Positions 1 to 64,000 of a stretch of DNA of 64,000 bases are shown in pieces. Below the pieces are notes generated by a model. The model was not told where the DNA came from. It worked only from the letters and a program-made list of their open reading frames with translations, and did not search any database. How positions within the stretch are numbered: position 1 is the stretch's first letter; the number at the start of each line of letters is the position of its first letter. The translations under genes and the position numbers were made by a program. Origin of the DNA: Nitrospira sp. CG24E (GTDB taxonomy: Bacteria > Nitrospirota > Nitrospiria > Nitrospirales > Nitrospiraceae). The DNA lies in the NCBI GenBank assembly GCA_002869895.2, contig NEWP02000009.1, forward strand, positions 24,601 through 88,600, given 5' to 3'.

Positions 1-344
1 TCTCGACCGAATCGCGGACGCTGATCGTCCGGGCCAGAAGCAAACGCCTGCAACCGCAGGAATACACGGACGCCACCTTCTCGATTTCAAACCTGGGCAT
101 GTTCGACGTGGAAAATTTCATCGCCATCCTCATCCCTCCTCAGGCAGCATCCATCGCTGTCGGTAGCATCCGTGACGTACCGGTCGTCAAAGACGGCACG
201 GTCAAGGTAGGCCATCGGATGAAAGTGACGTTATCCTGTGACCACCGGGCTCTAGATGGTGTGCAGGGAGCCGGTTTCCTGAAAGAGTTCAAACGTATTC
301 TTGAGCACCCCACGGAGTTACTCCCATCGAAGGAGACTCCATGA
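1..344 (+). CDS. 2-oxoacid dehydrogenase E2 (dihydrolipoyl acyltransferase), C-terminal fragment; 5' end lies outside the window
   Basis: Frame is open from base 3. Translation ...TFSISNLGMFDV...LSCDHRALDGVQGAGFLKEFKRILEHP carries the E2 catalytic DHR..DG motif. Stop overlaps the lipA start (ATGA). Confidence 0.85.
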   Translation, partial: STESRTLIVRARSKRLQPQEYTDATFSISNLGMFDVENFIAILIPPQAASIAVGSIRDVPVVKDGTVKVGHRMKVTLSCDHRALDGVQGAGFLKEFKRILEHPTELLPSKETP

Positions 345-1279
345 GTTTTATCCCCCTAAGCCAACTCCGATCTCCTGCAGCTGATGCTTCCTCTGCGATC
401 AGCCTTCAGCCTTCAGCCTTCAGCCACCGGCGCCTCCCGCCCTGGTTCAAAGTCGAAGCAAAAACCGGTCCAGACTATCTCGACGTCAAGCAGACAATGG
501 ATCGGCTTCAGCTCCATACCATCTGTGAAGAAGCGCGTTGCCCGAATCGATGGGAATGTTGGAACTCACGCACCGCGACGTTCCTCATCCTGGGCGATAT
601 CTGCACGAGACGATGCCACTACTGTTCCGTTGAGACCGGCCGGCCGGGGGCGATCGACCATGAAGAGCCGCAACGTGTTGCGGAAGCCATTCAGGCGTTG
701 GGCCTTCGCCATGCTGTGATCACATCGGTGAATCGGGACGAACTGGAAGACGGCGGCGCCGCAATCTTTGCTCAAACCATCCGGCAGACGAGACAGCTCA
801 GTCCTGGTTGTACAATCGAAGTGCTGATTCCGGATTTCGAAGGGAATGAGGCTGCGCTTGCAGCAGTCTGTAGCGAGAAGCCGGAAATTCTCAATCACAA
901 CATCGAAACCGTTCGGCGGCTATTCCCGGCAATTAGGCCACAGGGAAAGTACCAGCGCTCGATCGAGTTACTCGGTAAGGCGAAGCAGTTGGGCATGAAG
1001 ACCAAGTCCGGGTTGATCCTCGGGATGGGAGAAACGCTGGACGAGGCCCGCGGGGTCATGCGCGATCTCCGCTCTGTCGGTTGCGACATCATGACCATCG
1101 GGCAATATCTCCAGCCGACGAGAGAACATTTGCCGGTCGCCCGTTTTTACAATCCCAGCGAGTTTGCTCAGTTAAAGGAGGAGGGGATGGCCCTGGGGTT
1201 CAGCCACGTCGAATCAGGCCCGCTGGTCCGCAGTTCCTATCACGCCGAACAGCACGCAACAAGCGATCGTAGGATCTAA
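341..1279 (+). CDS. lipA: lipoyl synthase
   Basis: CPNRWECW and radical-SAM CTRRCHYCSV cysteine motifs; 312 aa; translationally coupled to the E2 gene. Confidence 0.93.
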   Translation: MSFIPLSQLRSPAADASSAISLQPSAFSHRRLPPWFKVEAKTGPDYLDVKQTMDRLQLHTICEEARCPNRWECWNSRTATFLILGDICTRRCHYCSVETGRPGAIDHEEPQRVAEAIQALGLRHAVITSVNRDELEDGGAAIFAQTIRQTRQLSPGCTIEVLIPDFEGNEAALAAVCSEKPEILNHNIETVRRLFPAIRPQGKYQRSIELLGKAKQLGMKTKSGLILGMGETLDEARGVMRDLRSVGCDIMTIGQYLQPTREHLPVARFYNPSEFAQLKEEGMALGFSHVESGPLVRSSYHAEQHATSDRRI

Positions 1280-1338
1280 CTGGCTATAGTGCTGTGCGAA
1301 GGATGCCGGCTGACCAAGCTGCTCAATGGCCATTTGCT

Positions 1339-1554
1339 TCACACCCGCACAAAGTACGGAATGGCCATTAACAATATACCGACAGCGACTAGAAGGTACA
1401 CGTTGGCAATGAAGTAGGGCACGACACAGAGCGCGATCCCTGCGATGAGAGGCACGACGGCCTTTTGCTTTTTGCCATAGAGGAAAAAGCCGAAACCAAT
1501 TGATCCAAACAGTAATCCCCACAGCAACACCGATATGCTGCCAGTCTCAAACAT
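1339..1554 (-). CDS. small hydrophobic membrane protein (two predicted TM helices), unknown function
   Basis: 71-aa ORF that is almost entirely hydrophobic (LLWGLLFGSIGFGFFLYGKKQK...). It fills the gap between lipA and vapC. Confidence 0.45.
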   Translation of the reverse strand: MFETGSISVLLWGLLFGSIGFGFFLYGKKQKAVVPLIAGIALCVVPYFIANVYLLVAVGILLMAIPYFVRV

Positions 1555-1615
1555 CTACAGATCTCATACCGATCACAAGCGCGAACCAGTCCCTCTTTCC
1601 CACGAGATCGGCCGC

Positions 1616-2029
1616 TCAATTGAGGATATCGACCTTCATAGGGCGGTGCCCACGGCGGATGCGGTATCGCTGAAAATCGGCGAGGTCGAGCGTGAAAATC
1701 TTGGTGGTGCGCAGAGATTCTGCCGCCACAATGAGCGAGGCGTCCGCCAGATCCATCGGGTGGTCTCCATACTGTTCCATCAACTCGAACGCTCGCGCTA
1801 TGGCCGCGTGGTCCATGAACCAGGGGGAGACTCCTCCATTAACAACGAAATCGCGTAATCGATCGGCCCCAATACTGTTCGGGGTCAGAAGATGGAACGC
1901 TTCGGTCAGCACTGGAATAGTGGTGAAGAGCGTATCTCGAATGGTGCTCAGGATCTCTCTACATCGGCCATGTTCCGCATCTTGTGGATCGAACAGTGCC
2001 ACGAACGGCCCGGTATCCACGAGAATCAT
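1616..2029 (-). CDS. vapC: PIN-domain toxin, VapC family
   Basis: N-terminal MILVDTGPFVALFD with acidic PIN residues; 137 aa; 4-nt overlap with the upstream RHH gene. Confidence 0.8.
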   Translation of the reverse strand: MILVDTGPFVALFDPQDAEHGRCREILSTIRDTLFTTIPVLTEAFHLLTPNSIGADRLRDFVVNGGVSPWFMDHAAIARAFELMEQYGDHPMDLADASLIVAAESLRTTKIFTLDLADFQRYRIRRGHRPMKVDILN

Positions 2030-2286
2030 CGGCGGGATTTCTTCCGCAGGGCAATCTGCATTCCACGGCGCGTTTCGGTCGACGGCGCCAGCGCATAGCC
2101 GCCAGGTCCGAGATCGAGACTCCGGTAGATCTCGAACGGGGATTGCGGTGCACGACGACCCACTTCATCGCGCAAGACCAATACACCACGCTTCAGCGCA
2201 GAGGACACAGACCAGCCTGTTTTCTGAGTCACCTGTTTCAGCACTTTTTCAGTTTCATCGTCTAATCGAACTGTCCGAATCCCCAT
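2026..2286 (-). CDS. vapB: ribbon-helix-helix (CopG-like) antitoxin, VapB type
   Basis: MGIRTVRLDDETEKVLKQV... is a typical RHH N-terminus; 86 aa; overlaps the vapC start. Confidence 0.7.
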   Translation of the reverse strand: MGIRTVRLDDETEKVLKQVTQKTGWSVSSALKRGVLVLRDEVGRRAPQSPFEIYRSLDLGPGGYALAPSTETRRGMQIALRKKSRR

Positions 2287-2343
2287 CGAACCCTCCCAGC
2301 ATTACAAATGTCATACGTAATGTAATACACGTGCGAGGTTACG

Positions 2344-4041
2344 TCAACTTACGATTGATCCATGACTTGCCGAAGCATGAGACAGGCCCGGCTGCTTGCC
2401 CCCGGCCAGAGCTTTGCCGATCAAGGCCTGAGCCTCCTCCTGAATTCTCTTCAGATGATCTTTCCCCTTGAAGCTCTCGGCATAGAGCTTATACACATCC
2501 TCGGTGCCGGAGGGGCGGGCGGCGAACCACCCTTGCTCGGTCACGACTTTCAATCCGCCGATTGAGGCGCCATTACCAGGGGCTGCCGTGAGTTTGGCGA
2601 CAATTGTGTCGCCGGCCAGCTCTGCGGCCTGTACTTGATCTGCTGAGAGTTTCGACAGGATGGTCTTCTGTTCCGGCGTCGCTGGCGCATCGATTCGCTC
2701 GTAGACCGGCTCTCCAAGTTCTTTCGTCAGATCTCGGTACAGTTCACCGGGATCACGGCCGGTCTTGGCCATCATCTCGGCTGACAGAAGATTCATAATG
2801 ATGCCGTCTTTGTCCGTAGTCCAGACTGTGCCATCACGACGTAGAAATGACGCCCCGGCGCTTTCTTCACCACCGAAGCCAAGCGTCCCATCAAGCAGCC
2901 CATTGACGAACCACTTGAATCCAACCGGCACTTCGAGCAGCTTGCGTGGGATCTTCATGGCCACACGATCGATCAGGCTGCTACTGACGAGCGTTTTCCC
3001 AATGGCTGCCTCTTTTTTCCACCCAGGGCGCTGAGCAAAGAGGTATGCGATCGCGACAGCGAGATAATGGTTGGGGTTCATGAGGCCGGACGTGCGGGTG
3101 ACAATCCCATGCCGGTCATTATCCGCATCGTTCCCGAAGGCGACATCGAAACGATCTTTCAGGGCGATAAGATTCGCCATGGCAGAGGGAGACGAACAGT
3201 CCATACGAATCTTGCCGTCCCAATCGAGCGGCATGAATCGGAAGGTTGGATCGACGGCAGGATTCACGATCTCGATGTTCAACCCATATCGCTCTACTAT
3301 CGGTTGCCAGTAGGCGACACCGGATCCGCCGAGGGGATCGATACCAAGTTTCAGTTTCGTGGATCGGATCACGTCCATGTCGATGATCTGCGCGAGATCG
3401 TTAATGTAGGCAACGAGGTAATCATGAGGCTTGGTGGTTGAGGCTCGTTTGGCACGATCATAGGAAAGGCGCCGGATACCCTGCAGATCGGCCTTTATCA
3501 GATCGTTGGCGCGGCCCTCAATCCATTTCGTCACCGCTGCGTCGGCCGGTCCACCATGCGGTGGATTGTACTTGATGCCACCGTCCTCCGGCGGGTTGTG
3601 CGACGGTGTGATGACAATACCGTCTGCTAGGCCTAAATTCCTGCCTCGATTGTATGTCAGGATCGCATGGGAGATGACGGGGGTCGGCGTATAGCCGCCA
3701 TCCCGGTCCACCATCACCTCGACAGCATTGGCCGCCAGTACCTCGAGGACCGTGGCAAATGCCGGTTCAGACAGGGCATGTGTGTCCATCCCTAGATAGA
3801 GCGGGCCGGTAATATTTTGCTGACTCCGATACTCATAGATTGCCTGCGCAACGGCGACAATATGAACTTCGTTAAAGCTTTGCTTGAAGGATGTGCCTCG
3901 ATGTCCCGATGTCCCGAAGGCAACGCGCTGTTCGCGCAAATTCGCATCCGGCTTTTCTGTGTAGTAGGCGGTGATGAGACGCGGGACATTGACCAGCATT
4001 GACGCTGGTACCGGTTGACCTGCAAGAGGATGATTGGCCAC
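2344..4041 (-). CDS. pgm: phosphoglucomutase, alpha-D-glucose-phosphate specific
   Basis: [10 protein letters not shown] and [15 protein letters not shown] active-site motifs; 565 aa; N-terminus is collinear with the enterobacterial Pgm pattern. Confidence 0.92.
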
Positions 4042-4282
4042 GATCTGGTCCTTTGGTTTGAGGGGTCAACGACGTATGATCGCGCTGTGTATCCCCTCGG
4101 CAGTACCACTGTCAAGGGGGAGGATCGATGCACAAGAGAGAGGTGTAATTGCAAAGCCTGAGGTGGCCCCATCTCTTTTCCCCTTTGACTCTCTCCGCAA
4201 AACTCGTAGAATCCTCTTCAAGCCACGCGGGGCATGTGTGATTGCAAGACCCCATTTTCGGTCCAGAAAGTGGAGCTGGCGT

Positions 4283-4310
4283 GAGAAAACGTAGAATGTC
4301 CCCGTTTTCT
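4283..4310. repeat. solo copy of the terminal motif GAAAACGTAGAATGTCCCCGTTTTCT (GTAGAATG..CCCCGTTTTC family)
   Basis: Same about 26-nt stem-loop motif as at 26122-26148, 27484-27510 and 29422-29448, and inverted at 5871-5895. It abuts the truncated 5' end of the Rhs tip. Confidence 0.75.
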
Positions 4311-4356
4311 GCACCAACGATTTATTTCACAAGACCCATTTGGAATCGCTGGTGGA

Positions 4357-4905
4357 GTGAATCCCTATTCCTATGCGCGTAATAATCCGATCCAGTTTAT
4401 GGATCCAGATGGATTATTTTCGGGAGGCAACCATAAGAAGATTGCGACGCGAGCACTGAAGGAGGAAGAATGCAGTGATAATTTTATTGAGAAAGCTGTT
4501 AATGCAAATGTGAAGGAAGATAAGGATCTTAAGGCCCCAACTCTTAAGCCTGAATGGGCCAATCGGCATGGACAGTTAGAATACGAAGGTCAACCGATAA
4601 ACCAGGCCCTAGCCAATTGTGCCAGCCGCGTGAATGAGCAGTTGGCGTTGGGAACAGCTGAAGGTCTCGGAAAGGCGATGCATTCAGTGGAGGATCCTTA
4701 TTCTCGTTCGCACCAATGGAAACCCGCACTTCCCGAACCTTCTATTCTGGATCCAGAACACTGGGGAGACTGGCTTGAGCATGCAATAGCAGATTACTTC
4801 CCCAGTGGTGATGAAATTGGTGCAGCCGTTAAAGAGGATATCAAGCTGATTCGTAAGTGGAAGGATCTGATGCGGAAAAAAGGAAAGGATGATTCCTGCC
4901 AATGA
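4357..4905 (+). CDS. orphan Rhs C-terminal tip plus toxin domain (Zn-dependent phospholipase C-like by motif)
   Basis: Frame is open from 4285. It reads RFISQDPFGIAGGVNPYSYARNNPIQFMDPDGL, the Rhs core-end motif, followed by a variable domain with GGNHKKIATRAL and LGKAMHSVEDPYSRSH. AT-richer than its flanks. No Rhs body lies upstream. Confidence 0.75.
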   Translation: MNPYSYARNNPIQFMDPDGLFSGGNHKKIATRALKEEECSDNFIEKAVNANVKEDKDLKAPTLKPEWANRHGQLEYEGQPINQALANCASRVNEQLALGTAEGLGKAMHSVEDPYSRSHQWKPALPEPSILDPEHWGDWLEHAIADYFPSGDEIGAAVKEDIKLIRKWKDLMRKKGKDDSCQ

Positions 4906-5750
4906 GCGGCGCACTCCTTTCAGCAGTCGTATTTTCTGCTGCGCTGATGAATGTGGAAGCGGATTCGCTGCCCTTTCTTGATCCGCCCTCTCCCTGGTGG
5001 CCGTCCTATTCCTACGCCTTTCGTGGAGGTAACTCCATCTTGCGTGAACAAGGAGAAAAGCTACTTCTTCAAGACTACAAGCGACCAGGGTATAGCGCGT
5101 ATGCGATCATCGCGCTTATCGACTTCGACTATGAAGGAGTCCGCGATACGCTAAGACTATTAGTCAGGGAACGGTGGGGAATCGTAGAGGAACAGGACAA
5201 CAGCACGGGGCCGATACGAGACGATTCAACGATGTATAAAGCAGAGGGCTACCACTCACCCATCAATATCATCAACGACAATCTCCGCTGGCCCATCCTG
5301 GGCCAAGGACTCACGCGGCTTGCCGGCCCGCTTGCTTCAGGAACGGCTCGAGAATATCAGCTGACGAGTCAGCCGTACAACAAGATTGAATCGTTGAACG
5401 GCTTTTCGCAGGTGGTGATTCGGGTCAGTGACGGGAATCCACTATTTGACTACCCTGTCACGATCTTGCAATTGACTCGCACCGACCGGTCTCGTGAATG
5501 GGCACGGACACACGACTTTCACGGCGTCATACCGCTTCCATACAAAGAGGAATGGTGGAGCGTGGGCATCGTCACCAGCTCAGAAATTGACCTCATCGAA
5601 GAGTTGAAGCGATCCATACCTGGGATTTCTGTTCGGTACTTTGTGGTTTCAGGAGGGTTTCTATCGGACCTTCCAGAAGAACGGTTAAAGAACGTAGAAG
5701 CAATCCGGAAGAAAATGGAAGAAGTCGTTGAACAACTTAACAAGCGATAA
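4902..5750 (+). CDS. putative cognate immunity protein of the Rhs-tip toxin
   Basis: ATGA start/stop overlap with the toxin ORF; 282 aa; no recognisable motif. The call is by position only. Confidence 0.5.
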   Translation: MSGALLSAVVFSAALMNVEADSLPFLDPPSPWWPSYSYAFRGGNSILREQGEKLLLQDYKRPGYSAYAIIALIDFDYEGVRDTLRLLVRERWGIVEEQDNSTGPIRDDSTMYKAEGYHSPINIINDNLRWPILGQGLTRLAGPLASGTAREYQLTSQPYNKIESLNGFSQVVIRVSDGNPLFDYPVTILQLTRTDRSREWARTHDFHGVIPLPYKEEWWSVGIVTSSEIDLIEELKRSIPGISVRYFVVSGGFLSDLPEERLKNVEAIRKKMEEVVEQLNKR

Positions 5751-5870
5751 TCCCATACCGAAATAGGGGTGCCTATGAATAGGGAAAGGAGAGGGAAGAT
5801 GAAGCTTTCGAAGTGTTCTGTTCTTGCTTTAGCCGGGTTATGTATTGTTGCGGCAAGTGTAATTAGCAGG

Positions 5871-5895
5871 GAAGAAAACGGGGACATTCTGCATT
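5871..5895. repeat. inverted solo copy of the GAAAACGGGG.CATTCT.C motif
   Basis: GAAGAAAACGGGGACATTCTGCATT is the reverse complement of the motif at 26122-26148. Confidence 0.65.
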
Positions 5896-5920
5896 GTTTG
5901 GACGACCAATCGGGATAGAC

Positions 5921-6028
5921 GGAATTACTCATGACAGCTGTGGCTGAAATAGAAACAAAGAGCGCTGAGCGACGTTGGGGCGCAATGGCTCGCGTGAGCG
6001 CTGACGCCAGCGGAAACTTTCTGTTCTC
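5921..6028. repeat. repeat Q (CTGAATTACTGATGGCTGCTGTGGCTGAAATAGAAACGAAGAGC...), copy 1
   Basis: About 105-nt near-duplicate of 6508-6613. Its first about 60 nt recur at 8260-8325. Confidence 0.85.
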
Positions 6029-6450
6029 GACTGTCCCGACGGGACCACAAGTCCTGCTAATCGATGGCCCGTCCGCACTCTATCCCGGAAGCCTGCCGGT
6101 GCAGACAACCATTCAACCCGGCATCGCAAACGTGTTGCCCTATCCGGTGTTCCTGCATGAAGTCGGACAGAACTATGTGCCGATTGCGCAGGGTGGGCAA
6201 ACCATCGTCGCGCCGCCCGATATTCCTGGCTTTAGCATGTTGATTCCGGCAGGCACCACGATCACCGGCTGGGACGGCCAGCCTAATGTGAAGGTCTCGG
6301 TGGTGCCGGTGCCCAACGATCGCTTGCCGATTCCGCAATTGCCGGCAAACGTCCCGGCCAAACAGGTCTACATGTTCAACTTCGGCAAACCGGGTGGCGG
6401 CTACCCGAGTCGGCCGATCCCCATCATCATGCCGGGGAAGAAAAAGGTGG
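5985..6450 (+). pseudogene. fragment of the N-terminal region of an Rhs-family / carboxypeptidase-regulatory-like wall protein
   Basis: ARVSADASGNFLFSTVPTGPQVLLIDG... reads as a beta-sandwich-type sequence. Both ends of ORF 5931-6491 are made of repeat sequence (Q on the left, P on the right). Confidence 0.45.
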
Positions 6451-6452
6451 GG

Positions 6453-6496
6453 GAAGAAAAAGGTGTCAGGAACCATTTTCCTCATGAATGAGAAAA
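6453..6496. repeat. repeat P (GGAAGAAAAAGGTGTCAGGAACCATTTTCCTCATGAATGAGAAA), palindrome-containing REP-like unit, copy 1
   Basis: Identical 44-mer at 8371-8414. Contains the imperfect palindrome TTTCCTCATGAATGAGAAA. A related AAAAAGGTGTCAGACAC sits at about 29546. Confidence 0.85.
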
Positions 6497-7285
6497 GTAT
6501 GGACAGTCTGAATTACTGATGGCTGCTGTGGCTGAAATAGAAACGAAGAGCCCGAGCGAAGTTGGGACGCGATGGCTTGCGTCACCGCCGACGCTAGCGG
6601 GAACTTCCTGTTCACCAGGGAGAAGAAGAAAAGGGGCCAGCAACTTTATGTTCGGGGGGCGCCCGCGTCGGCGCAACGTGGATTCCAGTCCCAGCGTGGC
6701 AGCGAGTTGTTGTTGCCACTCGGGTGCGCCAAACGGTTGTTGACGGTTCACACAGGTGCGGAGTGCGGTGAGTTCATGATCAACGAGCGGCTGATCCATC
6801 CACGTCGTCCAATCCTCTGGCAGCGGAATCGGCGACGGATCGGTGAGGTGGGGCCGGTGCAAACTCGACCAGGGCCATTGGCTGGTGTGTGCAACCAGCC
6901 CGGCACGGACCGGATTGCGGAGCACATAGCGCAGGACCGTGAGGAGATGGCCGTCCTCTTGAATGGGGAAGCTTTTGAAACGCCCTTGCCACACATGCCC
7001 CTGACTGCGGTAGTGCCGATGATAGCGGCGGACATGACTGGTCATCCACCACTGCATGAAGGGACTGAGCGCGGCGTCCGTCAGAGGTTGCACGACGAGA
7101 TGAAAATGATTCGGCATCAGACAGAAGCCCAAGAGTGTGACGGGATGCTTGGCTTTCGCCGTGGCGAGCAGGTCGAGGAAGGCGGTGTAGTCACCCTCCT
7201 TGTGGAAGACCGCAGCACCGCCGTTCCCGCGATTCAGGACATGGTAGGCGTGCCCGGCCACTTGACCGCGAGGAATCCGAGGCAT
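6482..7285 (-). CDS. IS200-like Y1 (HUH) transposase, REP-associated RayT type
   Basis: MPRIPRG..YHVLNRGN, HUH motif in LMPNHFHLVVQP, catalytic-Tyr region LRYVLRNPVRAGLV, then LGLESTLRRRGRP. The last about 45 codons read through repeats P/Q, so the true C-terminus is uncertain. Confidence 0.8.
   Translation of the reverse strand: MPRIPRGQVAGHAYHVLNRGNGGAAVFHKEGDYTAFLDLLATAKAKHPVTLLGFCLMPNHFHLVVQPLTDAALSPFMQWWMTSHVRRYHRHYRSQGHVWQGRFKSFPIQEDGHLLTVLRYVLRNPVRAGLVAHTSQWPWSSLHRPHLTDPSPIPLPEDWTTWMDQPLVDHELTALRTCVNRQQPFGAPEWQQQLAATLGLESTLRRRGRPPNIKLLAPFLLLPGEQEVPASVGGDASHRVPTSLGLFVSISATAAISNSDCPYFSHS
6508..6613. repeat. repeat Q, copy 2
   Basis: Near-identical to 5921-6028. Overlaps the 3' end of the transposase ORF. 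Confidence 0.85.
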
Positions 7286-7605
7286 GGCGTGAACAGGGTA
7301 GGGGAAATCGGGGGCTCAGGCAACAGAAAAGTAGCCTTGTATCTTACTTCGGTGTTCCTTCACGATATGTCTTCCGGTAACCCAGACGTGATAGACCGAC
7401 GTAGCCGAGGTCTTCAAAGACCGTGGGACAGCGCGGGTCGTCACGTCTACATTCTGAACAAGCCCGAACAGTTGCGTGGGCCATTGAGCCCGCATCGCAA
7501 GGCTGGGACACAGAATTGGGAGGCCGGGGTCTCTGGTCCGTCAGTTGTGGCATGCGTGCCTCTGAGTACGCAGGGGCGCCTCTGCGTGCTTGACAGTCAA
7601 GAAAG

Positions 7606-7917
7606 TTGCTGTCCCCTGCGCTCCCCCATGTAGTTGTGAGGGGTGGAACTAAGGATCTCCCACCGCCAGGTCAAACATTTTCTGGCGCAGCCGGACCAAC
7701 CTTAAATGATGCAGCAGCTGGAGTACCACATAACCAAATAAGAGCGACTACGGCTGGTGAGATCAGAGCTAGTGGTGGAACAGTAGTTCATGCTCCTGAA
7801 CCAACCAGGTCAGGAGCCATTAATGACAAGCATGTAAATATTTGTTCCGGATCTGGCCCTTGTCCTTTCGGGCCACTTCAACCCAATCCTGTGCCAAAGT
7901 CAAGGAGAGTGCAATGA
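7606..7917 (+). CDS. orphan polymorphic-toxin C-terminal fragment (family unknown)
   Basis: Markedly AT-richer block; ATGA overlap with a small downstream ORF; no N-terminal delivery domain. The start codon is arbitrary (frame opens just upstream). Confidence 0.4.
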   Translation: MLSPALPHVVVRGGTKDLPPPGQTFSGAAGPTLNDAAAGVPHNQIRATTAGEIRASGGTVVHAPEPTRSGAINDKHVNICSGSGPCPFGPLQPNPVPKSRRVQ

Positions 7918-8231
7918 GTAACAGAAAAGAAATCTGGCTCCAAATCGAATACGGTGAATTTCACGACATCCCTAGAGCATTTGTCGTGAATTGGAATGGT
8001 GAGTCGTACTTCTTTGACTGTGCCTTTAGTGGTGCAATAGATGACTATCCTGATGAATTTATCGTTTACAAATTGCGCCAAAATATTTCACGCAATGGAA
8101 ATACACTTCCTTGGACGGAGCTTCACACGTATGGAGAACGTGTTGGGTCTGTCAGAACTCAGGATGTAGTGTTTGATGAGTCTAAAAGAAAAGCAATTCG
8201 CGGGGATGTGTTTGACACATTCGTAATTTGA
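7914..8231 (+). CDS. putative immunity protein (105 aa)
   Basis: AAGGAGAG Shine-Dalgarno 6 nt before the ATG at 7914, which overlaps the toxin stop. Sequence is acidic and aromatic (YFFDCAFSGAIDDYPDEFIVY). Same low GC as the toxin fragment. Confidence 0.55.
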   Translation: MSNRKEIWLQIEYGEFHDIPRAFVVNWNGESYFFDCAFSGAIDDYPDEFIVYKLRQNISRNGNTLPWTELHTYGERVGSVRTQDVVFDESKRKAIRGDVFDTFVI

Positions 8232-8259
8232 TAACGTGAATTAGCAAAATAGGGACAGG

Positions 8260-8325
8260 CTGAATTACTGATGGCTGCTGTGGCTGAAACAGAAACGAAG
8301 AGCGCCGAGCGACGGGGGAATGCGA
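8260..8325. repeat. repeat Q, copy 3 (short)
   Basis: CTGAATTACTGATGGCTGCTGTGGCTGAAACAGAAACGAAGAGCGCCGAGCGACGGGGG. Confidence 0.85.
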
Positions 8326-8370
8326 TGTCCCGTCCGCGTGTCCGCGATGGAAAGGCACCGACCGTTGGGT

Positions 8371-8414
8371 GGAAGAAAAAGGTGTCAGGAACCATTTTCC
8401 TCATGAATGAGAAA
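8371..8414. repeat. repeat P, copy 2; flanked by the 26-nt direct repeat TGTCCCGTCCGCGTGTCCGCGATGGA (8326-8351 and 8428-8453)
   Basis: Exact 44-mer match to 6453-6496. Confidence 0.85.
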
Positions 8415-8658
8415 GATGGAGACAGGCTGTCCCGTCCGCGTGTCCGCGATGGAACGGCACTGAGCTTTGAGAGAGTTTTTCGACAAATGGCCCGGCTGAA
8501 GCAGCATCATGATGGGTTTTCTGAGCGCTGAAATGTCTCGAGATGAAATGACGATGACTGGTTTTTCTTCAAAAACACGCGTGCGACCAACGATGAACGT
8601 ACTTCGGCCCCGCCGCGTCTGCTCGCGGCCCGGACAGCGCTGGTCTACTTCCCTGTAC

Positions 8659-8826
8659 CTAGCCATCGCTGGTGAAGGAATGCTCGATGGTGGCTTCCCA
8701 TTGCCGTTCCCAGCGGCGCAACCAGCGGCGACTCTGACGAGTGGATGTGAAGACATCGACGCCCGCCCAGACTTCGGCGGGTGTTCTTCCCCGGAGATGC
8801 TGATGCGGACGAAGGTTGCGGGTCAG
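8659..8826 (-). pseudogene. C-terminal remnant of an rve-type integrase/transposase
   Basis: Reverse-strand translation LTRNLRPHQHLRGRTPAEVWAGVD...* matches the ..RPH..L.G.TP...W end of integrase core domains. No upstream body is present. Confidence 0.5.
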
Positions 8827-8869
8827 GTTGTCGGTTCTTGGTTGCCGGTTGCTGGTAGTGGGTTGTCGG
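8826..8869. repeat. left inverted repeat flanking the four-helix-bundle gene (GGTTG.C phased units)
   Basis: GGTTGCCGGTTGCTGGT pairs with 16/17 positions of AACCAGCAACCGACAACC in 9251-9277. Confidence 0.7.
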
Positions 8870-8878
8870 AGGGACAGG

Positions 8879-9244
8879 ATGGAGAAAAAAGCCGATTACA
8901 CGGAGCTGGTTGTGTGGCAACGGGCGATCGCCCTCGTTCCGGAGGTCTACAAGCTGCTGAAGGCATTTCCAGCGGCGGAAACGTATGCGCTTGCGGATCA
9001 AGTTCGACGGGCCGCCGTGTCGATTCCGGCCAATATCGCCGAGGGACAAGCACGGCAGCATCGGAAGGAATTTCTGCAGCACCTGTCCATTGCAAAGGGC
9101 AGCTTAGCAGAGCTCCATACGCTGCTCATCGTGGCGCAGCAGGTGGGATACATCAATGGCGATCGTCTGCGGGAGATCGAAGCGGTGTTGCAGACTGTCG
9201 GCCGTCCGCTCGCGGGGCTGATCAATCGTCTTCGGCAAGGCTGA
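8879..9244 (+). CDS. four-helix-bundle protein (23S rRNA intervening-sequence protein family, TIGR02436-like)
   Basis: MEKKADYTELVVWQRAIALVPEVYKLLKAFPAAETYALADQVRRAAVSIPANIAEGQARQHRKEFLQHLSIAKGSLAELHTLL is the signature sequence of this family. Confidence 0.85.
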   Translation: MEKKADYTELVVWQRAIALVPEVYKLLKAFPAAETYALADQVRRAAVSIPANIAEGQARQHRKEFLQHLSIAKGSLAELHTLLIVAQQVGYINGDRLREIEAVLQTVGRPLAGLINRLRQG

Positions 9245-9250
9245 CCGTGA

Positions 9251-9277
9251 GCAACCAGCAACCGACAACCGGCAACG
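9251..9277. repeat. right inverted repeat flanking the four-helix-bundle gene
   Basis: GCAACCAGCAACCGACAACCGGCAACG is complementary to the left arm. Confidence 0.7.
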
Positions 9278-9282
9278 GGGCG

Positions 9283-9456
9283 AATGAGTTCGTCTCGGAC
9301 CCAGCGCGGCTTGGGCGGCGCGTGCGGCCGGCGAGTGGGACCGCCAGCTCTTGGATTCGGCCAGAAACGCTGAGCACATGGGTGCATCCACCGGAACATC
9401 CATTGGCACAGGAGCCGGCAGTAGCGTACGACCCAATACACGAGACTCCGCAGCAT
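9283..9456 (-). pseudogene. N-terminal remnant of the same (or another) transposase/integrase
   Basis: MLRSLVYWVVRYCRLLCQWMF...RRPHAPPKPRWVRDELI resembles transposase N-termini. The reading frame then runs straight into the inverted repeat. Confidence 0.35.
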
Positions 9457-9486
9457 GCTCCTCGCTTGTTACCACTGTGGATCGAG

Positions 9487-9895
9487 CTACGGATGGCAGG
9501 ATGGCGGAAGTCGATGAAGGATGGCTGCGTGGAGTGCGTCGGCGACAGCGACATATTCGCATGTTTCCGCCATGGAAGGTACCTGCGTGTCTCCTGGGTA
9601 ACGGAATTCCCATGCGAAGACCGGTCAGCGTCGTGGCTGGGCGTACGGTCTCGCTCAAGGTGGTATCCAGCTCAAGGCAGGCGCGTCCCAACTCGTCCAG
9701 GTCATGAGTTTTCTTGAACGGCTTGTCGTGCGCGGTGAGGAAGGCTTTCAAAGATTTTTCCGCTGCTTGCTGACAATGAAACAGCGGGTCTTCAATGAGT
9801 GGGGGATCTGCGTCGAGATCAATGTGGGCGCCACGCAAGTCGTTGGCTGCTTTGCTCAGCCAGCCCCTGACTACCGCAGCCTTGTCAGGCTGCAT
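9487..9895 (-). pseudogene. HEPN-domain toxin partner of MNT, interrupted by a 1-nt frameshift near 9620-9630
   Basis: Frame 0 gives MQPDKAAVVRGWLSKAANDL...AAEKSLKAFLTAHDKPFKKTHDLDEL...ATTLT. The conserved end VFAWEFRYPGDTQ...* lies in the adjacent frame (WEFRYPG = 9592-9612). The combined length of about 136 aa is normal for the family. Confidence 0.65.
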
Positions 9896-10217
9896 AGAGC
9901 AGCACGCCTTCTCGCTCCACCGTGGCCGACAACGAGCACACGATGGTCCGCTGGCGCTCAAATTCGTCATGAGTCAGCACGAGCACATCCTTGGCGACAC
10001 CGACTCCCAGTAAGGCTTCAAAGGCGGCCTGGTCACGGCGATACCGAGGTAGTGTCGATGCGGGGACGACGACGAGCAGATCGTAGTCACTGTCTGGCCC
10101 CGCTTCCCCTCGGGCCTGTGAGCCAAACAGGTAGATGCGCTCAGGGGACAACGCCGCGACGAGACGCTGCACGATTTTCTCAATCACCGAATCGCTGGCT
10201 TGGATGGCCATGGTCAA
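9885..10217 (-). CDS. minimal nucleotidyltransferase (MNT) antitoxin-type protein
   Basis: LFGSQARGEAGPDSDYDLLVVV NTase motif; 110 aa; 11-nt overlap with the HEPN start. Confidence 0.85.
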   Translation of the reverse strand: MTMAIQASDSVIEKIVQRLVAALSPERIYLFGSQARGEAGPDSDYDLLVVVPASTLPRYRRDQAAFEALLGVGVAKDVLVLTHDEFERQRTIVCSLSATVEREGVLLYAA

Positions 10218-10250
10218 CGTGGCTCCAACGTGGGCTGATTATACCGGGGT

Positions 10251-10487
10251 ATGTGCTCGATGTCTAAGGTTCTACGACAGCTGACACACAAGGGTTGGCT
10301 CTTGGCCGTCTTCTGTTGTGTTCTTCAATTGATCACACTGCCGGGCTTGCCTGCGGCACTCCATGCCGATCAGGCGCGATACATCTACGACGATCTCGAA
10401 CGTGGTGACGGCTTTCACGTCGAACAGCGGCAATGCAGGGGCGCTGGTTACGATAGTTCTAATGCATTTACTTCCTTGAGTAAGTAG
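10251..10487 (+). pseudogene. possible N-terminal stub of an Rhs/YD-repeat protein (signal peptide plus first YD-like repeat)
   Basis: MSKVLRQLTHKGWLLAVFCCVLQLITLPGLPAALHADQARYIYDDLER..., after which the frame degenerates. Speculative. Confidence 0.25.
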
Positions 10488-10581
10488 CGTAAAGGGGAGG
10501 GAGGGACTCGATGGCGACGGATGGATGATTGATCATTGAGTTGACATAATAGTTCTTATCAGACGTGGCAGGTTTTGAATT

Positions 10582-11253
10582 ATGTCCCTTGAATTACTCG
10601 GTCGCATACAACAGGAACTGTCCGTTACTGGAAGCGCCATCTATGAAACCGTTCTCGCTCTGGCCGAACGGGCTAATCGCAAAGTGCAAGTCCTCAGATT
10701 ACACAATCAGGCATCAACTGTCTTGACCCAAATGGAACAGGTCCATGGAGAGCTCGGGCGCGAGATTGCCACCCTCTGCGCCAGACGACCGCCCTTTAGC
10801 CATGAGTCAACCATGCCATCCGATCAATTGGAACAGTCCCTCGTTCAGGCCAGCCTCCGGGTTCAGCAGCTTAAACAGACCTTGCTGAGCGTCGACAGCC
10901 TTATCCGTGAGCTCAAGCTGGAGACAATCCACCAGGAACTTATAACCCTGCAACAGGACTTGAGTCTTCGCGCCGCTGCCATCGAGCGGTTTCCGATCTC
11001 CAAAGGATCGCCGGTTATTGGAAAATCACTCGCCGCGCTGGTATTGCCCACATCGGTTCGCCTCGTCACCATCCTTCGGGGGCCAATTCTTGTGCCGCCC
11101 GATAGTAACCTAACAGTGCGCGTTAACGACGTCCTGGTGTTTATCGGTCTGCAAGCAGATCTCGCACAGGTGATCACGGAATTTACCCCAGCACCGGATA
11201 CGAGACCCCGCTCAATCGAATCTGTGATCGCATCGAGTGCTCGAAGACCCTAA
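10582..11253 (+). CDS. coiled-coil protein with C-terminal TrkA-C (RCK_C) domain
   Basis: C-terminal ...GSPVIGKSLAALVLPTSVRLVTILRGPILVPPDSNLTVRVNDVLVFIG pattern. Confidence 0.55.
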   Translation: MSLELLGRIQQELSVTGSAIYETVLALAERANRKVQVLRLHNQASTVLTQMEQVHGELGREIATLCARRPPFSHESTMPSDQLEQSLVQASLRVQQLKQTLLSVDSLIRELKLETIHQELITLQQDLSLRAAAIERFPISKGSPVIGKSLAALVLPTSVRLVTILRGPILVPPDSNLTVRVNDVLVFIGLQADLAQVITEFTPAPDTRPRSIESVIASSARRP

Positions 11254-12685
11254 GAGCAGTAAGGCTGCTAGACGTCGGATGATGCCCATGCCACAAATTC
11301 TCATCTGCCTCATATGTTTAGCCTGGCTCAATATTCACTTAGCTGCCACTGCTGCTGAGCCAGCCATGCCAGAGTCCAATAGTTCAACTGGCATCCGCCT
11401 GATGGAAGAGATGCAAACGGTCATCATCAATTTGGCCGAATCGACCAAGCCCTCGGTGGTGAATCTTATTCCCCTTTCAGAAGCAGGGAAAGGTCGGGAA
11501 TTGTCTCGTGAGCGGACTCCCAACGCTTCAGGATCGGGATCCGGTGTCGTCATCGATCCTGATGGATATATCATCACCAACAACCATGTCATCGGTGACG
11601 CGACGGCAATCGAAGTGCGTTTTTCCGATACGTCTAAGCTGATTGCGCAGGTTATCGGCAAGGATCAGGATACGGACTTAGCCGTCCTCAAGGTGAGCGC
11701 CGACCATCCTCTCCCCAGTGCCAAATTCGGAGACTCGTCGTCCGTACGGGTCGGCCAATGGGTCCTTGCCGTGGGGAATCCCTTCGGACTCGATCGAACG
11801 GTGACCCTCGGCGTCGTCAGCGGAACCGGCCGAGAGAACATCAACCTTTCTCGCTACGAAAACTTCATCCAAACGGACGCATCGATCAATCCCGGCAACT
11901 CGGGAGGCCCGCTTTTCAATCTGCGCGGCGAAATAATCGGCATCAATACCGCCATCATCAACTTCGCCCAAGGGATCGGTTTCGCTATTCCCTCCAACAT
12001 GGTCAAGCAAGTGATGGAGCAACTGCTGACTCAGGGACGGGTGACAAGAGGATGGCTGGGCGTCAGCATTCAACCGCTGACGATCGAGTTGGCCCGTAAG
12101 TTCGGCGTCAACGAAGGCGAAGGGGTACTGGTGAACGAAGTCTTCGAAAAGGATCCGGCTGCGGCAGCCGGCATCAAACCAGGCGATATCCTCACCCGGA
12201 TCGACGGTTCCGTGATCGACACGCCGAATCGCCTCTCGCGCGTCGTGGCAGGATTGCGCCCAGGTATGACGACGAAAGTCGAGATTGTTCGTGATCGGCA
12301 ACGCCTGATCCTTGACGTGGCGTTGATTGAACGTCGAGACCAAGCAGTGGCCACGTCGCTTCCCCAGGCACAAATGGAAACTCCTCGACCACGTACTGAA
12401 ATCAACCTCGGCCTGGATGTGCAAGATCTGACGCCAAGCCTCGCCAATATTTTCAAACTGCAGGAAACTCGGGGTGTACTGATCACCAAAGTGGAACCAG
12501 GCGGCCTCGCCCAATCGGAAGGCCTCCATGAAGGCGATCTGATCAAGGAAGTCAACCGCGTTGCAGTAGGATCGGTTGGAGAATTCAATGTCGCTCTCTC
12601 CGGGGTCCGGCGTGGCGATACCATTCTGCTCCGCGTCCAGAGAGAAGGCCGCGCCTTTTACGTCGTGCTCAAATCGATCGACTAG
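11237..12685 (+). CDS. htrA: periplasmic serine endoprotease, HtrA/DegP/DegQ family, two PDZ domains
   Basis: His (TNNHV), DLAVLKV and GNSGGPLFN catalytic motifs. The start may be the internal Met at about 11279. Confidence 0.9.
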   Translation: MLEDPKSSKAARRRMMPMPQILICLICLAWLNIHLAATAAEPAMPESNSSTGIRLMEEMQTVIINLAESTKPSVVNLIPLSEAGKGRELSRERTPNASGSGSGVVIDPDGYIITNNHVIGDATAIEVRFSDTSKLIAQVIGKDQDTDLAVLKVSADHPLPSAKFGDSSSVRVGQWVLAVGNPFGLDRTVTLGVVSGTGRENINLSRYENFIQTDASINPGNSGGPLFNLRGEIIGINTAIINFAQGIGFAIPSNMVKQVMEQLLTQGRVTRGWLGVSIQPLTIELARKFGVNEGEGVLVNEVFEKDPAAAAGIKPGDILTRIDGSVIDTPNRLSRVVAGLRPGMTTKVEIVRDRQRLILDVALIERRDQAVATSLPQAQMETPRPRTEINLGLDVQDLTPSLANIFKLQETRGVLITKVEPGGLAQSEGLHEGDLIKEVNRVAVGSVGEFNVALSGVRRGDTILLRVQREGRAFYVVLKSID

Positions 12686-12686
12686 C

Positions 12687-12791
12687 CCGGTCTATCTGGT
12701 TTCTTTGGTTCATCTGGCTTGTTTGGTTTATCTGGTTGGCTGGTTAGTTTCGTTCAACCAAATAAACAAACAAACCAAATAGACCAACCAA
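12687..12791. repeat. phased-unit long hairpin repeat (core TTCAACCAAATAAAC)
   Basis: GGTCTATCTGGTTTCTTTGGTTCATCTGG...GTTCAACCAAATAAACAAACAAACCAAATAGACCAACC, between the convergent htrA and EF-G-like genes. Confidence 0.85.
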
Positions 12792-14891
12792 CTAATGCGT
12801 CGCCGCGTGGGCCGGCGCCTTATGTGTTTCAATGATGCGCACCGCAAGCTCGTGCGGCACCTCGTCGTAGCGCGAATGTTCCATTGTATAACTGCCCCGT
12901 CCAGCCGTTAAGGAATTCAGCGCGGTGGCATAGGTAAGCATCTCCGCCATTGGCACAAGAGCCGTGATCTGCTCAGTCTGGCCTTTGGCTTCCACATGGA
13001 GAATGCGCCCTCGGCGCGCATTCAAGTCCCCGATCACCCCTCCGATGTGATCCGCCGGCGCCTCGACTTCTACCGACATGATCGGCTCTAAGAGGATGGC
13101 GTGGGCCGACTCCAATGCCTTCTTAAACCCCATAGACGCGGCGATCTTGAAGGCCATCTCCGATGAATCTACTGCGTGGTATGATCCATCGTAGACCGCA
13201 ACCCGGCAATCGACGATCGGATGCCCGGCCAGACTCCCATGCTGCATGGCGTCGAGCACCCCCTTCTCCACCGCCGGAATGAAGTTGCGTGGAATGGCTC
13301 CGCCGACCACTCTATTCTCAAACTTGAATCCCTCCCCTCGCGACAAGGGCGCAAGCTCCAGCCAGCAATCACCGAACTGACCATGTCCACCGGTTTGCTT
13401 CTTGTATTTTCCCTGTGCCTGTGCTGTAGCACGAACGGTTTCTCGGTACGGAATCTTCGGCGTATGAAGCACGACTTCCGCGCTGTACTTGCGCCGTAAT
13501 TTTTCGAGCGCGAGATCGATGTGCAGTTGGCCCATCCCGCTCAACACCATTTCCTTCGTATCGGCATGTCGAGAAAATTCGAGGGTAGGATCTTCTTCGA
13601 TCAATTTATGCAGCCCAAGACTGACTTTCTCGATATCGGCGCTGGACTTCGGCTCGATCGCAAAGGACAACACAGGCCGTGGAAGCGCCGTCTTCGGATA
13701 GCAGATAGGATCATGTTCGTCGCAGAGCGTGTCGCCGGTTTGCGTTTCTTTGAGTTTGCCAATAGCGACGATATCCCCCGCTCCGACTGAAGGCACAACG
13801 GTATGTTTTTTCCCCAACACTGTATAGAGATGTCCACTCTTCTCCTTGCTGCTCCGGGAACTATTGAAGACTGTCGAGTCTGCGTGAAGCATCCCAGATA
13901 AGACCCGCAGATACGACAAGCGGCCGACAAACGGGTCGATCAGTGTCTTGAAGACGATCCCTGAAAATGGGTCCTCTTGGACGGCACGGCGGCTCACAGC
14001 CTCTCCTCTGCCAGGATGCAGGCCTTTCAGCGGAGCTCTCGTAGCCCGATCCGTCGGTGAGGGCAAGAACTCGACGATGCCATTGAGGAGTGGAACGATT
14101 CCGATATTCTTGATTGCGGAACCGCCGTAGAGTGGGACAACGGTGCCGGCCTGGACCCCAAGGCGAAGCCCGTTGATGACCTCTTCCCGCGTCAACTCCC
14201 CCGAAGCAAGATACTGTTCCAATAATCGATCGTCGCACTCGGCCGCTCCCTCCTGAATACGCTTCCGTGCCTCTTCTACCGAGGTTTTCACATCCGTAGG
14301 TATTGGCAACTGTTGAACGACGGGAGTCTCCTTGCGCGAAGTAACGAGACTCTCTTGAATGAGATCCAGCACCCCTTCGAGTTGGGCACCGCTGCCAAAA
14401 GGCAACGACATCGGCAAGGGCATCATTCCAAGGTCAAGGTGACAGGTCGCTGCTATCCCATCGAAGGAACTGCCGTCTTTATCCATTTCGTTGATGAAGA
14501 GGAGGCATGGCAAGCCGAGCGCGGTGACTCGCGCCCAGACCCTGATGAGTTCGCTTCGTATCCCCGATGAGGCGCCGACGACCAGGACCACCCCATCTAC
14601 CGCGCTCAATGTCATAAACGCCTCTCCGCGCAGGTCCAAAGCCCCGGGTGGATCGACAAGATTGATGGTGCGGTGATTCCAGGAACAACGGAGGAGACTG
14701 GTACTGACGGAACTACGCCGGTGCAGTTCTTCCGGCTCAAAGTCCGAAACGGTCGTGCCTTGCGCGATCGAACCGAGGTGAGGAACAGTGCCGGTGGCAA
14801 AGAGCAGAGCCTCTGCCAACGAAGTTTTTCCGGCGCCGGCGCTGGAGATTATGGCGACATTTCTGAGCGACTCCCTCTGTAGTTCGGTCAT
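12792..14891 (-). CDS. elongation factor G-like GTPase (EF-G paralogue)
   Basis: G1 AGAGKTS, DPPG, NEMD motifs and EF-G domains II-V. Start assigned to MTELQRE (AAGGAGGG SD upstream); the 32 extra N-terminal codons in the ORF track come from the hairpin repeat. Confidence 0.85.
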   Translation of the reverse strand: MTELQRESLRNVAIISSAGAGKTSLAEALLFATGTVPHLGSIAQGTTVSDFEPEELHRRSSVSTSLLRCSWNHRTINLVDPPGALDLRGEAFMTLSAVDGVVLVVGASSGIRSELIRVWARVTALGLPCLLFINEMDKDGSSFDGIAATCHLDLGMMPLPMSLPFGSGAQLEGVLDLIQESLVTSRKETPVVQQLPIPTDVKTSVEEARKRIQEGAAECDDRLLEQYLASGELTREEVINGLRLGVQAGTVVPLYGGSAIKNIGIVPLLNGIVEFLPSPTDRATRAPLKGLHPGRGEAVSRRAVQEDPFSGIVFKTLIDPFVGRLSYLRVLSGMLHADSTVFNSSRSSKEKSGHLYTVLGKKHTVVPSVGAGDIVAIGKLKETQTGDTLCDEHDPICYPKTALPRPVLSFAIEPKSSADIEKVSLGLHKLIEEDPTLEFSRHADTKEMVLSGMGQLHIDLALEKLRRKYSAEVVLHTPKIPYRETVRATAQAQGKYKKQTGGHGQFGDCWLELAPLSRGEGFKFENRVVGGAIPRNFIPAVEKGVLDAMQHGSLAGHPIVDCRVAVYDGSYHAVDSSEMAFKIAASMGFKKALESAHAILLEPIMSVEVEAPADHIGGVIGDLNARRGRILHVEAKGQTEQITALVPMAEMLTYATALNSLTAGRGSYTMEHSRYDEVPHELAVRIIETHKAPAHAATH

Positions 14892-14918
14892 GGGGCCCTC
14901 CTTTAACTGGATGCTGAT

Positions 14919-15015
14919 ATTTGGTTTGTTTGGTTTGTCTCGTTTGTTTGGTTGAAAGCAACTAACCAGATGAACCAAATCAACCAAATAAACAAAACAA
15001 ACCAGATGAACCAGG
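14919..15015. repeat. phased-unit long hairpin repeat
   Basis: TTTGGTTTGTTTGGTTTGTCTCGTTTGTTTGGTTGAAAGC...AACCAAATAAACAAAACAAACCAGATGAACCAGG, between the radC stop and the EF-G-like start. Confidence 0.85.
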
Positions 15016-15046
15016 CCTGTTTACATTTCTGTTACTCTCCCTTCAC

Positions 15047-15763
15047 TCACGTCAGTTCACCAGGGTTTGTCAGCCAGCCCTGATCGGCAAAGCTGATATA
15101 GCGGCCATCGCCGACCACGAGATGGTCAAGGACTCGAATGCCCAATACTTCCCCTGCCGATACCAATCGCGCCGTCAGAACACGGTCTTCCTGGCTTGGA
15201 GTAGGATCGCCGCTCGGATGGTTATGCAAGAAGATGACTGCCGCAGCCGATTCCCGCACGGCGAGTGTGAAGACTTCGCGGGGATGGACAATGCTCAGTG
15301 TCAGGCTGCCTTCCGATACCGTCGCGTCGCGCATGATGGCATGTTTGGCATCCAGCAACACCACTTTGAAAATTTCATGACGCAGGTCGCGCAATGTCGG
15401 ATGGTAATGGAAAAAAAGATCCCGACTGGAGGTAATTTTCGTCCCCTTTGTCAGCGGGCTTGCAAGGGCGCGCTTCCCCAATTCAAGTGCCGCCTTCAGT
15501 TGAGCCGCTTTAGCCTCCCCCACACCTGGGACCGCACAAAGTTCTTCGATGCCGCATTGCGCAAGTCCTCCCACACCTCCGAAACGATCCAGGATATCCA
15601 TAGCAACCTGCACCGCTGAAGACCCCTGCCGGCCTACTCGAAGAAGAATCGCCAGTAGTTGGGCATTAGAGAGCGTTGGTGGGCCATGAGTCAATAGTCG
15701 TTCGCGCGGTCGTTCCGTTTCAGGCCATTGCGTAATGCCTTGCCCCCCTTTCTTGCCGGCCAT
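15047..15763 (-). CDS. radC: RadC-family JAB/MPN domain protein
   Basis: ERLL..G...LS..ELLAILL N-terminus, HhH segment, HNHPSGDPTPSQED JAMM motif. Confidence 0.9.
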   Translation of the reverse strand: MAGKKGGQGITQWPETERPRERLLTHGPPTLSNAQLLAILLRVGRQGSSAVQVAMDILDRFGGVGGLAQCGIEELCAVPGVGEAKAAQLKAALELGKRALASPLTKGTKITSSRDLFFHYHPTLRDLRHEIFKVVLLDAKHAIMRDATVSEGSLTLSIVHPREVFTLAVRESAAAVIFLHNHPSGDPTPSQEDRVLTARLVSAGEVLGIRVLDHLVVGDGRYISFADQGWLTNPGELT

Positions 15764-15943
15764 TCATCCCCCCAGAACAAAAATTTGACAGTCTGAACGT
15801 TTTCGTACTAGCGCAACCCTTCCTGGCGCCCCCCTGCTGACAAATACGTACCCCTAAACTGTTGAAATTACGTACAGACAAAAAATGGTTCGGTACTTGC
15901 TTTGGAGTGCCAACAGCAACTCACCGCAACCCTGGAGGATTCA

Positions 15944-16117
15944 ATGGAATGTCCGAAGTGCAAAGGGCTCATGATGCTCGAGCGGTTCTCCGATTTCTTC
16001 TTGATATTCTATGCCTGGAAATGCATTAACTGCGGAGCGATCATCGATCGCACCATCTCAAATAATCGGCGAAAGAGTTTGGCCACCCGTAAACCTCAAA
16101 CAGTGGCAACCCCATAA
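15944..16117 (+). CDS. small zinc-ribbon protein (57 aa)
   Basis: GGAGG SD 6 nt upstream of the ATG; CPKC...CINC pair. Confidence 0.45.
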   Translation: MECPKCKGLMMLERFSDFFLIFYAWKCINCGAIIDRTISNNRRKSLATRKPQTVATP

Positions 16118-16392
16118 CATACGAGACATTCGTCTATAAACAGAGCGGAGAAAACCTACTTCATCTCAACATATGGCGGCATTCCAATCCTTCGCCGTCA
16201 GATCGCCAGCTGCCATTATAGGCATCGATTCAAAAGTCGTCAAAACGCTTCCATTTACTCTCCTGCATCCTCCTGATTGCACGTCGATATAAGCCAAGAT
16301 CTACAGAGGTCTCTTCCGACGCTGTTATCTTGACCCCTTCAAAAACGCTATGTTAGAGTCATCAGCGTCAGAAACATGTCTCACCATCACCT

Positions 16393-16965
16393 ATGCGTGT
16401 TATTGCCGGATCTCACCGAGGTCGACGCTTAAGTGGGCCAAAAGGGACTAGTCTACGTCCCACATCGGATAAGGTTCGCCAGGCTATTTTTTCAATTCTT
16501 GGAACCCAGGTATCAGGAGGCCGCTTTCTAGACTTGTATGCAGGCACAGGCGCCGTCGGAATCGAAGCGCTGAGCCGCGGAGCATCGTCCGTCACCTTTG
16601 TCGAGTCAGATCCTAAGGCCGTGAAGCTATTACAGAAAAATCTACACTCCTGTCAGCTGCTCGATCGAGCTCAGGTTCATGTAGGACAGACCGCCTCGTT
16701 TCTTGACCAGAAAGACTGTTGGGATAGTCCCTATGATGTCCTGTTTGCCGATCCACCCTATGCAGCCCTGGATGAGTTGGAAATCATGATTCATTCCTGG
16801 AGGCCCGGGCTATTATCGGACCGCGCCACCATAATCATCGAACAAGATTCACGGACCGAATTGCCTGCATCGCTCGACCATGCCACGCTCGTGCGGCGAT
16901 ACGTCTATGGCGATACGGCGCTCTACCTATATGGTTTGTCGACCTCACACAAGACCGCCATATGA
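16393..16965 (+). CDS. rsmD: 16S rRNA (guanine966-N2)-methyltransferase
   Basis: MRVIAGSHRGRRL, LDLYAGTGAVGIEALSRGA, LFADPPY motifs. Confidence 0.9.
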   Translation: MRVIAGSHRGRRLSGPKGTSLRPTSDKVRQAIFSILGTQVSGGRFLDLYAGTGAVGIEALSRGASSVTFVESDPKAVKLLQKNLHSCQLLDRAQVHVGQTASFLDQKDCWDSPYDVLFADPPYAALDELEIMIHSWRPGLLSDRATIIIEQDSRTELPASLDHATLVRRYVYGDTALYLYGLSTSHKTAI

Positions 16966-17450
16966 AAATCGGCATCTATCCAGGAACTTTCGATCCCATT
17001 ACCCACGGACACACCGACATCATCACTCGAAGCTTGCGAGTATTCGATAAGGTGGTCGTCGCCGTCGCACCCAATCCTTCCAAACATCCACTCTTTACCC
17101 TGACCGAGCGACTGGAGATGATCCGCATCGTGATGGAAAAGATGAAACAGGTCGAAGTAACCCATTTCGATGGGTTACTCGTAGACTATGTTCAGCGATA
17201 CGGCGGTCATGCGATCATCCGGGGTTTGCGGGCGATTTCGGACTTCGAACACGAATTTCAGATGGCCCTCATGAATCGTAAAATTGCCAAACAGGTTGAG
17301 ACTGTATTCCTGATGCCCAGCGAAGAATACTCCTATTTATCGTCAACCATCATTAAAGACGTGGCCAACCACGGCGGAACGCTTACGGAGTTCCTACACC
17401 CAGAGGTTGCACACCAGCTGCAGGAACGGATCAGGAGTTTAAAAACATGA
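16962..17450 (+). CDS. coaD: phosphopantetheine adenylyltransferase
   Basis: YPGTFDPITHGH and ISSTIIKD motifs; overlaps the rsmD stop. Confidence 0.93.
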   Translation: MKIGIYPGTFDPITHGHTDIITRSLRVFDKVVVAVAPNPSKHPLFTLTERLEMIRIVMEKMKQVEVTHFDGLLVDYVQRYGGHAIIRGLRAISDFEHEFQMALMNRKIAKQVETVFLMPSEEYSYLSSTIIKDVANHGGTLTEFLHPEVAHQLQERIRSLKT

Positions 17451-18640
17451 AGCTTGCCGCACGAGTCGGGCGAATTGCCCCCTCCCCCACCTTGGCCATG
17501 GCCGCCACCGCAAAGGCGATGGCAGCGCGCGGGATCGATGTCGCCGACTTTTCCTCCGGAGAACCGGACTTCGATACACCCGCGCCGGTCAAAGCCGCAG
17601 CAGAGGCTGCCATTCGCGCAGGGTTTACAAAATACACGCCGTCCTCCGGCATCGACGAACTGCGCCAAGCCATTATCGACAAGCTGCAAACGGAGCAGGG
17701 GCTCCGCTACGAAAAGTCTCAAGTGCTCGTCTCCTGCGGAGCCAAACATTCACTCTACAACCTTGCCGAAGCGCTGCTCGAAGCGGGAGATGAAGTCATC
17801 ATTCCCGTTCCCTATTGGGTTTCCTATGCCGACCAAACCCTGCTAAACGACGCCACGCCGGTGTTCCTGCCGACCCGTGAGGAAGAGGGGTATGCCATTG
17901 ATGTCCACGTTTTGGAGAAGCTGATTACGGCTCGCACCAAAGCGATTATCCTCAACAGCCCCTGCAATCCAACAGGCGCGACCTATGATCGGAAAACCCT
18001 CGAGCGCCTTGCTGAGCTGGCTCTCCGCCGTGACCTGCTTCTCATTTCAGACGAAATCTATGAAAAGGTCCTCTATGATGGAGGGACCCACACGAGTATT
18101 GCCGCTCTAGGACCGGAGATCGCGGCCCGCACCGTCATCATCAACGGCGTCTCCAAAGCCTATGCGATGACTGGATGGCGGATCGGCTATGCGGCCGGCC
18201 CGAAAGATCTGTTGACCGCCATGGCCAATATTCAAAGCCAGAGCACATCGAACCCCTGCTCCATTTCACAAAAAGCCGCTGTCGTGGCCTTGCGCGAAGG
18301 GGAGACATTCACAAAAACCATGGTGTCGGAGTTCGATCGGCGTCGACGCGTGATGGTCGAGCGCCTGAATGCCATGCCCGGCATTCGGTGCAGCATGCCC
18401 ACCGGCGCATTTTATGCGTTCCCCAATGTGAGCGGGTTGCTCGGACGGAAAAGTTCAAGCGGAACGATTGCAACTCCAACCGACCTCGCTAACTATCTAT
18501 TGCAGGAGTCGAAAGTCGCGGTGATTCCCGGCGAACCCTTTGGAAGCGCTCAGCATATTCGGCTATCCTATGCGACCAGTATGGAAACGATCGTCCGTGG
18601 AATGGATCGCCTTGATGCGGCCTTCAAACAGCTGACTTAG
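17447..18640 (+). CDS. PLP-dependent aminotransferase class I (aspartate aminotransferase-like)
   Basis: GEPDFDTP, NSPCNPTG, NGVSKAYAMTGWRIGY (PLP lysine); 397 aa. Confidence 0.88.
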   Translation: MKLAARVGRIAPSPTLAMAATAKAMAARGIDVADFSSGEPDFDTPAPVKAAAEAAIRAGFTKYTPSSGIDELRQAIIDKLQTEQGLRYEKSQVLVSCGAKHSLYNLAEALLEAGDEVIIPVPYWVSYADQTLLNDATPVFLPTREEEGYAIDVHVLEKLITARTKAIILNSPCNPTGATYDRKTLERLAELALRRDLLLISDEIYEKVLYDGGTHTSIAALGPEIAARTVIINGVSKAYAMTGWRIGYAAGPKDLLTAMANIQSQSTSNPCSISQKAAVVALREGETFTKTMVSEFDRRRRVMVERLNAMPGIRCSMPTGAFYAFPNVSGLLGRKSSSGTIATPTDLANYLLQESKVAVIPGEPFGSAQHIRLSYATSMETIVRGMDRLDAAFKQLT

Positions 18641-18650
18641 CAGAAGAGAA

Positions 18651-18745
18651 CCGTTATTTAGTTTATTTCGTTTGTTTCGTTTGTTTGGTTGAATGACACT
18701 AGCCAGATAAACTAAATCAACCAAATTAACAAAACAAACTAGGCC
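18651..18745. repeat. phased-unit long hairpin repeat
   Basis: CCGTTATTTAGTTTATTTCGTTTGTTTCGTTTGTTTGGTTGAATGAC...AACCAAATTAACAAAACAAACTAGG. Confidence 0.85.
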
Positions 18746-18763
18746 CATTGGAGGGAATGAATC

Positions 18764-19153
18764 GTGCCGATCTACGAGTACCAGTGTGAAGGCTGCGCAG
18801 ATAGATTTGAGGTCAAGCAAAGCATGAAGGACGATCCGATCACTGTATGCTCAAAATGCGGAAAGCGCGTACAGAGGTTAATCTCTTCGCCCGCGATCAT
18901 GTTCAAAGGGAGTGGCTGGTATGTGACGGACTACTCCGACAAAATGAAGCCATCAGCGGGCAACGAAGCGCCGTTACCGACCACCGGTGAAAAGAAAGGG
19001 GCAGCGCCAAGCACATCAGAAAATGCGGCAGCAGCAACTTCTACGACGCCGGCTCCGCCATCAACGGCCACTCCTGCAAGCACCCCATCAAGCACGACTT
19101 CCAGCACCTCAACCACGCCCACAGCGACACCCTCTTCCCCTACAGCCAAATAG
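18764..19153 (+). CDS. FmdB-family zinc-ribbon protein with Pro/Thr/Ser-rich tail
   Basis: GTG start; MPIYEYQCEGC...CSKCG signature; low-complexity C-terminal half. Confidence 0.8.
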   Translation: MPIYEYQCEGCADRFEVKQSMKDDPITVCSKCGKRVQRLISSPAIMFKGSGWYVTDYSDKMKPSAGNEAPLPTTGEKKGAAPSTSENAAAATSTTPAPPSTATPASTPSSTTSSTSTTPTATPSSPTAK

Positions 19154-19172
19154 CTGAAGAAACGGAGTACTA

Positions 19173-19589
19173 TCAGCGGGTGCGTGTCGCCTTGGCCGGC
19201 GCTTTCTTCTTCGCTGGGGCTTTCGGCGTCACTTTTGCCGCTGGTTTGACCGGAGCCGCTTTCGGCGGTGCGGCTTTTGCCGATTTTGACAGCCGTCCCT
19301 GCGCGGCGGTGAGGCTGCTTTGCAAACTGTTGATCATGACCGACTTATCGCGACTCGCCCGGGAGAGATCGTCTACTTGCGCCTGAAGATCCTCTTTCAC
19401 CTTCGTAAAGGAGGCCAGTTGATTCTGCAACTGAGTCTTTTCCATCGTGGCCATCTGCAATTCAGAGCGCAATTGTTCAATTTGGGTTTGGAGCGCCGGT
19501 GGCCAGTAATCACAGCCGGACAAACTCACCGAAGCAATCGTGATAGCAGCCACCGCAAACAAATTTTGCACCGTTACAGTTCGAGTCAT
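19173..19589 (-). CDS. lipoprotein with coiled-coil segment and Ala/Lys/Pro-rich tail
   Basis: AAGGAGAAG SD before MTRTV; lipobox LSGC; tail KAAPPKAAPVKPAAKVTPKAPAKKKAPAKA. Confidence 0.6.
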   Translation of the reverse strand: MTRTVTVQNLFAVAAITIASVSLSGCDYWPPALQTQIEQLRSELQMATMEKTQLQNQLASFTKVKEDLQAQVDDLSRASRDKSVMINSLQSSLTAAQGRLSKSAKAAPPKAAPVKPAAKVTPKAPAKKKAPAKATRTR

Positions 19590-19625
19590 CAATCTTCTCC
19601 TTTCCATGGGCACGATACCACAGCT

Positions 19626-20294
19626 CTATCTACTATCTGCTTCCAGATGCAGTCCGTGAGCAGCTAACTGCATTGCAATGGCGCCTCGATCGACCGATCC
19701 AGCGCGAACAATCCTAATTGGGCCTCGAACGTCGATGACGGTAGAGGGTTGGCCGCCTGGGGTTGGCCCAGCATCAATGATCAAATCGAGCCTGTCTCCA
19801 AGATTGCGCTGGACTTCTTCAGCGGTCCTGGGCGGCGCCATACCTTCACGGTTTGCGCTGGTGCCGGTCACTGGTCCGACCAGACGCAAGAGATTAACCA
19901 GAGGTTGCCAGGCGCTGAGACGGATACCGACGGAACCAGTTCCAGCGGTCACCGCATCGGGAAGGCCCTGTGCTGCGGGAAACACAATCGTGAGAGGTCC
20001 TGGCCAGAAGGCATTCATCAATAGGGTGGCTGCATAGGGAATACTTCGAACCAATGGCTCCAACTGAGACCTCTCTCCGATCAGCAGGAGAATCGGCTTG
20101 CCCTCCGACCGGCCCTTGACCTCCCACAGTCTGGCGAGCGCCTGCTTGTCGGACGGGACTACAGCAAGACCGTAGAAACTTTCCGTCGGCAGGGCGATCA
20201 GCCCGCTCTCTTTGAGCAGGCAACGAACTGAATCTGCCAGCACAGGCGCGGTGGAAACGGCGTAGCGCTCGATCGTTGCCATAACAGGAACCAC
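19626..20294 (-). CDS. tsaC: L-threonylcarbamoyladenylate synthase (YrdC/TsaC/Sua5 domain)
   Basis: ALPTESFYGLAV, KGRSEGKPILLLI, TSANREG motifs. The start may be Met at 20279. Confidence 0.85.
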   Translation of the reverse strand: MVPVMATIERYAVSTAPVLADSVRCLLKESGLIALPTESFYGLAVVPSDKQALARLWEVKGRSEGKPILLLIGERSQLEPLVRSIPYAATLLMNAFWPGPLTIVFPAAQGLPDAVTAGTGSVGIRLSAWQPLVNLLRLVGPVTGTSANREGMAPPRTAEEVQRNLGDRLDLIIDAGPTPGGQPSTVIDVRGPIRIVRAGSVDRGAIAMQLAAHGLHLEADSR

Positions 20295-20308
20295 CCGCCC
20301 CTATTGCC

Positions 20309-21583
20309 TTATGCATGATGGGAAAACGCCCGATGCGCAATATCCGTCCGATAGTGCGCATCTTCAAATGAAATCATCCTCGTTACGCGGTAGGCTTCTG
20401 CTTGCGCCTCCGCCAGAGTTTTCCCACATCCTGTAATTCCCAGCACTCGCCCCCCCGCCGTCACGATCTCAGTCCCAGCGCGTCTTGTACCGGCATGAAA
20501 CACCATGGACTTCTGATCGGTCGAAGCAGGCAATCCGTAAATGGCGCGTCCTGTCTCATAGGCGCCGGGATAGCCTCCCGAGGTCATGACGACACAGACC
20601 GCCGTCTCACCATGCCAGTCCACGGTCAATTGATCGAGGCGATGCTCGACGACTGCTTCGATCACATCCAGCAGATCGGTCTTGAGCAATGGGAGTACAA
20701 CCTGCGTCTCCGGATCCCCCATGCGGGCGTTAAACTCCAAGACGTAGGGCACCCCTTTCACAACCATCAGGCCGGCATACAGAACGCCTTGAAACGGACA
20801 ACCCATCCGGGACAGGGCTTCGACAGCAGGATAGAGAACCTGTTTGGCGACCTGCTCGCGCAAGGCCCTATCGCCGAGCGGCGCGGGGCAATAGGCCCCC
20901 ATGCCTCCAGTATTGGGTCCGGCATCTCCATCCCCGAGTCGCTTATGATCTTGCGCCGGCAACATCGGCACGACAGTCCGTCCGTCCGTGAAGGCCATGA
21001 TCGTCAGTTCCTCACCGTCAAGAAACTGTTCGATCAACACCCGCTGACCGGCCTGACCGAACACTGCATGCTCCATCGAATCGCGGACAGCTTGTTTTGC
21101 CTCTTCTCTGGTCTTTGCGACCACCACACCCTTCCCCTGCGCCAGTCCATCGGCCTTCACGACTACCGGTAGCTCGTGCTGGTCCAGATAGGCCAAGGCG
21201 GAAGCGACCCGATCAAAACTCTGCGCTCTCGCCGTGAGAATTTTTGCGTTGGCCATGACCTCTTTGGAAAAGACTTTACTGGCCTCGATGCGCGCAGCAC
21301 CCCTTGTCGGTCCGAATATCTTCAGCTTGGATTTGCGAAATTCATCCACAATGCCCAATGCGAGGGGGGCTTCAGGCCCCACGACCGTCAGATCGATCTT
21401 CTCCGTCTGAACAAATACCTTCAGCCCCGCGACATCATCGGCCTTAATCGGCACACAAGTGGCCAGTGATTCGATACCAGCATTGCCTGGCGCGCAGAAG
21501 AGCGTGGGCTTACGGGGACTACGCGCAAGCGACCACACCATCGCATGCTCACGTCCTCCACTGCCAACGATGAGGATTTTCAC
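20309..21583 (-). CDS. purD: phosphoribosylamine-glycine ligase
   Basis: MKILIVGSGGREHA start; ATP-grasp; 424 aa. Confidence 0.95.
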   Translation of the reverse strand: MKILIVGSGGREHAMVWSLARSPRKPTLFCAPGNAGIESLATCVPIKADDVAGLKVFVQTEKIDLTVVGPEAPLALGIVDEFRKSKLKIFGPTRGAARIEASKVFSKEVMANAKILTARAQSFDRVASALAYLDQHELPVVVKADGLAQGKGVVVAKTREEAKQAVRDSMEHAVFGQAGQRVLIEQFLDGEELTIMAFTDGRTVVPMLPAQDHKRLGDGDAGPNTGGMGAYCPAPLGDRALREQVAKQVLYPAVEALSRMGCPFQGVLYAGLMVVKGVPYVLEFNARMGDPETQVVLPLLKTDLLDVIEAVVEHRLDQLTVDWHGETAVCVVMTSGGYPGAYETGRAIYGLPASTDQKSMVFHAGTRRAGTEIVTAGGRVLGITGCGKTLAEAQAEAYRVTRMISFEDAHYRTDIAHRAFSHHA

Positions 21584-21589
21584 TGGATA

Positions 21590-21778
21590 GCCTTCAGCGT
21601 GAAGTCTTTCTTCGGAGGATGTTCAAACGGCTTTCCAGCAAGGCCGCAGGCGAAGGTAAAACCGGAAGCGTAACTTTCTCACCCGCCCTCCCCGAGCTGC
21701 AGAGCAGCTCCTTCCTCAATGGACTACGTTGAGGATTTTGCCGAGCCGAGAACGACGCTGGAGAGTCGTTTCAACATT
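21590..21778 (-). mobile_element. MITE-like structured repeat (core CCAGCGTCGTTCTCG...CTCAACGTA), copy in the purD-purH spacer
   Basis: The reverse complement aligns with 26845-27045. Shared blocks are CCAGCGTCGTTCTCG, CTCAACGTA and CTGCGGCCTYGCTGGA..G..TTTGA.CA.CC. The termini are mutually complementary. Confidence 0.7.
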
Positions 21779-21780
21779 CG

Positions 21781-23334
21781 TTAATGTCGGAAGTGCCGCA
21801 TGCCCGTCAGAATCATCGCCAACCCATGCTCATCCGCAGCCTTGATGATTTCAGAATCGCGAATTGAACCGCCTGGCTGAATGACCGCTGTAATGCCGGC
21901 TTGCGCCGCTGCATCCAATCCATCCCGGAATGGGAAGAAGGCGTCAGACGCCATTACGCAGCCCTTCACCGGCATCTGCGCTTTCATAGCCGCGAGCTTG
22001 ACGGAATCGACCCGGCTCATTTGACCGGCGCCAATCCCGACCGTCTGGCCAGGCTTGGCGTAGATGATTGCATTCGACTTCACGTGCTTGCAGACTGTCC
22101 ATGCAAAGGCACAGGCTGCATATTCCTCGTCCGTCGGTTTGCGCATCGTCGGGACTGGCAAGGATCGTATATCGGTCAGCACACCCAAATCCCGATCCTG
22201 CACGATCAACCCGCCGACCAATTTCTTCAGATCGAAGCCTTCCTGCTTCACCTTCGTGAGCGGGCCGACATCCAGCAATCGCAGATCCTTTTTGCGCTTG
22301 AGCTCTGCCAGCGCATCGTCTGCAAAGCCCGGCGCAATGACCACTTCGACGAACGTTGAAGTAATTTCCTTTGCCGCAGCCAAGTCTACGGGACGATTAA
22401 ACGCCAGCACACCCCCGAAGGCCGAAATGGGATCGGTCTCCCGGGCCTTCACATAGGCTTCCACCGCCGTAGTCCCAAGCGCAACACCGCAGGGATTGTT
22501 GTGCTTGATGATCGCCACGGCACAGTCGTCATACTCTTTGGCAAGTTCGAGCGCCGAGTTCGCATCGAGAAAATTATTATAGGACATGGCCTTGCCGTGC
22601 AGGATTCTCCCCCGCGACACAGACGGCTCGTTGGAATGCAATTCACGATAGAACGCGCCCTGCTGGTGCGGGTTTTCTCCGTAGCGAAGCGATTCCGCCA
22701 ATTCAAATTGCAACGACAGCACTTTTGGAAACTTCGTCTCGCTGCCTTGCACCTGCTTCTCAAGATACCCGGCGATCAGACTGTCATAACGAGCCGTATG
22801 TTGAAACACCTTCATCGCCAGCTCGCGTCGCAACTCGCGCGAGACAGTTCCACCCTTTGTCGCATCGAGCACGCGCTGATAATCGGTCGGGTCCACGACG
22901 ACCAGAACATCTTCATGGTTCTTGGCGGCAGAACGCAGCATCGACGGCCCGCCGATATCGATATTCTCAATGGCCTCTTCGAAAGGACAGTTCGGTTGTG
23001 CGATCGTCGCCTCGAACGGATAGAGATTGACCACGACCACATCGATGGGGCCGATCCCCTGCTGCTCCATCTGCTGGAGATGGGCAGGCACCGAACGCCG
23101 GCCGAGTAATCCGCCATGAATCTTGGGATGGAGTGTTTTGACACGGCCGTCGAGGATTTCCGGTGACCCAGTATAGGCTGCCACATCGGTCACCTTCACC
23201 CCGGCCTCGCGCAAAGCCTTGGCAGTTCCTCCAGTCGAGAGGATCTCTGCGCCAAGCGCCTCGAGACCCTTTGCCATCTCCACGACTCCGGTCTTGTCAG
23301 AAACACTGATCAGCGCCCGCTTGATGGCGGCCAT
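21781..23334 (-). CDS. purH: bifunctional AICAR transformylase / IMP cyclohydrolase
   Basis: [32 protein letters not shown]; 517 aa. Confidence 0.95.
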
Positions 23335-23741
23335 GGTTCAACTCCTTAGATCAACTGAAAATGGAATGGTGAATTTCAACTCGTGAAAGGCGGGCGAAGA
23401 ATAACAAATGGGTTGGAGAAGTTCAAGGACAAGCCCGGTGCCTTATCTACTCGTCTCCATCGATCACGATAGGATACTTTCTGTCGTGAGACCCAATCGC
23501 ATAGGCCTGCAGTAGTATGCATAGTCCAATGACAACGAAACCAATCATCTGCTTACTGGTCGTTGACGATACCTTCCTCCCATATGGCGCGCGTCGTATA
23601 GCCCTTCAGAAACCCTTCAACCTATAGTCTAAGTTTTGGATAAAAAGAGCCTCAGGTGATGGGAAATCAGTCTGGCATGAGTGGATGTATTATGGTACTG
23701 TCACAGGACCTATCAGGCAGTATCCGCTAGAGAGTTGATTC

Positions 23742-24614
23742 ATGATGCGTGCAGCGATTCTCGCTTCAGGCGCTGTTGCACTAACCATCCTTGCAGTTCT
23801 TTGTGTTCCAAGCCACCTTCCTCCTCCTGCAGCATCGAAGCCCCTCACGCCTGCCAGTTTTCATGCACTGTTAGAACACAGGACTCTGACTCTCCGTGGC
23901 TCCCTCCCCAGTGAGAGCAGCAAGGCTGCCATCCTCCAGCGGGCACGAGAACTCTATGGGGCGGCTCCTGGTCGTGTCGTCGACGAACTGACGGTGGACC
24001 CAAGGGTGGGACCGGCAGCCTGGGTCGGCAATGTTCCCAAGACCCTCCCCATCTTAGGCCAGATGGCGGAACGAGGGTCCATCATCATCGATGGGCGTTC
24101 CGTTGTCCTCAGCGGCCGAGTCGACGGCGATCGCACCAAAGCCACCCTGTTGCGTGAAATTACGCCTCTTACGCAGACGGGACTCGTACTGGAAGATCAT
24201 ATTCTGGCAGCTCAAGCCCCGGTCCAGACCCAGGCCTCGGCCTCCGCGCTCCAAAAGAAATTGAACGAGGTCCTCGCTCATGCTTCTATCGAATTCGACT
24301 CCAATACCGCAACGATCACCCCCCGTAGCCGCGCCACATTGGACCAGCTGATCACCCTTATACAGCGAGCTCCCAGTACTCCCATTGAAATCGGTGGCCA
24401 TACGGACAAATACGGCGCGCCTGACTATAACCTTCAACTCAGCCGCCTCCGAGCGGACGCAGTGCGACGCTACTTCCTCAGCCATGGTTTGGCCAACCAG
24501 TTCACCTCCGTCGGCTATGGCGCGTCACGCCCCCTATCGGCGGCCCAGACGCGGGCCGGCCTCCAGCACAACCGGCGCATCGAATTGCACATAAAAGGAG
24601 TTGGCGACCTATGA
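23742..24614 (+). CDS. OmpA-family peptidoglycan-binding protein with N-terminal BON-like region
   Basis: C-terminal GHTDKYGAPDYNLQLSRLRADAVRRYF..GYGASRPL..NRRIEL. Confidence 0.8.
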   Translation: MMRAAILASGAVALTILAVLCVPSHLPPPAASKPLTPASFHALLEHRTLTLRGSLPSESSKAAILQRARELYGAAPGRVVDELTVDPRVGPAAWVGNVPKTLPILGQMAERGSIIIDGRSVVLSGRVDGDRTKATLLREITPLTQTGLVLEDHILAAQAPVQTQASASALQKKLNEVLAHASIEFDSNTATITPRSRATLDQLITLIQRAPSTPIEIGGHTDKYGAPDYNLQLSRLRADAVRRYFLSHGLANQFTSVGYGASRPLSAAQTRAGLQHNRRIELHIKGVGDL

Positions 24615-25939
24615 TTCTCATCGGCCAGATCCTAGGATGTCTTATCGTCGCGGCAGGCATCGGCGGCGTGATCGGATGGCTGCTGCAATATCTGCCCACC
24701 AGGCAACTGACACAACAGTTCAGGGACCTCACCGCCACCCTGCGTCTCAAAGAGCAACGGCTCGAGAAGGCCCAGTATGAGTTGAAGGTCCAAACCGCGT
24801 CGATGCACCTGATCGAGAGCAAGACGCTCGAAGCGGAGACGCTGCTGCAATCCGCCAGGCAAGAGGTCTCGACACAGCAGGACCGTCTCCAGGCCCTTCA
24901 ACAAGAGTTGGCTCTCCGCACAGAGCGGTTGGCAGCTTTGGAAGCAAAAGACTCCTCTGCACGCCTCACACAGGAGCATGAGACGGCCATCGCACCACAA
25001 GAAGAAGATATCCGCCAACTGCATCTCGCGCGCCAAGACGCTGAACAGGCGCTCGCATCTCACAAACAAGAACAGCAGGAGCTTCAGCATCGCATCACAG
25101 AATTGGAAACCGTCGTGGCAGAAACTGCGTTGCTACGAGCCCGCGTGGAAGAACTCGAGCCGGCTCAAGGACGGGTCCATTGGCTTGAAGTCCAACTCAG
25201 CGAACGAGACGTCGAACATCGGGCAGCGCTGCATCAACGCGACGACCAACTGGCTGAACGAGATCGCAAGATTTGCGAACTCGAACGGCTCCAGCCTCAA
25301 GTGCAAGAACGAGAAACGGCATTGGCTCAACGAGAAACACAATATGCCCATACCCTCAAGCAACATGAAGCGCAGATTGCCAAGTTACAAAAACAGCTTG
25401 CGGTGCAGGACACACTCAGCGCTCAACTCCTGCTCAATAAGAAAATCTTGCGCGAACGAGATGAACGGATCGACGGCTTGCAGCGCCAGATTCAAGGATT
25501 CGAAGCGCAGCAGCAGGACCAGGCTGCGCAGGCAAAGGTAGTAGGAGAAAAGGAAGAGGAGATCGCCCGTCTTCGAAAACGCCTTATTGAAACGCGGGCC
25601 GCACTTCGCATTAAGATCGATGGGGAGGCCACGGCCCCTCGCCAGCCCCGACAGAATGGCAGCCAATTAAGTTTGCTGGCGGAACAGGCACAAGCAGCGC
25701 ATACGGCCAAGGAAGGGCAGAAAGACGACCTGAGTAAGATTCACGGAATCGGTCCTGCCTTTGCCAAGACCCTCAACAAGATGGGGCTGTACACCTATAT
25801 CCAGATCGCGCGCTGGAAGCCGGAGGACATCGACAAGGTCGCGAAGAAGCTCTACACGGCCCCTGAACGGATCAAACGGGATAAGTGGATCGAGGAAGCG
25901 AAGAAGGAACATTACCGCAAGTACGGCGAGCGGCTCTAA
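24611..25939 (+). CDS. membrane-anchored long coiled-coil protein with C-terminal helix-hairpin-helix-like module
   Basis: One N-terminal TM helix, about 330 aa of Q/E/L/R heptad-rich sequence, and the end LSKIHGIGPAFAKTLNKMGLYTYIQIARW. ATGA overlap with the ompA-like gene. Confidence 0.6.
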   Translation: MILIGQILGCLIVAAGIGGVIGWLLQYLPTRQLTQQFRDLTATLRLKEQRLEKAQYELKVQTASMHLIESKTLEAETLLQSARQEVSTQQDRLQALQQELALRTERLAALEAKDSSARLTQEHETAIAPQEEDIRQLHLARQDAEQALASHKQEQQELQHRITELETVVAETALLRARVEELEPAQGRVHWLEVQLSERDVEHRAALHQRDDQLAERDRKICELERLQPQVQERETALAQRETQYAHTLKQHEAQIAKLQKQLAVQDTLSAQLLLNKKILRERDERIDGLQRQIQGFEAQQQDQAAQAKVVGEKEEEIARLRKRLIETRAALRIKIDGEATAPRQPRQNGSQLSLLAEQAQAAHTAKEGQKDDLSKIHGIGPAFAKTLNKMGLYTYIQIARWKPEDIDKVAKKLYTAPERIKRDKWIEEAKKEHYRKYGERL

Positions 25940-26148
25940 CGGAGTGCGTATCTCGTGAAGCGTGAAGCGTATCGCGCAGGAAGTTTCGAGTTTCGGGTTT
26001 CTAGTTTCAGGCACAGACGGTTTAGGCAACATGAAACCTGGAACTTGCAACCAGAAACCCTAGACGATGAAAGCCAAACGATGAGAATATATTCAGTCGG
26101 CGGCTGCAGGAGTGAGACATCAGAAAAGTAGAATGGCCCCGTTTTCTT
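25928..26148. repeat. about 220-nt repeat ending in GTAGAATGGCCCCGTTTTC, copy 1
   Basis: Collinear with 29228-29448: CGGCTCT.AC..G.GCGTATCTCGTGAAGCGTGAA.CGTATCGCGCAGGA.GTTTCGAGTTTC.GGTTTCTAGTTT....AAAAGTAGAATGGCCCCGTTTTCTT. Confidence 0.85.
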
Positions 26149-26306
26149 TGCCTCGAACACGACGGCTTCAAGCCGGGCGAACGCGCAGGCGAATTCACAT
26201 AGAATATGAGCCAGGCGACGTAAGCCGGCATTCTTGCCTTTTACCCTTCGAGGGTCTATTCAGACTGAAGAAGTTCCGTTGCGGTCGTGCATGGAGAGCA
26301 ATTGCT

Positions 26307-26636
26307 ATGCTGAGTGTAGAGCAGGATCCTTTGTCGTTCGTTGAGCAAAACGCCTGCGAAGTGGCGTGCACTCTTCTGGCATCTGAACCACGGGTCAAGG
26401 TGTTTCTCTTTGGTTCAAGCGCGACCGAGCGTGCCAGCTCCCGATCGGACATCGATCTGGGTATCGATCTCGGTCACGCGATTGCACCGGAGATGCTTGC
26501 GTCATTACGCGATGCGTTCGATGAGTTGCCGATCATGCAGAAAGTCGACATTGTCGATTTTTCCGTACTCGACGAAGCGTTTAAAGCAGGGGCCCTTCAG
26601 CAAATCGAGAGTGTCTATGAGCGACAAGCTGCATAA
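26307..26636 (+). CDS. minimal nucleotidyltransferase (MNT), partner of an HI0074-type HEPN
   Basis: VFLFGSSATERASSRSDIDLGIDL motif; GGAGAG SD; 109 aa. Confidence 0.8.
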   Translation: MLSVEQDPLSFVEQNACEVACTLLASEPRVKVFLFGSSATERASSRSDIDLGIDLGHAIAPEMLASLRDAFDELPIMQKVDIVDFSVLDEAFKAGALQQIESVYERQAA

Positions 26637-27210
26637 TTTGTTAAGGCTTCCAGGTCTTGCGCTGACGCGCCTTGATGGGGCGTTAGCTCAGCCTGTCAAC
26701 GAATTCGTTCGTGATTCTGCCATCCAACGGTTTGAGTTTACCTTTGAATTATTCTGGAAGAGCCTGAAGGCATATGCCGAGGAGTCGGGGGTAGAAGCCT
26801 ATTGACCGAGAGACAGCGTCAGGACGGCATTTCAGCTAACAGGGTGCTGAAAAAGTCCGCCAGCGTCGTTCTCGCATCGTTCAGACCCTCAACGTACCCC
26901 AGAGGGTACGCTTCGGCCCTTCACTCACTGCGGCCTCGCTGGACAGTCTTTTTGAGCACCCTGGAGGTGAATTCTCCTGGTATGCCTCGCGCTCACCGTC
27001 GAAGTTCTTGCGCGTCAAACATAGTTTTCCAGCAGCCTGATCGGGGTGATCCAGGAACACCCCGATTGGCTTCGGATGTTGCAAGATCGCAACCTCACCA
27101 GCCATACCTATAACGAAGCGACGGCTAAATCGATCTACTCCCATCTCCCGGCCTATTGCCGCCTTATCCGCCAGGCGCATGCTGAGTTGTCTCAGAGGGT
27201 CACGCGCTAG
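26617..27210 (+). pseudogene. HI0074-family HEPN (nucleotidyltransferase substrate-binding protein), inactivated by an in-frame TGA (26803-26805) and a 201-bp insertion (26845-27045)
   Basis: N-part ..RDSAIQRFEFTFELFWKSLKAYAEESGVEAY*PRDSVRTAFQLTG; C-part VIQEHPDWLRMLQDRNLTSHTYNEATAKSIY...*. Both are in the same frame and together make a normal-length protein. Confidence 0.8.
26845..27045 (+). mobile_element. MITE-like structured repeat inserted in the HEPN gene; possible GGGTG target duplication
   Basis: Flanked by ACAGGGTG|CTGAAAAAG... and ...GATCGGGGTG|ATCC. Termini GGGTGCTGAAAAAG and CTTTTTGAGCACCC are complementary. Internal hairpin GTACCCcagaGGGTAC. Homologous to 21590-21778. Confidence 0.75.
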
Positions 27211-27350
27211 TTGTTTGGCAGCTCTCGCTCTATCTTTATGGCGAGCGAGGCCTCTTCAAGCCTGGCGAACTTGCCGCACAGTTCCGGTCAAAGTCCGTTC
27301 CCAACTCACCTACGCGTGGCGCAGCAGTCACCATCCATCGAAGAATGAGT

Positions 27351-27770
27351 CTAAAAAAGACACCCGGTACATCTGCTCTTTCCCGAACTTACACCGGAAT
27401 ACAATTCCCAAACAGAATACCCAGGCAACGAGAGCCGAGCGACGCAAAGCCAAGCAGTGGCTGTCTGGCAGGACTGACGCTCAGATAAGTAGAATGACCC
27501 CGTTTTCTTTCTGCCAGAATGTCCCCCTTCTTTAATTCGGCGCATCTTCCAAAATCCGGACGGCAGCTTCCCCAATCCCAGACGCACCAACCCTGCGCGG
27601 GCCAGACTGCGAAGATGTGCGGACTCCTTTTCGCCACGGTGGGGCAACGGCACCAGCTTGGCAATCGGTTTGCCTCGCTCCATGACGATGACTTCTTCTC
27701 CGGCTTTGACTATAGCCAGACAGGCACTCAATGTCGCCTTCAAGGCAGACACCGCTGCAGACTTCATCAT
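27351..27770 (-). CDS. Phd/YefM-type antitoxin (VapB-like); its C-terminus runs into a repeat and no toxin gene follows
   Basis: GGAGG SD; MMKSAAVSALKATLSACLAIVKAGEEVIVMERGKPIAKLVPLP...LARAGLVRLGLGKLPSGFW. After about residue 85 the codons are repeat sequence. Confidence 0.65.
   Translation of the reverse strand: MMKSAAVSALKATLSACLAIVKAGEEVIVMERGKPIAKLVPLPHRGEKESAHLRSLARAGLVRLGLGKLPSGFWKMRRIKEGGHSGRKKTGSFYLSERQSCQTATAWLCVARLSLPGYSVWELYSGVSSGKSRCTGCLF
27424..27510. repeat. partial copy (3' third) of the 220-nt repeat
   Basis: GGCAACGAGAGCCGAGCGACG...CTGGCAGGACTGACGCTCAGATAAGTAGAATGACCCCGTTTTCT compared with 29368-29448. Confidence 0.75.
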
Positions 27771-27946
27771 CAGACCTCCATGGTCATGTCCAATGTGACC
27801 ACGATAGTCTTCTTTATGATGCTGATCGTGCAAGCCGATGAGGACAATTGCGACGCACAGGCTCCTTGTCGCTTCTCGTCATCTACGATGGCCCGCTGTC
27901 ACCGTCTTTCGTGAGATCGTGCGAGTCTTTCCATCAGGAGAGACTG

Positions 27947-28471
27947 TTATCGTCCTGTCATTCGCTGACAAAACAGGTCCACCGTTTTATTGAATACAAA
28001 CAACATCGTGTCTTGTGGAGAGGCGGACACAGCACTCTCAGCCGCTGCCGCGATCGCTTCTGAAGCGACCTGGAATCGTCCGGCTACCCAAGCCGCATCG
28101 TCCAGATCCAACTCAGTCCCCCTCCGCAACTTCGCAATGATGAAATCGGTCGGGGCGAGCAACCGAATCCGCAGCTTCGGCCGATCGACCAACATGGACG
28201 CTCGCTCACGGTACCCCGGCGGCATTGCGATGACGGACCAGCCGGAAATGTTGGCGCCCAAGTCGGCGGGTACGTGGCGGTCTGTCAGGAATTGTATCAG
28301 CCCGGTCAAATCACCGATAAATTCGCCATCGATGTCCTGAGTGGTTCGATCCGGTGCGCCATATGCTTGAAGAGCAAGCCCCCCCACGAGGATCAGATCG
28401 ACGGAGCCGCCGGTCACGTGGACGTATTCGGTCAGCAGAGAAATCAGTTGATCAGTGGTGAGCTGAGACAA
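27947..28471 (-). CDS. DUF6036-like nucleotidyltransferase-fold protein
   Basis: VDLILVGGLALQAYGAPDRTTQDIDGEF and DFIIAKLRRGTELDLDDA patterns. TTG start; 20-nt overlap with the upstream ORF. Confidence 0.55.
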   Translation of the reverse strand: MSQLTTDQLISLLTEYVHVTGGSVDLILVGGLALQAYGAPDRTTQDIDGEFIGDLTGLIQFLTDRHVPADLGANISGWSVIAMPPGYRERASMLVDRPKLRIRLLAPTDFIIAKLRRGTELDLDDAAWVAGRFQVASEAIAAAAESAVSASPQDTMLFVFNKTVDLFCQRMTGR

Positions 28472-28769
28472 AACGGAGCGCCTCCATCACCGTGCGGTAG
28501 TCACGCTGGTCGATCGGGCCGGGGTCTGGGGGAAGTGGCGTGCGGACGACCAGTGTGGTGATGAGCGAACGATACGTGGTGAACCAGCGGCAGGCTTTCT
28601 GGTAGGCGGCTTGAACCGCCGTGTCGTGAAGCCATGGGGTGAGATCGAGTTGATCGTTCACCAGAATTTCGAGCCACAGCAAGCGCTTCCCTCGCTCGTC
28701 AGCCAGGGCGTCCTTCATCGAGGTGACGCCGGCATAGGCAGAAAGCAATTTAAACTGATCGGTGGCCAT
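28452..28769 (-). CDS. hypothetical protein, upstream partner of the DUF6036-like gene
   Basis: 105-aa ORF overlapping the downstream gene. No motif recognised. Confidence 0.4.
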   Translation of the reverse strand: MATDQFKLLSAYAGVTSMKDALADERGKRLLWLEILVNDQLDLTPWLHDTAVQAAYQKACRWFTTYRSLITTLVVRTPLPPDPGPIDQRDYRTVMEALRFVSAHH

Positions 28770-29227
28770 GAGGTTGTCGTGCCTACGGTGTGATTGACCG
28801 TGCAGATGGCAGTATAGGAGGCACGAGAGAGAGTTGCAAGAAATGGAAAAGGATTGTTATGCGTGCGGTCTAGCGAAGCCGCATGCTGGACAGCGAGGAC
28901 ACCATCCACGACCACTTCAGGCACGTTCGAAGGAAGACCGGCGCCATGAATCGTGGCGGCATCATCTCCCGTGTGCTGGGCCGAGCAGACGTCTACCGCA
29001 ATGGAGCCATCGTTGGCAAGGTGCGTCCTTCGGAGCGGTCGATCCGTTAAGTCAGCGACTTCATTCCTGCACAAAAGAGCATGGCCCTATCTTGGTTCGC
29101 ATCCCCCCCTCCCCCGCGCGGGCACCGCTGCGCTTTTGATCTTCGAATAACGAGGCACCCTGGACTATGGCGCCCTTCGTCTCCAAGGTGTCAAGTCAAG
29201 CAACGACCCCATCACCAGCTCCCCGGG

Positions 29228-29448
29228 GAGCGGCTCTGACAGGCGCGTATCTCGTGAAGCGTGAAACGTATCGCGCAGGAGGTTTCGAGTTTCTGGTTTC
29301 TAGTTTTACGTTCGGAGGTTTGAGTAATGCACAACCCGAAACTCCTAACCAGAAACATCCGGCAACAAGAGACGAACGACGAGAATCTATTCAGCGGGTG
29401 ACTGGCAGGACTGAATCATCACAAAAGTAGAATGGCCCCCGTTTTCTT
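29228..29448. repeat. about 220-nt repeat ending in GTAGAATGGCCCCCGTTTTC, copy 2
   Basis: See 25928-26148. Confidence 0.85.
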
Positions 29449-29680
29449 GGTTCCAAGGTTGTTTGTTATCTTTCAGGGAAGGGGCTTAGTGATCTCCCAC
29501 TGCGCAGATCTTTCTCACCCGCCCACCCCGGCGCGCCAAGGAAAAGAAAAAGGTGTCAGACACTCAGTTTCCGCTGCACGCCTGCTCATTCGCACCCCTC
29601 TGGCCCAGCACCCATTCAGGCCTGACTGCGGCCGTCGAGCGAGGTTATAGATAATCCCTCTAAGCTCACTCGTTTGCTTC

Positions 29681-29785
29681 CAGGGAATGGGGGCTGAGTG
29701 ATCTTCTACTGCGCGCGTCCAACGAGGGCCTTCTCAGGCCGCGCGTTGCGCGAGCACAGAAGATCATCAGGCTCCATCCATCCCT
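29681..29785. repeat. long palindromic element (GATCTTCTACTGCGCGCGTCCAACG ... CGTTGCGCGAGCACAGAAGATC)
   Basis: The arms are complementary over about 30 nt. Same family as the outer arms at 46160-46362. A half copy is at 29474-29506. Confidence 0.8.
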
Positions 29786-29805
29786 CTCCAGGATTTAGCA
29801 TCCTG

Positions 29806-31725
29806 TTAGGGCACGTTTCCCTTCATCAGTGAAATGATGCTCCTCATCGTCACTTGGTCGTCGTCGAATCCGCCGTGTGTCGTGCTCTTCGATTCCTTGC
29901 CGGGCGCTGCACAGGTATAGACGTTTGCCAATTGCTTGGCGGCAATCATGTCGTTGAAGTGTTTCTCCAAGCCCAATATTGGGGTCATCCGTCCCTGTTC
30001 GAGCGACTGCGAGACCAGATAGAGTAGCGAACGGGTGTATCCTAGGATCGGTTTGCAGGTTGGATCCTTCTGTTCGATATCGTCGGAGAGATGGAATTGA
30101 TTGAAGCGTTTGACTCTGCCATTTTTGATGGCTGGGATGACCGTCTCTTCAAAGAGATCGACTCGTACCGCCGGAGCCATAAAGTTCACGGTCTCGAAGG
30201 TCCACCCCTGCTCCCCCATCCGATGGACCACATGGCTGTGTAAGATGGAGCCGGCCGAATGGCCGATGAGATGCAAGCGCACCTTGGAGAGATCGGAAAA
30301 ATGCGGCGATGCTTGGCAGGCCCGATAGAGCTTCATGCCTCCACTCTCGGCCGTACTGGAAATCGCGTCTGCATTCTGTTTCATCTCGCTCCAGATCGCC
30401 GTCCCTGGCGAGGCCAGTAGTTTTTCAAGCCGTTCGTTCCACCAATTCTTGGCGCTGTCGAACAATCCGCCGGTCGGACGCTCCTGCCCCTTGAGGACAT
30501 CCGCAAGCCGCCCCTTCAGCGTCGACCAGAGATCGGTTTCCCACATCAGAAAGATCGGGAAGATCTTCTGTTCATACAGCGCGGGAATCCATTTCGCTGC
30601 GGTTTCTCCCGCATCGTCTTCGGACGTCAGCCCTCCATGCGCGTAAATCGCGATGTCCACTGGATCGTTCTTGCCCAGACCCCATGCGGTTCGAGCCCTG
30701 CCAAGATGGTCCGTAACCAGTGCCGTGATATCGGACTCCTGTGTGCGGAAATCACCGGTGTTGCTGAGCCGGCCATTGTTCTCCATATCGATAATAAAGG
30801 GGCTGATCTCGCGTTTCCGTAACGAGGGCTCCCCGGCCAACTGTACCTTGCCTGCATCCAGACGCAAGGTGGGCGAATGCGCGATTTCCAGATGAAGCTC
30901 CGTCACGACACCCAGCTGAGCCACCCAACAGTCCATCGCATGGTCGAGCCAGTCTTCATAGAGTAATACGGCGCGGCCTCTCATACCCCAGCCGGAGCCC
31001 CAGGAGTTATGAACGATAAATCCGTCCTGGTTGTAGCCGACGATTGCAAAGGCATGGCCGCCGTCGCTGAGACCTGCCTTCCGGTGTGGAATCACCCAAT
31101 AGCGGCCTTTGCTCTGTGATCTCTTCTTGAGTCCCTCCTCCCAACCTGAGTGACAGACAGCGCTGGCATAGAGAATCCCAATCTCGTTGAGGGCGACGTG
31201 CATATCGGCGACCGATCGCGTGTCGACACGGTAATAGGCTCCGAGCGGACGTTGGACTGCATCGAGCCACCAGTCCTCCGCGCACTTTGCCACATGCGGC
31301 AGCGGCATCTTCTCCGAGGTCCAGAGCCGGTCCGAGCAGGCGCCGTGTTTGTACCAACCTTTCATGGCGCCGCGCAGGCTCGATCCTGTATCGACATCCG
31401 GAGCGCCGGGAAATTCATCGTAGCGCCGGGCCATTGAGTACAACATGAAGGGAGAGACGCAACAATCCTTCTGCTTCCGTTTGGCTGCTTGCTGTAAGTG
31501 ACAGACAACGCCGGCCAGCGCAAAGCCGGTGCAGGCGTTGGTCTGTTTTTGATCGAGCACAGGGATGTCGGCTTTCGGATCAAACACCAAGTCCGGCACA
31601 ACCGCCACCGGAGGCATATAGAGCCTGTCCCGTAGATCGAGCCGATCGGGAACCACATTGCGTATCGGGATGGCTGCAGCGTCAGGTTTCCCCGCTCTTC
31701 CAACCGTCGCTTTGCTCTTCGGCAT
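29806..31725 (-). CDS. fusion protein: N-terminal papain-like (C1) cysteine peptidase plus C-terminal alpha/beta hydrolase (lipase/esterase-like)
   Basis: DQKQTNACTGFA (Gln/Cys), GGHAFAIVGY (His), VHNSWGSGWG (Asn). Then AIYAHGG (HG oxyanion motif), HLIGHSAGS (nucleophile elbow), late SDD and THGG. No signal peptide. Confidence 0.75.
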   Translation of the reverse strand: MPKSKATVGRAGKPDAAAIPIRNVVPDRLDLRDRLYMPPVAVVPDLVFDPKADIPVLDQKQTNACTGFALAGVVCHLQQAAKRKQKDCCVSPFMLYSMARRYDEFPGAPDVDTGSSLRGAMKGWYKHGACSDRLWTSEKMPLPHVAKCAEDWWLDAVQRPLGAYYRVDTRSVADMHVALNEIGILYASAVCHSGWEEGLKKRSQSKGRYWVIPHRKAGLSDGGHAFAIVGYNQDGFIVHNSWGSGWGMRGRAVLLYEDWLDHAMDCWVAQLGVVTELHLEIAHSPTLRLDAGKVQLAGEPSLRKREISPFIIDMENNGRLSNTGDFRTQESDITALVTDHLGRARTAWGLGKNDPVDIAIYAHGGLTSEDDAGETAAKWIPALYEQKIFPIFLMWETDLWSTLKGRLADVLKGQERPTGGLFDSAKNWWNERLEKLLASPGTAIWSEMKQNADAISSTAESGGMKLYRACQASPHFSDLSKVRLHLIGHSAGSILHSHVVHRMGEQGWTFETVNFMAPAVRVDLFEETVIPAIKNGRVKRFNQFHLSDDIEQKDPTCKPILGYTRSLLYLVSQSLEQGRMTPILGLEKHFNDMIAAKQLANVYTCAAPGKESKSTTHGGFDDDQVTMRSIISLMKGNVP

Positions 31726-31902
31726 GAGAAACTCCTTTCGGATCTGTATGGACGCCGGCTGAGAGTCTGCTGTTAATATTTAATTCGAAGAAAACCTGCG
31801 CTGTATTATCAGAAGATTCCCACAGCCCGTCAAATACCATTCATTCCCACTCTCTCATACCCCGGTTTGACTTCAGCTTCCTTGCCCTCCTAGAATCGCG
31901 CC

Positions 31903-34900
31903 ATGGCTTCGTCCTTCGTCCATCTCCATCTTCACACCCAGTTCAGTCTCCTCGACGGCGCAAATCAGATCGAGCCGCTCGTCCAACAGATCAAAGCCTT
32001 TGGACAGCCGGCTGTGGCCATGACCGACCATGGCAATATGTTCGGCGCCATCGAGTTCTACCGCAAAGCCAAAGACGCAGGCATCAAACCTATCATCGGC
32101 TGCGAAGCCTATATGGCGCTGGGCAGTCGGCATGCCAAGAAAGATAGTGGGCTTGCCCATAACGACTATTACCACTTGATTCTTCTGGCTCGAAATCTGA
32201 CCGGCTATCAAAACTTGATCAAGCTTGTCAGTAAAGCATACCTTGAAGGATTCTATTATAAGCCTCGAATGGATAAGGAGATACTGAAAGAACACCATGA
32301 GGGATTAATCGCTCTGTCCGGCTGCTTGAGCGGCGAAATCCCCTACCTCATTGGTCAGAAGGACATGACAGGCGCCATGGCTGTGGCCGGTGAGTTTCAA
32401 GAAATATTCGGGAAAGAACATTTCTATCTTGAGGTGCAGGCAAACGGGCTGGAGCACCAGAGAGTCGCAAATAGCGGCCTGCTTGAGATCGCCAAGAAGA
32501 TGGATATTCCCCTGGCCGGCACCAACGATTGCCACTACCTGAAGAAAGAAGATTTCCGCCCGCATGAGTTGATGCTCTGCCTCCAAACCGGCAAGACGAT
32601 CAGCGATAAACACCGGATGAAGTTCGATACGGATCAGCTCTATGTAAAATCGACGGAGGAAGTCTCGGCCGCCTTTATCGAATTCCCCAATGCCGTCACC
32701 AATACCTGTCGGATTGCGGACAACTGCGACCTGCAGCTGGCGCTGAACAAGACCCATCTTCCGCAGTACAGGGTCCCCGAGGGCTTCACAAGGGAAACCT
32801 ATCTGGAGCGTCTCGCGCTGGAGGGATTGGCGGCCAGGCTACAAGAACGGTCCAGCCAGATCTTGCCTGCCACCTATGAGTTTCGCCTGCGTGAAGAGCT
32901 GACGATCATCTGTTCGATGGGGTTCGCGGGCTACTTTCTCATCGTGTGGGATATCATCAAGTTTGCCCGTTCACGCAATATTCCGGTTGGTCCAGGGCGC
33001 GGGTCCGCAGCAGGAAGTCTAGTCGCCTATGCGCTGCGCATCACGGACCTCGACCCCCTCGTCTACCAGCTCCTTTTCGAACGGTTTCTGAATCCCGAGC
33101 GCGTGTCCCTCCCCGATATCGATATGGACTTCTGCATGGAACGCCGGGGCGAAGTCATCAACTATGTGGTCGACAAGTACGGCAAGGACCATGTCGCCCA
33201 GATCATTACGTTCGGGACACTCGGGGCGAAGGCCGCCATCCGGGATGTGGGCCGTGTGTTGGAAATCCCCTATGCCGAGGTTGATCGTGTGGCCAAGCTC
33301 GTGCCAAATCAGCTGAATATGACGCTCCAACAGGCGCTCGAACAAGAGCCGAAACTCCGCGATCTCGTCGAAACCGACACGCGAGTCAAGGAGCTGATGG
33401 GTATCGCCCGTTCGCTCGAAGGCCTGGCCCGCCACGCCTCGACTCACGCAGCCGGCGTGGTGATTTCTGAAGGTCCGCTCACGGACCATGTGCCCCTCTA
33501 CAAGGGAGCCAACGACGAAATCGTCACCCAATATTCGATGGGAGACGTCGAAAAGATCGGGCTCGTCAAATTCGATTTCCTGGGGCTCAAAACTCTCACC
33601 ATGATCAAACGGGCCGAGACTCTGATCAACCAGAGGCATTCCGGCCAGCCCTCCCTGATCATGGAGCAGATTCCTTTCGACGATCCCAAAACCTTCGCGC
33701 TTCTCTCATCGGGAAAGACAATCGGCCTCTTCCAGCTGGAAAGCTCCGGGATGCGCGATCTCCTGACCGGTCTCAAGCCGGACCGTTTCGAGGACATCAT
33801 CGCCATCATCGCTCTCTATCGTCCCGGACCGATGGACCTGATTCCCGACTTCATCAAACGAAAGCAGGGCAAGATTCCAATCGTCTACGAAGTGCCTGAG
33901 CTTGAACCGATCTTGAAGGACACCTACGGGGTCATCGTCTATCAAGAACAGGTGATGGCGATCGCCAACCGCGTAGCGGGCTTCTCGCTCGGCCAAGCCG
34001 ACATTCTCCGGCGCGCCATGGGTAAAAAGAAGCCGGAAGAGATGGAGAAGTTGCGCGCACAGTTCCTGGCCGGCGCCAAGACGAACAAGATTCCCGATAA
34101 GAAAGCGGATAAACTCTACGAGCTGATCCAGAAATTCGCCGGCTATGGGTTCAACAAGTCGCACGCCGCGGCCTACGCCGTCGTCTGCTACCAGACCGGC
34201 TATTTGAAAGCCCATTATCCGACCGAGTTCATGGCAGCTCTGATGACTACCGACATGGGCAATGCCGATAAGATCGTCGGCTACTTCACGGAATGCCGGG
34301 ACTTGAACATCAAAGTCCTGCCCCCTGACGTCAACGAAAGCCATAAGAACTTTACCGTGGCGGATCGCGCCATCCGGTTCGGCTTGGCCGCCATTAAGAA
34401 TGTCGGCGAGGGCGCTGTCGAATCCATCATCGACATTCGGAACACAGGCGGCCCCTTCAAATCCTTCTTCGAGTTCTGCCGGCGCGTCGATCTCCACAAG
34501 GTCAACAAGCGCATGCTCGAAGGGTTGATCAAGACCGGCGCATTCGATTCCACCGGCGCCAAACGTTCGCAGCTGGCAGCGGTTCTGGATCAAGCGGTGG
34601 AAGACGGTGCAGCCGCTCAGCGCGAGCGTGATCTGGGGCAGACCAATATCTTTGGCGACGAGCCGGGTGAACAAGACTCGACCGAGCATCCTGCCATGCC
34701 GCCTCTGCCCAACATTCCCGAATGGGATCAAAGCGAGCGGCTGAAACAGGAGCGGGAGCTGACCGGCTTCTATATTTCCTCCCATCCATTGGCGCGCTAC
34801 GAGGCCACCATCCAAGCCCTTGCCTCGACCTCGACCGTCGGCCTGTCCGAATTGACGGACGGCCGGGAGGTGAAGCTCTGTGGAATCATCACGACCGTGA

Positions 34901-35364
34901 AGAGCATGCTGACCAAGAAGGGCGACCGGATGGCCTACCTCAGCCTGGAAGATCTCCAAGGCATGGTCGAGGTCATCGTCTTTCCCGATCTCTACAAAAA
35001 TGCCGTGGATTTGCTGGTGCCGGAACGCCTTGTGCGGGTCACCGGTACGGTGGACCGTGGAGACAAGGGCATGAAGATTCGAGGGAGCAAGATCGAGCCG
35101 CTCGCCGAAGTGCAGGCGCAAGCGATCAAGCGAGTCCACATCAGGCTGCTGGATCACCCCAACGCAACGGAGCAGTTACCACGCCTTCGTGAGGTCTTCC
35201 TCCGCCACCCTGGAAACACAACGATCGCCCTGACTCTCCGGATGGATGCGGCCCTGGAAGCTGAAACAGCCCCCCTCCCCCGCTTGACCGTCACCCCCAG
35301 CGAACGATTTGTGGCAGATGTTGAAGAAGTGCTAGGCAAGGGGGCCATTTTTCTGCTATCTTAA
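31903..35364 (+). CDS. dnaE: DNA polymerase III alpha subunit
   Basis: FVHLHLHTQFSLLDG PHP start, palm/fingers motifs, OB fold; 1153 aa. Confidence 0.97.
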   Translation: MASSFVHLHLHTQFSLLDGANQIEPLVQQIKAFGQPAVAMTDHGNMFGAIEFYRKAKDAGIKPIIGCEAYMALGSRHAKKDSGLAHNDYYHLILLARNLTGYQNLIKLVSKAYLEGFYYKPRMDKEILKEHHEGLIALSGCLSGEIPYLIGQKDMTGAMAVAGEFQEIFGKEHFYLEVQANGLEHQRVANSGLLEIAKKMDIPLAGTNDCHYLKKEDFRPHELMLCLQTGKTISDKHRMKFDTDQLYVKSTEEVSAAFIEFPNAVTNTCRIADNCDLQLALNKTHLPQYRVPEGFTRETYLERLALEGLAARLQERSSQILPATYEFRLREELTIICSMGFAGYFLIVWDIIKFARSRNIPVGPGRGSAAGSLVAYALRITDLDPLVYQLLFERFLNPERVSLPDIDMDFCMERRGEVINYVVDKYGKDHVAQIITFGTLGAKAAIRDVGRVLEIPYAEVDRVAKLVPNQLNMTLQQALEQEPKLRDLVETDTRVKELMGIARSLEGLARHASTHAAGVVISEGPLTDHVPLYKGANDEIVTQYSMGDVEKIGLVKFDFLGLKTLTMIKRAETLINQRHSGQPSLIMEQIPFDDPKTFALLSSGKTIGLFQLESSGMRDLLTGLKPDRFEDIIAIIALYRPGPMDLIPDFIKRKQGKIPIVYEVPELEPILKDTYGVIVYQEQVMAIANRVAGFSLGQADILRRAMGKKKPEEMEKLRAQFLAGAKTNKIPDKKADKLYELIQKFAGYGFNKSHAAAYAVVCYQTGYLKAHYPTEFMAALMTTDMGNADKIVGYFTECRDLNIKVLPPDVNESHKNFTVADRAIRFGLAAIKNVGEGAVESIIDIRNTGGPFKSFFEFCRRVDLHKVNKRMLEGLIKTGAFDSTGAKRSQLAAVLDQAVEDGAAAQRERDLGQTNIFGDEPGEQDSTEHPAMPPLPNIPEWDQSERLKQERELTGFYISSHPLARYEATIQALASTSTVGLSELTDGREVKLCGIITTVKSMLTKKGDRMAYLSLEDLQGMVEVIVFPDLYKNAVDLLVPERLVRVTGTVDRGDKGMKIRGSKIEPLAEVQAQAIKRVHIRLLDHPNATEQLPRLREVFLRHPGNTTIALTLRMDAALEAETAPLPRLTVTPSERFVADVEEVLGKGAIFLLS

Positions 35365-35384
35365 GCCCTAGTTCTAGACCGTTA

Positions 35385-35452
35385 TCGGGTTCATTTGGTG
35401 TGTCTTGTTCAACAAAAAAACTAAACACACTAGATAAATAAAACAAACCGGT
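35385..35452. repeat. phased-unit hairpin repeat (degenerate copy)
   Basis: GGGTTCATTTGGTGTGTCTTGTTCAACAAAAAAACTAAACACACTAGATAAATAAAACAAACCGG, between dnaE and accA. Confidence 0.65.
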
Positions 35453-35455
35453 TAG

Positions 35456-36424
35456 ATGCCTATGCACGATTACCTCGAATTTGAAAAGCCGATCCGCGAG
35501 ATCGAAGAAAAAATAGAAAAGCTGGCGACGGCTCCTGCGGGAAAATCGCAGGACGAGATTCGCAAGCTGCGGATCAAGCTGGCCCAGGTCGAACATACCC
35601 TCTACAGCAAACTGACTCCCTGGCAACGGACGCAACTTGCCCGGCATCCCCAACGGCCCAGCACTCTCGATTATATCGGTTATCTATTCAGAGACTTCCT
35701 CGAGCTGCATGGGGACCGTTCATTCGGCGACGATCGCGCCATTGTCGGAGGCTTCGCGACCTACAACGACCGGTCGATCATGGTCATCGGCCATCAAAAG
35801 GGAAAGACCCTCAAAGAACGGATGCAACGGAACTTCGGCATGCCGAACCCGGAAGGCTATCGAAAAGCCCTGCGTCTGATGAAGATGGCCGAGAAGTTCG
35901 GACGCCCGATCGTGACCTTTATCGACACACCCGGCGCTTATCCTGGCATCGGCGCGGAAGAGCGCGGCCAGGCAGAGGCCATAGCCCGCAATCTGTATGT
36001 CATGTCCCGGCTCGCAGTTCCGATTATTTCCATCGTCATTGGCGAAGGCGGGAGCGGAGGAGCGCTCGCATTGGGCGTCTCAGATCGCGTGTTGATGCTA
36101 GAGCACGGAGTCTATTCGGTGATTTCTCCGGAAGGCTGTGCTGCCATCCTCTGGGACGATCCAGCCAAAGTTCCCGATGCCGCCTCTGCCTTAAAAATGA
36201 CCGCGAGCGATCTGGTCGATCTTCACATCGTCGATGAGGTGATTCCGGAACCGCTCGGAGGCGCCCATCGGGATCTTAATGCGATGACCGAGCGTGTCGC
36301 CAAGTCCCTCAGCAACCAGCTTGCCCAGCTCAACGATCTCTCTCTCCCTCAGTTGCTGGCTCAACGAGACCAGAAATACCGGTCCATTGGAGCCGTCAAC
36401 GGGCTGGCCGCCACTCTCCAATAA
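35456..36424 (+). CDS. accA: acetyl-CoA carboxylase carboxyltransferase alpha subunit
   Basis: LEFEKPIREIE, FIDTPGAYPG, EGGSGGALA motifs. Confidence 0.95.
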   Translation: MPMHDYLEFEKPIREIEEKIEKLATAPAGKSQDEIRKLRIKLAQVEHTLYSKLTPWQRTQLARHPQRPSTLDYIGYLFRDFLELHGDRSFGDDRAIVGGFATYNDRSIMVIGHQKGKTLKERMQRNFGMPNPEGYRKALRLMKMAEKFGRPIVTFIDTPGAYPGIGAEERGQAEAIARNLYVMSRLAVPIISIVIGEGGSGGALALGVSDRVLMLEHGVYSVISPEGCAAILWDDPAKVPDAASALKMTASDLVDLHIVDEVIPEPLGGAHRDLNAMTERVAKSLSNQLAQLNDLSLPQLLAQRDQKYRSIGAVNGLAATLQ

Positions 36425-36507
36425 CTTTCTCGACCCTCCGCACCACCATCTTTTTTCTGTAACAGAACCGCCGGCAACTCTGATCCCCTCGCACGACGCT
36501 TCACTCT

Positions 36508-37743
36508 TCACGTTTCACGCCTACCACGCTCTGCGAGCCATGCCGCCGCCCCTGCGCCTGCCGCCTGACCGGTGGCAAAACAGGCGGTGAGTAGATAGCC
36601 TCCCGTCGGCGCCTCCCAATCCAACATTTCTCCGGCACAAAACAGCCCAGGCAGCGTCCTGACCATCAACCGTTCGTCGAGCGCCTCGAAAGCCACTCCA
36701 CCGGCCGTGCTGATCGCCTCCTCCAGTGGCCGGGGCGCGACAAGCCGCAAGGGCAAAGATTTAATGGCAGCAGCCAGACGAACCGGATCTGTAAAGTCTT
36801 CTTTCGAGACGACTTCACGAAGCAAGCCCGCCTTCACACCTTCGATATGAGCTTGCCGTTGAAGATGTGTGGCCATGGTGCGCTTGCCGCGCGGACGCGA
36901 CAAGTCATGAATCAAACGGGGCGCATCACGATCGGGAGCCAGGTCCAAACGCAATGTGGCGACACTCTTCGCCGAGATTTCATCGCGAAGAGCGGCGGAG
37001 ACAGCATAGACCACGCCGCCTTCTACTCCGGTCTTGGTGATCACGAACTCCCCCGGATGCCAGGACTCACCGCCGGCAGCATTCCGCATGACAATCGCCA
37101 CCGACTTGACCGGCGACCCGGCAAATTTGGCAAGAAAATGTTCGCTCCAGCCCACGTCGAATCCACAGTTCGCCGGTCGCAACGGTGAAATCCGAAGGCC
37201 ACGTTCTGCCAACATCGAGACCCAGGAAGCATCGGAACCGAGTGCTGGCCAACTGCCTCCACCGAGTGCAAGCACCACTGCATCGGGCTGGACAGAGAGC
37301 TTTCCCTCCGGTGTCGCAAAACACAAAGCCCCCTGCTCGTTCCAGCCGGACCACCGATGACGCATGTGAAATTGCACACCGGCCTGACGCAATCGGCGTA
37401 GCCAGGCGCGCAGCAATGGCGCCGCTTTGAGATCGGCAGGAAATATGCGCCCGGAAGAACCGACAAACGTTTCGATGCCGAGGCTTGCAGCCCAGGTCCG
37501 AAGCGCAGCTGGTCCAAACGACGAAAGCAGCGGCGCTATTTTTGCGCTCCGTGCCCCATAGCGTGAGAGAAACTTCTGAGCCGGTTCCGAATGCGTCAAA
37601 TTCAGGCCGCCTTTTCCTGCCAGAAGAAATTTACGGCCGACCGACGCCATGGCATCGTAAAGATCGACTTGGAAGCCTGCGCCATTCGCCGCCTCTGCAG
37701 CCATGAGCCCGGCCGGCCCTCCACCGACAATAGCAATGTTCAT
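36508..37743 (-). CDS. HI0933/BaiN-like NAD(P)/FAD-dependent flavoprotein (TIGR03862-like)
   Basis: MNIAIVGGGPAGLMAAE dinucleotide fold; C-terminal CAGEMLDWEAPTGGYLL. Start set at the internal Met at 37743. Confidence 0.75.
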   Translation of the reverse strand: MNIAIVGGGPAGLMAAEAANGAGFQVDLYDAMASVGRKFLLAGKGGLNLTHSEPAQKFLSRYGARSAKIAPLLSSFGPAALRTWAASLGIETFVGSSGRIFPADLKAAPLLRAWLRRLRQAGVQFHMRHRWSGWNEQGALCFATPEGKLSVQPDAVVLALGGGSWPALGSDASWVSMLAERGLRISPLRPANCGFDVGWSEHFLAKFAGSPVKSVAIVMRNAAGGESWHPGEFVITKTGVEGGVVYAVSAALRDEISAKSVATLRLDLAPDRDAPRLIHDLSRPRGKRTMATHLQRQAHIEGVKAGLLREVVSKEDFTDPVRLAAAIKSLPLRLVAPRPLEEAISTAGGVAFEALDERLMVRTLPGLFCAGEMLDWEAPTGGYLLTACFATGQAAGAGAAAWLAERGRRET

Positions 37744-37780
37744 CTGAATCCCATCGGTTGTACGGCCCAATGTCTCACAA

Positions 37781-37836
37781 CTGGTCTGTTTGGTTGAACC
37801 GGATTGATGAGATATGCCAGACAATCCAGATCAGCC
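37781..37836. repeat. phased-unit hairpin repeat (short copy)
   Basis: CTGGTCTGTTTGGTTGAACCGGATTGATGAGATATGCCAGACAATCCAGATCAG. Confidence 0.6.
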
Positions 37837-37922
37837 CATAGGCATCACGAGACCCTACACTCAGGAAGGGAGCTGGTCAACCAAGCCTTTGGTGGGTTCA
37901 AGAAATTCTGAGCGTTTCTCGA

Positions 37923-38276
37923 TTGCAAACAGGCTATACTCACACACCGATGGATGAACAGGAGCTGATACAGGTCGTTGAGCTTCGAATCAGCTACCGC
38001 TATGCCACGGCGAACCCCTGGGTGGTGCAGGCCATCGGAGGTTTTTTGTCGGCCTATTTCATGGAGTACCCAGGGTTTCGTGTGCAACGGCACATCGAAG
38101 AGCTGGAATCAGGCACACACCTATGGATTTGCGAGGTCCCTCAAACCATGAAATTCCTGAGGCTGCTGAAACGGCTGAAGGAAGATATTCCCCCTTGCCA
38201 TGCGCATGAGATTGCCATTGATCCATCTGCGCGACCTCGGTATCTCATCGATTGTCTGACTGAGCCGGAAGGATAA
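37923..38276 (+). CDS. hypothetical protein
   Basis: 117-aa ORF in an otherwise empty gap. No motifs; start uncertain. Confidence 0.3.
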   Translation: MQTGYTHTPMDEQELIQVVELRISYRYATANPWVVQAIGGFLSAYFMEYPGFRVQRHIEELESGTHLWICEVPQTMKFLRLLKRLKEDIPPCHAHEIAIDPSARPRYLIDCLTEPEG

Positions 38277-38280
38277 TCCA

Positions 38281-38390
38281 GCGAGACGGGCGAGACAAGC
38301 GAGACTGGTCTATCTGGTCTGTCCTGTCTATCTAGTCGATCTGGATCTCCACTTGGTCTAGTTCAACCAAATAAACGAGATAGACCACCA
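38281..38390. repeat. phased-unit long hairpin repeat overlapping the galE 3' end
   Basis: GAGACTGGTCTATCTGGTCTGTCCTGTCTATCTAGTCGATCTGG...GTTCAACCAAATAAACGAGATAGACCACC. Confidence 0.85.
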
Positions 38391-39427
38391 TAGCCATCGG
38401 GATTCGTACTCTGCCAGCGCCAAGCATCGGCGCACATGGCACTGAGCCCCCGTTCTGCCCGCCAGCCTAACAGTTCAAATGCCCGTTGCGGGTCGGCATA
38501 GCAGGAGGCTATGTCGCCGAGCCGTCGAGGCGCAATCTTGTGAGCCACAGACCGCCCGCTTGCCTGCTCAAAGGCTTTCACAATATCCAGCACGCTATAG
38601 CCCGTGCCGGTACCCAAATTCACGGTCAGACACTCGCTCATCGTTGGCGATCGCTCCAAAGCCGTCAAGGCTTTCAGGTGGCCCAAGGCCAAATCCACGA
38701 CATGAATATAGTCTCGCACCCCGGTCCCATCCGGAGTCGGATAATCGTTGCCCCACACGTTGAGGTAGGCGCGTCGCCCCACTGCCACCTGACCGACAAA
38801 GGGCAACAAATTATTGGGAATACCCTGAGGGTCTTCACCGATTAAGCCGCTCGCGTGGGCGCCGGCAGGATTGAAATATCGTAGGAGACCAAGTCGCCAG
38901 GAAGGATCGCTGCGGTGCAGGTCGCGCAAGATCTCCTCGATGATCAGCTTCGTTCGCCCATAGGGATTAGTGGCAGAGAGGGGATGATCTTCCGTCAGAG
39001 GCAACCGAATCGGGTCGCCATAGACTGTGGCGGAGGAGCTAAACACCAGGGTCTTCACTCCACAAGCCCCCATTGCCTCAAGCAGACGCAGCGTACCGAC
39101 CACATTGTTGTCGTAGTAAGCCAGCGGTTGCGTCGCCGACTCCCCCACCGCCTTAAGTCCGGCAAAGTGGATCACCGCACTAGCCCCACTTTCCCGCAGG
39201 GCCATTTCCAAAGCCGCGCGGTCTCGGATGTCGCCTCGCACCAGGCGCAGCTTCTTCCCCGTGATTCGCTCTACCCGCGCCAGCGCTTCAGGATGGCTAT
39301 TGGAAAAATTGTCGAACACGGTGACATCACACCCCGCGTCGAGCAATTCCACGCAGGTATGTGAACCGATATAGCCGGCGCCGCCGGTGACAAAAATCAT
39401 AGACGCCTCGCTATGAGGAGATGACAC
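38363..39427 (-). CDS. galE: UDP-glucose 4-epimerase
   Basis: VTGGAGYIGSH, YGRTK (YxxxK), extended SDR. Start probably MIFVTGG at 39400. The last about 8 codons and the stop are supplied by the repeat. Confidence 0.92.
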   Translation of the reverse strand: MSSPHSEASMIFVTGGAGYIGSHTCVELLDAGCDVTVFDNFSNSHPEALARVERITGKKLRLVRGDIRDRAALEMALRESGASAVIHFAGLKAVGESATQPLAYYDNNVVGTLRLLEAMGACGVKTLVFSSSATVYGDPIRLPLTEDHPLSATNPYGRTKLIIEEILRDLHRSDPSWRLGLLRYFNPAGAHASGLIGEDPQGIPNNLLPFVGQVAVGRRAYLNVWGNDYPTPDGTGVRDYIHVVDLALGHLKALTALERSPTMSECLTVNLGTGTGYSVLDIVKAFEQASGRSVAHKIAPRRLGDIASCYADPQRAFELLGWRAERGLSAMCADAWRWQSTNPDGYGGLSRLFG

Positions 39428-39616
39428 TAGAACCTAACCAGACAAGAGATCCACGTCAAGAAATGACTGGTAACTCAGCGGACACCGTTGCGGCCTGTCT
39501 CGGTGACAGGGTGCCAGCCGCTTCTTGAAATCGGTAATTGCACATCGCCCTCGGACGTTCAATTACTTGGGGAGGTTCAGATACCTACTCAGGCGAAGGG
39601 CCGCACTGGGAAAGGG

Positions 39617-39967
39617 TTAGGGAGCGGATGATTTATCGTTTCGATAGAATCGGACCTGAACTTTCTCCATAGTAGCCAGCAGGCCTGAGTGAATGTGCTG
39701 CTCGACAAATGAGAGAAAGGTCTCCAGTTTGTCTGTCGTATCCACCAGTTCGATGATCATGGGAAGGTCTTCCGATAGTCGCTCAATCTTGAAGCTGTGT
39801 ATCACGCGAGTAGTGGCGCCAAATCCCATGAGACCGCGGAGAACCGTGGCTCCTGCCAACCCCTGCGTTTTGGCCTGAACCACAATCCATTCGTACAGCG
39901 GCTGTTTTTCATACCGGTCGCTCTCGCCGACGAAGATACGGAGCAATGAACCGTCTGCAGGAAGCAT
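39617..39967 (-). CDS. DUF190 (UPF0166) PII-like protein commonly linked to crcB
   Basis: LLRIFVGESDRYEKQPLYEWIVVQAKTQGLAGATVLRGLMGFG signature. Confidence 0.75.
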   Translation of the reverse strand: MLPADGSLLRIFVGESDRYEKQPLYEWIVVQAKTQGLAGATVLRGLMGFGATTRVIHSFKIERLSEDLPMIIELVDTTDKLETFLSFVEQHIHSGLLATMEKVQVRFYRNDKSSAP

Positions 39968-39970
39968 GAT

Positions 39971-40369
39971 TTATCTCCAGATCGCATAGGCCAATGCATA
40001 GCCGAGCCAGACTGCTCCAAGCCCTAGCAACACTTGTGTGCCGACATTCATCAGCGCGAGTGCGGCTTCCCCATCCCGCATCAAATTCATGGTTTCATTG
40101 CCGAAGGCGGAAAAGGTGGTAAACCCGCCGAGAATACCGACAACCAGAAATGCCCGCGTTTCGGTGCCGAGAAGTGCGCGAGTATCAACCAGTTCTGACA
40201 AGAAACCAATGCAAAAGCAGCCAAGGATATTGACGGCCAGCGTGCCGTAGGGAAACGCGACGCTCTGGCTGAGCGTTTGCACTGTGCCCCCGATTACATA
40301 GCGGAGGACGGAACCAATAAACCCACCGGTCCCAATTAGCAACAGTTTGATTACCATGTGAGCGACCAA
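39971..40369 (-). CDS. crcB: fluoride ion channel CrcB/FluC
   Basis: GGFIGSVLRY, GILGGFTTFSAF motifs; four TM helices. Confidence 0.9.
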   Translation of the reverse strand: MVAHMVIKLLLIGTGGFIGSVLRYVIGGTVQTLSQSVAFPYGTLAVNILGCFCIGFLSELVDTRALLGTETRAFLVVGILGGFTTFSAFGNETMNLMRDGEAALALMNVGTQVLLGLGAVWLGYALAYAIWR

Positions 40370-40448
40370 GCAATCTGGCTACACTATACGAAACATCCAC
40401 TCCTGCAGGAAAGACTGGTTCAGCGATTTTACAAGGCAGAGTTTCGAT

Positions 40449-40545
40449 CCGGTCTATTTGGTTGATCTGGTCTATCTCGTTTATTTGGTTGAACCAGACT
40501 GAATGAAGATTGCGATAGACGAGACAGACTAGATAGACCGGACAG
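40449..40545. repeat. phased-unit long hairpin repeat
   Basis: CCGGTCTATTTGGTTGATCTGGTCTATCTCGTTTATTTGGTTGAACCAGAC...GATAGACGAGACAGACTAGATAGACCGG. Confidence 0.85.
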
Positions 40546-40562
40546 ACATGACCCCGGCCTGT

Positions 40563-41987
40563 TCACCCGTGAGACTTCTCCGATGCTGGAGGTTTGGACT
40601 CGCCCGGAAATTTCTTGCGAAGGAGAGTTCGTCCAAGAATTGTAATCCCCAATGCGAGGCCCAACGAGACGGGAACGAACAATGCCGAAGCAATCTCCGC
40701 ACTGCGGAGCCACCCCATCTCATGAAACCCTTTAAAAATGTAGGCCATGAGCCCGCTGAGGTAGTAGGCAATCACGATTACCGACAGACCTTCAACCGTA
40801 TACTGGAGGATGGCCTGACTCTTCGTCGTCTTATCGACGCTGGTCAGGAGAGTCAGATTTTGCGATTGGAGCGTGAGATCGACACGCGCGCGAATGATGG
40901 AAATGACCCCTTCAAACCCACTGCGAAGGTTGTCGATCCGCTTCAACAGTTGTTGATAGCCCTCGGCTACTCCCGTGATGCCGCTGAGCACGTAGTCCGA
41001 CAGAGGGCGGTACAGGGGCAACGTCCGTTCGTCCAGCGATGCCAACGTCCGTTGCACAATCTTATCGTAAGGGACAGAAGAGGATAATTCGAAATGCAAC
41101 CGGCCGGCCAGACGAGTGGTTTTCAACAAATCTTGCGTCAGCCCATTGAGCCAACGTTGGAGGGTCTGAGAGTCCGCGTGGCCGATATGTCCGGTGATGA
41201 TTTCACGCTGCTTCATGTGCACCTGCTCGAACTTATAGGCCTGATCGACCGCCGCCATAAACAATGGCTTCTGCATGAGCAACAGGTGGTAATAGGTTTC
41301 GATCCGGACAATCGCATCGACGATGTCCTTCAAGTGGGAGCTACTGGATCTGCCGGACCCGACAGTGACCCAATAGCGCTCGCGGCCATGTTCGTCCGGG
41401 GTAAAGCTGGTGAGCAACGATGTCTCCTCATCGAGAATCCGGCTGCCATAGATGACCGGCCCAGGAAACAGAGGGTGCAACGTCTCGCTAGCAGGTACTG
41501 GATCGGTCATGAGCAGAATATCCAGCCGGCACACTTCTGCGCCGAGCGGTGTGATGACGGGCCGCGACTGCGGGAAGGTCATCGGACCAAACGTCACCTT
41601 GTCAGCCTGCCCGGAGGGAATATGCCAGGTTTGATGGCTGTAGTATTCCGTATGAGCTTCCCAGATCATGACCATCCGATCGCCTGATTCGTCCACTTTG
41701 ATGCCATAGCCAAACTCGTCGCGAAGGAGCATCGCGTCTGCGGAGACCTTGAAGGCCTCCAGAAGAGACTTGAACTCGGCTCGGCTCGCCGGTCGCTGCA
41801 CCGGCGGATCGCTCATGCGAAAGGCCTTATAATGGACATGCGCAGGGGCTCGCAGCCATTCAGCCAAGGGCATCTGTGGCCGCTCATGCAATTTCCGCAT
41901 GAACTCGCCTGTATGGGGCTTGGCGATTTCAGGCTCAGCCATACGAGCACTCCCGCGAAGTGGATAAGGAGCAGGAAACGATGCCAA
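40563..41987 (-). CDS. DUF3422-like membrane-anchored protein
   Basis: MIWEAHTEYYSHQTW (ErHTEf-type motif); two C-terminal TM helices; about 460 aa. Start may be MAEPEI at 41942. Confidence 0.5.
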   Translation of the reverse strand: MASFPAPYPLRGSARMAEPEIAKPHTGEFMRKLHERPQMPLAEWLRAPAHVHYKAFRMSDPPVQRPASRAEFKSLLEAFKVSADAMLLRDEFGYGIKVDESGDRMVMIWEAHTEYYSHQTWHIPSGQADKVTFGPMTFPQSRPVITPLGAEVCRLDILLMTDPVPASETLHPLFPGPVIYGSRILDEETSLLTSFTPDEHGRERYWVTVGSGRSSSSHLKDIVDAIVRIETYYHLLLMQKPLFMAAVDQAYKFEQVHMKQREIITGHIGHADSQTLQRWLNGLTQDLLKTTRLAGRLHFELSSSVPYDKIVQRTLASLDERTLPLYRPLSDYVLSGITGVAEGYQQLLKRIDNLRSGFEGVISIIRARVDLTLQSQNLTLLTSVDKTTKSQAILQYTVEGLSVIVIAYYLSGLMAYIFKGFHEMGWLRSAEIASALFVPVSLGLALGITILGRTLLRKKFPGESKPPASEKSHG

Positions 41988-42044
41988 GGCTACTGTCTTG
42001 CCGACAACCCTGTCAACCGACTCTCGACGTCGATCTGGTCCGGC

Positions 42045-42734
42045 TTAGGCCTTCACACGCGAAAGCGTGTTCTGATCACGGTGATGAAATAGATTGGCCT
42101 GGCCGGGAATTTGGAGTTGCGTATCCTGCTCATAGTAAAACCGGTCACCATCGAGAAACGTGACGGTCAACTCATACCGCACCGTCTTAAATGCCTTGTC
42201 TAAAAATAGATTCGAGCAAATGCCGTAGGTATGTGACGAGACATCCGCTGCGAGTGAAAAGGACTTGGCCGACGGCTCGACCGTGCCTCCGGCAATCACC
42301 GAGACTCCTCGTGGCACGATGAAGCAACGGGTGACTTGTTTGGCCTCAGCATCCCACAGCCAATAACCGAGATCCTCATGAAAGGGATCCGCCTCGCCGA
42401 TACGCCAGGCCGTCGTGATATACCGCAATCCATAGAGTGTTTGCTCGTGATTACGCACAGGGTTCAACGGCTCGAAGGCCATTCTCTCTCGAAACTGATT
42501 GCGCTCCGTACCGCGGTCATCCGATGGGGCACTGTCTTCACCCGTCGTCCCTTCCCAAACACCAGCCAAGGTTGCAAGCGGACCAAGCTGCGCGATCAGA
42601 CCAGTATCCATCATTCCCCTCCCATCGTATCCCTGAAAAATTGGCCCATTCCCACGGACGCGCCTCTGTACTTTTGCCATAACTTTGAAAGGAGAAACAA
42701 CCGGCCTGCAGGATGAGTCGAAGAAAACTAGCAA
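42045..42734 (-). CDS. heme-binding beta-barrel (nitrobindin/THAP4-like, DUF1794) protein
   Basis: LGPLATLAGVWEG, LYGLRY, FHEDLGYWLWD, HHRDQNTL pattern. Start uncertain (42734, 42680 or 42614). Confidence 0.6.
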   Translation of the reverse strand: MLVFFDSSCRPVVSPFKVMAKVQRRVRGNGPIFQGYDGRGMMDTGLIAQLGPLATLAGVWEGTTGEDSAPSDDRGTERNQFRERMAFEPLNPVRNHEQTLYGLRYITTAWRIGEADPFHEDLGYWLWDAEAKQVTRCFIVPRGVSVIAGGTVEPSAKSFSLAADVSSHTYGICSNLFLDKAFKTVRYELTVTFLDGDRFYYEQDTQLQIPGQANLFHHRDQNTLSRVKA

Positions 42735-42848
42735 TCATCCCCAGTGACAGGAACAATGTAATAGACCAGGCCGGTTGCAGTCTGCTTCATGATCCTGTGG
42801 CTTTAGTTACAGAATGCGGTGAAGCATGAATGGAAGTGGAAAGAGCGC

Positions 42849-43202
42849 TTAGTACGACGGCAATGACCGGTCAAGAGCAGGAAGCTTGAGAAGAAAACGA
42901 ATACCGACTAGATGCATATCTGCACTGGCCTCTACCGGAATGGGACGGGTCCAACAGACCTCTCCCAGCTTGGCGAGCTGCTCATTCCTTGTCTCTGAAG
43001 GCACTTGAATTTCAAATATCTGTCTCTTGGCTACTTCTTCCGGGAGCAAGAGTAGCATGCCGCCGACGCTCGTATTGATCGAATACCCCGATCCTTCTAT
43101 CAAGCGAACCGTGGAACCATCCACATGCCTTATCAGCGCGTAGGGGTGTTCTTGCATGGAGGAGACACGCTTGTTTTCTCTTTGTTTGTGTTCGGTTGTC
43201 AT
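42849..43202 (-). CDS. possible PilZ-domain protein
   Basis: Weak PilZ-like pattern (..SINTSVGGMLLL...). Start set at MTTEHK. Confidence 0.35.
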   Translation of the reverse strand: MTTEHKQRENKRVSSMQEHPYALIRHVDGSTVRLIEGSGYSINTSVGGMLLLLPEEVAKRQIFEIQVPSETRNEQLAKLGEVCWTRPIPVEASADMHLVGIRFLLKLPALDRSLPSY

Positions 43203-43500
43203 TGTAAGTTCCAAATTGTTGTAAGCTGCTACTGCATGATCCGACAGTGGCAGATTCTGCTCCTGAGCCGCGAGACATAACAAGCCTACTTTCGTAGGCC
43301 GAATTCCACGAAAGATGCCGAGATATGTTTCCGTCTAATTGTCCGCAAATCGCCGAGCCTGCCTAATCGCAAACAAAAATACTCTCTTGCCTGTACCAGC
43401 TTTCCTGCTGCCAGCAGTCCTGTTTCCTGCTGTTGATTTATCCAGCGGTTCAGCGTAGGAATTGGGCCGATAGATACAACCGCCTTACCAGGACCTTTCT

Positions 43501-44793
43501 ATGTCAGAGCCGACAATTACCTGCCCCAACTGCAAAACCGAGATCAAACTGACAGAATCGCTCGCAGCCCCCTTGATCGAGTCCACCCGCAGGGACTACG
43601 AGAAACGGCTGGCGCTGAAAGACCACGACATCGCTCAGAAAGAAGAGTCTGTACGAGCGCGTGAAGAAGCGGTCTCACAAGCCAAACACACCATCGACGA
43701 TCAAGTCGAAGAAAAGTTGCTGTTGGAACGAGCGAAGATCGTCACGGAAGAATCCAAGAAAGCCAAACTCGCCCTGCAGACGGATATCGACCAGAAGACA
43801 AGAGAACTGGCCGAACTGCAGGACGTCCTGAATCAACGTGAAGTCAAACTCGCCGAGGCTCAAAAGGCACAGGCTGATCTCATCCGGCAAAAGCGGGAAC
43901 TGGACGATGCCAAGCGCGAGCTGGAACTCACCGTCGAAAAGCGCGTGCAGGACGGACTCTCCGCCACCCGCGAGCAGGCCAAGAAAGAAGCGGAGGAAAG
44001 CCTCAAGCTGAAAGTCATGGAAGCCGAACAGACCATCGCCTCCATGCAGACCCAGATCGAAGAACTGAAGCGCAGAGCCGAACAGGGATCTCAGCAACTC
44101 CAGGGCGAAGTCCAGGAACTGGAACTCGAAACCCTGCTCAGAGCCAAGTTTCCCAGGGACACCATTGAGCCGGTCCCCAAGGGCGAGTTCGGTGGTGATA
44201 CCCTGCACCGGATCATCGGTCCTCTCGGTCAGCTCTGTGGAACGATCTTATGGGAATCCAAGCGGACCAAGAATTGGAGCGACGGCTGGCTGGTCAAGCT
44301 TCGCGACGATCAGCGGGCGGCCAAAGCCGAAATCGCCGTCATCGTCAGTCAGGTCCTCCCCAAGGGCGTCGAGTCGTTCGATCTCATAGACGGAGTCTGG
44401 GTCACCCATTCACGATCGATGCTCTCCGTCGCAGTAGCGCTACGGCACTCCTTAATCGAGGTTGCATCAGCCCGGCAGGCGCTTGAAGGACAACAGACCA
44501 AGACAGAGATGGTCTACCAGTACCTCACCGGTCCAAGGTTCCGCCATCGGGTTCAAGCCATCGTCGAAGCCTTCTCGTCCATGCAAGAAGACTTAGACAA
44601 GGAAAAGAAAGCCATAACCAAACAATGGGCCAAACGCGAAGAACAGATCGAGCGTGTCATGGGTGCAACCGTAGGCATGTACGGCGACTTACAGGCAATC
44701 GCAGGAAAATCGCTGCAAGAAATAGCGGGGCTCGAACTAACGGCGTTGGAATCCAACAACCCAACGGAACAATTGCTTCTCGATCAGGACTGA
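43501..44793 (+). CDS. DUF2130 protein (N-terminal Zn ribbon, long coiled coil, C-terminal nuclease-like module)
   Basis: ITCPNCKTEIKLTESLAAPLIE, then ILWESKRTKNWSDGWLVKLRDDQRAAKAEIAVIVSQVLPKG..DGVWV. Confidence 0.6.
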   Translation: MSEPTITCPNCKTEIKLTESLAAPLIESTRRDYEKRLALKDHDIAQKEESVRAREEAVSQAKHTIDDQVEEKLLLERAKIVTEESKKAKLALQTDIDQKTRELAELQDVLNQREVKLAEAQKAQADLIRQKRELDDAKRELELTVEKRVQDGLSATREQAKKEAEESLKLKVMEAEQTIASMQTQIEELKRRAEQGSQQLQGEVQELELETLLRAKFPRDTIEPVPKGEFGGDTLHRIIGPLGQLCGTILWESKRTKNWSDGWLVKLRDDQRAAKAEIAVIVSQVLPKGVESFDLIDGVWVTHSRSMLSVAVALRHSLIEVASARQALEGQQTKTEMVYQYLTGPRFRHRVQAIVEAFSSMQEDLDKEKKAITKQWAKREEQIERVMGATVGMYGDLQAIAGKSLQEIAGLELTALESNNPTEQLLLDQD

Positions 44794-45186
44794 TTCTGGT
44801 CACGACGCTGTGGCTGCATAGGAAATAACTAATCTTCGATGCGCAGAAGCGGGGTGGCATAGCCCTCAGCTCCAGCGCCTCCCGGAACAGCCCTTTCGGA
44901 CTTTGCCAGGCGGAAGCCTTCTCTAATTCATTCCTGCCCCACATTATTCATGAGCGCGTATACTGCAATCGCCGATCCGCTGCTCCGACAAGCGCTTGGC
45001 CGACAGCCTCAACCCACGGTGATTTTCGAAAACGGTTTCTGCTACCTCCCCCCTTGGTAGCCTAGTGGTAGCAGAAGTCTCTACCTTGTTCTGATGTTGC
45101 ATGAGTTTTGACCGCAGCGAACTATGAAACCGCAGGTTGTTAGTCATTGTAGCTTTCATTTGAAGCCCTCGGTATAGTGCTCCGCC

Positions 45187-45876
45187 ATGAGCACCAGTTG
45201 GGATTATTGGGCTATTCGTCTATTGCCGTTTCTCTTCCCAGTAGCCGTAACTCTCGCGGTTGTTTTTTACAATAAAGCCAAACCAGAGCATGCCCTATGG
45301 TTAGGGTATACTGCCTTTCTGATTCTAGGACTCTTTACCGTCGCACTAATTCACGACAGGATGTATGCGGAAACGGAAACATCCGGCCTATTACGTCCCG
45401 CCAGTGAGCCAACACCTCCGCATCCAGTGTGTGGAACAGTCCCAGAAGGTGCGGTTGCTCTCTTGTATGGAGATTCGGTTTCATACGTGACTCGGTTTCC
45501 TCACACTGTCCTCCGTGTAGTTGGAGAAGATTTGCTCTCCGTCAACCTAAAGGATGGTGGCATTGCAGTTTCTGCCAAGATATACAGTGGAGACCGAAAG
45601 CTTGTTGCTGAAATTATTGACAACGAGTTTCATATAAACCCAACAAACTACTTCCGCCGAGAGCGGCCAGATCTACATACACTCACGGTGTACGATCAGC
45701 AGGGACAGAGAGCCCTATATGTTCGATATCTCAACTCCACTGCTATCACGGTCCTCGGAGCGTTCCATACTGCAAGAGGTCTTATTCGCATTGAAGAAAA
45801 GGGCGTTCACGTTCAAGGGAATGTGTTTTCAGGTGCCTGCAATATAAATGTCACGATCGCCATCAATATCAATTGA
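45187..45876 (+). CDS. hypothetical membrane protein on an AT-richer segment
   Basis: Two N-terminal TM helices then a beta-rich domain. Composition is visibly lower in GC than the flanks. Confidence 0.4.
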   Translation: MSTSWDYWAIRLLPFLFPVAVTLAVVFYNKAKPEHALWLGYTAFLILGLFTVALIHDRMYAETETSGLLRPASEPTPPHPVCGTVPEGAVALLYGDSVSYVTRFPHTVLRVVGEDLLSVNLKDGGIAVSAKIYSGDRKLVAEIIDNEFHINPTNYFRRERPDLHTLTVYDQQGQRALYVRYLNSTAITVLGAFHTARGLIRIEEKGVHVQGNVFSGACNINVTIAININ

Positions 45877-46159
45877 ACCTTCCCCTGCTACCAGAACAGG
45901 GCAAAACAGCCCCATCTAGCCCCCTGTCGGGAGAGTCGTGGTTTGTAGTTTCTTCTGGGGTTAGGTTGTCGGAGATAGTATCGGGGGGAGTCTGTAAACC
46001 GCAGGTTTTACAGATATCAGCCGAGACCGCGATGGTTCTCTCCAGCACGCGCGTGATCCCGATCCTCTGCTTTATCTTCAATGGCAGTCTGCTCGATCCT
46101 CAATTGCGCGCGTCAAACGATATATATGCTCCCTCCAAGCATGCTCGTGCTCTCTTCAG

Positions 46160-46362
46160 GGATGGAGTCTGATTGATCTCCCACTGCGCGCGTCCAACGA
46201 AGGCTGGTTCATTTGGTCTATTTCGTCTATCTGGTTTGTCTGGTTGATCTGACTGGAAATTCATCCGGAAGAACCAGACAGACCAGATAGACCAGCCGAC
46301 CAGACAGACAAACCCTGACGCGTTGCGCGAGCACAGGAGATCATCAGACTCCATCCCCCCAC
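46160..46362. repeat. composite: palindromic element (as at 29681-29785) with a phased-unit hairpin (46203-46314) nested in its loop
   Basis: Outer arms GATGGAGTCTGATTGATCTCCCACTGCGCGCGTCCAACG / CGTTGCGCGAGCACAGGAGATCATCAGACTCCATC. Inner GGTTCATTTGGTCTATTTCGTCTATCTGGTTTGTCTGGTT...AACCAGACAGACCAGATAGACCAGCC. Confidence 0.85.
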
Positions 46363-46445
46363 ACTCTGCTTGCGACTCTGTTTTCAGCACTCTAGAATGG
46401 CGCTCATTTGAAGGATGACGGCACAGACTCAACCCGCGCCACTCC

Positions 46446-47747
46446 ATGTTGCCAGACTTCGTATATCGTCCTAAATTTCAACGTCTACTGACAGCCTTGT
46501 GCATTGCGGCTGTGACCGGCTATGGAATTGTTCTGGTGTATCTGCGCGCGCATCGTGTTCGCGATTTCGACGTACACCGTACGATCGGGAGTTGGTTTCT
46601 ATCCGGGCAGAACCTCTATGGCAGTGCGGTGAGTTATCCCTATATGCCGACCAGGGCGATGTATTTTTCGCTGCTGGCGTTAGTCGATCGAGGCGTCGGG
46701 TTGGCGCTGCGCTACGCGACGGCGATCTTCTGTTTATGGCTGACCTGTCTGCTCTTCCATCGAATGATCAGGGACCGATTCACAGAATTGGCTCACGCGA
46801 ACCTTATACTTGCCCTCATTGCAATCATGTTGGCCGGCCAGTTCCTGTTGTACGACCTCGACGACGGCGGCCCGCACACGATTTTGATGGGTATGCTCGT
46901 AGGCGCTGTGTACGCGGTCTGGAAAGGCCGAGAAAAGCTTGGAGCGGTCTGGTTTGGATTAGCCATCGCGCTGAAGGTGACACCAGGATTATTTTTGCTG
47001 TTTTTCATCTGGAAACGTCAGTGGCAGCTGGTGATTTACACAGCCGTCGCGACAGCATGCTGGATCATTCTCCCACTAATCTGGATGGGGCCGGCAAGCT
47101 GGTGGTCCCACCAGCAGACCTGGACCCAAGTGGCAGCCGGGTCTGCTCTAGGCTATAAGACGCCGCTTGCGCAATCGAACGAGGACAACATTCGGAACTC
47201 TGGTATCCAAGCCGCGCTGATGCGCTACCTGGTCACTCTTTCTCCCGATCATCCCCTGCGACAGAACGACCCGGGCTATGTAGCATTTCTAGATTTACCT
47301 CCTACGCTTGCGCGCATCCTGGCCAGCTCCGCCATACTCCTGTTGCTGATCGGCTTCGGTTGGCACACCCGACGACCCTATGAAGGACCCGGCGATCCTG
47401 ACTGGCCGCGGGAGTGCAGCGGCCTCCTCATTTTGATGCTGTTCCTGTCTCCCTTAACATGGATTCAGCATCTGCCATGGCTCGTTCCGGCTCTGTACTG
47501 GATCGCGGCGAAAGCCTGTAGCCGCGATGGGCTGAGCCATCTATCCAAAGTAGCGATGGGGCTGTATGTCGTACTGACTGTCATTCTGAATTATGAAGTG
47601 TTGGGGAAACAAAACTTTGCGGTGTTTCTCAGCTTTAAACCGTTTACAATAGGCATGTTATTAATCTTTACTATACTGATGATTCAGAGGAAGAGTACCG
47701 CGAGCTTGCCGCATAGCCCAGCCTCCACGACCATCTATGCCAAATAG
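46446..47747 (+). CDS. polytopic membrane glycosyltransferase, GT87/DUF2029-like (polyprenyl-phosphate-mannose dependent)
   Basis: About 11 TM segments with an ALKVTPGLFLLFFIWKRQW-type loop; adjacent Dpm1-like synthase. Confidence 0.55.
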   Translation: MLPDFVYRPKFQRLLTALCIAAVTGYGIVLVYLRAHRVRDFDVHRTIGSWFLSGQNLYGSAVSYPYMPTRAMYFSLLALVDRGVGLALRYATAIFCLWLTCLLFHRMIRDRFTELAHANLILALIAIMLAGQFLLYDLDDGGPHTILMGMLVGAVYAVWKGREKLGAVWFGLAIALKVTPGLFLLFFIWKRQWQLVIYTAVATACWIILPLIWMGPASWWSHQQTWTQVAAGSALGYKTPLAQSNEDNIRNSGIQAALMRYLVTLSPDHPLRQNDPGYVAFLDLPPTLARILASSAILLLLIGFGWHTRRPYEGPGDPDWPRECSGLLILMLFLSPLTWIQHLPWLVPALYWIAAKACSRDGLSHLSKVAMGLYVVLTVILNYEVLGKQNFAVFLSFKPFTIGMLLIFTILMIQRKSTASLPHSPASTTIYAK

Positions 47748-48729
47748 TACGCCCTCTCCATCTCTACGCGATACCGGGCAAGCAACCGTGCGCTATTATC
47801 CAATCAGCCATGTTAATGGGAAGTCTGTCCCTCAAGAGTTGGGATTGAGAGAAGCGTTTGTGGTGCCGACTTTTGAACTGGCTGAGGCACTGATCGCCGG
47901 CGGCGTCGACAGCGCTCGTATTGCAATCAGCCAAATAGATTCTCCTGGAGCGGACTATCAGGGGCATGCTCAGGATGCTTCGAGTACGGAGCTGGTGCCA
48001 GCAAGGCCATTTCGTTTTGACCGATCGATTCTGATCGTGCTTCCGACCTACAACGAGCGCCAAAATCTTGAACCGTTGATTCAGATGATCGGCAGGCATC
48101 TTGTCGCTGACATTTTGATTGTCGATGATAATTCTCCGGACGGCACCGGACAATTGGCCGATCAACTGAGCCGTCAGCACAACCATGTGCAGGTGCTGCA
48201 TCGGGCCAGAAAAGAAGGACTTGGGCCGGCCTATCTTGGAGGATTCGCATGGGCGCTGGCGCGTGGCTACCAGCTCATCGTTGAGATGGACTGCGATTTC
48301 AGTCATCCGCCTTGGGACTTACCCCGGCTGATTCACCGGAGCGGGACTGCCGACTTGGTCATCGGGAGTCGCTATGTGCCTGGCGGAAGGACTCAAGACT
48401 GGAGCAAACGCAGGCGCCTTCTCTCACGACTCGGCAATGCCTACGTCCGGCTCTTTCTAGGAAAGAATATCCATGACTGGACCGCGGGCTTTCGCTGTTA
48501 TCGTCATGAGCTCTTAGCCAACATGAACCTCGAAAACGTGAAGGCCAAAGGCTATGTCTTCCAAGTCGAGATGACATGGCGTGCGCGCCAATTAGGGGCG
48601 AAGGTATGTGAACTTCCCATCCGCTTTAGCGATCGAGTGCAAGGCCAAAGTAAGCTCGGATGGCAATCGCTTCTAGAAACCATAACCGAAGTGCCCAGAA
48701 TGTCGATGCGGACGACCCCCTCTCGATGA
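47737..48729 (+). CDS. polyprenol/dolichol-phosphate mannose synthase (GT2, Dpm1-like)
   Basis: ILIVLPTYNERQNLEPLI, VDDNSPDGT, EMDCDFSHPP motifs. The GT2 domain starts about 95 codons into the ORF; an alternative GTG start is at 47995. Confidence 0.85.
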   Translation: MPNSTPSPSLRDTGQATVRYYPISHVNGKSVPQELGLREAFVVPTFELAEALIAGGVDSARIAISQIDSPGADYQGHAQDASSTELVPARPFRFDRSILIVLPTYNERQNLEPLIQMIGRHLVADILIVDDNSPDGTGQLADQLSRQHNHVQVLHRARKEGLGPAYLGGFAWALARGYQLIVEMDCDFSHPPWDLPRLIHRSGTADLVIGSRYVPGGRTQDWSKRRRLLSRLGNAYVRLFLGKNIHDWTAGFRCYRHELLANMNLENVKAKGYVFQVEMTWRARQLGAKVCELPIRFSDRVQGQSKLGWQSLLETITEVPRMSMRTTPSR

Positions 48730-48959
48730 ATGAACCAGAGTGCTGCCCCTTCTTTTGATCCAAGCCTAACTCTGCCCCTCTCTCCTTGGTAACATCGTAA
48801 TCGCACGACAGAACATCTCGTAAATTTCGATCTGTTTGATGGATTCAAAAAACAATGAGTCTGCCGCTTCCTTGAAGAAATATGAATGGGATCTGAGCTA
48901 TACTCTCACCTGTCATCGCCTTCGTCAGTGGAACCAGCTAACCAATCGATACACGAGCC

Positions 48960-49490
48960 ATGTCAAAAAAGAAAAAACGACAAGCATCAAGTGAGCAGAA
49001 ACCTCCAGTTTCCACAAAGCAACCTCCGTCAACACTTAAGGAAGTCGTCAAGTGGATATCGATCGGCGTGCTGATATGCACCCTCCTTTCCGGTGCGATG
49101 ACATTTGCCTCCATCCTGACCGTTGAAGCCGGCGCCCCACAAGACGCCAGCAATCCATTTTCTTCCTCTTTCATCGTCGGCAACAACATGATCGTGCCAT
49201 TATTCGGAGTGACTATTGCGTGCAAGTATCACGACGTGGAATTTGAAGGAGGAGGAACACTCGACAATAACGCCGCAGGTTCCGAAGAAACGTTTTTCCT
49301 TATGGCTTCTTACAAAAAGATTACTGCGCCCTGTCCGAAAGACATCAATATGACTGCTCCAATGAAAAGCGGAATTGTCACCATCGCCGTCTCCTATTCT
49401 CCGTTCCTATGGCCCTTCAAAACATCGACGATTCGTCACTTTAAAACCGAACTAGCGGCTGACAAGAAAATCCTCTGGCTCCCCCAATGA
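48960..49490 (+). CDS. hypothetical membrane-anchored protein
   Basis: Lys-rich N-terminus, one TM helix, AT-richer segment; no motif. Confidence 0.35.
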   Translation: MSKKKKRQASSEQKPPVSTKQPPSTLKEVVKWISIGVLICTLLSGAMTFASILTVEAGAPQDASNPFSSSFIVGNNMIVPLFGVTIACKYHDVEFEGGGTLDNNAAGSEETFFLMASYKKITAPCPKDINMTAPMKSGIVTIAVSYSPFLWPFKTSTIRHFKTELAADKKILWLPQ

Positions 49491-49539
49491 AACATTTTTT
49501 ATAGTCTCACCAGTCTGTTGATCTGTATAAGGACCCTCT

Positions 49540-51180
49540 ATGTCTCTGCCGATTGAAAAACCATTGTCCGATGACTTGTCGCGCGAAGTGGCCAGGCGGC
49601 GCACCTTTGCCATTATTTCCCATCCGGATGCAGGAAAGACCACGCTCACTGAAAAACTCCTCCTCTACTCCGGCGCGGTCCACCTGGCCGGGGCTGTCCA
49701 GGCGCGGTCGCATCAGCGAGCGGCGAAATCGGACTGGATGGAATTGGAACAGGCGCGCGGGATCTCGATTACTTCCACCGCGCTGCAATTCGATTATCAA
49801 GGGGTGCGAGTCAATCTGCTCGATACGCCAGGCCACCAGGACTTCAGCGAAGACACCTACCGCACTCTTATGGCGGTGGATAGCGCAGTCATGGTGCTCG
49901 ACAGTGCCAAGGGCATTGAGCCGCAAACCAAGAAGCTGTTCGCCGTCTGCCGCAAACGAAACATCCCCATTATGACCTTCATCAACAAGATGGACCAGCC
50001 TGGGCGCTATCCGTTCGATCTCCTCGAAGAGATCGAACAGACCTTGGGTATGACGGCAGTTCCTTTCAATTGGCCCATCGGAGAAGGGGCCGGATTTCAG
50101 GGCCTGTACGATCTTCAGGAGCCGCAAGTCCTGTTCTTTCAGCGAACGCTCCATAACCAACGACGGGCCCCGATGCGAGTGGAAACGTTTCCCCATCCAA
50201 GCCTGGCGGAGACGCTCGGAGAGGCCTACGGTCCGTTGCAGGAAGAAATCGCCCTGTTGACCGGCGCCGGCACGAAGTTCGACCGCGACCGTTTTCTTGC
50301 CGGTCAACTTACGCCGGTTTTCTTCGGAAGCGCTCTCACGAACTTCGGCGTCGAACCCTTTCTGAATGCCTTTCTCCACCTGGCGCCCCCACCAGGACCG
50401 CGCAGGAGTTCGGAGGGGCTGGTGCCTCCAACGGAGAGCAAGTTTTCTGGATTTGTGTTCAAGATCCAGGCGAACATGGATCCACAACATCGCGACCGGA
50501 TGGCATTTCTCCGCATCGTGTCCGGCCGTTTCGAGAAGGATATGATGGTCTATCATGCGCGTCTGGACCGGAAGATCCGGATGACGCGGCCGCACCGGCT
50601 CTTCGGCCGTGACAGGGAAACCATTGAGGAGGCCTACCCGGGGGATGTCGTCGGGTTGGTGAATCCCGGTCTCTTTATCATCGGCGACACCCTCTGCTCC
50701 GGCAGTCCCCTCTCCTTCGATGCGATTCCGCAATTTCCCCCTGAATGTTTCGGCGTGCTGCGAAGCCAGGACCTCACGAAGCAGAAGCAGTTCCAGAAGG
50801 GACTGCAGCAGCTTGAAGAAGAGGGCGTGATGCAGGTGTTCTATTCACCGGACCATGTGCGCCGGGAGCCGGTGCTGGCGGCAGTGGGAGAACTCCAGTT
50901 CGATGTCGTCGCCTCGCGCCTCGAGAGTGAATATGGGGTCAAGACCCTCGTCGAGCGGATGTCTTTTGTCCTGGCCCGCTGGGTGAGCGGCGATCCCGAC
51001 GCACTGGCAGGCATCTACTGGCCGCAGGACACACGGCGGCTCGTGGACCGGGAGGGCCGCATGGTCATGCTTTTCGGCTCCGAACGGCTACTCGCCTATT
51101 GCATGAAAGAATATCCTGCTCTGAAGTTTCAATTGCGTGAGGAAATGGGAGCTAGCAACTCAGCGAGTCCTATTTCCTAA
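49540..51180 (+). CDS. prfC: peptide chain release factor 3
   Basis: RRRTFAIISHPDAGKTTLTEKLLL, DTPGHQDF, NKMD motifs; 546 aa. Confidence 0.95.
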   Translation: MSLPIEKPLSDDLSREVARRRTFAIISHPDAGKTTLTEKLLLYSGAVHLAGAVQARSHQRAAKSDWMELEQARGISITSTALQFDYQGVRVNLLDTPGHQDFSEDTYRTLMAVDSAVMVLDSAKGIEPQTKKLFAVCRKRNIPIMTFINKMDQPGRYPFDLLEEIEQTLGMTAVPFNWPIGEGAGFQGLYDLQEPQVLFFQRTLHNQRRAPMRVETFPHPSLAETLGEAYGPLQEEIALLTGAGTKFDRDRFLAGQLTPVFFGSALTNFGVEPFLNAFLHLAPPPGPRRSSEGLVPPTESKFSGFVFKIQANMDPQHRDRMAFLRIVSGRFEKDMMVYHARLDRKIRMTRPHRLFGRDRETIEEAYPGDVVGLVNPGLFIIGDTLCSGSPLSFDAIPQFPPECFGVLRSQDLTKQKQFQKGLQQLEEEGVMQVFYSPDHVRREPVLAAVGELQFDVVASRLESEYGVKTLVERMSFVLARWVSGDPDALAGIYWPQDTRRLVDREGRMVMLFGSERLLAYCMKEYPALKFQLREEMGASNSASPIS

Positions 51181-51448
51181 AACCTCTCCTTCTTTACTGT
51201 CATTTCGTAGGCTCATGCCTGCATCGGCTATCCCCAGGGAAAGACTGGGATTACCTCCACTGTCGTACAATCTCCGACAGTGTCTCTATCGTGCCATTTG
51301 ATAGACCTCTCTCCAGAACCAATTTTTTAGACTTTTAGACTGCTTTACCTCAACCTCAGACGGCACGCGCCTTGCTCATCACGAATGCGAAAGATAACCC
51401 CTTCACATCCACGACCGCTGCCGGAAGGTCTACAAGAGGAGTATCCGC

Positions 51449-52150
51449 ATGAACTGGGTGAGGGCCATCGCCAGCGTTCTTGTGTTGTGGTCTAGTGCTG
51501 CATGGGGCGCTACCTTGACGTGGGATGCCAACAGTGAACCGGATCTGGCAGGATACCGAGTCTATCAATGCAGCCAACTACCCTGCACGCTCACCTCCGG
51601 CACGGCCTCGCTGCTCATTACCTTGGGAAAGGTGACGAGTTTCAATATCGGAACGCCGACCGTGACCCAGTACTACTTCGTCACAGCCTATGACACGGCC
51701 ACTAATGAGTCGGCTACGAGCAATCTCGCAACCTTCACGCCCATCGTCGCACCGCCGCCGGTTACGCCGCCGGACATCGGGATCAGTCCGACGAGCCTCA
51801 CCTTCACCGCGATCCAGGGGGGCGGCAACCCTACCACTCAGACTTTGAGCATCGGTAACAGGGGGGGCGGCACGCTCAACTGGACCGCCACAGACAATGC
51901 CACCTGGCTGACGCTGAGCCAGATCTCCGGCACAAACAATGGCGTAATGATTGTGACTGCCCTGACTGGATCGCGAGCCGTAGGAACCTACAATGGCAAC
52001 ATCACAGTCAGCGCCACCGGGGCAACCTCGGTCACTGTGCCTGTGACCTTTACGATCACAGCGCCTCCCGTAATACCCCCTGTCACCCCACCCCCGCCTC
52101 TGGTAGCCCCTCCGGTTCCAAGCGGTCTGCGCATCAGCATCGCGCCGTAA
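51449..52150 (+). CDS. secreted protein with FN3-like and BACON-like Ig domains
   Basis: Signal peptide, LTWDANSEPDLAGYRVY, ISPTSLTFTA..GGNPTTQTLSIGNRGGGTLNWTAT, Pro-rich tail. Confidence 0.6.
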   Translation: MNWVRAIASVLVLWSSAAWGATLTWDANSEPDLAGYRVYQCSQLPCTLTSGTASLLITLGKVTSFNIGTPTVTQYYFVTAYDTATNESATSNLATFTPIVAPPPVTPPDIGISPTSLTFTAIQGGGNPTTQTLSIGNRGGGTLNWTATDNATWLTLSQISGTNNGVMIVTALTGSRAVGTYNGNITVSATGATSVTVPVTFTITAPPVIPPVTPPPPLVAPPVPSGLRISIAP

Positions 52151-52157
52151 AACCTGC

Positions 52158-52260
52158 CCGGTTTGCCTGGTCTATTCGGTCTATCTGGTTTATCCGGTTA
52201 CGTCCGTTCAACCAAATAAACGCGACAGACAAGACAGACCGAATAGACCAGATAGACCTT
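52158..52260. repeat. phased-unit long hairpin repeat
   Basis: CCGGTTTGCCTGGTCTATTCGGTCTATCTGGTTTATCCGGTTACGTCCGTTCAACCAAATAAACGCGACAGACAAGACAGACCGAATAGACCAGATAGACC, between convergent genes. Confidence 0.85.
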
Positions 52261-52264
52261 GCCT

Positions 52265-53824
52265 TCACCCCCGCCCTCCGTCAAATCCAGAATCCCGCCA
52301 CTTTTCCAGCAAGGCAATGCGGCGCGCCAGTTGAGCAACGGTCGCTTGATCGACCCGACCGCCGGTTCGCTTGATGAGTTCTGCATTGAGTTGGCGATGG
52401 TCGAGACCGGTCTTCCGCGCCACGGAACCGACAAGGGCTCGATGCTGGTCTCGCAATTCATTCTTCCTATCATGGAGCGGCACTGCCGGCTCGGCCAGAC
52501 CCTGAGCCTCGTCTGCCGATTCCATTTCCTCCCCCCCGATCAGCGCATCCATTCTGGCCACCCCGTGCAAGGGCATGTACTCTTTCAGCGATGTGGCAAC
52601 CGTATCGAATAGAGTTCGCTGTACCGAGGGCATCACGTCTTCCAGCACATGGTCTCTCTCGGCCTTGATCTGTCTGGCATAGTGAACGAGCGTCGCATCC
52701 TTCGGCAGATACAACCAGGCCCGCTGCGGCTTCGGCAAACCCTCTTGCATTCTGACAAATCGCCCGACGACCTGGCGAAAATACATTTCGGTCAGGACGT
52801 TCGTCGCGTACACACCGACGCGGAGCCTCGGAATATCGACGCCTTCGCTCACCATGTTCACTGCAACCAGCCATTGCTGAGTCTTATGATGCGCAAACGA
52901 AGCGATCGTCTTCGATGCCGACGGATCGTCGGACACTGCCACATGGGCTCGGCTGCCTGTGATGCGCCCCACCAGTTCCGCCACCTGCCTGGCATGGTCC
53001 TGATTCATGGCGACGATGAGCCCTCCGGCATCCGGCTGTTCCTGCTTGCGAAGCCTGCGCAACTCCGCATGGGCATCGGTGATGACCGGCCCCAGCCAGC
53101 TGTCGTGCAACAGTGCGGTCTTGAGCCGTTCCCTCTGCAGTTCGAAGGTCAGCCCATCCGCAAATGTCGCCCGATGTTCGAGACCCTCCGAGAGCCACGT
53201 CAACTCTCCCTCGTAGCTTGGAAAGAGAATCGGACGACAAACACTTTCACGGATCGCCTCGGCATACCCATAGGTAAAGTCTGCCTGGCTCTCGCCCTGC
53301 TCATACCGCACATAGGGAATAGGATTATTATCGGAACGGAAGGGCGTGCCGGAGAGGGCGAGGCGAAGGACTGCTTCGCTAAAGGCCTCACGTAGCGCGT
53401 TCCCCCAATCCTTCCCCTCTCCCGCATGGTGCAATTCATCGAAAATCAGTAAGGTCGGCCGGCTCCGGCAGGCTCGTTGAAATACCCCAGGCGCGAGACA
53501 GACCTGCTGATAGGTCACGACCGCTCCGTGGTAGTCACGCGCTTCGATAGCCTGTTCGTTCGTCAATGCCGGATCCAGATGAATCCCGACCAACCCTGCG
53601 GCGGTCGCCCATTGGGTACGCAGATGATTCGTCGGACAGATGACCAGCACACGGCTCGCTGCACGATCGGCCAGATACTGATGGGCTATCCGTAACGCAA
53701 AACGAGTTTTCCCAGAAGCAGGTGTCGCCGTCGCAAGAAAATCCGGGCGTGCATGGGTCAAAACCGCTGCCGTAGCGCGGGCCTGCCACTCACGTAACTT
53801 GGCTGTCCAGGGAGCTAGAGTCAC
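52265..53824 (-). CDS. superfamily-2 DEAD/DEAH-box helicase (COG1061/SSL2-like) with a C-terminal helical extension
   Basis: Walker A TPASGKT, LLIFDELHHAG (DExH), SGTPFR, later helicase C motifs; 519 aa. Confidence 0.75.
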   Translation of the reverse strand: MTLAPWTAKLREWQARATAAVLTHARPDFLATATPASGKTRFALRIAHQYLADRAASRVLVICPTNHLRTQWATAAGLVGIHLDPALTNEQAIEARDYHGAVVTYQQVCLAPGVFQRACRSRPTLLIFDELHHAGEGKDWGNALREAFSEAVLRLALSGTPFRSDNNPIPYVRYEQGESQADFTYGYAEAIRESVCRPILFPSYEGELTWLSEGLEHRATFADGLTFELQRERLKTALLHDSWLGPVITDAHAELRRLRKQEQPDAGGLIVAMNQDHARQVAELVGRITGSRAHVAVSDDPSASKTIASFAHHKTQQWLVAVNMVSEGVDIPRLRVGVYATNVLTEMYFRQVVGRFVRMQEGLPKPQRAWLYLPKDATLVHYARQIKAERDHVLEDVMPSVQRTLFDTVATSLKEYMPLHGVARMDALIGGEEMESADEAQGLAEPAVPLHDRKNELRDQHRALVGSVARKTGLDHRQLNAELIKRTGGRVDQATVAQLARRIALLEKWRDSGFDGGRG

Positions 53825-54137
53825 TGCAACCTCTTCATATACTGGCTATTGCGACGCCCATAGAAGGACGACAAATGGGAAACCCTACGATTGTAGGAGG
53901 CCAACCCATGCGTTGATACTATATAGCGAAGGACACTCCACAAATTGCGCTACGACATCCCGCAAACGCCCCTTTACCGCTCGCCTTGCCGTCCCTCACC
54001 CTGCCCGCATCATATTGTATTCAGAAGAAAAATTGGGGATTTTATTCACAGCAATAATCGGTCCTTTTCTTGCCTCACTGAGTTTTTACTTTATGATGAT
54101 TTGAGCCTCAGGCCGAACGACCCCAACAGAGCACCAC

Positions 54138-56330
54138 TTGATGGAAGATCAGCAATCAGTTCTAGCCACCCTCCACCCTGCGAAGCCTTCACCCGGACTC
54201 GCAGGCACACCAATCCGCACGTCGTTCACAACAGACCAATTTCCTGCCTGGATGAACCGCCACAAGATCTGGATCGGCACTGGGGTAGCTGGGATCGCTT
54301 TACTCACGCTCCTCTTGTTGGGATGGACCGCGTACGCGGTTCAAAATCGCTTAATCCAGTCCAGTGGACATAGCCTGGTGCAAGCGGCAACGGATGCCGC
54401 CAGCAAATTGGACACGATGGTTCTGGAACGATATCGCGACATTCAGTTGCTCTCCACGGCTCCGCTCACCCTGGGTCAGAACCCGGAGGCTCTGACATCC
54501 TATCTCCGCAATATGGCGCAGGCCCACCCAGAGTATCAGTGGGTTGGCGTCACCGACTCCCACGGGAGGATCGTCGCAGCGACCGATGCGAGGCAGATCT
54601 CCCTTGACCGGAGCCAAAATCGATGGTTCCAACTGGCACAGACTCTCGATCGTGTCGGAATTCTGGATGCACAAGTACAGGACGAATCGGAAGGAACCTC
54701 GGCCTTTACAGTCTTTGCACCCTTGCACAGCCCAGACGGACGATTTCTTGGAGCGGTCGCGGCAGTTGTAGGCATCCCTCCACTGAGACACATCCTTGAC
54801 GACACTATGCAGGTGCTCAAGAACATCGAGTGGACAGATGCATCGCATCTTGAATACCAACTCCTCAATGAAAAGGGTGATTCAATCGTCGACTCCACCC
54901 TACGAGAAGACGGCCAGCCCAATGTAAGACAGCCCGAATCTCCTTCTGCAACCATGCTGAAAAAACAGCAGCAAGGATTCATCCAAGAGACCCATCATCG
55001 ACGTGGAACCCCTATCGTGACCGCCTATGCACAGGTCAACATCGCCCATGCCGACCCGCCGTTGCACTGGGGTATTTTGATCCATGTAGACGAGGCCAGC
55101 ATCCTCACCCCCATTCACTCCTTTCTCAGGGAATTATCGGTCTTCGCCATTCTTATTCTTCTCCCCCTGTTTGGACTTGTGCTGGGAATGCTGAAGGCCC
55201 TGTACGGAGAATGGGCCATCACAAAACGGGAATTTCAAAGAGCGACTGAGGCGGAATCCGCCCTGAGGAAACGGACGGAGGCCCTGGATACGTTGGTCGT
55301 CGCAGCACAGACCCTGTCCGCCCAGCAAGACATCGATGGACTGTTGCACCACCTTCTTCAGCTTGCAAAAAACAACAGCGGCGCACGTTATGCGGCGTTG
55401 GATGTCTACCACGACAACTCGCGCAAGACGACCCGGTTCTTGGCAGCCGGAAACGATGACCAGGCTGCCCAGGCCATTCAGACAGTTCTACTCAAGCAGA
55501 CAGCAGGAGAATCTTTGGGACAAGAAAGCGGCATTATCCGCCTGAATCATCTCAGGGAACATTGGACTGCCCTCGAGATTCCCACCGCCCATGCGCCTCT
55601 CGAATCCTTCCTCGGCGTGTCGATACGGTGCCAGGACCAATTTTTTGGCCGGATTTTTCTCGCGAATAAAATCACGACGCAGGGACTGGCGAACTGCTTC
55701 AGTGAATTGGATGAACAGGCGGTCTTAACCCTTGCAGTCCAAGCCGGCACTGCGATTCAAAACCTACAACTCCTCCATGATTCCAAGGAACAGGCGAGGC
55801 ACGACTCACTGACGGGATTGCTCAATCATTCGGCAACGCTCACGATCTTGGCGCAGGAACTGTCTCGAGCTCAACGTACTGATCATCCAGTAGCGGTCCT
55901 CATCGCGGACCTCGATCACTTTAAGAAGGTCAACGATACCTATGGCCACCCGGTTGGGGATCTCGTCCTTCGAGAGACCGCACGGCGCCTCCATGAAACG
56001 GCGCGGCGATCAGACCATGTCGGACGAGTCGGGGGAGAAGAATTCCTAATCGTCGCTCCCGATTGCGACTTTCATGCGCTACAGGAATGCGCCGAACGGT
56101 TCCGAATCGCCATCAGCGACAAGCCGTTTGAGACCACGAGCGGACCGTTGACCATCACGGTAAGCATCGGAGCGACCATCTGGTCCTCTGAGCACCCCTT
56201 AAATTCTGAACGGTTGAGGAAGATGGCCGACTACGCCCTCTACCGTGTAAAGAGCCGTGGCAGGAATGGGATCAACATCGTCCCCCATCCGAATACAAGC
56301 GAGGCGGATTTGATAAGGAAAGCCGTATAA
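54138..56330 (+). CDS. sensor diguanylate cyclase (periplasmic Cache-like domain, TM, GAF, GGDEF)
   Basis: GGEEF active site preceded by the RRSD I-site; DHFKKVNDTYGHPVGD; two TM segments flank an about 270-aa sensor region. Confidence 0.85.
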   Translation: MMEDQQSVLATLHPAKPSPGLAGTPIRTSFTTDQFPAWMNRHKIWIGTGVAGIALLTLLLLGWTAYAVQNRLIQSSGHSLVQAATDAASKLDTMVLERYRDIQLLSTAPLTLGQNPEALTSYLRNMAQAHPEYQWVGVTDSHGRIVAATDARQISLDRSQNRWFQLAQTLDRVGILDAQVQDESEGTSAFTVFAPLHSPDGRFLGAVAAVVGIPPLRHILDDTMQVLKNIEWTDASHLEYQLLNEKGDSIVDSTLREDGQPNVRQPESPSATMLKKQQQGFIQETHHRRGTPIVTAYAQVNIAHADPPLHWGILIHVDEASILTPIHSFLRELSVFAILILLPLFGLVLGMLKALYGEWAITKREFQRATEAESALRKRTEALDTLVVAAQTLSAQQDIDGLLHHLLQLAKNNSGARYAALDVYHDNSRKTTRFLAAGNDDQAAQAIQTVLLKQTAGESLGQESGIIRLNHLREHWTALEIPTAHAPLESFLGVSIRCQDQFFGRIFLANKITTQGLANCFSELDEQAVLTLAVQAGTAIQNLQLLHDSKEQARHDSLTGLLNHSATLTILAQELSRAQRTDHPVAVLIADLDHFKKVNDTYGHPVGDLVLRETARRLHETARRSDHVGRVGGEEFLIVAPDCDFHALQECAERFRIAISDKPFETTSGPLTITVSIGATIWSSEHPLNSERLRKMADYALYRVKSRGRNGINIVPHPNTSEADLIRKAV

Positions 56331-56398
56331 CAGCCTGTGCAATACCATTGCGACAACGACCGATGACTGATTGCTGACGGCAGAAACATAGAAAAGAA

Positions 56399-56851
56399 CT
56401 ACCCCTGACTCTTCTTCATCAAATACCTCACTCCATGAAGAATCGCAAAAACCGCGAATAGTCCTCCTGTAAATACAGCAGTCCATGTAACGATGGAATT
56501 TATCCCTTGATTGGGCGGATCGAATATTTGCGGATCCGCAGCCACATAGAGTCCACAGACAGAAGCCGCAACCAGCAAACGCCAGAACATTCTTGTATAG
56601 GTCTTCAGTTCACGCGCAAAAAGAGGCTTGGGCTCTTTACAATAGGGGCAGGGACGATGAACGATGCTGGCTGTAGATCGAATTCCATTTTTCCCCTCGA
56701 ACATCTCGCTCGACATACGAGGATTAATCGATAAGTGCGTTGCACAGTCCAGATCCTTGCCGCGCTTGCGGCATGGCTCCATCGCCGTTCCTGTTGTCGC
56801 CGATTTCACTGTCGACATGGCTCTACAATCCCGGAAACACTTGCGGACCAA
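56399..56851 (-). CDS. hypothetical membrane protein with CxxC pair
   Basis: PCPYCK followed by two TM helices. Start uncertain. Confidence 0.35.
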   Translation of the reverse strand: MVRKCFRDCRAMSTVKSATTGTAMEPCRKRGKDLDCATHLSINPRMSSEMFEGKNGIRSTASIVHRPCPYCKEPKPLFARELKTYTRMFWRLLVAASVCGLYVAADPQIFDPPNQGINSIVTWTAVFTGGLFAVFAILHGVRYLMKKSQG

Positions 56852-57705
56852 CCTCTGTAAGTCATCAACCAGAAATCATTCGTAGATTCCACAATGAGAA
56901 TCTCAATGACCAGGCCCCATCGCCCACATCGCCAACCTCCCAGCGAACTAATCGGCTGGCCAGACTGACGCCATGGGTTACATCGACATGGTTCGCTGCA
57001 CGCTCTCTTCTCCCTCGTCTTTGTACCTCAACCAAAGAAATCCAGAACAGACCACTTTCCTCATTACGCAAACTCTGCTATACAAAGAGTAGCAAGATCA
57101 CAATTTGAAATCGAAGGGGGGTGGAGCTCGAATGGCAACGAAGAAAGCAGCAGCAAAGAAACCGGCAAAGAAGAAGAAGTAGTCGCACCATGAGGAGGCG
57201 GCGGCCACGTCGCCTCCTCACCATCCTCCTCCAGCCCCCTCGACCTTGGGCACCTCCATAGATGGACTGAGCAATTCATTATCCTCTACGACGAACTCTC
57301 TCTAACCTTGATCAAGCAAAATAGGCTACGTCGAAAATTCAGTAGAAGAACAGCACAACCGGTTTTCCTGTCAAAGGAAGGCGCGAAGCTCGTCATCCCG
57401 ACGAACGCACAGGCATGGCAAGAGAGAATGTCCAGCGGATTGAGTTCAGCATTATCGGAAGGAAAGCAAAAAAAAAGGGAGGTGACGGCTACATCACCCC
57501 CCTAACTTTCTCTACGCCAGGTGAGAAGCCCTAGCCAGAAGAAAGCAGCGGGCCGATTTTAGCATGAACCTTCCCCAAGAATACAGAAATTCATATATCT
57601 TCGAATAATCAATTGCTTACGATGTCATTCCGCCGAATTCAGGCGCGCCGAATTCCCACCGCACTGTAGAACGCTTGGTTGCGGCATGAAGCCAGTCGCC
57701 TGCTG

Positions 57706-58104
57706 TTACTCCCCGCACGCGATCTTGCGATAGGTCTCGTCTAGACTTCCTCGACTGATCGGCCTCCATGGGTCAGTAGGATAGTTATTACCCCACACAT
57801 AAACTCCATTGCCCATGTGATCAGCATGGGCAATGACAGAATGTGTCCGAACTTTCTCCTTCGTGCAATCATACTCTTCTCGTGTTCGCACGGAAAAAAA
57901 CGGCTTGCCATCAAGCGTCCTTTGAGGAGCCTTATAATCATCGAGGACCCACATCTTGGCAAACTGATCTGTTTTGTTAATGCTCCCCCGGTCGACATAA
58001 TGGCTGAACAGCTCCGTGGAACCGATCGGCTGCCATTCAGCATAAGCAAAGGTTGCGCTTCCACAAGCCCACAAAATTGTAACGACGAATAGTCGGGTGA
58101 TCAT
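57706..58104 (-). CDS. surface-adhesin-E-like small secreted protein
   Basis: AAGGAG SD, signal peptide MITRLFVVTILWACGSATFAYA, W..IG....YVD..SI...REEYDC...W..I....L....C pattern. Confidence 0.55.
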   Translation of the reverse strand: MITRLFVVTILWACGSATFAYAEWQPIGSTELFSHYVDRGSINKTDQFAKMWVLDDYKAPQRTLDGKPFFSVRTREEYDCTKEKVRTHSVIAHADHMGNGVYVWGNNYPTDPWRPISRGSLDETYRKIACGE

Positions 58105-58420
58105 TCCGTCTCCTTGAAAGAGAAAACATATTTCGCCATCAAAGACTACGCTAAATGAAATCGGGAATCTATCCCAAAGACTCCGAGGAGCCCACATCAT
58201 TCCGGGCGGTTCATCACACTCGTCCGGTTTCCAGGGTCACGTGTAGCGTCGATTTGAGCTGTCTCACCTTTGCCAGGCAGTCTGTCGTGACAGCAATCGA
58301 GAGGTAGTTGATCTTGGCGCACACCGGAAAACTCTCAAGCGCGACAGTCGGGGTGGGATGTGCGAGACAAGGCTCAAACTCCCTGGTATACTTTCACTAC
58401 ATCATTGATTCGGAGAAGGT

Positions 58421-59368
58421 ATGGCCACAAAAGGCTATCCTGGACTCGTAGTGGTACCGCCTAGCGATCGATCGATCCTCAGACGTCGATTGTTCTATGG
58501 GGGTGTTGTCATCATCGCTCTTGTATGGGGCGCATCGGCAAGCAAGTTCTGGGTTCCCCCATCAAACAGCAATGACAACTGCCAAACTGCTAGCGGGCAA
58601 GCAGCCTCTTCTCATGCACTTAAAGAATGTGGCCAATCGGGACAATCCGCAGCTGAAACGCAATCCAGCCTGGGCAAGTTCTCCGTTGCGGAAGCGTCAC
58701 AGGGTGGGAGCATGGTCGCATTACGGAGTTCCCTGCCAATACCAAGCAAGCATATGGATCAACTTTCGACATTACACGTTGAGAAACAAGAATTGAGAAT
58801 CAGTCACAATGGTCCTGCAGGCCGCTCCTCGGAACGTGCCATATCGCCCCCCTCTGTGAAAGAGTTAACACCGAGCGCGGTCGCCAAAAGTGCGGAATCC
58901 AGTCCGAGTCCCGACACCCGCTTGGCCCAGCAGGGAGATGCGTTTGCCCAGTATCGACTCGGCCGTTTTTACGCGCAGCTGAGCGGGCCAAAGGCGCCAG
59001 AGTCCGTAAGCTGGTACGCGAAAGCCTCTGATGGTCTACAGCGCTTGGCAGAAGCCGGCAATGGACAGGCGATGTATGTACTTGGCGTCATGTACGCATT
59101 TGGGCGCGGAGTGGCAAAGGATGAAGAACAGGCTCGACTTTGGCTGACCCAAGCCGTTGATCAGCAGGTTCCAGAAGCCCATCAGATACTCGCGAAGCTA
59201 GATGGATATTCTGAGCGCCGCCTCCAGATAGCAGGCGGAACCCCTTCAGCAGAGCAGGTAGAAATAGCGACAAAGCCGGTCTCGGCTCAGTTCCAAGTAA
59301 AGCGGTCGTCTGGGACAAAACGCAGCCCTGACCGCACCTTCCTGACGGACTACACAGATTCACATTGA
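58421..59368 (+). CDS. membrane-anchored Sel1-repeat (TPR-like) protein
   Basis: GDAFAQYRLGRFYA and GNGQAMYVLGVMYAFGRGVAKDEEQARLWLTQA Sel1 repeats. Confidence 0.75.
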   Translation: MATKGYPGLVVVPPSDRSILRRRLFYGGVVIIALVWGASASKFWVPPSNSNDNCQTASGQAASSHALKECGQSGQSAAETQSSLGKFSVAEASQGGSMVALRSSLPIPSKHMDQLSTLHVEKQELRISHNGPAGRSSERAISPPSVKELTPSAVAKSAESSPSPDTRLAQQGDAFAQYRLGRFYAQLSGPKAPESVSWYAKASDGLQRLAEAGNGQAMYVLGVMYAFGRGVAKDEEQARLWLTQAVDQQVPEAHQILAKLDGYSERRLQIAGGTPSAEQVEIATKPVSAQFQVKRSSGTKRSPDRTFLTDYTDSH

Positions 59369-59375
59369 GACAACG

Positions 59376-60104
59376 CTACCGAAATCCTTCTCCGCTCGTT
59401 CCCCCTCCAAACCCTCCAAAGTTTCCACCGAAGCCCCCCTGGCCAGTCCCCCAGTACTCACCTCTTTGTATTCGTGTGTAGGGGTGCCGAAGATCCGGTC
59501 TGCTGATCCACCAGAAAAATGAGAATCCCCCGACAGCGGTAACCAGGGCGAGCCAAACCCCCAAACCTTTTGAATGGGCCTTGGTGATGTCGCCGACACG
59601 CACGTCCTGCGCAGGAGAAGCGAGCGCCACCACGGCGCGATAGAGACCTTCGCCGAAATGTCCCACTGCAATCGAGGGCTGTAGAGACTCGCGTCCGACC
59701 TGATTCATCACGCTAGGAGTAATCACCGGCAACATCTGCCGCCCAAGCGTGATGGCAGCTTGTCGCTCTTCCACCGCGACCAGCACCATCACTCCATATT
59801 CCTGTTGCGTCGATCCGATACCCCATTTTTCATAGAGGGCCGTCGCATACTCATTCGCCGACCCGAAGGGCTTAATGCTCGGCACTGTGACTACCACCAT
59901 CTCGACGCCGGTCTTCCGCTCCAGATCTTGGCAGACGGACCGGATGCGCTCTTTCCAATCCCCATCGATCGCCTGCGCATGGTCGCTGACATAGCCTCGT
60001 GGCTCCGGCAACTTTATCGTTGGTCGCTCGTAGGAGACCGCCTGGGCAAGCCCCTCGAACAAGACGAGACAGAGCAGCATTGCAAGACCCAGGATCTTCG
60101 TCAT
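59376..60104 (-). CDS. TPM-domain protein (YgcG-like) with TM helix and Gly-rich tail
   Basis: YVSDHAQAID..., MVVVTVPSI, GGFGGNFGGFGGG tail. Confidence 0.75.
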   Translation of the reverse strand: MTKILGLAMLLCLVLFEGLAQAVSYERPTIKLPEPRGYVSDHAQAIDGDWKERIRSVCQDLERKTGVEMVVVTVPSIKPFGSANEYATALYEKWGIGSTQQEYGVMVLVAVEERQAAITLGRQMLPVITPSVMNQVGRESLQPSIAVGHFGEGLYRAVVALASPAQDVRVGDITKAHSKGLGVWLALVTAVGGFSFFWWISRPDLRHPYTRIQRGEYWGTGQGGFGGNFGGFGGGTSGEGFR

Positions 60105-60859
60105 CGCTGCTCCGACGGCAATTGTTGTTCGGCTACCCGAGTGAGCAATGTCGTAGCCTGCAGATATCTGTCGAACAAGCGAGGCATTTCATGGGGGCCA
60201 GGAGAGGTCTGTCCTCGCTTGAGCAGCCAGACCTCCAGCAGACTCTGTAAATCCAGATGCAACTGTTCAGCAACATCTTTGATTACTGCATCGGAGAGGG
60301 AGAGGACAGGGCGCCCAAGAAGACGTTGCACCCCGCGTAGCAATGGAATGATTGAGGTGATCGAAAGCGGCAGTAATATTGTCGTCGCCTCGTCGCCACC
60401 ACCCCCTTCGACATACCGTTGACGCAGACGCATCAGATGACTCATGAAACCTTGGGCCACGGCCTCCCTCAGCCGATCGGTTTTCACGTGAAACCCGATG
60501 AAGGGATCGCGCCCTCCTAGGACACGATGTTGTTCCTGGATCTCCAGAAACTCAAGCGGAAATACCCCTGCCGATCGGTGCAGCTCCTCTTCCGTCAGAA
60601 AGAGAGGAGCCACAATCTGTTCTTTGCTCCATTGGCGATGCAACGCGCTGTACTGTTTGAGGACGGCGCTGTCGTACGACGATACCAAGAGTAAGATATT
60701 CAGGTTGGACCGCCCCGAAAGGAATTCTCCTCGAACCGCACTGCCGTACAGCAGCAGGCCTTCCAACTGTTCCCCGAACTTGCCTTCGACCGCCCTCACA
60801 TAGGCCCACAGCAGCTTCTGTGTATTGTCGGGCAACCCCTCGATCAAACGTTCAGTCAT
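60101..60859 (-). CDS. nucleotidyltransferase-fold protein with substituted catalytic residues
   Basis: LLYGSAVRGEFLSGRSNLNILLLV has Asn where the canonical GS..RG....SD.D motif has Asp. Confidence 0.6.
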   Translation of the reverse strand: MTERLIEGLPDNTQKLLWAYVRAVEGKFGEQLEGLLLYGSAVRGEFLSGRSNLNILLLVSSYDSAVLKQYSALHRQWSKEQIVAPLFLTEEELHRSAGVFPLEFLEIQEQHRVLGGRDPFIGFHVKTDRLREAVAQGFMSHLMRLRQRYVEGGGGDEATTILLPLSITSIIPLLRGVQRLLGRPVLSLSDAVIKDVAEQLHLDLQSLLEVWLLKRGQTSPGPHEMPRLFDRYLQATTLLTRVAEQQLPSEQR

Positions 60860-60871
60860 GTCCGTCGTTTT

Positions 60872-62146
60872 TCACGATGACATTGGATGTGGGGATTTCT
60901 CGTTCGCGCAGATATCGGGAAACAGCCCAGCGGCGATCACGCGATCGATTCCATGAAAAGGCGGAGTCGCGCGCAACCCTGCCGTAGTCGACAGGACTTG
61001 ATAGCGCAGCCGCGCATTCCGATCCAGCGTCTGAAACACGCGGTCGCGCAGAAACGCCACCGCTGGATTGGCCGTATTCCAATAGAATACTTGCTGATCG
61101 GCCAACTGTTGCAGCATCGTTACGTGCGGCCGCCTGACTCGCTCAAATGCGCTCAACTTGGCGGCTGAATAGTCCTTCTCTGCAAGACAGCCAGGCAACA
61201 AGTCGGACAGAGCCATGGCATCGACCATGGCCTGCATACGCCCTTGCGAGGCATGGGGATTCATTGCATGGGCTGCATCGCCGATCAAGACGGCTCCATC
61301 TGCAACCCATGTCGGCGTGCGCACCCGCCCGGTCGGCATATAGGCGGTCTGACTCCAATCTCTCAGATGCCGAAACAGACCGGCAAACTGCGGCGCGATC
61401 TCGCTCCATATCTGCTGGAGCGAAGGGATACCCCGTTGTTTCACGGCCTCCATCGAGTCCTTGGGAATCATGTAGAAAATATAAACCTTGTTTCCCGTCG
61501 CTGGGAACAGGCCCAAAATGGTCTTCTGTCCCACGTAGTAAAACGATTCCGATACAGGCTCCTCCGATTCGAGGATCGCAATCAGATACCCATCGGGATA
61601 GAGATACAGGTCCGTGGGAATCTTGAGCGCTTCTCGCACTTTTGAAAATGCGCCATCGGCGCCGACGACAATCTTTGCACGGATCGTACTGGCTCCCTCC
61701 GGACTGTTCGTGGACAAACCCACCACGCGATCGCCTTCGCGCACGAGCCCTGTGAAGGAGGTTCCGTAACGGAGCGTGACGCTCTTTTGATGTTGCACCG
61801 CTGCGACAATGGCGTGGTGAGCCACGTTGGGAAGTGTCACGATAGCGCGGTTGTACGGCGCCGGCAGGTCGCCATAGTCGATGCTACAAAGACGCCTCCC
61901 CCCGGCCCGGCAAAAATGAAAGTGCCGCACGGATCTTGTGGCATCGGTCGGTAAGGCGGACAACACACCCAGGCGGTCAAGCACCTGTTGTCCGTTGGGT
62001 TGTAGTATTTCTCCCCGCAAACCTTTGGGTGGTCCGCTAGCCTGATCCAACACGATTGTGCTGATCTCTTGCTTCGCCAGCGCCAAGGCCAAGACGGCTC
62101 CGCCGCCTCCCGCCCCTACCACCACGACATCGGTCTCCTCAGTCAT
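60872..62146 (-). CDS. FAD-dependent monooxygenase (UbiH/geranylgeranyl-reductase-like)
   Basis: DVVVVGAGGGGAVLALALA, GDAAHAMNPHASQG motifs. Confidence 0.8.
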   Translation of the reverse strand: MTEETDVVVVGAGGGGAVLALALAKQEISTIVLDQASGPPKGLRGEILQPNGQQVLDRLGVLSALPTDATRSVRHFHFCRAGGRRLCSIDYGDLPAPYNRAIVTLPNVAHHAIVAAVQHQKSVTLRYGTSFTGLVREGDRVVGLSTNSPEGASTIRAKIVVGADGAFSKVREALKIPTDLYLYPDGYLIAILESEEPVSESFYYVGQKTILGLFPATGNKVYIFYMIPKDSMEAVKQRGIPSLQQIWSEIAPQFAGLFRHLRDWSQTAYMPTGRVRTPTWVADGAVLIGDAAHAMNPHASQGRMQAMVDAMALSDLLPGCLAEKDYSAAKLSAFERVRRPHVTMLQQLADQQVFYWNTANPAVAFLRDRVFQTLDRNARLRYQVLSTTAGLRATPPFHGIDRVIAAGLFPDICANEKSPHPMSS

Positions 62147-62169
62147 TGCTCCTCATAAAGAAAGGTTAC

Positions 62170-62239
62170 GGTTGAGGCTAAGGTTGGGAAAAAGAACGGT
62201 CCTGCCAACTTTCTTGCAACGTCAACCTTAGCCTCAACC
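62170..62239. repeat. perfect 17-bp inverted repeat GGTTGAGGCTAAGGTTG / CAACCTTAGCCTCAACC with a 36-nt loop
   Basis: Read directly from the sequence. The arms have a GGTT-phased look related to the hairpin family. Lies between the PLD stop and the monooxygenase start. Confidence 0.8.
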
Positions 62240-62252
62240 TCAACCTGCTTGA

Positions 62253-62825
62253 CTATTTCCATTCCCTAAATCTCGCATGATCGTTCCACATCGAGAGGAA
62301 TTTCTCCCTAGCTTTGACGGTGATCTCGCGATCGGTCATGACGTCAAGCCGTTCATCGTTATAGCGATTGCCGCTCGTCGTGTGGTTCATCGAGCCGGAC
62401 ACATTCACTTCATCGTCAATCACGACCTGCTTCAGATGCATCAGCCCATCGTGTTCGTTCACGAGGATAGGAATGCCCGCCAGATGCAGCGTATCGAGAG
62501 CCGTTCGCTGTTTGATGTCCTCTGTGCGCTGCCGGTCGGTAATCATCCGCACATCCACCCCTCGTTTTTTCGCTTCAACCATAGCCTCCACCGCACGGGG
62601 AGAGGTTAACCCATAGACCGCCACAAAGAGATAGCGTGTCGCCTGCCGATAGAGCGTCAGCAGACGATCGAGTGGCGCGTCATCCGGCCCATAATAGACC
62701 TCCACTGTCGCGCTCCACCCGACCCCAACCGGAACCGCCTGCATCAGCAGGACGAGACCGAACGACCAGGCGATCGGGTTGGAAACGGCTGTCCTCTTCG
62801 ATGGCAGAGAGCAGACCTGAGTCAT
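62253..62825 (-). CDS. phospholipase D-family protein (Nuc-like endonuclease/PLD), secreted
   Basis: Single HKD motif MHLKQVVID...GSMNHT; N-terminal signal/TM. Confidence 0.8.
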   Translation of the reverse strand: MTQVCSLPSKRTAVSNPIAWSFGLVLLMQAVPVGVGWSATVEVYYGPDDAPLDRLLTLYRQATRYLFVAVYGLTSPRAVEAMVEAKKRGVDVRMITDRQRTEDIKQRTALDTLHLAGIPILVNEHDGLMHLKQVVIDDEVNVSGSMNHTTSGNRYNDERLDVMTDREITVKAREKFLSMWNDHARFREWK

Positions 62826-63223
62826 TCGAGTTCAAACAACATTTTGAAATGATCGTCCGTGGCCTCCCAGGCCTGGGGCGCCTTAGCCACAAGCCACTGC
62901 TGCAAAAACTGCTTTTGACCAGCTGTCAGCAGCTGTTTGATTTGGTGCGAGCGGCCTTGAAGCGGTTGCAGAAATCCGACCCGCTTTTGAAAATCCAACG
63001 TCGCAGTGCGGACATACATATTCGTGAAAGAGGTCGGTGCTTCACCCTCGCCGTCGCCTTGAATCCAAACCGATAAAAATTTCTCCAAATGGAGCCCAGC
63101 ACTGTCCATGGCAGGATCGGTGTCGTGAAACAACTCATTTTCAGACTCTTTCAGGGGGGCGGCCTCGGTGGACCTGAACATGAAGTTGTGGTTCCACATA
63201 CTTTCGCCCCTCCCAAAAAGCAT
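62822..63223 (-). CDS. hypothetical protein, 4-nt overlap with the PLD gene
   Basis: 133-aa ORF. No motif recognised; start uncertain. Confidence 0.35.
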   Translation of the reverse strand: MLFGRGESMWNHNFMFRSTEAAPLKESENELFHDTDPAMDSAGLHLEKFLSVWIQGDGEGEAPTSFTNMYVRTATLDFQKRVGFLQPLQGRSHQIKQLLTAGQKQFLQQWLVAKAPQAWEATDDHFKMLFELE

Positions 63224-63341
63224 ACTGGCGGCGGATCACGGACAAAGTCAAGGGACCTTGAGTGATGAGAGTCGCTTGTGGCATCTTTCCCCTCAAGCGT
63301 ATAATGCAGTTCCTATTTAAATCATGAAGGAGACTCTCTCT

Positions 63342-64000
63342 ATGGAACAGCAACAACGGAAAGATGGAACTGCAACAGTCGCCGATGATCCAAAGGCGCG
63401 GGACATGCTTCGGCAGGCCTTCGAGAATACCGCTCGGTGGCAGAAGGACTTTAAGGGCTTTACTGCCGATCTGACAGTGAACGTGAACGGGAAGGAAACC
63501 ACTGGGCCAGTCATGGTCAAAGGCCCTCGTGAAGTATCGGTCCAGCTGGGCGAGGCCGAGGTGCAGAAGTGGGCGCAGGAACAGATCGGCATGATCGCGA
63601 CGCACCGGGGGGCGAGAACCTTCGAAGAATCGGACGGGAAATACTCCTTAACGATGGAAGAAGACCGGCACCCGTTCGGCACGAAACTCATCATTCACGG
63701 ATCGCACTCGTTTTATCGCATCAAAGACCGTCGCATTACCCAAATCAATCGAACGATGGCACACCCAGGCATGACCCCCTTTGCCTTTACGATTAATGTG
63801 GAAGAGAGCGCCGTGACTCAAGACCAGAAGAATCTGACGACAAAGTACAGCGTCTATTACTACTCACCGACCGATGGGAAACTAAACAATGTGGAGGTTT
63901 TTACCGATACCCACATACGCGTCGGATCGGCGGATTTGCCTGCGACCCGCCGCATCATTTCATATGAAAACGGCGAAGTAATTGTGAAGAACTTGACCTT
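63342..64000 (+). CDS. DUF3386-like protein, 3' end outside the window
   Basis: AAGGAG SD. Open frame to the window end (not in the ORF track because no stop is reached). ARDMLRQAFENTARWQKDFKGFTADLTVNVNGKE resembles DUF3386 N-termini. Confidence 0.5.
   Translation, partial: MEQQQRKDGTATVADDPKARDMLRQAFENTARWQKDFKGFTADLTVNVNGKETTGPVMVKGPREVSVQLGEAEVQKWAQEQIGMIATHRGARTFEESDGKYSLTMEEDRHPFGTKLIIHGSHSFYRIKDRRITQINRTMAHPGMTPFAFTINVEESAVTQDQKNLTTKYSVYYYSPTDGKLNNVEVFTDTHIRVGSADLPATRRIISYENGEVIVKNLT

Follow-up and report, generated by a model that had tools for sequence, protein, structure and literature searches.

A probable TIRtron with decayed ends and dispersed terminal motifs of its family in the genome of Nitrospira sp. 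CG24E

Among the described mobile systems, TIRYT transposases and their elements, the TIRtrons, stand closest to the locus reported here. TIRYT/TIRtron corresponds to TnpA-Y1 subclass 2.1 and to RAYT group 1 (Bertels et al. 2017, GBE 9:2110), and the published TIRYT account gives the inverted repeats at the element ends (TIRs) the consensus GGGGWSAS (Di Nocera, De Gregorio, Rocco 2013, BMC Genomics 14:522; PMC3733652). Table 1 of Quentin et al. 2018 (BMC Genomics 19:475; PMC6006769) lists for subclass 2.1 the signature NH[YF]H or NHVH, W[EQ], Y[IV]xLNP / YIELNP and an SS tail, with a median length of 238 aa. The same source describes a C-terminal extension with a proximal 'SS' motif and a distal HTH-like domain, and reports no REPs next to the genes of the subclass.

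We analysed a 64,000-nt stretch of contig NEWP02000009.1 (the window), in which the original prediction had seen a candidate REP/RayT system. The locus does not form a strict REPtron; as far as the published descriptions go, TIRYT/TIRtron (PMC3733652), or subclass 2.1 (PMC6006769), fits it. The window gene is most probably a decayed copy of this type, and its assignment to subclass 2.1 is suggested by protein motifs and gene architecture. The features are collected in Table 1 (C, contig of this genome; L, homologous locus; G, genome of a relative).

The transposase gene and its decayed ends

The predicted 267-aa open reading frame at 6482-7285 on the minus strand is real and carries NHFHLV and the tyrosine region LRYVLRNPVRAGL. 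Its protein matches Pfam Y1_Tnp ('Transposase IS200 like') at 49.6-51.9 bits, and the NCBIfam scan returned no family other than REP_Tyr_transpos (the equivalog NF047646), at a borderline 79.0 bits, below the cut-off of 80. E. coli TnpA-REP (PDB 4ER8) is the sole PDB sequence match at E<=0.01 (E=1.9e-6). In a fold search with the AlphaFold model (pLDDT 93.3), the predicted structure again matches 4ER8 best, with E=2.4e-9 over 171 columns, followed by the TnpA proteins of ISDra2 and IS608 with E=1e-6 to 1e-4 over 102-130 columns. The protein is nearer to E. coli TnpA-REP/RayT than to IS200/IS608 TnpA; the prediction of a RayT-like enzyme rather than a classical IS200/IS605 TnpA is borne out by the sequence and fold matches, by the sole NCBIfam match and by a tyrosine motif that reads Y---NP and not Y---Q.

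The motifs comprise the HuH motif NHFH (residues 59-62), WQ in the context VWQGRF, the catalytic-tyrosine motif YVLRNP, WSSL and a C-terminal RRRGRP. Across 50 aligned homologues, H60, H62 and Y120 are invariant and N124 is kept in at least 90%. The tyrosine motif RYVLRNP agrees exactly with the class 2 pattern Y---NP and approximately with the subclass 2.1 consensus, the fourth position being R and not L. A helical tail is predicted with confidence at residues 159-204. The Pfam scan found none of the domains Bac_DnaA_C, HTH_23 and HTH_28 in the window protein; two longer relatives (L008 and L009) have a DnaA_C-like tail.

The homologues are 214-232 aa long, the closest public proteins (95% identical) having 214 aa, and the relatives' proteins stop at ...NIK-TAG or ...EK-TAG. 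At the stop site the window reads AAG TTG and the relative L112 reads AAG TAG; the frame grew to 267 aa because the change TAG>TTG in the downstream TIR removed the stop codon. Window 6626-7347 would represent a decayed TIRtron, with a TIRYT-type Y1 HUH tyrosine transposase gene between the remnants of two TIRs. "Decayed" applies to the element ends, as the enzyme gene is intact apart from its tail. The upstream TIR has lost its GGGGAC half and keeps an intact inner half, GGCTACTTTT, whose end lies 39 nt upstream of the ATG; L112, with a 95%-identical protein, has an intact AAAAGGGGACAGGCTACTTTTCTGTTGCC... / AAAAGGGGACAGGCTACTTTT at the equivalent site, also 39 nt before the ATG. The 93% DNA similarity between the window and L112 is confined to 6640-7337.

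The downstream-TIR variant recurs at C23:25362, C27:39920, C18:611 and window 7602-7616. The last of these closes the non-coding segment directly outside the upstream TIR and is inverted relative to the downstream TIR. Copies of this segment lie at C27:39827-39934 (where the 181-nt stretch 7367-7547 is missing), C27:1309-1584 and C88:189-325, and Rfam returned weak sX15 matches to it, at 27-29.5 bits where the gathering score is 55.

Table 1. Features of the locus and of the dispersed repeats, in window coordinates
Feature	Position	Strand	Basis or remark
Type-B TIR copy	4283..4310	+	preceded by 20 nt matching the 3' end of the C1 TIRYT pseudogene
Type-B TIR copy, inverted	5871..5895	-	inner side common to C30:18543-18606
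Repeat Q copy 1	5908..6026	+	type-A-like start; reaches 30 nt into a fragment of a large Rhs-type gene
Repeat P copy 1	6452..6495	+	core 6456-6480 GAAAAAGGTGTCAGGAACCATTTTC, a type-D TIR-like motif
Read-through tail of the ORF, 53 codons	6482..6643	-	crosses downstream TIR and Q2, enters P1; outside the family protein
Repeat Q copy 2	6496..6613	+	directly after P1; cut at 6613/6614 by the element's downstream end
Downstream TIR, variant type A, sense strand AAAGTTGCTGGCCCCTTTTCTTC	6626..6648	-	carries TAG>TTG
Y1 (HUH/Tyr) transposase CDS, family-length 214 aa	6644..7285	-	profile matches, motifs, AlphaFold model, relatives' length
Upstream TIR, eroded, AGAAAAGTAGCC-TTGTATCTTAC	7325..7347	+	comparison with L112
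Repeated non-coding segment, directly outside upstream TIR	7337..7617	+	copies on other contigs
Repeat Q copy 3 (GGGACAGGCTGAATTACTG...)	8248..8327	+	repeat alignment
Local direct repeat copy a	8326..8367	+	follows Q3
Repeat P copy 2	8371..8414	+	exact repeat search
Local direct repeat copy b	8428..8469	+	follows P2 and the first 11 nt of a Q
Type-B TIR copy	26122..26148	+	15 nt upstream of the break where a translocated MNT/HEPN cassette begins
Type-B TIR copy	27484..27510	+	motif search
Type-B TIR copy, one extra C	29422..29449	+	motif search

Terminal repeats of the family and their dispersed copies

We surveyed 80 homologous loci from many phyla, of which 78 were scorable, by comparing the upstream 150 nt with the stop region and scoring the best inverted repeat, with control regions alongside. 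The median score was 18, compared with 9 in the control regions. About 60 of the 78 scorable loci have an inverted repeat of 18-25 nt. Its first copy stops 33-41 nt short of the ATG, its inverted partner overlaps the stop codon, and nearly all of these repeats hold GGGG(A/T)(C/G)A(C/G)-like cores, in agreement with the TIRYT consensus GGGGWSAS. TIRs (GGGGACAG) are present in L112, L022 and L024, the nearest relatives. Intact elements are about 0.73 kb long, with 20-25-nt repeats of the form A4-5G-GGGG(A/T)(C/G)A(C/G)...-CT4-5. The TIR types cluster on the protein tree, with 13 changes against 25.9 in shuffles and none of 200 shuffles as low, and distinct protein clades have distinct repeat types.

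The type-C core has 51 copies in the genome with the type-C gene, against 0-5 in six other genomes; many of its pairs there lie 720 nt apart, and the genome has 33 gene matches, at least eight of full length. In this planctomycete genome the entire gene-bearing element is present in several copies, in the manner of an insertion sequence. The type-D core has 21 copies in its cognate genome, mainly as tight inverted doublets. Of 41 relatives, 15 have homologues; the closest of these (66-68% identity) are in other families of the order, and the genes are often pseudogenes. L002, with a 68% identical protein, is bracketed by a perfect 22-nt type-B pair.

What had been described as a GTAG stem-loop is one of these TIR types, type B. 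All five predicted copies are found at 4283, 5871 (inverted), 26122, 27484 and 29422, except that the last has an extra C and that at 5871 reads GCAG, not GTAG. A genome-wide count gave 35-37 copies of the motif, compared with 0-7 for controls that were shuffled or reversed. Its hairpin nature did not hold, the 26-nt motif being no stabler than shuffles (mean z = -0.08, 37 copies), and neither did the GTAG hallmark, which no more than 13 of 36 copies carry, GCAG and TCAG being commoner; position 20 of the profile across the 36 copies is C in 19, T in 13 and another base in four. Where GTAG occurs, it is made up of a G and the TAG with which the gene terminates within the downstream repeat. It is not a guide tetranucleotide of the enterobacterial type at the foot of a hairpin.

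The flanks of the type-B copies follow the pattern expected for the termini of an inserted element: 11 of 36 copies share the inner-side flank with another copy, and the outer-side flank is shared by none of the 36. No target-site duplication was recognised. Some copies form REPIN-like inverted doublets, 25-90 nt apart (C14:93285/93328, C28:10875/10939, C23:25453/25562 and C30:18400/18575). Others form same-orientation arrays with 0.5-2 kb spacing between toxin-antitoxin modules (C45:3881-8288, C14:118492-120736 and window 26122-29422). Directly after the copy at 4283-4310 lies an Rhs core end with the abrupt start ...RFISQDPFG, and on its outer side the copy at 5871-5895 interrupts a signal-peptide ORF (5769-5918) that has run for about 30 codons.

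In L031 (Planctomycetia), L037 (Gemmataceae), L041 (Planctomycetaceae) and L023 (Nitrospirae), the inverted repeats at the homologous genes consist of the 21-nt AAAAGGGGACATTCTACTTTT. The type-B motif was found in all 24 same-genus genomes searched, 14 of them without a TIRYT match. Genomes of the genus without a detectable TIRYT gene have 2-19 type-B copies (19 in G003), yet G038, which has an intact gene, holds the motif only in the two copies beside that gene, so that the numbers of genes and of motifs are only loosely coupled.

The genome of Nitrospira sp. CG24E itself has two diverged gene copies and one fragment. The copy at C1:147291-147953 belongs to another clade and is a pseudogene with two in-frame stops, bracketed by type-B copies at 147229-147259(-) and 147957-147990(+); type B is its cognate motif. 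The ends of the window gene are of another type (A/A'), of which the genome has about six copies. The C23 copy is a fragment of 31-39 codons. The family in this genome seems mostly dead or dying. Its leavings would be the approximately 35 type-B ends, a few each of A', D (the P core) and E, and the type-A-like motif at the start of Q, concentrated in accessory islands with toxin-immunity and toxin-antitoxin genes.

Repeats P and Q as local duplications

All the repeats named in the original prediction were recovered, their coordinates differing by no more than one base. Both copies of the exact 44-nt repeat P are present, the second at 8371-8414 as predicted and the first at 6452-6495, one base off the predicted 6453-6496; the similarity reaches 62 nt at 89% identity. 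Its palindrome TTTCCTCATGAATGAGAAA is there as well, in an imperfect form with CTCAT/ATGAG arms and a 2-nt spacer. Type-D TIRs like the P core bracket the homologues L004, L051, L066, L073, L096 and others, and no gene cognate to the type-D motif was found in this genome. The three Q copies align at 5908-5992, 6496-6580 and 8248-8332, with the predicted starts (5921, 6508 and 8260) falling inside them. They are 64-79% identical to the reference copy, and between Q1 and Q2 the alignment spans 114 nt at 83%. The start of Q resembles the type-A repeat at 13 of 17 positions, a sequence likeness that is suggestive only. An ORF at 5931-6491 matches residues within a 1376-aa open frame of a relative. 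The direct repeat at 8326/8428, predicted as 26 nt, is exact over 27 nt (8326-8352 and 8428-8454) and extends to 42 nt at 90%; sequence related to its copy b also lies at C1:133712-133768.

The original prediction had named a lack of genome-wide over-representation as evidence against itself, and this is what was found for P and Q, because P has only two copies in the genome, both in the window, and the Q core has five. P, Q and the 27-nt repeat would be local segmental duplications containing end motifs rather than a dispersed repeat family. The proposed tie between the surrounding repeats and the transposase family is upheld in another form: the stem-loop, the P core and the Q start each resemble TIRs of homologous genes elsewhere.

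Alternative readings and comparison with known systems

In a true REPtron, the GTAG stem-loops would be REPs read through a GTAG guide at the hairpin foot and spread by a domesticated RayT, with P and Q as further REP classes. The 4ER8 match by structure and sequence, the 79-bit REP_Tyr_transpos score, the roughly 35 motif copies against 0-7 in controls and the type-B inverted doublets that look like REPINs all speak for this reading. We nevertheless consider it unlikely, since the NCBIfam score lies under the curated cut-off, the motif folds no more stably than shuffles, GTAG is limited to a minority of copies and doubles as a stop codon, P and Q are so few, and the published account reports no REPs beside subclass 2.1 genes. 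In addition, the homologues are patchy and often pseudogenes, unlike the vertically kept single-copy RAYTs, and the planctomycete element is multi-copy like an insertion sequence. Strictly, REPtrons are delimited by the NCBIfam equivalog and by subclasses 2.2, 2.4, 2.5 and 2.7; here the score is below the cut-off, and neither REPs with a hairpin and GT[AG]G nor single-copy vertical inheritance was found. REPtrons also have a cognate repeat that is highly over-represented in extragenic space, at tens to hundreds of copies; here the type-B motif reaches about 35 copies but is cognate to the C1 pseudogene, and the window gene's own type has about six. A host origin of the 26-nt motif, as a protein-binding or regulatory Nitrospira site in accessory islands that is kept by selection and was targeted or captured by the elements, would agree with its presence in all 24 genomes, including the 14 without a TIRYT match, with its highly conserved, hairpin-free core and with the same-orientation arrays between toxin-antitoxin modules. 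However, the motif travels with the element, because AAAAGGGGACATTCTACTTTT forms inverted repeats around homologous genes in unrelated phyla; several copies have inner flanks in common but never outer ones, and copies sit at gene breaks, not at fixed distances from gene starts. We regard a host site as very unlikely.

A classical IS200/IS605 element, whose TnpA would act on its own directly oriented subterminal hairpins at the left and right ends and leave the nearby repeats unrelated, is extremely unlikely. The window protein does match Y1_Tnp, IS608 and ISDra2 TnpA are significant fold matches, and the genome has one classical IS200-type gene (C28:18499-18855, 122.7 bits). Yet the window protein reaches only 49.6-51.9 bits on Y1_Tnp, no IS200-type PDB chain matches it by sequence at E<=0.01, and it has NHFH and Y---NP in 214 aa with a 75-aa C-terminal extension, whereas IS200/IS605 TnpA has DH[VI]H and Y---Q in a core of about 150 aa. 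Inverted repeats form its ends in place of directly oriented hairpins, and no tnpB-sized ORF was found nearby in the window ORF list. IS200/IS605 elements often carry tnpB and occur as high-identity multi-copy elements; they share the catalytic fold with the window protein and, presumably, the chemistry by which single strands are cut and rejoined.

If the window gene is a TIRYT, as we favour, the precedents of TnpA-REP and IS608 TnpA suggest that its enzyme would bind single-stranded DNA at the end motif. The tyrosine would cut and form a 5'-phosphotyrosine link, and rejoining of the DNA could then move the element or motif-bounded pieces. Motif recognition may work differently, because the end motifs form no stable hairpins, unlike the substrates of TnpA-REP and IS608 TnpA.

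The best structural and sequence relative of the window protein is E. coli TnpA-REP (RayT, YafM), which belongs with REP/BIME and with the Pseudomonas REPIN-RAYT systems (subclasses 2.2 and 2.5). Both proteins have the HUH and single-tyrosine core with Y---NP, and both systems place the gene between inverted copies of a short dispersed motif, some of them in inverted doublets. REPs, however, fold into stable G+C-rich hairpins, have a conserved 5' GT[AG]G at the hairpin foot and number in the hundreds around a single-copy, vertically inherited gene, whereas here no significant hairpin exists, GTAG is variable, the copies number about 35 and the genes are patchy, duplicated or pseudogenised. The dispersed solo and paired end motifs, with shared inner and unique outer flanks, and the non-autonomous doublets of 80-190 nt also recall MITEs and solo IS terminal repeats, but the enzyme there is of the DDE type and here an HUH tyrosine transposase.

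Compared with published TIRYT/TIRtron descriptions, the window copy lacks the Bac_DnaA_C/HTH Pfam domain of many subclass 2.1 members and has a shorter helical tail, and its own repeats are reduced to remnants. Nitrospira is absent from the species named in those descriptions, and the available text does not state the clustering of repeat types on the protein tree or the use of the repeat's TAG as stop codon. In common with TIRYT, the family nevertheless has a RayT-like Y1 protein (about 215-240 aa) that carries NH[YF]H, W[EQ] and Y--(L)NP, GGGGWSAS TIRs at fixed distances with the downstream one overlapping the 3' end of the gene, moderately abundant repeats as singles, dimers and groups, and a patchy taxonomic distribution with duplicates in some genomes. 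The window gene is a fairly ordinary further example of a known, poorly studied mobile element.

Tyrosine transposase and its relatives

The 267-codon ORF of the window gene carries both NHFHLV and LRYVLRNPVRAGL in its translation, as had been predicted. It matches the Pfam Y1_Tnp model with 49.6 bits, and its sole NCBIfam match is the REP-associated tyrosine transposase model with 79 bits against a cut-off of 80. Among the PDB sequences, 4ER8 (E. coli TnpA-REP) is the only match at E<=0.01. The same entry is the top fold match (E=2.4e-9, 171 columns) of a structure predicted from 50 homologues with a pLDDT of 93.3, followed by the ISDra2, IS608, and IS200 transposases with shorter alignments. 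Close public relatives (72-95% identity) contain 214-216 aa and go by the names 'putative transposase', 'REP-associated tyrosine transposase', or 'IS200-like'. This is a very large family: of the 8,000 candidates scored, at least 7,794 protein clusters match the window protein at E<=1e-10.

The window spans positions 24601-88600 of contig C89 in a genome of 3.45 Mb, 99 contigs, and 55.7% G+C, which contains three Y1 genes, namely, a classical IS200-type gene on contig C28 (122.7 bits), the window gene, and a paralogue on contig C1, which is 50% identical to the window gene and contains in-frame TGA and TAG codons. A further gene fragment of 31-39 codons is located on contig C23.

Di Nocera et al. 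named RayT-like genes with flanking terminal inverted repeats (TIRs) 'TIRYT' and their units 'TIRtrons'; they noted that the distance to the gene is similar for many of the repeats, that these have GGGGWSAS in common, and that they can build up families of moderate abundance consisting of singles, dimers, and groups (PMC3733652). Quentin et al. assigned most TIRYTs to TnpA-Y1 subclass 2.1, whose signature combines the motifs NH[YF]H, W[EQ], and Y[IV]xLNP with an 'SS' tail and a median length of 238 aa; their 2018 survey reported no REPs adjoining its genes (PMC6006769). Bertels et al. refer to these genes as RAYT group 1, the largest group and the most IS-like except the IS200-like group 6 (PMC5581495). 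The motifs NHFH, WQ, YVLRNP, and WSSL and the 214-aa length of the window protein agree with the subclass 2.1 signature, and by these motifs and this length it would fit the TIRYTs.

Terminal inverted repeats and the window element

We compared flanking sequences, first of the window gene, the C1 paralogue, and homologues from relatives, and then in a wider survey of 80 homologous loci from Planctomycetota, Nitrospirota, Acidobacteriota, Omnitrophota, candidate phyla, and some Proteobacteria. Locus L002 (68% identity) has a perfect 22-nt inverted pair, AAAAAGTAGAATGTCCCCTTTT, on both sides of the gene, which is the motif originally predicted as a GTAG-containing stem-loop (type B below), and the C1 pseudogene also has this motif on each side. 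At locus L004 (46% identity), the flanking inverted pair AAACGGTGTCAGGAACAGTTTTC is also the repeat P core. When the 150 nt upstream were compared with the stop region, the best inverted repeat had a median score of 18 against 9 in control regions (78 scorable loci), and ~60 of these loci contain a clear 18-25-nt pair. In these pairs, 33-41 nt separate the end of the upstream copy from the ATG, and the downstream copy begins 10-35 nt past the conserved RGRP. The TIRs comprise type A (AAAAGGGGACAGGCTACTTTT), type B (AAAAGGGGACATTCTACTTTT), type C (GAAAAGGGGACATCACTGAT), type D (AAAAGGTGTCAGGAACCTTTT), type E (AAAAGGGGTCGGGAGTCTTTT), and several self-complementary types. The types track the protein tree, with 13 changes versus 25.9 in shuffles (0 of 200 shuffles as low), and the window gene groups with the type-A genes of L024 and L022.

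One genome with a type-C gene contains 51 exact copies of the type-C core, another such genome 5, and five others 0-2. The genome with 51 copies has many cores paired 720 nt apart and 33 gene matches, with at least 8 full-length copies of 227-229 aa. For the type-D core, the cognate genome has 21 copies, most of which form tight inverted doublets; one complete Nitrospira genome has only 3 copies of the type-A core, two of which flank the gene. These counts indicate that the TIRYT element is IS-like in some genomes and a lone copy in others. The planctomycete genome G081, which holds locus L054, contains at least 8 full-length, near-equal type-C TIRYT copies, many fragments, and solo repeats; judging from sequence, its type-C element would be a natural source of an apparently active element.

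In locus L112, a contig encoding a 95%-identical protein, an intact type-A repeat is followed by 39 nt and the ATG, and the gene ends with AAC ATA AAG TAG, where the TAG falls within the downstream repeat. The window matches L112 at 93%, and only over 6640-7337. In its upstream repeat, the inner half GGCTACTTTT is kept at the correct distance and the GGGGAC half is lost, and its downstream end reads AAG TTG CTG GCC CCT TTT, a variant repeat, A'. The change of TAG to TTG within the downstream repeat abolished the stop, so that the ORF extends 53 codons through Q2 into P1, the local repeat copies on that side; the 267-aa ORF should be annotated as a 214-aa protein with a read-through tail. Since the stop TAG lies inside the downstream repeat, the GTAG of the type-A and type-B repeats consists of a G and the stop codon of the gene itself. 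L112, L113, and the window hinted at a breakpoint at the repeat center (after GTAGCCT), which small deletions or insertions explain equally well. The window element is a decayed TIRtron, a new example of a known architecture.

Outside the upstream repeat, a segment also found on contigs C27 and C88 terminates in an A' motif oriented opposite to the downstream one and includes 181 nt missing from one copy; it is either part of a longer element or a neighbor. Rfam gives weak full-length matches of this ~181-nt segment to sX15, a Xanthomonadaceae sRNA (27-29.5 bits; gathering score, 55), which in its home plasmid lies just upstream of an IS3-family transposase gene. The sub-threshold matches are probably due to chance, and the three copies are mutually homologous and thus give no independent support. 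Located upstream of the transposase gene, the segment is non-coding and conserved as a unit.

Repeats P and Q are present around the gene as predicted: P is exact over 44 nt, with its first copy shifted by one base, Q has three imperfect copies (Q1 and Q2, 83% over 114 nt), and the short direct repeat is exact over 27 nt and 90% over 42 nt. Neither P nor Q is over-represented genome-wide: P is found only twice, at these same sites, and the Q core five times. P consists of a type-D core and then a short imperfect inverted repeat, and the five Q copies share ~55-60 nt starting with GAAAATAGGGACAGGCTGAATTAC, a start resembling the type-A repeat. Q1 and Q2 have the same junction with the first 30 nt of the Rhs-type fragment, which makes one a copy of the other, and the transposase element cuts Q2 at 6613/6614. 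The Q start follows P in both copies, and hence the P-Q junction predates the duplication. The stretch from Q3 through copy a of the 27-nt repeat, P2, and an 11-nt Q start to copy b resembles a nested local duplication. Orphan end motifs make up part of P, Q, and the 27-nt repeat, which are local and of low copy number and do not form dispersed repeat families. The reading of Q as an IS110-type element end was set aside as it comes from a single case, a Q copy 36 nt after an IS110-like C-terminal fragment on contig C30; the 5' side of this IS110-family fragment is cut by a type-E doublet.

Features of the window, its genome, and G081 (plain coordinates, window; C, contig)
Feature	Location	Description
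Transposase ORF	6482-7285(-)	267 codons
Match to L112	6640-7337
Upstream repeat, inner half	7325-7336
Outer segment	7337-7617; C27:39827-39934; C27:1309-1584; C88
sX15-like matches	7367-7547; C27:1399-1544; C88:177-329	~181-nt unit in window
Repeat P	6452-6495; 8371-8414
Repeat Q	5908-5992; 6496-6580; 8248-8332
Orphan Rhs tip, presumed immunity gene	4357-5750	accessory patch
Rhs-type ORF	5931-6491	fragment
Rhs core	break 4310-4318	abrupt start <=8 nt from type-B copy 4283-4310
Signal-peptide ORF	5871	cut by type-B copy
MNT/HEPN cassette from MtnA-like locus	break 26148-26163	starts 15 nt after type-B copy 26122-26148; gene body gone
Lipase-like ORF	C1:147229	cut at type-B copy
TIRYT gene fragment	C23:25453	cut at motif copy
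MNT/HEPN cassette, second copy	26163-27311	translocated
MNT/HEPN cassette	C2:146307-147165	at MtnA-like gene end
Interrupting segment	26838-27042	~205 nt
C1 pseudogene, type-B motifs	C1:147229-147259(-); C1:147957-147990(+)
Lipoprotein/lipase-like pairs (L018)	C1:145300-149500
Gutted four-helix-bundle gene	C14:93096-93416	type-B doublet 93285/93328
Type-E doublets	C27:1583/1634; C30:18742/18793
IS110-family C-terminal fragment	C30:18791-19302
Type-C element	G081 C1:41159-41891	cores 720 nt apart
Phased 9-nt hairpins	12688-12785; 14913-15013; 18650-18750; 38306-38387; 40441-40548; 46205-46293; 52159-52258
GGGGACTGGCTCCGCCGTCTGCGGCGGTGCC family	C12:22517; C26:14540; C40:85	examples

Dispersed type-B motif and breaks in accessory islands

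The type-B motif (consensus rGAAAtGyAGAATGTCCCCGTTTTCTcc) was found at all five predicted window positions and in 35-37 copies genome-wide, versus 0-7 in shuffled or reversed controls. Its predicted stem-loop nature was not borne out: when 37 copies were folded and compared with shuffles, the mean z was -0.08, that is, no stability beyond the shuffles, and a few copies have 8-10-bp stems when flanking bases are included but most do not. Nor is GTAG a conserved guide, as AG is preceded by C in 19 of the 36 aligned copies, by T in 13, and by other bases in 4; the GTAG is incidental. Every same-genus genome searched has 2-19 copies (controls, 0-4), including genomes without a TIRYT gene match. 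In a comparison across 40 relatives, same-genus genomes average ~11 copies with a gene match and ~7 without, a difference that genome size confounds and that is not decisive.

The copies are concentrated in ~10 islands rich in toxin-antitoxin and toxin-immunity genes. Same-orientation arrays with a spacing of 0.5-2 kb are frequent between toxin-antitoxin modules, and the copies also form at least five inverted doublets, separated by 25-150 nt. The gene-facing (inner) flank is common to another copy in 11 of 36 copies and the outer flank is unique in all 36, an asymmetry of the pattern expected for the termini of putative inserted elements and their internally deleted derivatives. Comparison of filled and empty sites revealed no clean target site or target duplication for the doublets, and the C14 doublet sits within a gutted gene instead of marking a clean insertion. 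This gene is of the '23S rRNA intervening sequence' type, and its N-terminal 50 codons are followed by the inverted doublet. A promoter role was rejected by eye, as the motif spacing misfits ECF-sigma and sigma-54 promoters, and an attC-like role by inspection, as the motif has 26 nt and no R''/R' boxes. For the annotation of Nitrospira genomes, the ~26-nt motif family is accounted for, and it marks breaks in toxin-immunity and toxin-antitoxin islands.

Other repeats were seen in the same genome. Type-E motifs form inverted doublets, GGGGTCGGGAGTCATT ... AATGACTCCCGACCCC, which give long hairpins, and at least 15 type-E-like copies are present although the genome has no type-E gene. Phased 9-nt units (TGGTYTRTY), the most abundant 12-mers of the genome, form long hairpins in the window. 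A short hairpin-like repeat, GGGGACTGGCTCCGCCGTCTGCGGCGGTGCC, has ~20 sites and is unrelated to the transposase finding.

The transposase lies in an accessory patch with an orphan Rhs tip, a presumed immunity gene, additional small cassettes, and gutted genes. The Rhs-type ORF next to it is a fragment of a large protein and matches residues 23-159 within a relative's 1376-aa open frame. At each of the five junctions examined (Table), the break in the gene or cassette lies 0-15 nt from the outer edge of a type-B motif. The MNT/HEPN cassette is situated at the 3' end of a conserved MtnA-like gene (...ITGIITERG|VFKPGE) on contig C2 and in three relatives (L103, L104, and L105), where it is bounded by a ~35-nt direct repeat of the gene end, like an integrated cassette restoring that end. 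The window copy of this cassette is interrupted by a ~205-nt segment that is missing from the copies in C2, L103, and L104 and is a very abundant repeat, with many copies in each of the 61 same-genus genomes searched (61/61). On contig C1, a TIRYT pseudogene separates two tandem pairs of lipoprotein and lipase-like (GYSLGGH) genes, and the first lipase-like ORF ends at a type-B motif.

The unique outer flanks, the five junction breaks, which are anecdotal, and the same-orientation arrays allow a broader reading, in which the dispersed end motifs would be joints where single-stranded DNA is cut by TIRYT-type enzymes and joined anew to unrelated sequence, an activity that would build and shuffle the accessory-island arrays of Nitrospira (orphan Rhs toxin tips, lipase-like toxins, and toxin-antitoxin cassettes). 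We regard this as unlikely. If true, the motif joints would be a tyrosine-HUH counterpart of integron-like cassette assembly.

Comparison with REP/RayT and other Y1 systems

The original prediction joined the repeats and the transposase in one REP/RayT system. The RayT-like neighborhood of the protein and the tie between the repeats and its family stand, but the category does not: the unit is a TIRtron, an architecture already described, and not a REPtron, the GTAG is incidental, and neither P nor Q is over-represented. The observations comprise a Y1 HUH fold with its catalytic motifs, TIRs at fixed distances, the agreement of the TIR types with protein clades, a multi-copy state in some genomes, and a terminus-like flank asymmetry. 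For the window itself, little is new, and the usable facts come from the comparison that it prompted.

By analogy with TnpA-REP and IS608 TnpA, the enzyme would bind its end motif on single-stranded DNA, cut the DNA through its tyrosine, and rejoin the cut DNA. To our knowledge, no member of the TIRYTs (subclass 2.1) has been the subject of a biochemical study. The fixed-distance TIRs, the repeat types that follow the protein tree, and the planctomycete genomes with many intact copies provide matched enzyme-substrate pairs, which suit a first in vitro test of an HUH tyrosine transposase on ends without stable hairpins. As the end motifs have no stable hairpins, their recognition may differ from the TnpA-REP and IS608 TnpA models.

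Follow-up and report, generated by a model that had tools for sequence, protein, structure and literature searches.

Intervening sequences (IVS) of 23S rRNA that carry an S23p ORF occur in Coxiella burnetii and Leptospira (PMC4990558). The Coxiella IVS forms a long stem, which is excised by RNase III, and tandem heptamers in variable number lie beside the start of its S23p gene; the ORF itself is decaying and probably not translated (PMC4990558). In our full-text literature search, the only system for which this protein family was tied to a stem and heptamers was the Coxiella 23S rRNA IVS (PMC4990558). The locus described here comes from the genome of Nitrospira sp. CG24E (G000), a MAG whose HtrA homologues bear names from the Nitrospiraceae, and we refer to the 64,000-nucleotide stretch of DNA that was analysed as the window. 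It holds a gene of the same four-helix-bundle protein family (4HB in the following), which was first found in rRNA intervening sequences. This family, PF05635, is large and spans many phyla. A related fold is found in Avd, the accessory protein of diversity-generating retroelements (DGRs). As for the surroundings of the gene, they recall mobile insertion cassettes and other non-autonomous IS derivatives, where a passenger gene replaces the transposase core and the terminal parts of the element stay.

The features of the locus, with positions in the window, are the following:

8428-8658, minus strand: 3' untranslated tail of the integrase element, with its outer terminus GTCCCGTCCGCGTGTCCGCGATGG at 8429-8452, placed by the homology boundary in the alignment and in blastn
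8659-8817, minus strand: C-terminal stub of the integrase (residues ~256-307 of 307 aa and the stop codon), placed by homology to intact relatives
8814-8872, plus strand: left arm, about eight tandem GGTTGNC heptamers, the first bases overlapping the last integrase bases
8866-8871, plus strand: Shine-Dalgarno-like GGAGGG directly after the last left heptamer and 7 nt 5' of the ATG, read from the sequence
8879-9244, plus strand: 4HB gene (121 aa; PF05635 / TIGR02436), placed by profile matches and dN/dS
9250-9277, plus strand: right arm, which complements the left one with about 3.7 GCAACCN units and begins 5 nt past the 4HB stop codon
9279-9456, minus strand: N-terminal stub of the integrase (residues 1-58, ATG at 9456), placed by homology to intact relatives

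The sequence-only reading from which we started had placed a gene of the 23S-IVS family on the plus strand at 8879-9244, and the profile searches bore this out. Its product matched PF05635 (23S_rRNA_IVP) with E=7.9e-36 and 123 bits, against a cut-off of 33.8, over profile positions 2-104 of 106, and it matched TIGR02436 with E=1.8e-35 and 121.5 bits, against a cut-off of 24. The closest solved structure was 2GSC, the protein XCC0516 of Xanthomonas campestris (E=1.3e-21, residues 7-120). XCC0516 is a homopentameric ring of four-helix bundles. A promoter scan of the DNA 5' of the gene returned no promoter-like site.

The related fold raises the question of whether the gene encodes the Avd protein of a DGR. 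The product does show weak similarity to bAvd (PF22296; 38 bits) and to NF033474 (40 bits), but both scores fall below their cut-offs, 40 and 80 respectively. In addition, the genome, which is 98% complete, contains no match to the reverse transcriptase family PF00078. Taken together, the sub-threshold Avd scores and the missing reverse transcriptase exclude a DGR for the assembled part of the CG24E genome. The genome also has no template or variable repeats, and heptamer arms are not a feature of DGRs.

The gene had also been described as bracketed by complementary arms, with 16 of 17 positions pairing in the best segment. This best pairing was confirmed (8840-8856 with 9254-9270; 17 nt, 94%), but the left array proved longer than noted, covering 8814-8872 instead of 8826-8869. 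Over a longer segment, 8827-8853 pairs with 9250-9276 at 85% complementarity (27 nt). As a background for the ungapped pairing score of the arms, 17.0, we used 1500 random pairs of 113-nt stretches from the CG24E genome with similar spacing. These pairs had a mean score of 7.0 (sd 1.06), and only one of them reached 17. When the RNA was folded, the arms paired and closed the whole 4HB ORF in both the minimum-free-energy and the centroid structure, with the fold of the 486-nt locus reaching only z = -1.87 against shuffled sequences.

A long stem with an ORF in its loop, the arrangement proposed beforehand for this protein-coding setting, matches the ORF-bearing IVS of Coxiella (PMC4990558). As in the ORF-bearing 23S rRNA IVS, a PF05635 ORF sits in the loop of a long stem made by terminal inverted repeats. 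As in Coxiella, tandem heptamers in variable number lie just 5' of the start codon, and the total length is about 0.43-0.46 kb. Several properties set the window cassette apart. Unlike the 23S rRNA IVS, it lies outside rRNA and antisense in a protein-coding gene of a mobile element, and an Rfam scan of positions 6000-12000 found no rRNA or any other Rfam family. Unlike in the Coxiella IVS, both arms are heptamer arrays, and the ORF is under purifying selection instead of decaying. Excision by RNase III has been demonstrated for the IVS; for the window cassette it would follow by likeness only. The cassette differs as well from the gene-less inverted heptamer arrays that occur between bacterial genes, since its loop holds an intact, selected gene.

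We then consider the gene in which the cassette lies. Neither minus-strand stub alone matched Pfam, and a HMMER search with the 55-aa C-terminal stub gave 39 matches, mostly short fragments, which added nothing. The identity of the stubs became clear from intact relatives in a genome of the same genus (G004), namely the uninterrupted 256-aa integrase ORF at locus L013 and a full-length but more distant relative of 380 aa at locus L021. The translation of 8662-8817 is 73% identical to residues 205-256 of L013 (84% over 44 residues in another alignment). At the DNA level, window positions 8428-8816 align to 1234-1631 of L013 and positions 9279-9327 to 2223-2271 (88% identity), with strand and order preserved. 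The two remnants had been attributed to one rve integrase gene; with both colinear on L013 and an uninterrupted version present in a relative, this attribution stands, and the possibility that they derive from different genes does not hold.

The alignment also fixes the replacement boundaries, which coincide with the heptamer arrays at both ends. Where L013 has positions 1632-2222 (591 bp), the window has 461 bp that consist of exactly the arms and the 4HB gene, the latter running antisense to the integrase gene. The missing part had been estimated at about 250 codons. By alignment to L013 and to full-length 307-aa integrases of Nitrospira, the figure is instead about 197 codons, between residues 58 and ~256. 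The integrase of the window therefore retains residues 1-58 and ~256-307 alone and has no rve catalytic core; the missing stretch would hold the conserved D, D and E motifs of that core. Intact relatives score 61.5 bits with rve_3 (cut-off 26.5) and 100 bits with an IS481 transposase model, which is under its cut-off of 224, and relatives of the L013/L021 type match rve as well as rve_3. Because the rve_3 score passes its threshold and the IS481 score does not, we regard the disrupted gene as an IS481-like rve integrase, present here as a pseudogene.

The same composite of integrase stubs and cassette was found in six other assemblies, at loci L063, L064, L067, L153, L154 and L156, and we compared these with the window, using L013 as the uninterrupted reference. 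The 4HB proteins are 90% (L063), 83% (L154), 83% (L064 and L156) and 79% (L067) identical to that of the window. The copy at L153 is a frameshifted ORF, 87% identical over its truncated length. For pairs among the composites, the 4HB gene has a dN/dS of 0.09-0.18 at a dS of 0.35-1.5, and the GGAGG motif upstream of it is conserved in all of them. Such low ratios across diverged composites indicate that the 4HB gene was kept functional during a long stay in a dead gene. The same junctions in six assemblies that have diverged to this extent also point to an old insertion that was mostly inherited vertically, and not to a recent hop.

The composites differ in how much of the integrase is left. 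From the multiple alignment and tblastn searches with intact integrases, three nested states could be read. L067 keeps residues 1-62 of L013 (with an in-frame stop) together with residues ~128-256; L064 and L156 keep only the N-terminal stub and residues ~128-256; the window, L063, L153 and L154 keep the N-terminal stub and residues 205-256. The right junction, an arm followed by GGGGCGAATGAG-type sequence, is identical in all composites except L067, and the left junction is common within each group of the same deletion state. The order of the states agrees with the 4HB identity to the window (90%, 83%, 79%). Three nested states with shared junctions show that the integrase was lost in stages, at least three of them after the cassette had arrived, and that every deletion borders on an array. 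Both breakpoints of the C-side deletion read AGGT, which suggests microhomology. The simplest history would be one entry, after which first the N side and later the C side lost DNA in a deletion that stopped at an array.

The arrays themselves changed in length. On the left, the unit count is 2 for L067, 3 for L064 and L156, 8 for the window, L153 and L154, and 11 for L063. L153 and L154 are 96.5% identical and yet two right-arm units apart. What the window cassette adds to the published IVS is specifically this dated series, which documents both the persistence of the cassette and the erosion of host DNA next to its arrays.

The series does not reach back to the moment of entry. Even L067, the least deleted composite, is already without about 65 integrase codons. 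In nine contig look-ups together with 80 genome loci and 80 metagenome loci, no simple-insertion state, no composite less deleted than L067 and no target duplication was seen; the yield consisted of additional composites such as L156. A candidate enzyme for inserting the cassette was not found either. We also considered whether the arm heptamer was templated from the target, where the native codons for AGCR read GCCGGTTGCCG, equal to 1.5 arm units. This was rejected because L067 keeps the AGCR codons and yet has the same right arm elsewhere.

Vertical descent of one composite does not explain everything about the stubs. Between composites, the differences in the C-terminal stub fall on codon positions 1, 2 and 3 in the numbers 65, 42 and 206, with a dN/dS of about 0.12-0.27. 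This third-position bias is unlike free-running pseudogene DNA, and it would not be expected if a single insertion had simply decayed neutrally. An explanation would be that a cassette-bearing integrase allele was copied or exchanged into resident integrases through the homology of the stubs, with no insertion activity of the cassette itself; such exchange would also keep the stubs looking selected. Several comparisons speak for it. The C-terminal stub of the window is nearest to intact L013 (11 differences in 117 nt, compared with 20-27 to the other composites), in conflict with the 4HB tree, where the nearest copy to the window is L063. L153 and L013 share a right flank that is 98% identical over 706 bp, including the same N-terminal truncation, and are only 81% identical to the left of the cassette junction. 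Within its N-terminal stub, L153 resembles L154 up to GTTC and L013 from CTCCCGC onward, a switch which places a crossover inside the stub. Partners for such exchange are abundant in Nitrospira, with 1221 proteins of this integrase subfamily at E<=1e-40.

On the other hand, tblastn found no intact integrase paralogue in the CG24E genome as it is today. The left flanks of L153 and L013 differ too, which leaves no clean conversion tract, and the stubs are short (39-52 codons), so the conflicts in distance are noisy. Moreover, exchange between alleles accounts for the spread of the cassette among integrase copies and not for its first entry into an integrase. That cassette-bearing and uninterrupted alleles recombined, refreshing the stubs and potentially moving the cassette between copies, is thus suggested by these comparisons. 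As a full substitute for an insertion of the cassette, we consider recombination possible, though it is clearly not the explanation that we favour.

The outer limits of the element bear on another explanation, in which the integrase element gave rise to a non-autonomous form, spanning 8428 to ~9466, that carries 4HB as a passenger and is moved in trans by intact integrases. As in mobile insertion cassettes, the core of the transposase gene is replaced by a passenger gene and the terminal parts of the element are retained. Among eight loci (the window, the six composites and L013), the homology on the left begins exactly at GTCCCGTCCGCGTGTCCGCGATGG (8429), beyond which each has unrelated DNA; this motif has three copies in the CG24E genome. 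The start codon and the N-terminal stub have been kept open in the window, L063 and L067. The element has a GC content of 60%, compared with 55.8% for the CG24E genome and 50-53% for the other 4HB genes. Nevertheless, no inverted repeat was found between the regions around 8429 and 9466, so that the ends are not joined by a terminal repeat as they are in mobile insertion cassettes, and no target duplication was seen at the ends of the element. There is one copy per genome, and L153, L154 and L013 are entirely without the N-terminal end. The right flanks are broadly syntenic, with an RHS gene in L064, L156, L067 and L063 and HEPN-MNT genes in L067 and the window, so that we prefer a composite inherited vertically at a single variable locus to one that transposed. 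We therefore consider transposition in trans improbable and retain the reading of an old cassette entry followed by stepwise erosion.

The CG24E genome has 11 PF05635 matches, and all 11 are flanked by inverted arms of tandem heptamers, so that the opposite outcome envisaged beforehand, paralogues without inverted repeats, does not hold. The architecture is common to all 11, but the arm sequence is not shared: the heptamer is different in each and includes, among the paralogues, AGCTTTC, GGTAAGT, GTGAAGC and TGGTCAG. The nine other paralogues whose neighbours were examined all lie between complete ORFs, and the window cassette is the only one among them inside a broken gene. The eight identified neighbours include the pairs ispF/cysE and rmlD/rmlA and, as single neighbours, dapF, an undecaprenyl-phosphate glycosyltransferase-like gene and a gene for GDP-fucose synthase; an UpxY-type antiterminator lies downstream of one cassette.

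The heptamer follows the protein. Over 131 cassettes, the heptamer was shared within one mismatch in 76% of pairs with at least 80% protein identity, in 33% of pairs at 70-80% and in 13% at 60-70%, compared with a baseline of approximately 7%. None of 300 label permutations matched this trend. A donor of the window cassette within the genus was considered and rejected, as the nearest 4HB protein in 41 genomes of the genus is only 49% identical. Relatives with 63-72% identity lie beside a MarR gene, with no integrase, at L071 and L072, where the arms consist of GGTTGTC; others at this level of identity were found in Lysobacterales and Xanthomonas MAGs, with arms of the GGTTGNC type.

Comparison with sister species showed turnover at individual sites. 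At two other sites, the cassette of CG24E shares only 48-60% identity with its counterparts at the same site in two to five sister species; these counterparts are 86-95% identical to one another, and their heptamers differ from that of the CG24E resident. At these two sites, one cassette has taken the place of another. A third site has no cassette in CG24E and is filled in three relatives. At C6:123.2k, a gene-less heptamer hairpin in CG24E stands where a sister species carries a complete cassette built on another heptamer, and at a fifth site the 4HB gene has an internal deletion. The heptamers of one clade in unrelated contexts and phyla, the tracking of heptamer with protein and the replacement in place all lend indirect support to the cassette being a transferable unit. 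The suggestion that the cassette is mobile thus gains support of an indirect kind, with the qualification that the copy in the window is old and not a fresh insertion.

The number of arrays in the genome also invites a reading at the level of DNA, in which the arrays would act not as an RNA stem but as single-strand DNA hairpins or cruciforms for an IS200-like Y1 recombinase of the RAYT type. A Y1_Tnp gene does lie at 6482-7285, 1.4 kb away, and the CG24E genome contains 196 arrays with a period of 7 as well as about 14 inverted heptamer hairpins without a gene, the one at C6:123.2k among them. A strand test of arm mismatches gave RNA no advantage, with 48 mismatches of the G:U type and 35 of the A:C type over 58 cassettes, a difference that was not significant and did not separate pairing of RNA from pairing of DNA. 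However, Y1 enzymes recognise one conserved hairpin, whereas the heptamers here differ at every locus. Next to the RAYT gene lies another repeat, a 39-mer with two copies, and no link between RAYT genes and cassettes was found in relatives. A DNA hairpin element is, in our assessment, very unlikely.

Taken as a whole, the account that we consider likely combines an old entry of the cassette, stepwise erosion next to the arrays, a selected ORF, an RNA stem and travel as a unit. An IVS-type cassette, consisting of the left array, the Shine-Dalgarno sequence, a 121-codon PF05635 ORF and the right array, would have entered the gene of an IS481-like rve integrase in antisense orientation long ago, in a lineage of the Nitrospiraceae. 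In the transcript, pairing between the arrays would give a stem, imperfect and no shorter than 27 bp, that closes a loop containing the Shine-Dalgarno sequence, the ORF and the stop codon. By likeness to the 23S rRNA intervening sequences, this stem may be a substrate of RNase III, and it would either cut the cassette RNA out of the surrounding transcript or insulate it from that transcript. The 4HB protein, related to Avd and presumably ring-forming, most likely binds nucleic acid as a predicted function, and its target could plausibly be the heptamer stem of its own cassette. The arrays probably slip easily, and slippage would account for the varying number of units as well as for the host DNA lost alongside. 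The arms would travel with their gene, from site to site and from phylum to phylum.

The locus offers a rare before-and-after view, in that the disrupted gene shows a foreign segment bounded exactly by the arrays. The seven dated snapshots show the gene of the cassette conserved, the arrays expanding and contracting, and the adjoining host DNA being lost. Beyond this locus, a broader reading, which we put forward tentatively and hold to be less probable than its opposite, is that the union of a PF05635 gene with inverted heptamer arrays defines a whole class of self-contained cassettes, bounded by hairpins, whose arms and gene move and evolve jointly across phyla. If so, recognition of the cognate stem by the ring protein would be the reason why every protein lineage retains a heptamer of its own. 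Besides rRNA and the gaps of operons, such cassettes could also land in protein-coding genes. They would outlive the disrupted gene under selection, and their slippage-prone arrays would delete the neighbouring DNA. The intervening sequences of 23S rRNA would then be merely the first-noticed members of this class.

The C-terminal integrase stub was compared among the composites, the loci here and in other assemblies in which a cassette sits in the same integrase; the comparison covered window 8662-8817 and its counterparts in L063, L064, L067, L153 and L154. The differences fell mainly on third positions (65, 42 and 206 at codon positions 1, 2 and 3, respectively), and dN/dS was 0.12-0.27. The dead stub behaves as if selection at the protein level were still acting on it, or as if it were regularly converted from live copies.

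To the left and the right of the window cassette lie the following features:

Window 6482-7285, minus strand: IS200-like Y1 transposase, RAYT-type (PF01797, E=5e-13)
Window 9490-10217, minus strand: HEPN-MNT (nucleotidyltransferase) toxin-antitoxin pair

The Y1 transposase gene, 1.4 kb from the cassette, is adjoined at 6457 by a 39-nt sequence (AAAAAGGTGTCAGGAACC...), a second copy of which occurs at 8376 and is flanked by integrase-element terminus motifs at 8327 and 8429. Since the repeat lies between these two terminus copies, the terminus has been duplicated around a small insertion. On the other side, the HEPN gene carries a frameshift near 9618-9625: compared with the window, residues 5-94 of the L067 HEPN match one frame and residues 95-131 another. 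Because of this frameshift, the called ORF 9104-9970 reads on through the N-terminal integrase stub into the four-helix-bundle (4HB) gene.

Further genes adjoin the composites elsewhere. A PIN toxin-antitoxin pair lies to the right of L063, and the L153 contig carries additional features:

L153 1-455 and 629-1260: a further integrase copy, incomplete and with 89% identity to residues 1-140 of L013 (an uninterrupted relative); DUF433/DUF5615 toxin-antitoxin pair, just left

Toxin-antitoxin and RHS genes thus have a hotspot at the composite locus.

In the genome of the window (G000), four 4HB cassettes occur within 32 kb of a sugar-nucleotide/polysaccharide gene cluster (C10:3,890-35,038), in settings that include the rmlD/rmlA gap and a position upstream of an UpxY antiterminator. 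One further gap there (C10:21,165-21,618) is likewise armed but contains no recognised gene. At C10:4,252-4,800 and C10:23,069-24,001, the called ORFs of downstream genes reach into the right-hand heptamer array, which gives them false repetitive N-termini (MTQLNQTNQINQTNQMNQTN... for the UpxY-type gene and MTPLTTDHLPLTTPHSPLT... for rmlA).

Cassette content at other G000 sites differs from that of related genomes. C6:123,178-123,281 holds a GCGTGAA heptamer hairpin without a gene, whereas the site in G033 is filled by a complete cassette whose arms are of GAGTGCT type; C6:164,982-165,067 has a different 10-bp hairpin and no cassette, one being present in G004, G012 and G032; and C6:208,745-208,847 retains a 4HB remnant with an internal deletion, the G016 gene there being intact. 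Two intergenic sites are occupied:

G000 C6:45,932-46,234: cassette site L006
G000 C10:34,721-35,038: cassette site L003

Sister-species cassettes at the same site are 86-95% identical to one another; the G000 cassette is only 48-60% identical to them, and its heptamer differs. At both sites the cassette has been replaced in place.

Follow-up and report, generated by a model that had tools for sequence, protein, structure and literature searches.

A Nitrospira-restricted family of hairpin repeats built from phased 9-nucleotide units

A 64,000-nucleotide stretch of Nitrospira DNA, analysed here in full and referred to as the window, carries long hairpins at nine main sites, which raises the question of whether these form one repeat family and, if so, whether that family is a selfish element, an RNA structure kept by the host or a set of protein-binding arrays. 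We trained an nhmmer profile HMM on 48 copies, all from other species and with zero window sequence, and in the 64-kb window it matched all nine main sites and only those, with E values between 2e-20 and 1e-8, at 12715–12792, 14918–15003, 18653–18739, 35382–35454, 37781–37837, 38308–38388, 40446–40546, 46201–46312 and 52160–52255. The nine sites named in a preliminary description of this DNA are thus true copies of one repeat; the HMM found no further locus in the window and gave 0 matches in five shuffled windows. Counts of the core and a scan for phased units likewise confirm the highly non-random, interspersed hairpin repeat that had been proposed, with 10 window matches to the core TTCAACCAAATAAAC at up to two mismatches versus 0.08 expected, and 8 loci per strand with three phased YYGGTYTRT units versus 0–1 in shuffles. 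Identical copies are present in two independent metagenome assemblies (L001 and L002), which excludes an assembly artefact. CRISPR arrays consist of direct repeats of 24–48 nt with unique spacers between them, whereas the units here are 9 nt long, contiguous and arranged in inverted arrays, and the earlier exclusion of CRISPR holds. A search of Rfam, which had been suggested as a check, returned 0 matches at gathering thresholds (Rfam 15) and, at E ≤ 1, only two unrelated weak matches elsewhere in the window. Plasmid and phage collections held no match to copy 7, and a literature search that included literal sequence strings found no description of a Nitrospira hairpin family. The single match to the literal strings was an unrelated plant microsatellite paper.

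The internal period, first given as 7–8 nt, is 9 nt. TRF found the main copies to repeat every 9 or 18 nt, excepting the degenerate ones at 35385 and 37781, and successive GGT trinucleotides in the arms are spaced by 9 nt in 169 cases, 18 nt in 60 and 27 nt in 10. The unit consensus is [C/T]TGGT[T/C]N[A/G]T (YTGGTYNRT), in which the 9-nt register is strict and TGGT near-invariant, with variable positions between. Each element runs from a 5′ phased 9-nt array through a conserved asymmetric apex, GTTTRTTTGGTTGAA followed by CCAGACWAACCAGAT, into a 3′ complementary array, and when oriented on the core the layout across species is 5′-(units)n-GTCTC-GTTTRTTTGGTTGAA-CCAGACWAACCAGATGAACCAGAT...-3′; on both strands a GT-rich array leads and an AC-rich array trails. 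The conserved core does lie centrally in the palindrome, as had been noted, but it is merely the innermost unit TTGGTTGAA together with its neighbour, and the palindrome centre is the G of TTGAA. Across 54 elements, length ranges from 56 to 156 nt with a median of about 94 nt and GC content is 41% versus 55% for the window; arms hold from about 2 to more than 14 units. The loops of the nine copies measure 5–25 nt and none encloses an ORF; the ORFs that overlap copies are all spurious. Three flank modules recur in several species: module A (CAGGATGCTGAAAAAGTCCGCCAGC), usually with CTAG at its end, module B (GCGCGTGAAGCGCGAG) and module C (CGTCCCGCCAGTCTCGCG). We considered module A as a sigma-54 promoter and rejected this by inspection, the GG-to-GC spacing being wrong.

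Copy 1 (12687–12791, minus strand; z −4.8; HMM E 3.5e-17), with the left end CTAGCCCGGTCT, occupies the entire convergent spacer between the stop codons of an HtrA-like protease gene (12683–12685) and an EF-G paralogue gene (12792–12794). Copy 2 (14919–15015, plus strand; z −8.0; E 2e-20), which has core-like units in both arms, separates the RadC stop from the Shine-Dalgarno sequence and start codon of EF-G, two genes on the minus strand, and copy 3 (18651–18745, plus strand; E 3e-19) lies between an aminotransferase stop and a Zn-ribbon gene start, with a partial module-A linker, TTAGCAGAAGAGAACCGTT, overlapping the TAG stop. Copy 4 (35382–35454, minus strand; z −2.4; E 2.7e-10) is short and degenerate, located between dnaE and accA with CTAG/TTAG motifs at each end, and copy 5 (37781–37837, plus strand; z −1.5; E 1.2e-8) is a truncated remnant left with the apex and roughly two units, and it lies near the 5′ end of an HI0933-like gene. 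Copy 6 (38281–38390, minus strand; E 1.8e-14) carries module C (GCGAGACGGGCGAGACAAGCGAGAC, 38281–38305), which adjoins copies in other species too. Copy 7 (40446–40546, plus strand; z −9.3; E 1.2e-18) lies 18 nt past the stop of a DUF3422 gene and about 80 nt upstream of crcB, both on the minus strand; copy 8 (46201–46314, plus strand; z −7.7; E 5.5e-15) has a perfect 21-bp inner stem without the canonical core, upstream of a GT87 glycosyltransferase gene; and copy 9 (52158–52260, minus strand; z −7.0; E 1.3e-18) occupies the spacer between convergent BACON-domain and helicase genes. The copies were first described as all intergenic, which holds only loosely: the right arm of copy 6 (38363–38390) forms the final codons and TGA stop of an epimerase gene, and copies 1 and 3 provide TAG stops to adjoining genes.

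Three further features of the window lie outside the family. Two had been listed as looser variants, at 8826–8869/9251–9277 and at 62170–62239; both belong to other families, and the HMM matches neither. The hairpin at 62170–62239 (z −6.7; no strand assigned) is built from 6/12-nt units like AAGGTTGAGGCT, and its type recurs downstream of the EF-G orthologue in locus L123. The third, at 26835–26965 on the plus strand, is an associated module, a module-A-bounded miniature element of about 125 nt with the inverted ends CAGGGTGCTGAAAAAGTCCGCCAGC ... GCTGGACAGTCTTTTTGAGCACCCTG, and it splits a gene for an HI0074-type nucleotidyltransferase substrate-binding protein such that positions 9–58 of the Pfam NTase_sub_bind profile fall before the element and positions 77–125 after it.

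To define the distribution of the family, we searched GTDB, with a single genome representing each species, for the exact core, which is present in at least 118 stretches. Among the matches listed, 39 of 118 stretches come from Nitrospira, Nitrospiraceae or Nitrospirota MAGs, and 9-nt arms surround the core in 39 of 39 of these Nitrospira-type stretches versus 0 of 79 others; the few cyanobacterial core matches among those listed are without arms. The phased scan, applied to stretches among the core matches listed, counted 57 elements in 263 kb of Nitrospira loci versus 3 stray arms in 587 kb of others, so the anticipated enrichment beyond the window is real and the hairpin family is restricted to Nitrospira. 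The window, one protein of which is identical to a protein listed by NCBI under Nitrospira sp. CG24E, holds one copy per 7 kb, a density from which hundreds of copies per genome are plausible.

We examined folding as single strands against shuffles. Six copies fold strongly (z −4.8 to −9.3), in line with the hairpin initially proposed, but folding is weaker in the copies at 18651, 35385, 37781 and 38281 (z −1.5 to −2.9), these being three degenerate or truncated copies and copy 6 folded with its flank module. Compensatory pairing between the arms had been expected and did not appear, as complementarity between the two arms of an element is no higher than between arms taken across elements. The own 3′ arm ranked on average 25.3 among 52 arms as partner of the 5′ arm, where 25.5 is expected; arm duplex energy was −27.0 kcal/mol for own arms versus −27.0 kcal/mol for cross pairs, local-alignment score 16.0 versus 15.9, and Watson–Crick cells in fixed register 50.4% versus 48.3%. 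RNAalifold on 56 anchored copies gave no consensus structure, and explicit pair counts were used instead. We found no evidence of selection on arm pairing, and because own arms fit no better than cross arms, the hairpin potential derives from the family consensus and not from arm co-evolution; its source is a single unit type arrayed in inverted orientation. Strong asymmetry marks the inner 16 pairs, with G·T in 18.3% of cells versus A·C in 2.8%, and owing to this excess the strand reading GTTTRTTTGGTTGAA usually folds better. The asymmetry hints at function, or at mobilisation as one particular single strand, and stands outside our main model.

In the window, three copies fill convergent spacers and most others lie between co-directional genes, right after a stop codon, with 5 copies on the plus strand and 4 on the minus strand. 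Across 49 classifiable elements, a crude classification that takes the longest ORF as gene proxy yielded 13 convergent, 24 tandem and 12 divergent contexts, and promoter regions are therefore not avoided. The better-folding strand showed no link with flanking-gene direction in tandem contexts, splitting about evenly. The preliminary description had held that the copies have no U-tract and are not plain intrinsic terminators, which agrees with the finding that 0 of 6 copies between 35000 and 53000 are called terminator-like and that a T-rich tail is present in just 6 of 54 elements.

Presence or absence of the element in sister genomes, proposed as a sign of mobility, proved polymorphic at three spacers for which 10–18 related loci were compared, using orthologues of the EF-G paralogue (73–84% identity) together with their flanks. 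In the RadC/EF-G spacer, the window, L121 and L126 have a 9-mer hairpin, L124, L125 and L130 an element with inverted module-A bounds, and L133 modules C, B and A; nine other loci have a short CCGGAAGA..TCTTCCGG hairpin alone, and the upstream GTAAnCAGGCC and the downstream AGGAGGG-ATG are kept in all cases. The EF-G/HtrA convergent spacer is about 10 nt and empty in L125, L127 and L128, holds GC-rich modules in other lineages, and carries 9-mer hairpins with slightly different junctions in the window and L130, where it was filled independently. At the aminotransferase/Zn-ribbon spacer, the window copy is in the opposite orientation to those of L121 and L126, L128 and L125 are empty, and in L124 a 9-mer hairpin lies within a 232-nt insertion. 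The L124 insertion has imperfect inverted module-A ends with CTAG on either side, the empty L128 site has a single CTAG, and the ancestral spacer is intact past the insertion. Module-A ends also bound the 26835–26965 element of the window, whose splitting of a gene is a further sign of mobility.

The CTAG motif recurs more widely. It stands on both sides of composite insertions in L124, L111 and L081, and 26% of left ends and 19% of right ends have a CTAG no more than about 50 nt away, versus about 5% expected. Hairpin-only copies show no clean target-site duplications, a spacer segment having been replaced and not simply interrupted. The CTAG at the end of copy 1 was considered as a target-site duplication and rejected; CTAG is missing from the empty sites, and this one therefore belongs to the element. 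Module A occurs 35 times in the compared loci as scattered single ends, with no obvious IS-sized inverted pair and no transposase partner among them.

With moderate confidence, we interpret the nine sites as copies of a Nitrospira-specific, ORF-less selfish hairpin element resembling MITEs, REPs, STRR and rRNA intervening sequences, whose stem would be cleaved by RNase III. The element is gained, lost and swapped within intergenic spacers, and at least some copies are probably cargo of miniature transposons with inverted module-A ends flanked by CTAG, presumably with a transposase acting in trans. Members of the IS630 and IS5 families typically target CTAG/TA. Transcription in either direction would produce a 30–50-bp imperfect stem, which by analogy with 23S rRNA intervening sequences such as that of Coxiella may act as an RNase III substrate or a 3′-end-protecting structure, and not as an intrinsic terminator. 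Several observations argue against this interpretation: the hairpin-only copies lack clean target-site duplications, no autonomous partner in the form of a transposase gene with module-A ends was found in the compared loci, the strand asymmetry of G·T over A·C is unexplained by the model, and the RadC/EF-G site always holds some hairpin just upstream of the EF-G ribosome-binding site. Such constancy could mean that the host requires a structure there.

A host-selected cis-acting RNA structure, one that ends, processes or stabilises transcripts or tunes downstream translation and has spread by recruitment, would account for this constancy. At the RadC/EF-G site a hairpin precedes AGGAGGG-ATG in every lineage, different types having apparently replaced one another; several copies abut stop codons, three completely fill convergent spacers, and folding reaches z values down to about −9. 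We nonetheless regard it as unlikely that host selection explains the family, since the copies lack a U-tract, gene 3′ ends are not preferred (divergent contexts account for 12 of 49), which strand folds better does not depend on how the flanking genes run, the arms carry no element-specific compensation, and many orthologous spacers are empty in close relatives.

One of the two loci set aside above connects the repeat to a protein family. At 8826–9277 on the plus strand, inverted 7-nt arrays, (GGTTGYC)n at 8826–8869 and (GCAACC)n at 9251–9277, bracket a 121-aa PF05635 gene at 8879–9244 (PF05635 E 7.9e-36; flank inverted-repeat score 17 versus a control median of 7). PF05635 is the Avd-like '23S rRNA intervening-sequence protein'. 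Nitrospira often carry a distinct PF05635 subfamily (over 120 clusters at 75–90% identity), and its conserved locus has the order HTH regulator, 9-mer hairpin, PF05635 gene, AC-rich 9-mer array and NusG paralogue, followed by sugar-modifying or ABC-transporter genes; the AC-rich array starts within the 3′ end of the PF05635 gene. In the Nitrospira loci L207–L214 the PF05635 ORF is enclosed by inverted arrays of 9-mer units, and one of these loci (L207) is found in the complete N. moscoviensis genome. The HMM of dispersed copies matches these flanking arrays, with E values of 7.5e-12 in L214, 3e-8 in L211, 1e-4 in L208 and 3e-4 in N. moscoviensis L207, and it gave no match to the heptamer arrays of non-Nitrospira PF05635 genes.

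Inverted short-unit arrays also bracket PF05635 genes in Lysobacterales, Rhodanobacteraceae, Muribaculaceae and viral contigs, where they are GT-rich upstream and AC-rich downstream and the unit sequences differ; in Lysobacterales and Rhodanobacteraceae the PF05635 gene has inserted into an ABC-transporter operon, between its genes. The flank inverted-repeat score has a median of 17 for PF05635 genes versus 7 for 312 control ORFs, and it exceeds the control 95th percentile in 14 of the 17 PF05635 genes examined, five of which represent one orthologous Nitrospira locus and are therefore not independent. In the Coxiella 23S intervening sequence, a stem-loop holds the S23p ORF, homologous to PF05635, in its loop, variable-number tandem heptamers lie just upstream of that ORF, and RNase III makes the 5′ cut at the first heptamer (PMC4990558). 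The Nitrospira 9-mer units bracket a PF05635 gene much as the Coxiella heptamers precede S23p, but the nine window copies are without an ORF and outside rRNA, RNase III cutting is known for Coxiella only (PMC4990558), and in Nitrospira the PF05635 locus occupies a conserved position in the chromosome, beside a NusG paralogue.

These arrays invite a second alternative, in which the 9-nt unit is a putative DNA or single-stranded RNA site for a multimeric protein and the hairpin is a by-product of arrays laid in two orientations. The obvious candidate would be the pentameric Avd-like PF05635 protein, whose own gene is bracketed by 9-mer units. The strict 9-nt register with its near-invariant TGGT and a conservation that acts per unit and not per pair both fit such binding, as do the arrays that flank PF05635 genes in Nitrospira and, with other units, elsewhere (14 of 17 examined). 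We give this explanation little credence, as a 9-nt period fits neither the B-DNA nor the A-RNA helical repeat, an arm may hold anywhere from about 2 to more than 14 units, conservation extends to the apex and flank modules, and the Coxiella ORF is thought to be unexpressed (PMC4990558). Under the selfish-element interpretation that we prefer, the unit arrays on either side of the conserved Nitrospira PF05635 gene would instead have the dispersed family as their ORF-less counterpart.

The preliminary description set the internal periodicity apart from enterobacterial REP/BIME and ERIC elements; precedents for the architecture exist in cyanobacterial STRR (PMC2670836) and in 23S rRNA intervening-sequence stems (PMC4990558). 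STRR are 7-nt-unit hairpins of cyanobacteria with function unknown, and like the Nitrospira elements they are intergenic, taxon-restricted arrays of short tandem units that form hairpins (PMC2670836). They differ in having 7-nt units in heterocystous cyanobacteria as opposed to 9-nt units in Nitrospira, with no sequence similarity between the two, and the Nitrospira family has a conserved asymmetric apex and recurring flank modules. Vioque (1997) is reported to place STRR inside the RNase P RNA gene as well.

The MITEs Correia/NEMIS, ERIC and RUP are likewise small and non-coding with long inverted arms, lie between genes, show insertion polymorphism and occur as modular variants with common ends. 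Correia hairpins are RNase III substrates. The Nitrospira elements agree with MITEs in size, at 56–156 nt, and in having inverted repeats as arms, and one copy lies within an inverted-end insertion with an apparently duplicated CTAG/TA, but their arms consist of tandem 9-nt units in variable number, clear target duplications are missing from most copies, and no parent IS was found in the compared loci. REPs, 20–40-nt imperfect palindromes with a conserved GTAG or CGTC head, share with them an extragenic position, often after stop codons, and as REP/BIME a mosaic association with other motifs, yet the Nitrospira elements are much longer, internally periodic and mostly without such a head. Mobilisation by a RAYT, a Y1 HUH transposase with hairpins of single-stranded DNA as its substrates, would suit interspersed extragenic imperfect palindromes whose one strand folds better through G·T pairs, as in REPs, and which form mosaics with other modules, but it is very improbable given a median length of 94 nt against 20–40 nt, a head motif (GTAG or CGTC) close to an end in just 4–5 of 54 elements, an orientation of 5 plus and 4 minus in a single-replichore-like window, and no RAYT gene seen in a non-exhaustive look at the window and compared loci. 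What sets the Nitrospira family apart is the 9-nt unit, the asymmetric apex, the modular flanks, the host phylum and the units that bracket a genus-conserved PF05635 gene.

A broader proposal, which we put forward tentatively and consider doubtful, is that short-tandem-unit hairpins and PF05635 genes make up one widespread element class. The protein, a pentameric four-helix bundle, would recognise the phased units that bracket its own gene, and ORF-less hairpins would be miniature derivatives or extra binding or processing sites; the class would take in the Nitrospira 9-mers and perhaps cyanobacterial STRR and ORF-less rRNA intervening sequences. If true, this would provide the first testable function for PF05635 proteins outside diversity-generating retroelements.

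In soils, waters and treatment plants, nitrite is oxidised mainly by Nitrospira, a group that includes the complete ammonia oxidisers (comammox) and whose genomes are mostly MAGs. A repeat present about once per 7 kb, at 41% GC in a 55% GC genome, breaks assemblies and yields false ORFs, and it alters gene ends, to which it contributes stop codons and C-terminal codons; annotators need a model for this repeat. The same repeat offers a ready marker for strain typing and lineage assignment, and its link to PF05635 gives a handle on two old puzzles, the rRNA intervening sequences and the Avd-like proteins that occur outside retroelements.

The window carries a PF05635 "23S rRNA intervening-sequence protein" gene encoding an Avd-like four-helix bundle (8879-9244), and inverted arrays of 7-nt units surround this gene, (GGTTGYC)n lying on its upstream side and (GCAACC)n on its downstream side (8826-9277). 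Bracketing by inverted unit arrays recurs at PF05635 genes of unrelated taxa, with the unit sequences differing. Using an inverted-repeat score between the two flanks, we found that 14 of 17 PF05635 genes exceeded the 95th percentile of 312 control ORFs; five of the 17 represent one orthologous Nitrospira locus. Protein tables place such PF05635 genes on contigs that are mostly only 0.6-2 kb long, suggesting that metagenome assemblies break at the arrays on either side of the gene.

In Nitrospira, the PF05635 locus has a conserved order in which an HTH regulator is followed by a leader CTGTAAGTGAGAGGGCGGAGCTGT, a hairpin built of phased 9-nt units (9-mer hairpin), the PF05635 gene, a 9-mer AC array, a NusG paralogue and epimerase/polysaccharide genes. 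This locus is present in N. moscoviensis (CP011801 3312305-3314085; L207) and in further stretches from other genomes (L208-L214, L058 7100-7780 and L062 600-1380); in L214 the NusG paralogue is followed by an ABC transporter gene. By eye, the leader is similar to the ops/JUMPstart element GGCGGTAG. The leader may act in RfaH-like antitermination. MAGs of Lysobacterales and Rhodanobacteraceae carry a PF05635 gene and its heptamer arrays inside an ABC-transporter operon, with the substrate-binding gene on one side and the ATPase gene on the other (L204 601-1023, L206 601-972), an arrangement that looks like an insertion into the operon. Among IMG/VR viral contigs, DNA downstream of the PF05635 gene looks related by eye in L215, L217 and L219, as does the upstream DNA in L215 and L219; this likeness of the flanks may reflect repeated insertion into the same site or gene.

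Repeat units also reach into coding sequence, and 9-mer units furnish gene ends in the window. The final codons and TGA stop of the epimerase gene derive from a hairpin arm and the TTGGTTGAA core (38363-38390), and the edges of hairpin copy 1 supply the TAG stops of both the HtrA-like and EF-G genes (12683-12794), whereas orthologues of these genes have TGA or TAA stops where the site is empty. Elsewhere, a miniature element of ~125 nt, at whose ends module A (a recurring flank module of the 9-mer hairpins) stands in inverted orientation, splits an HI0074-type nucleotidyltransferase substrate-binding gene (element 26835-26965; gene 26341-27210), and the match to the Pfam profile is divided accordingly, with positions 9-58 preceding the element and 77-125 following it. 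A Pol-beta-type nucleotidyltransferase gene precedes the split gene (26112-26636). The stretch 39617-40546 holds hairpin copy 7 and, downstream of it, a DUF190-crcB pair; a search for a fluoride riboswitch ahead of this crcB was negative even at Rfam E<=1.

Additional tandem-unit repeats exist besides the 9-mer hairpins. A heptamer array of TCAGCCT / CTTCAGC occupies window positions 399-425 (3.9 copies), and such arrays adjoin 9-mer hairpins in other Nitrospira, occurring in L119 (around 1555-1620 and 2820-2880) and downstream of EF-G in L121 and L124; L028 and L120 carry heptamer arrays of CAGAACT. A hairpin of AAGGTTGAGGCT-like 6/12-nt units, distinct in type from the 9-mer hairpins, lies at 62170-62239 (z -6.7), and a hairpin of this type fills the EF-G/HtrA spacer of L123, downstream of the EF-G orthologue. 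Several tandem-unit hairpin families therefore exist in Nitrospira.
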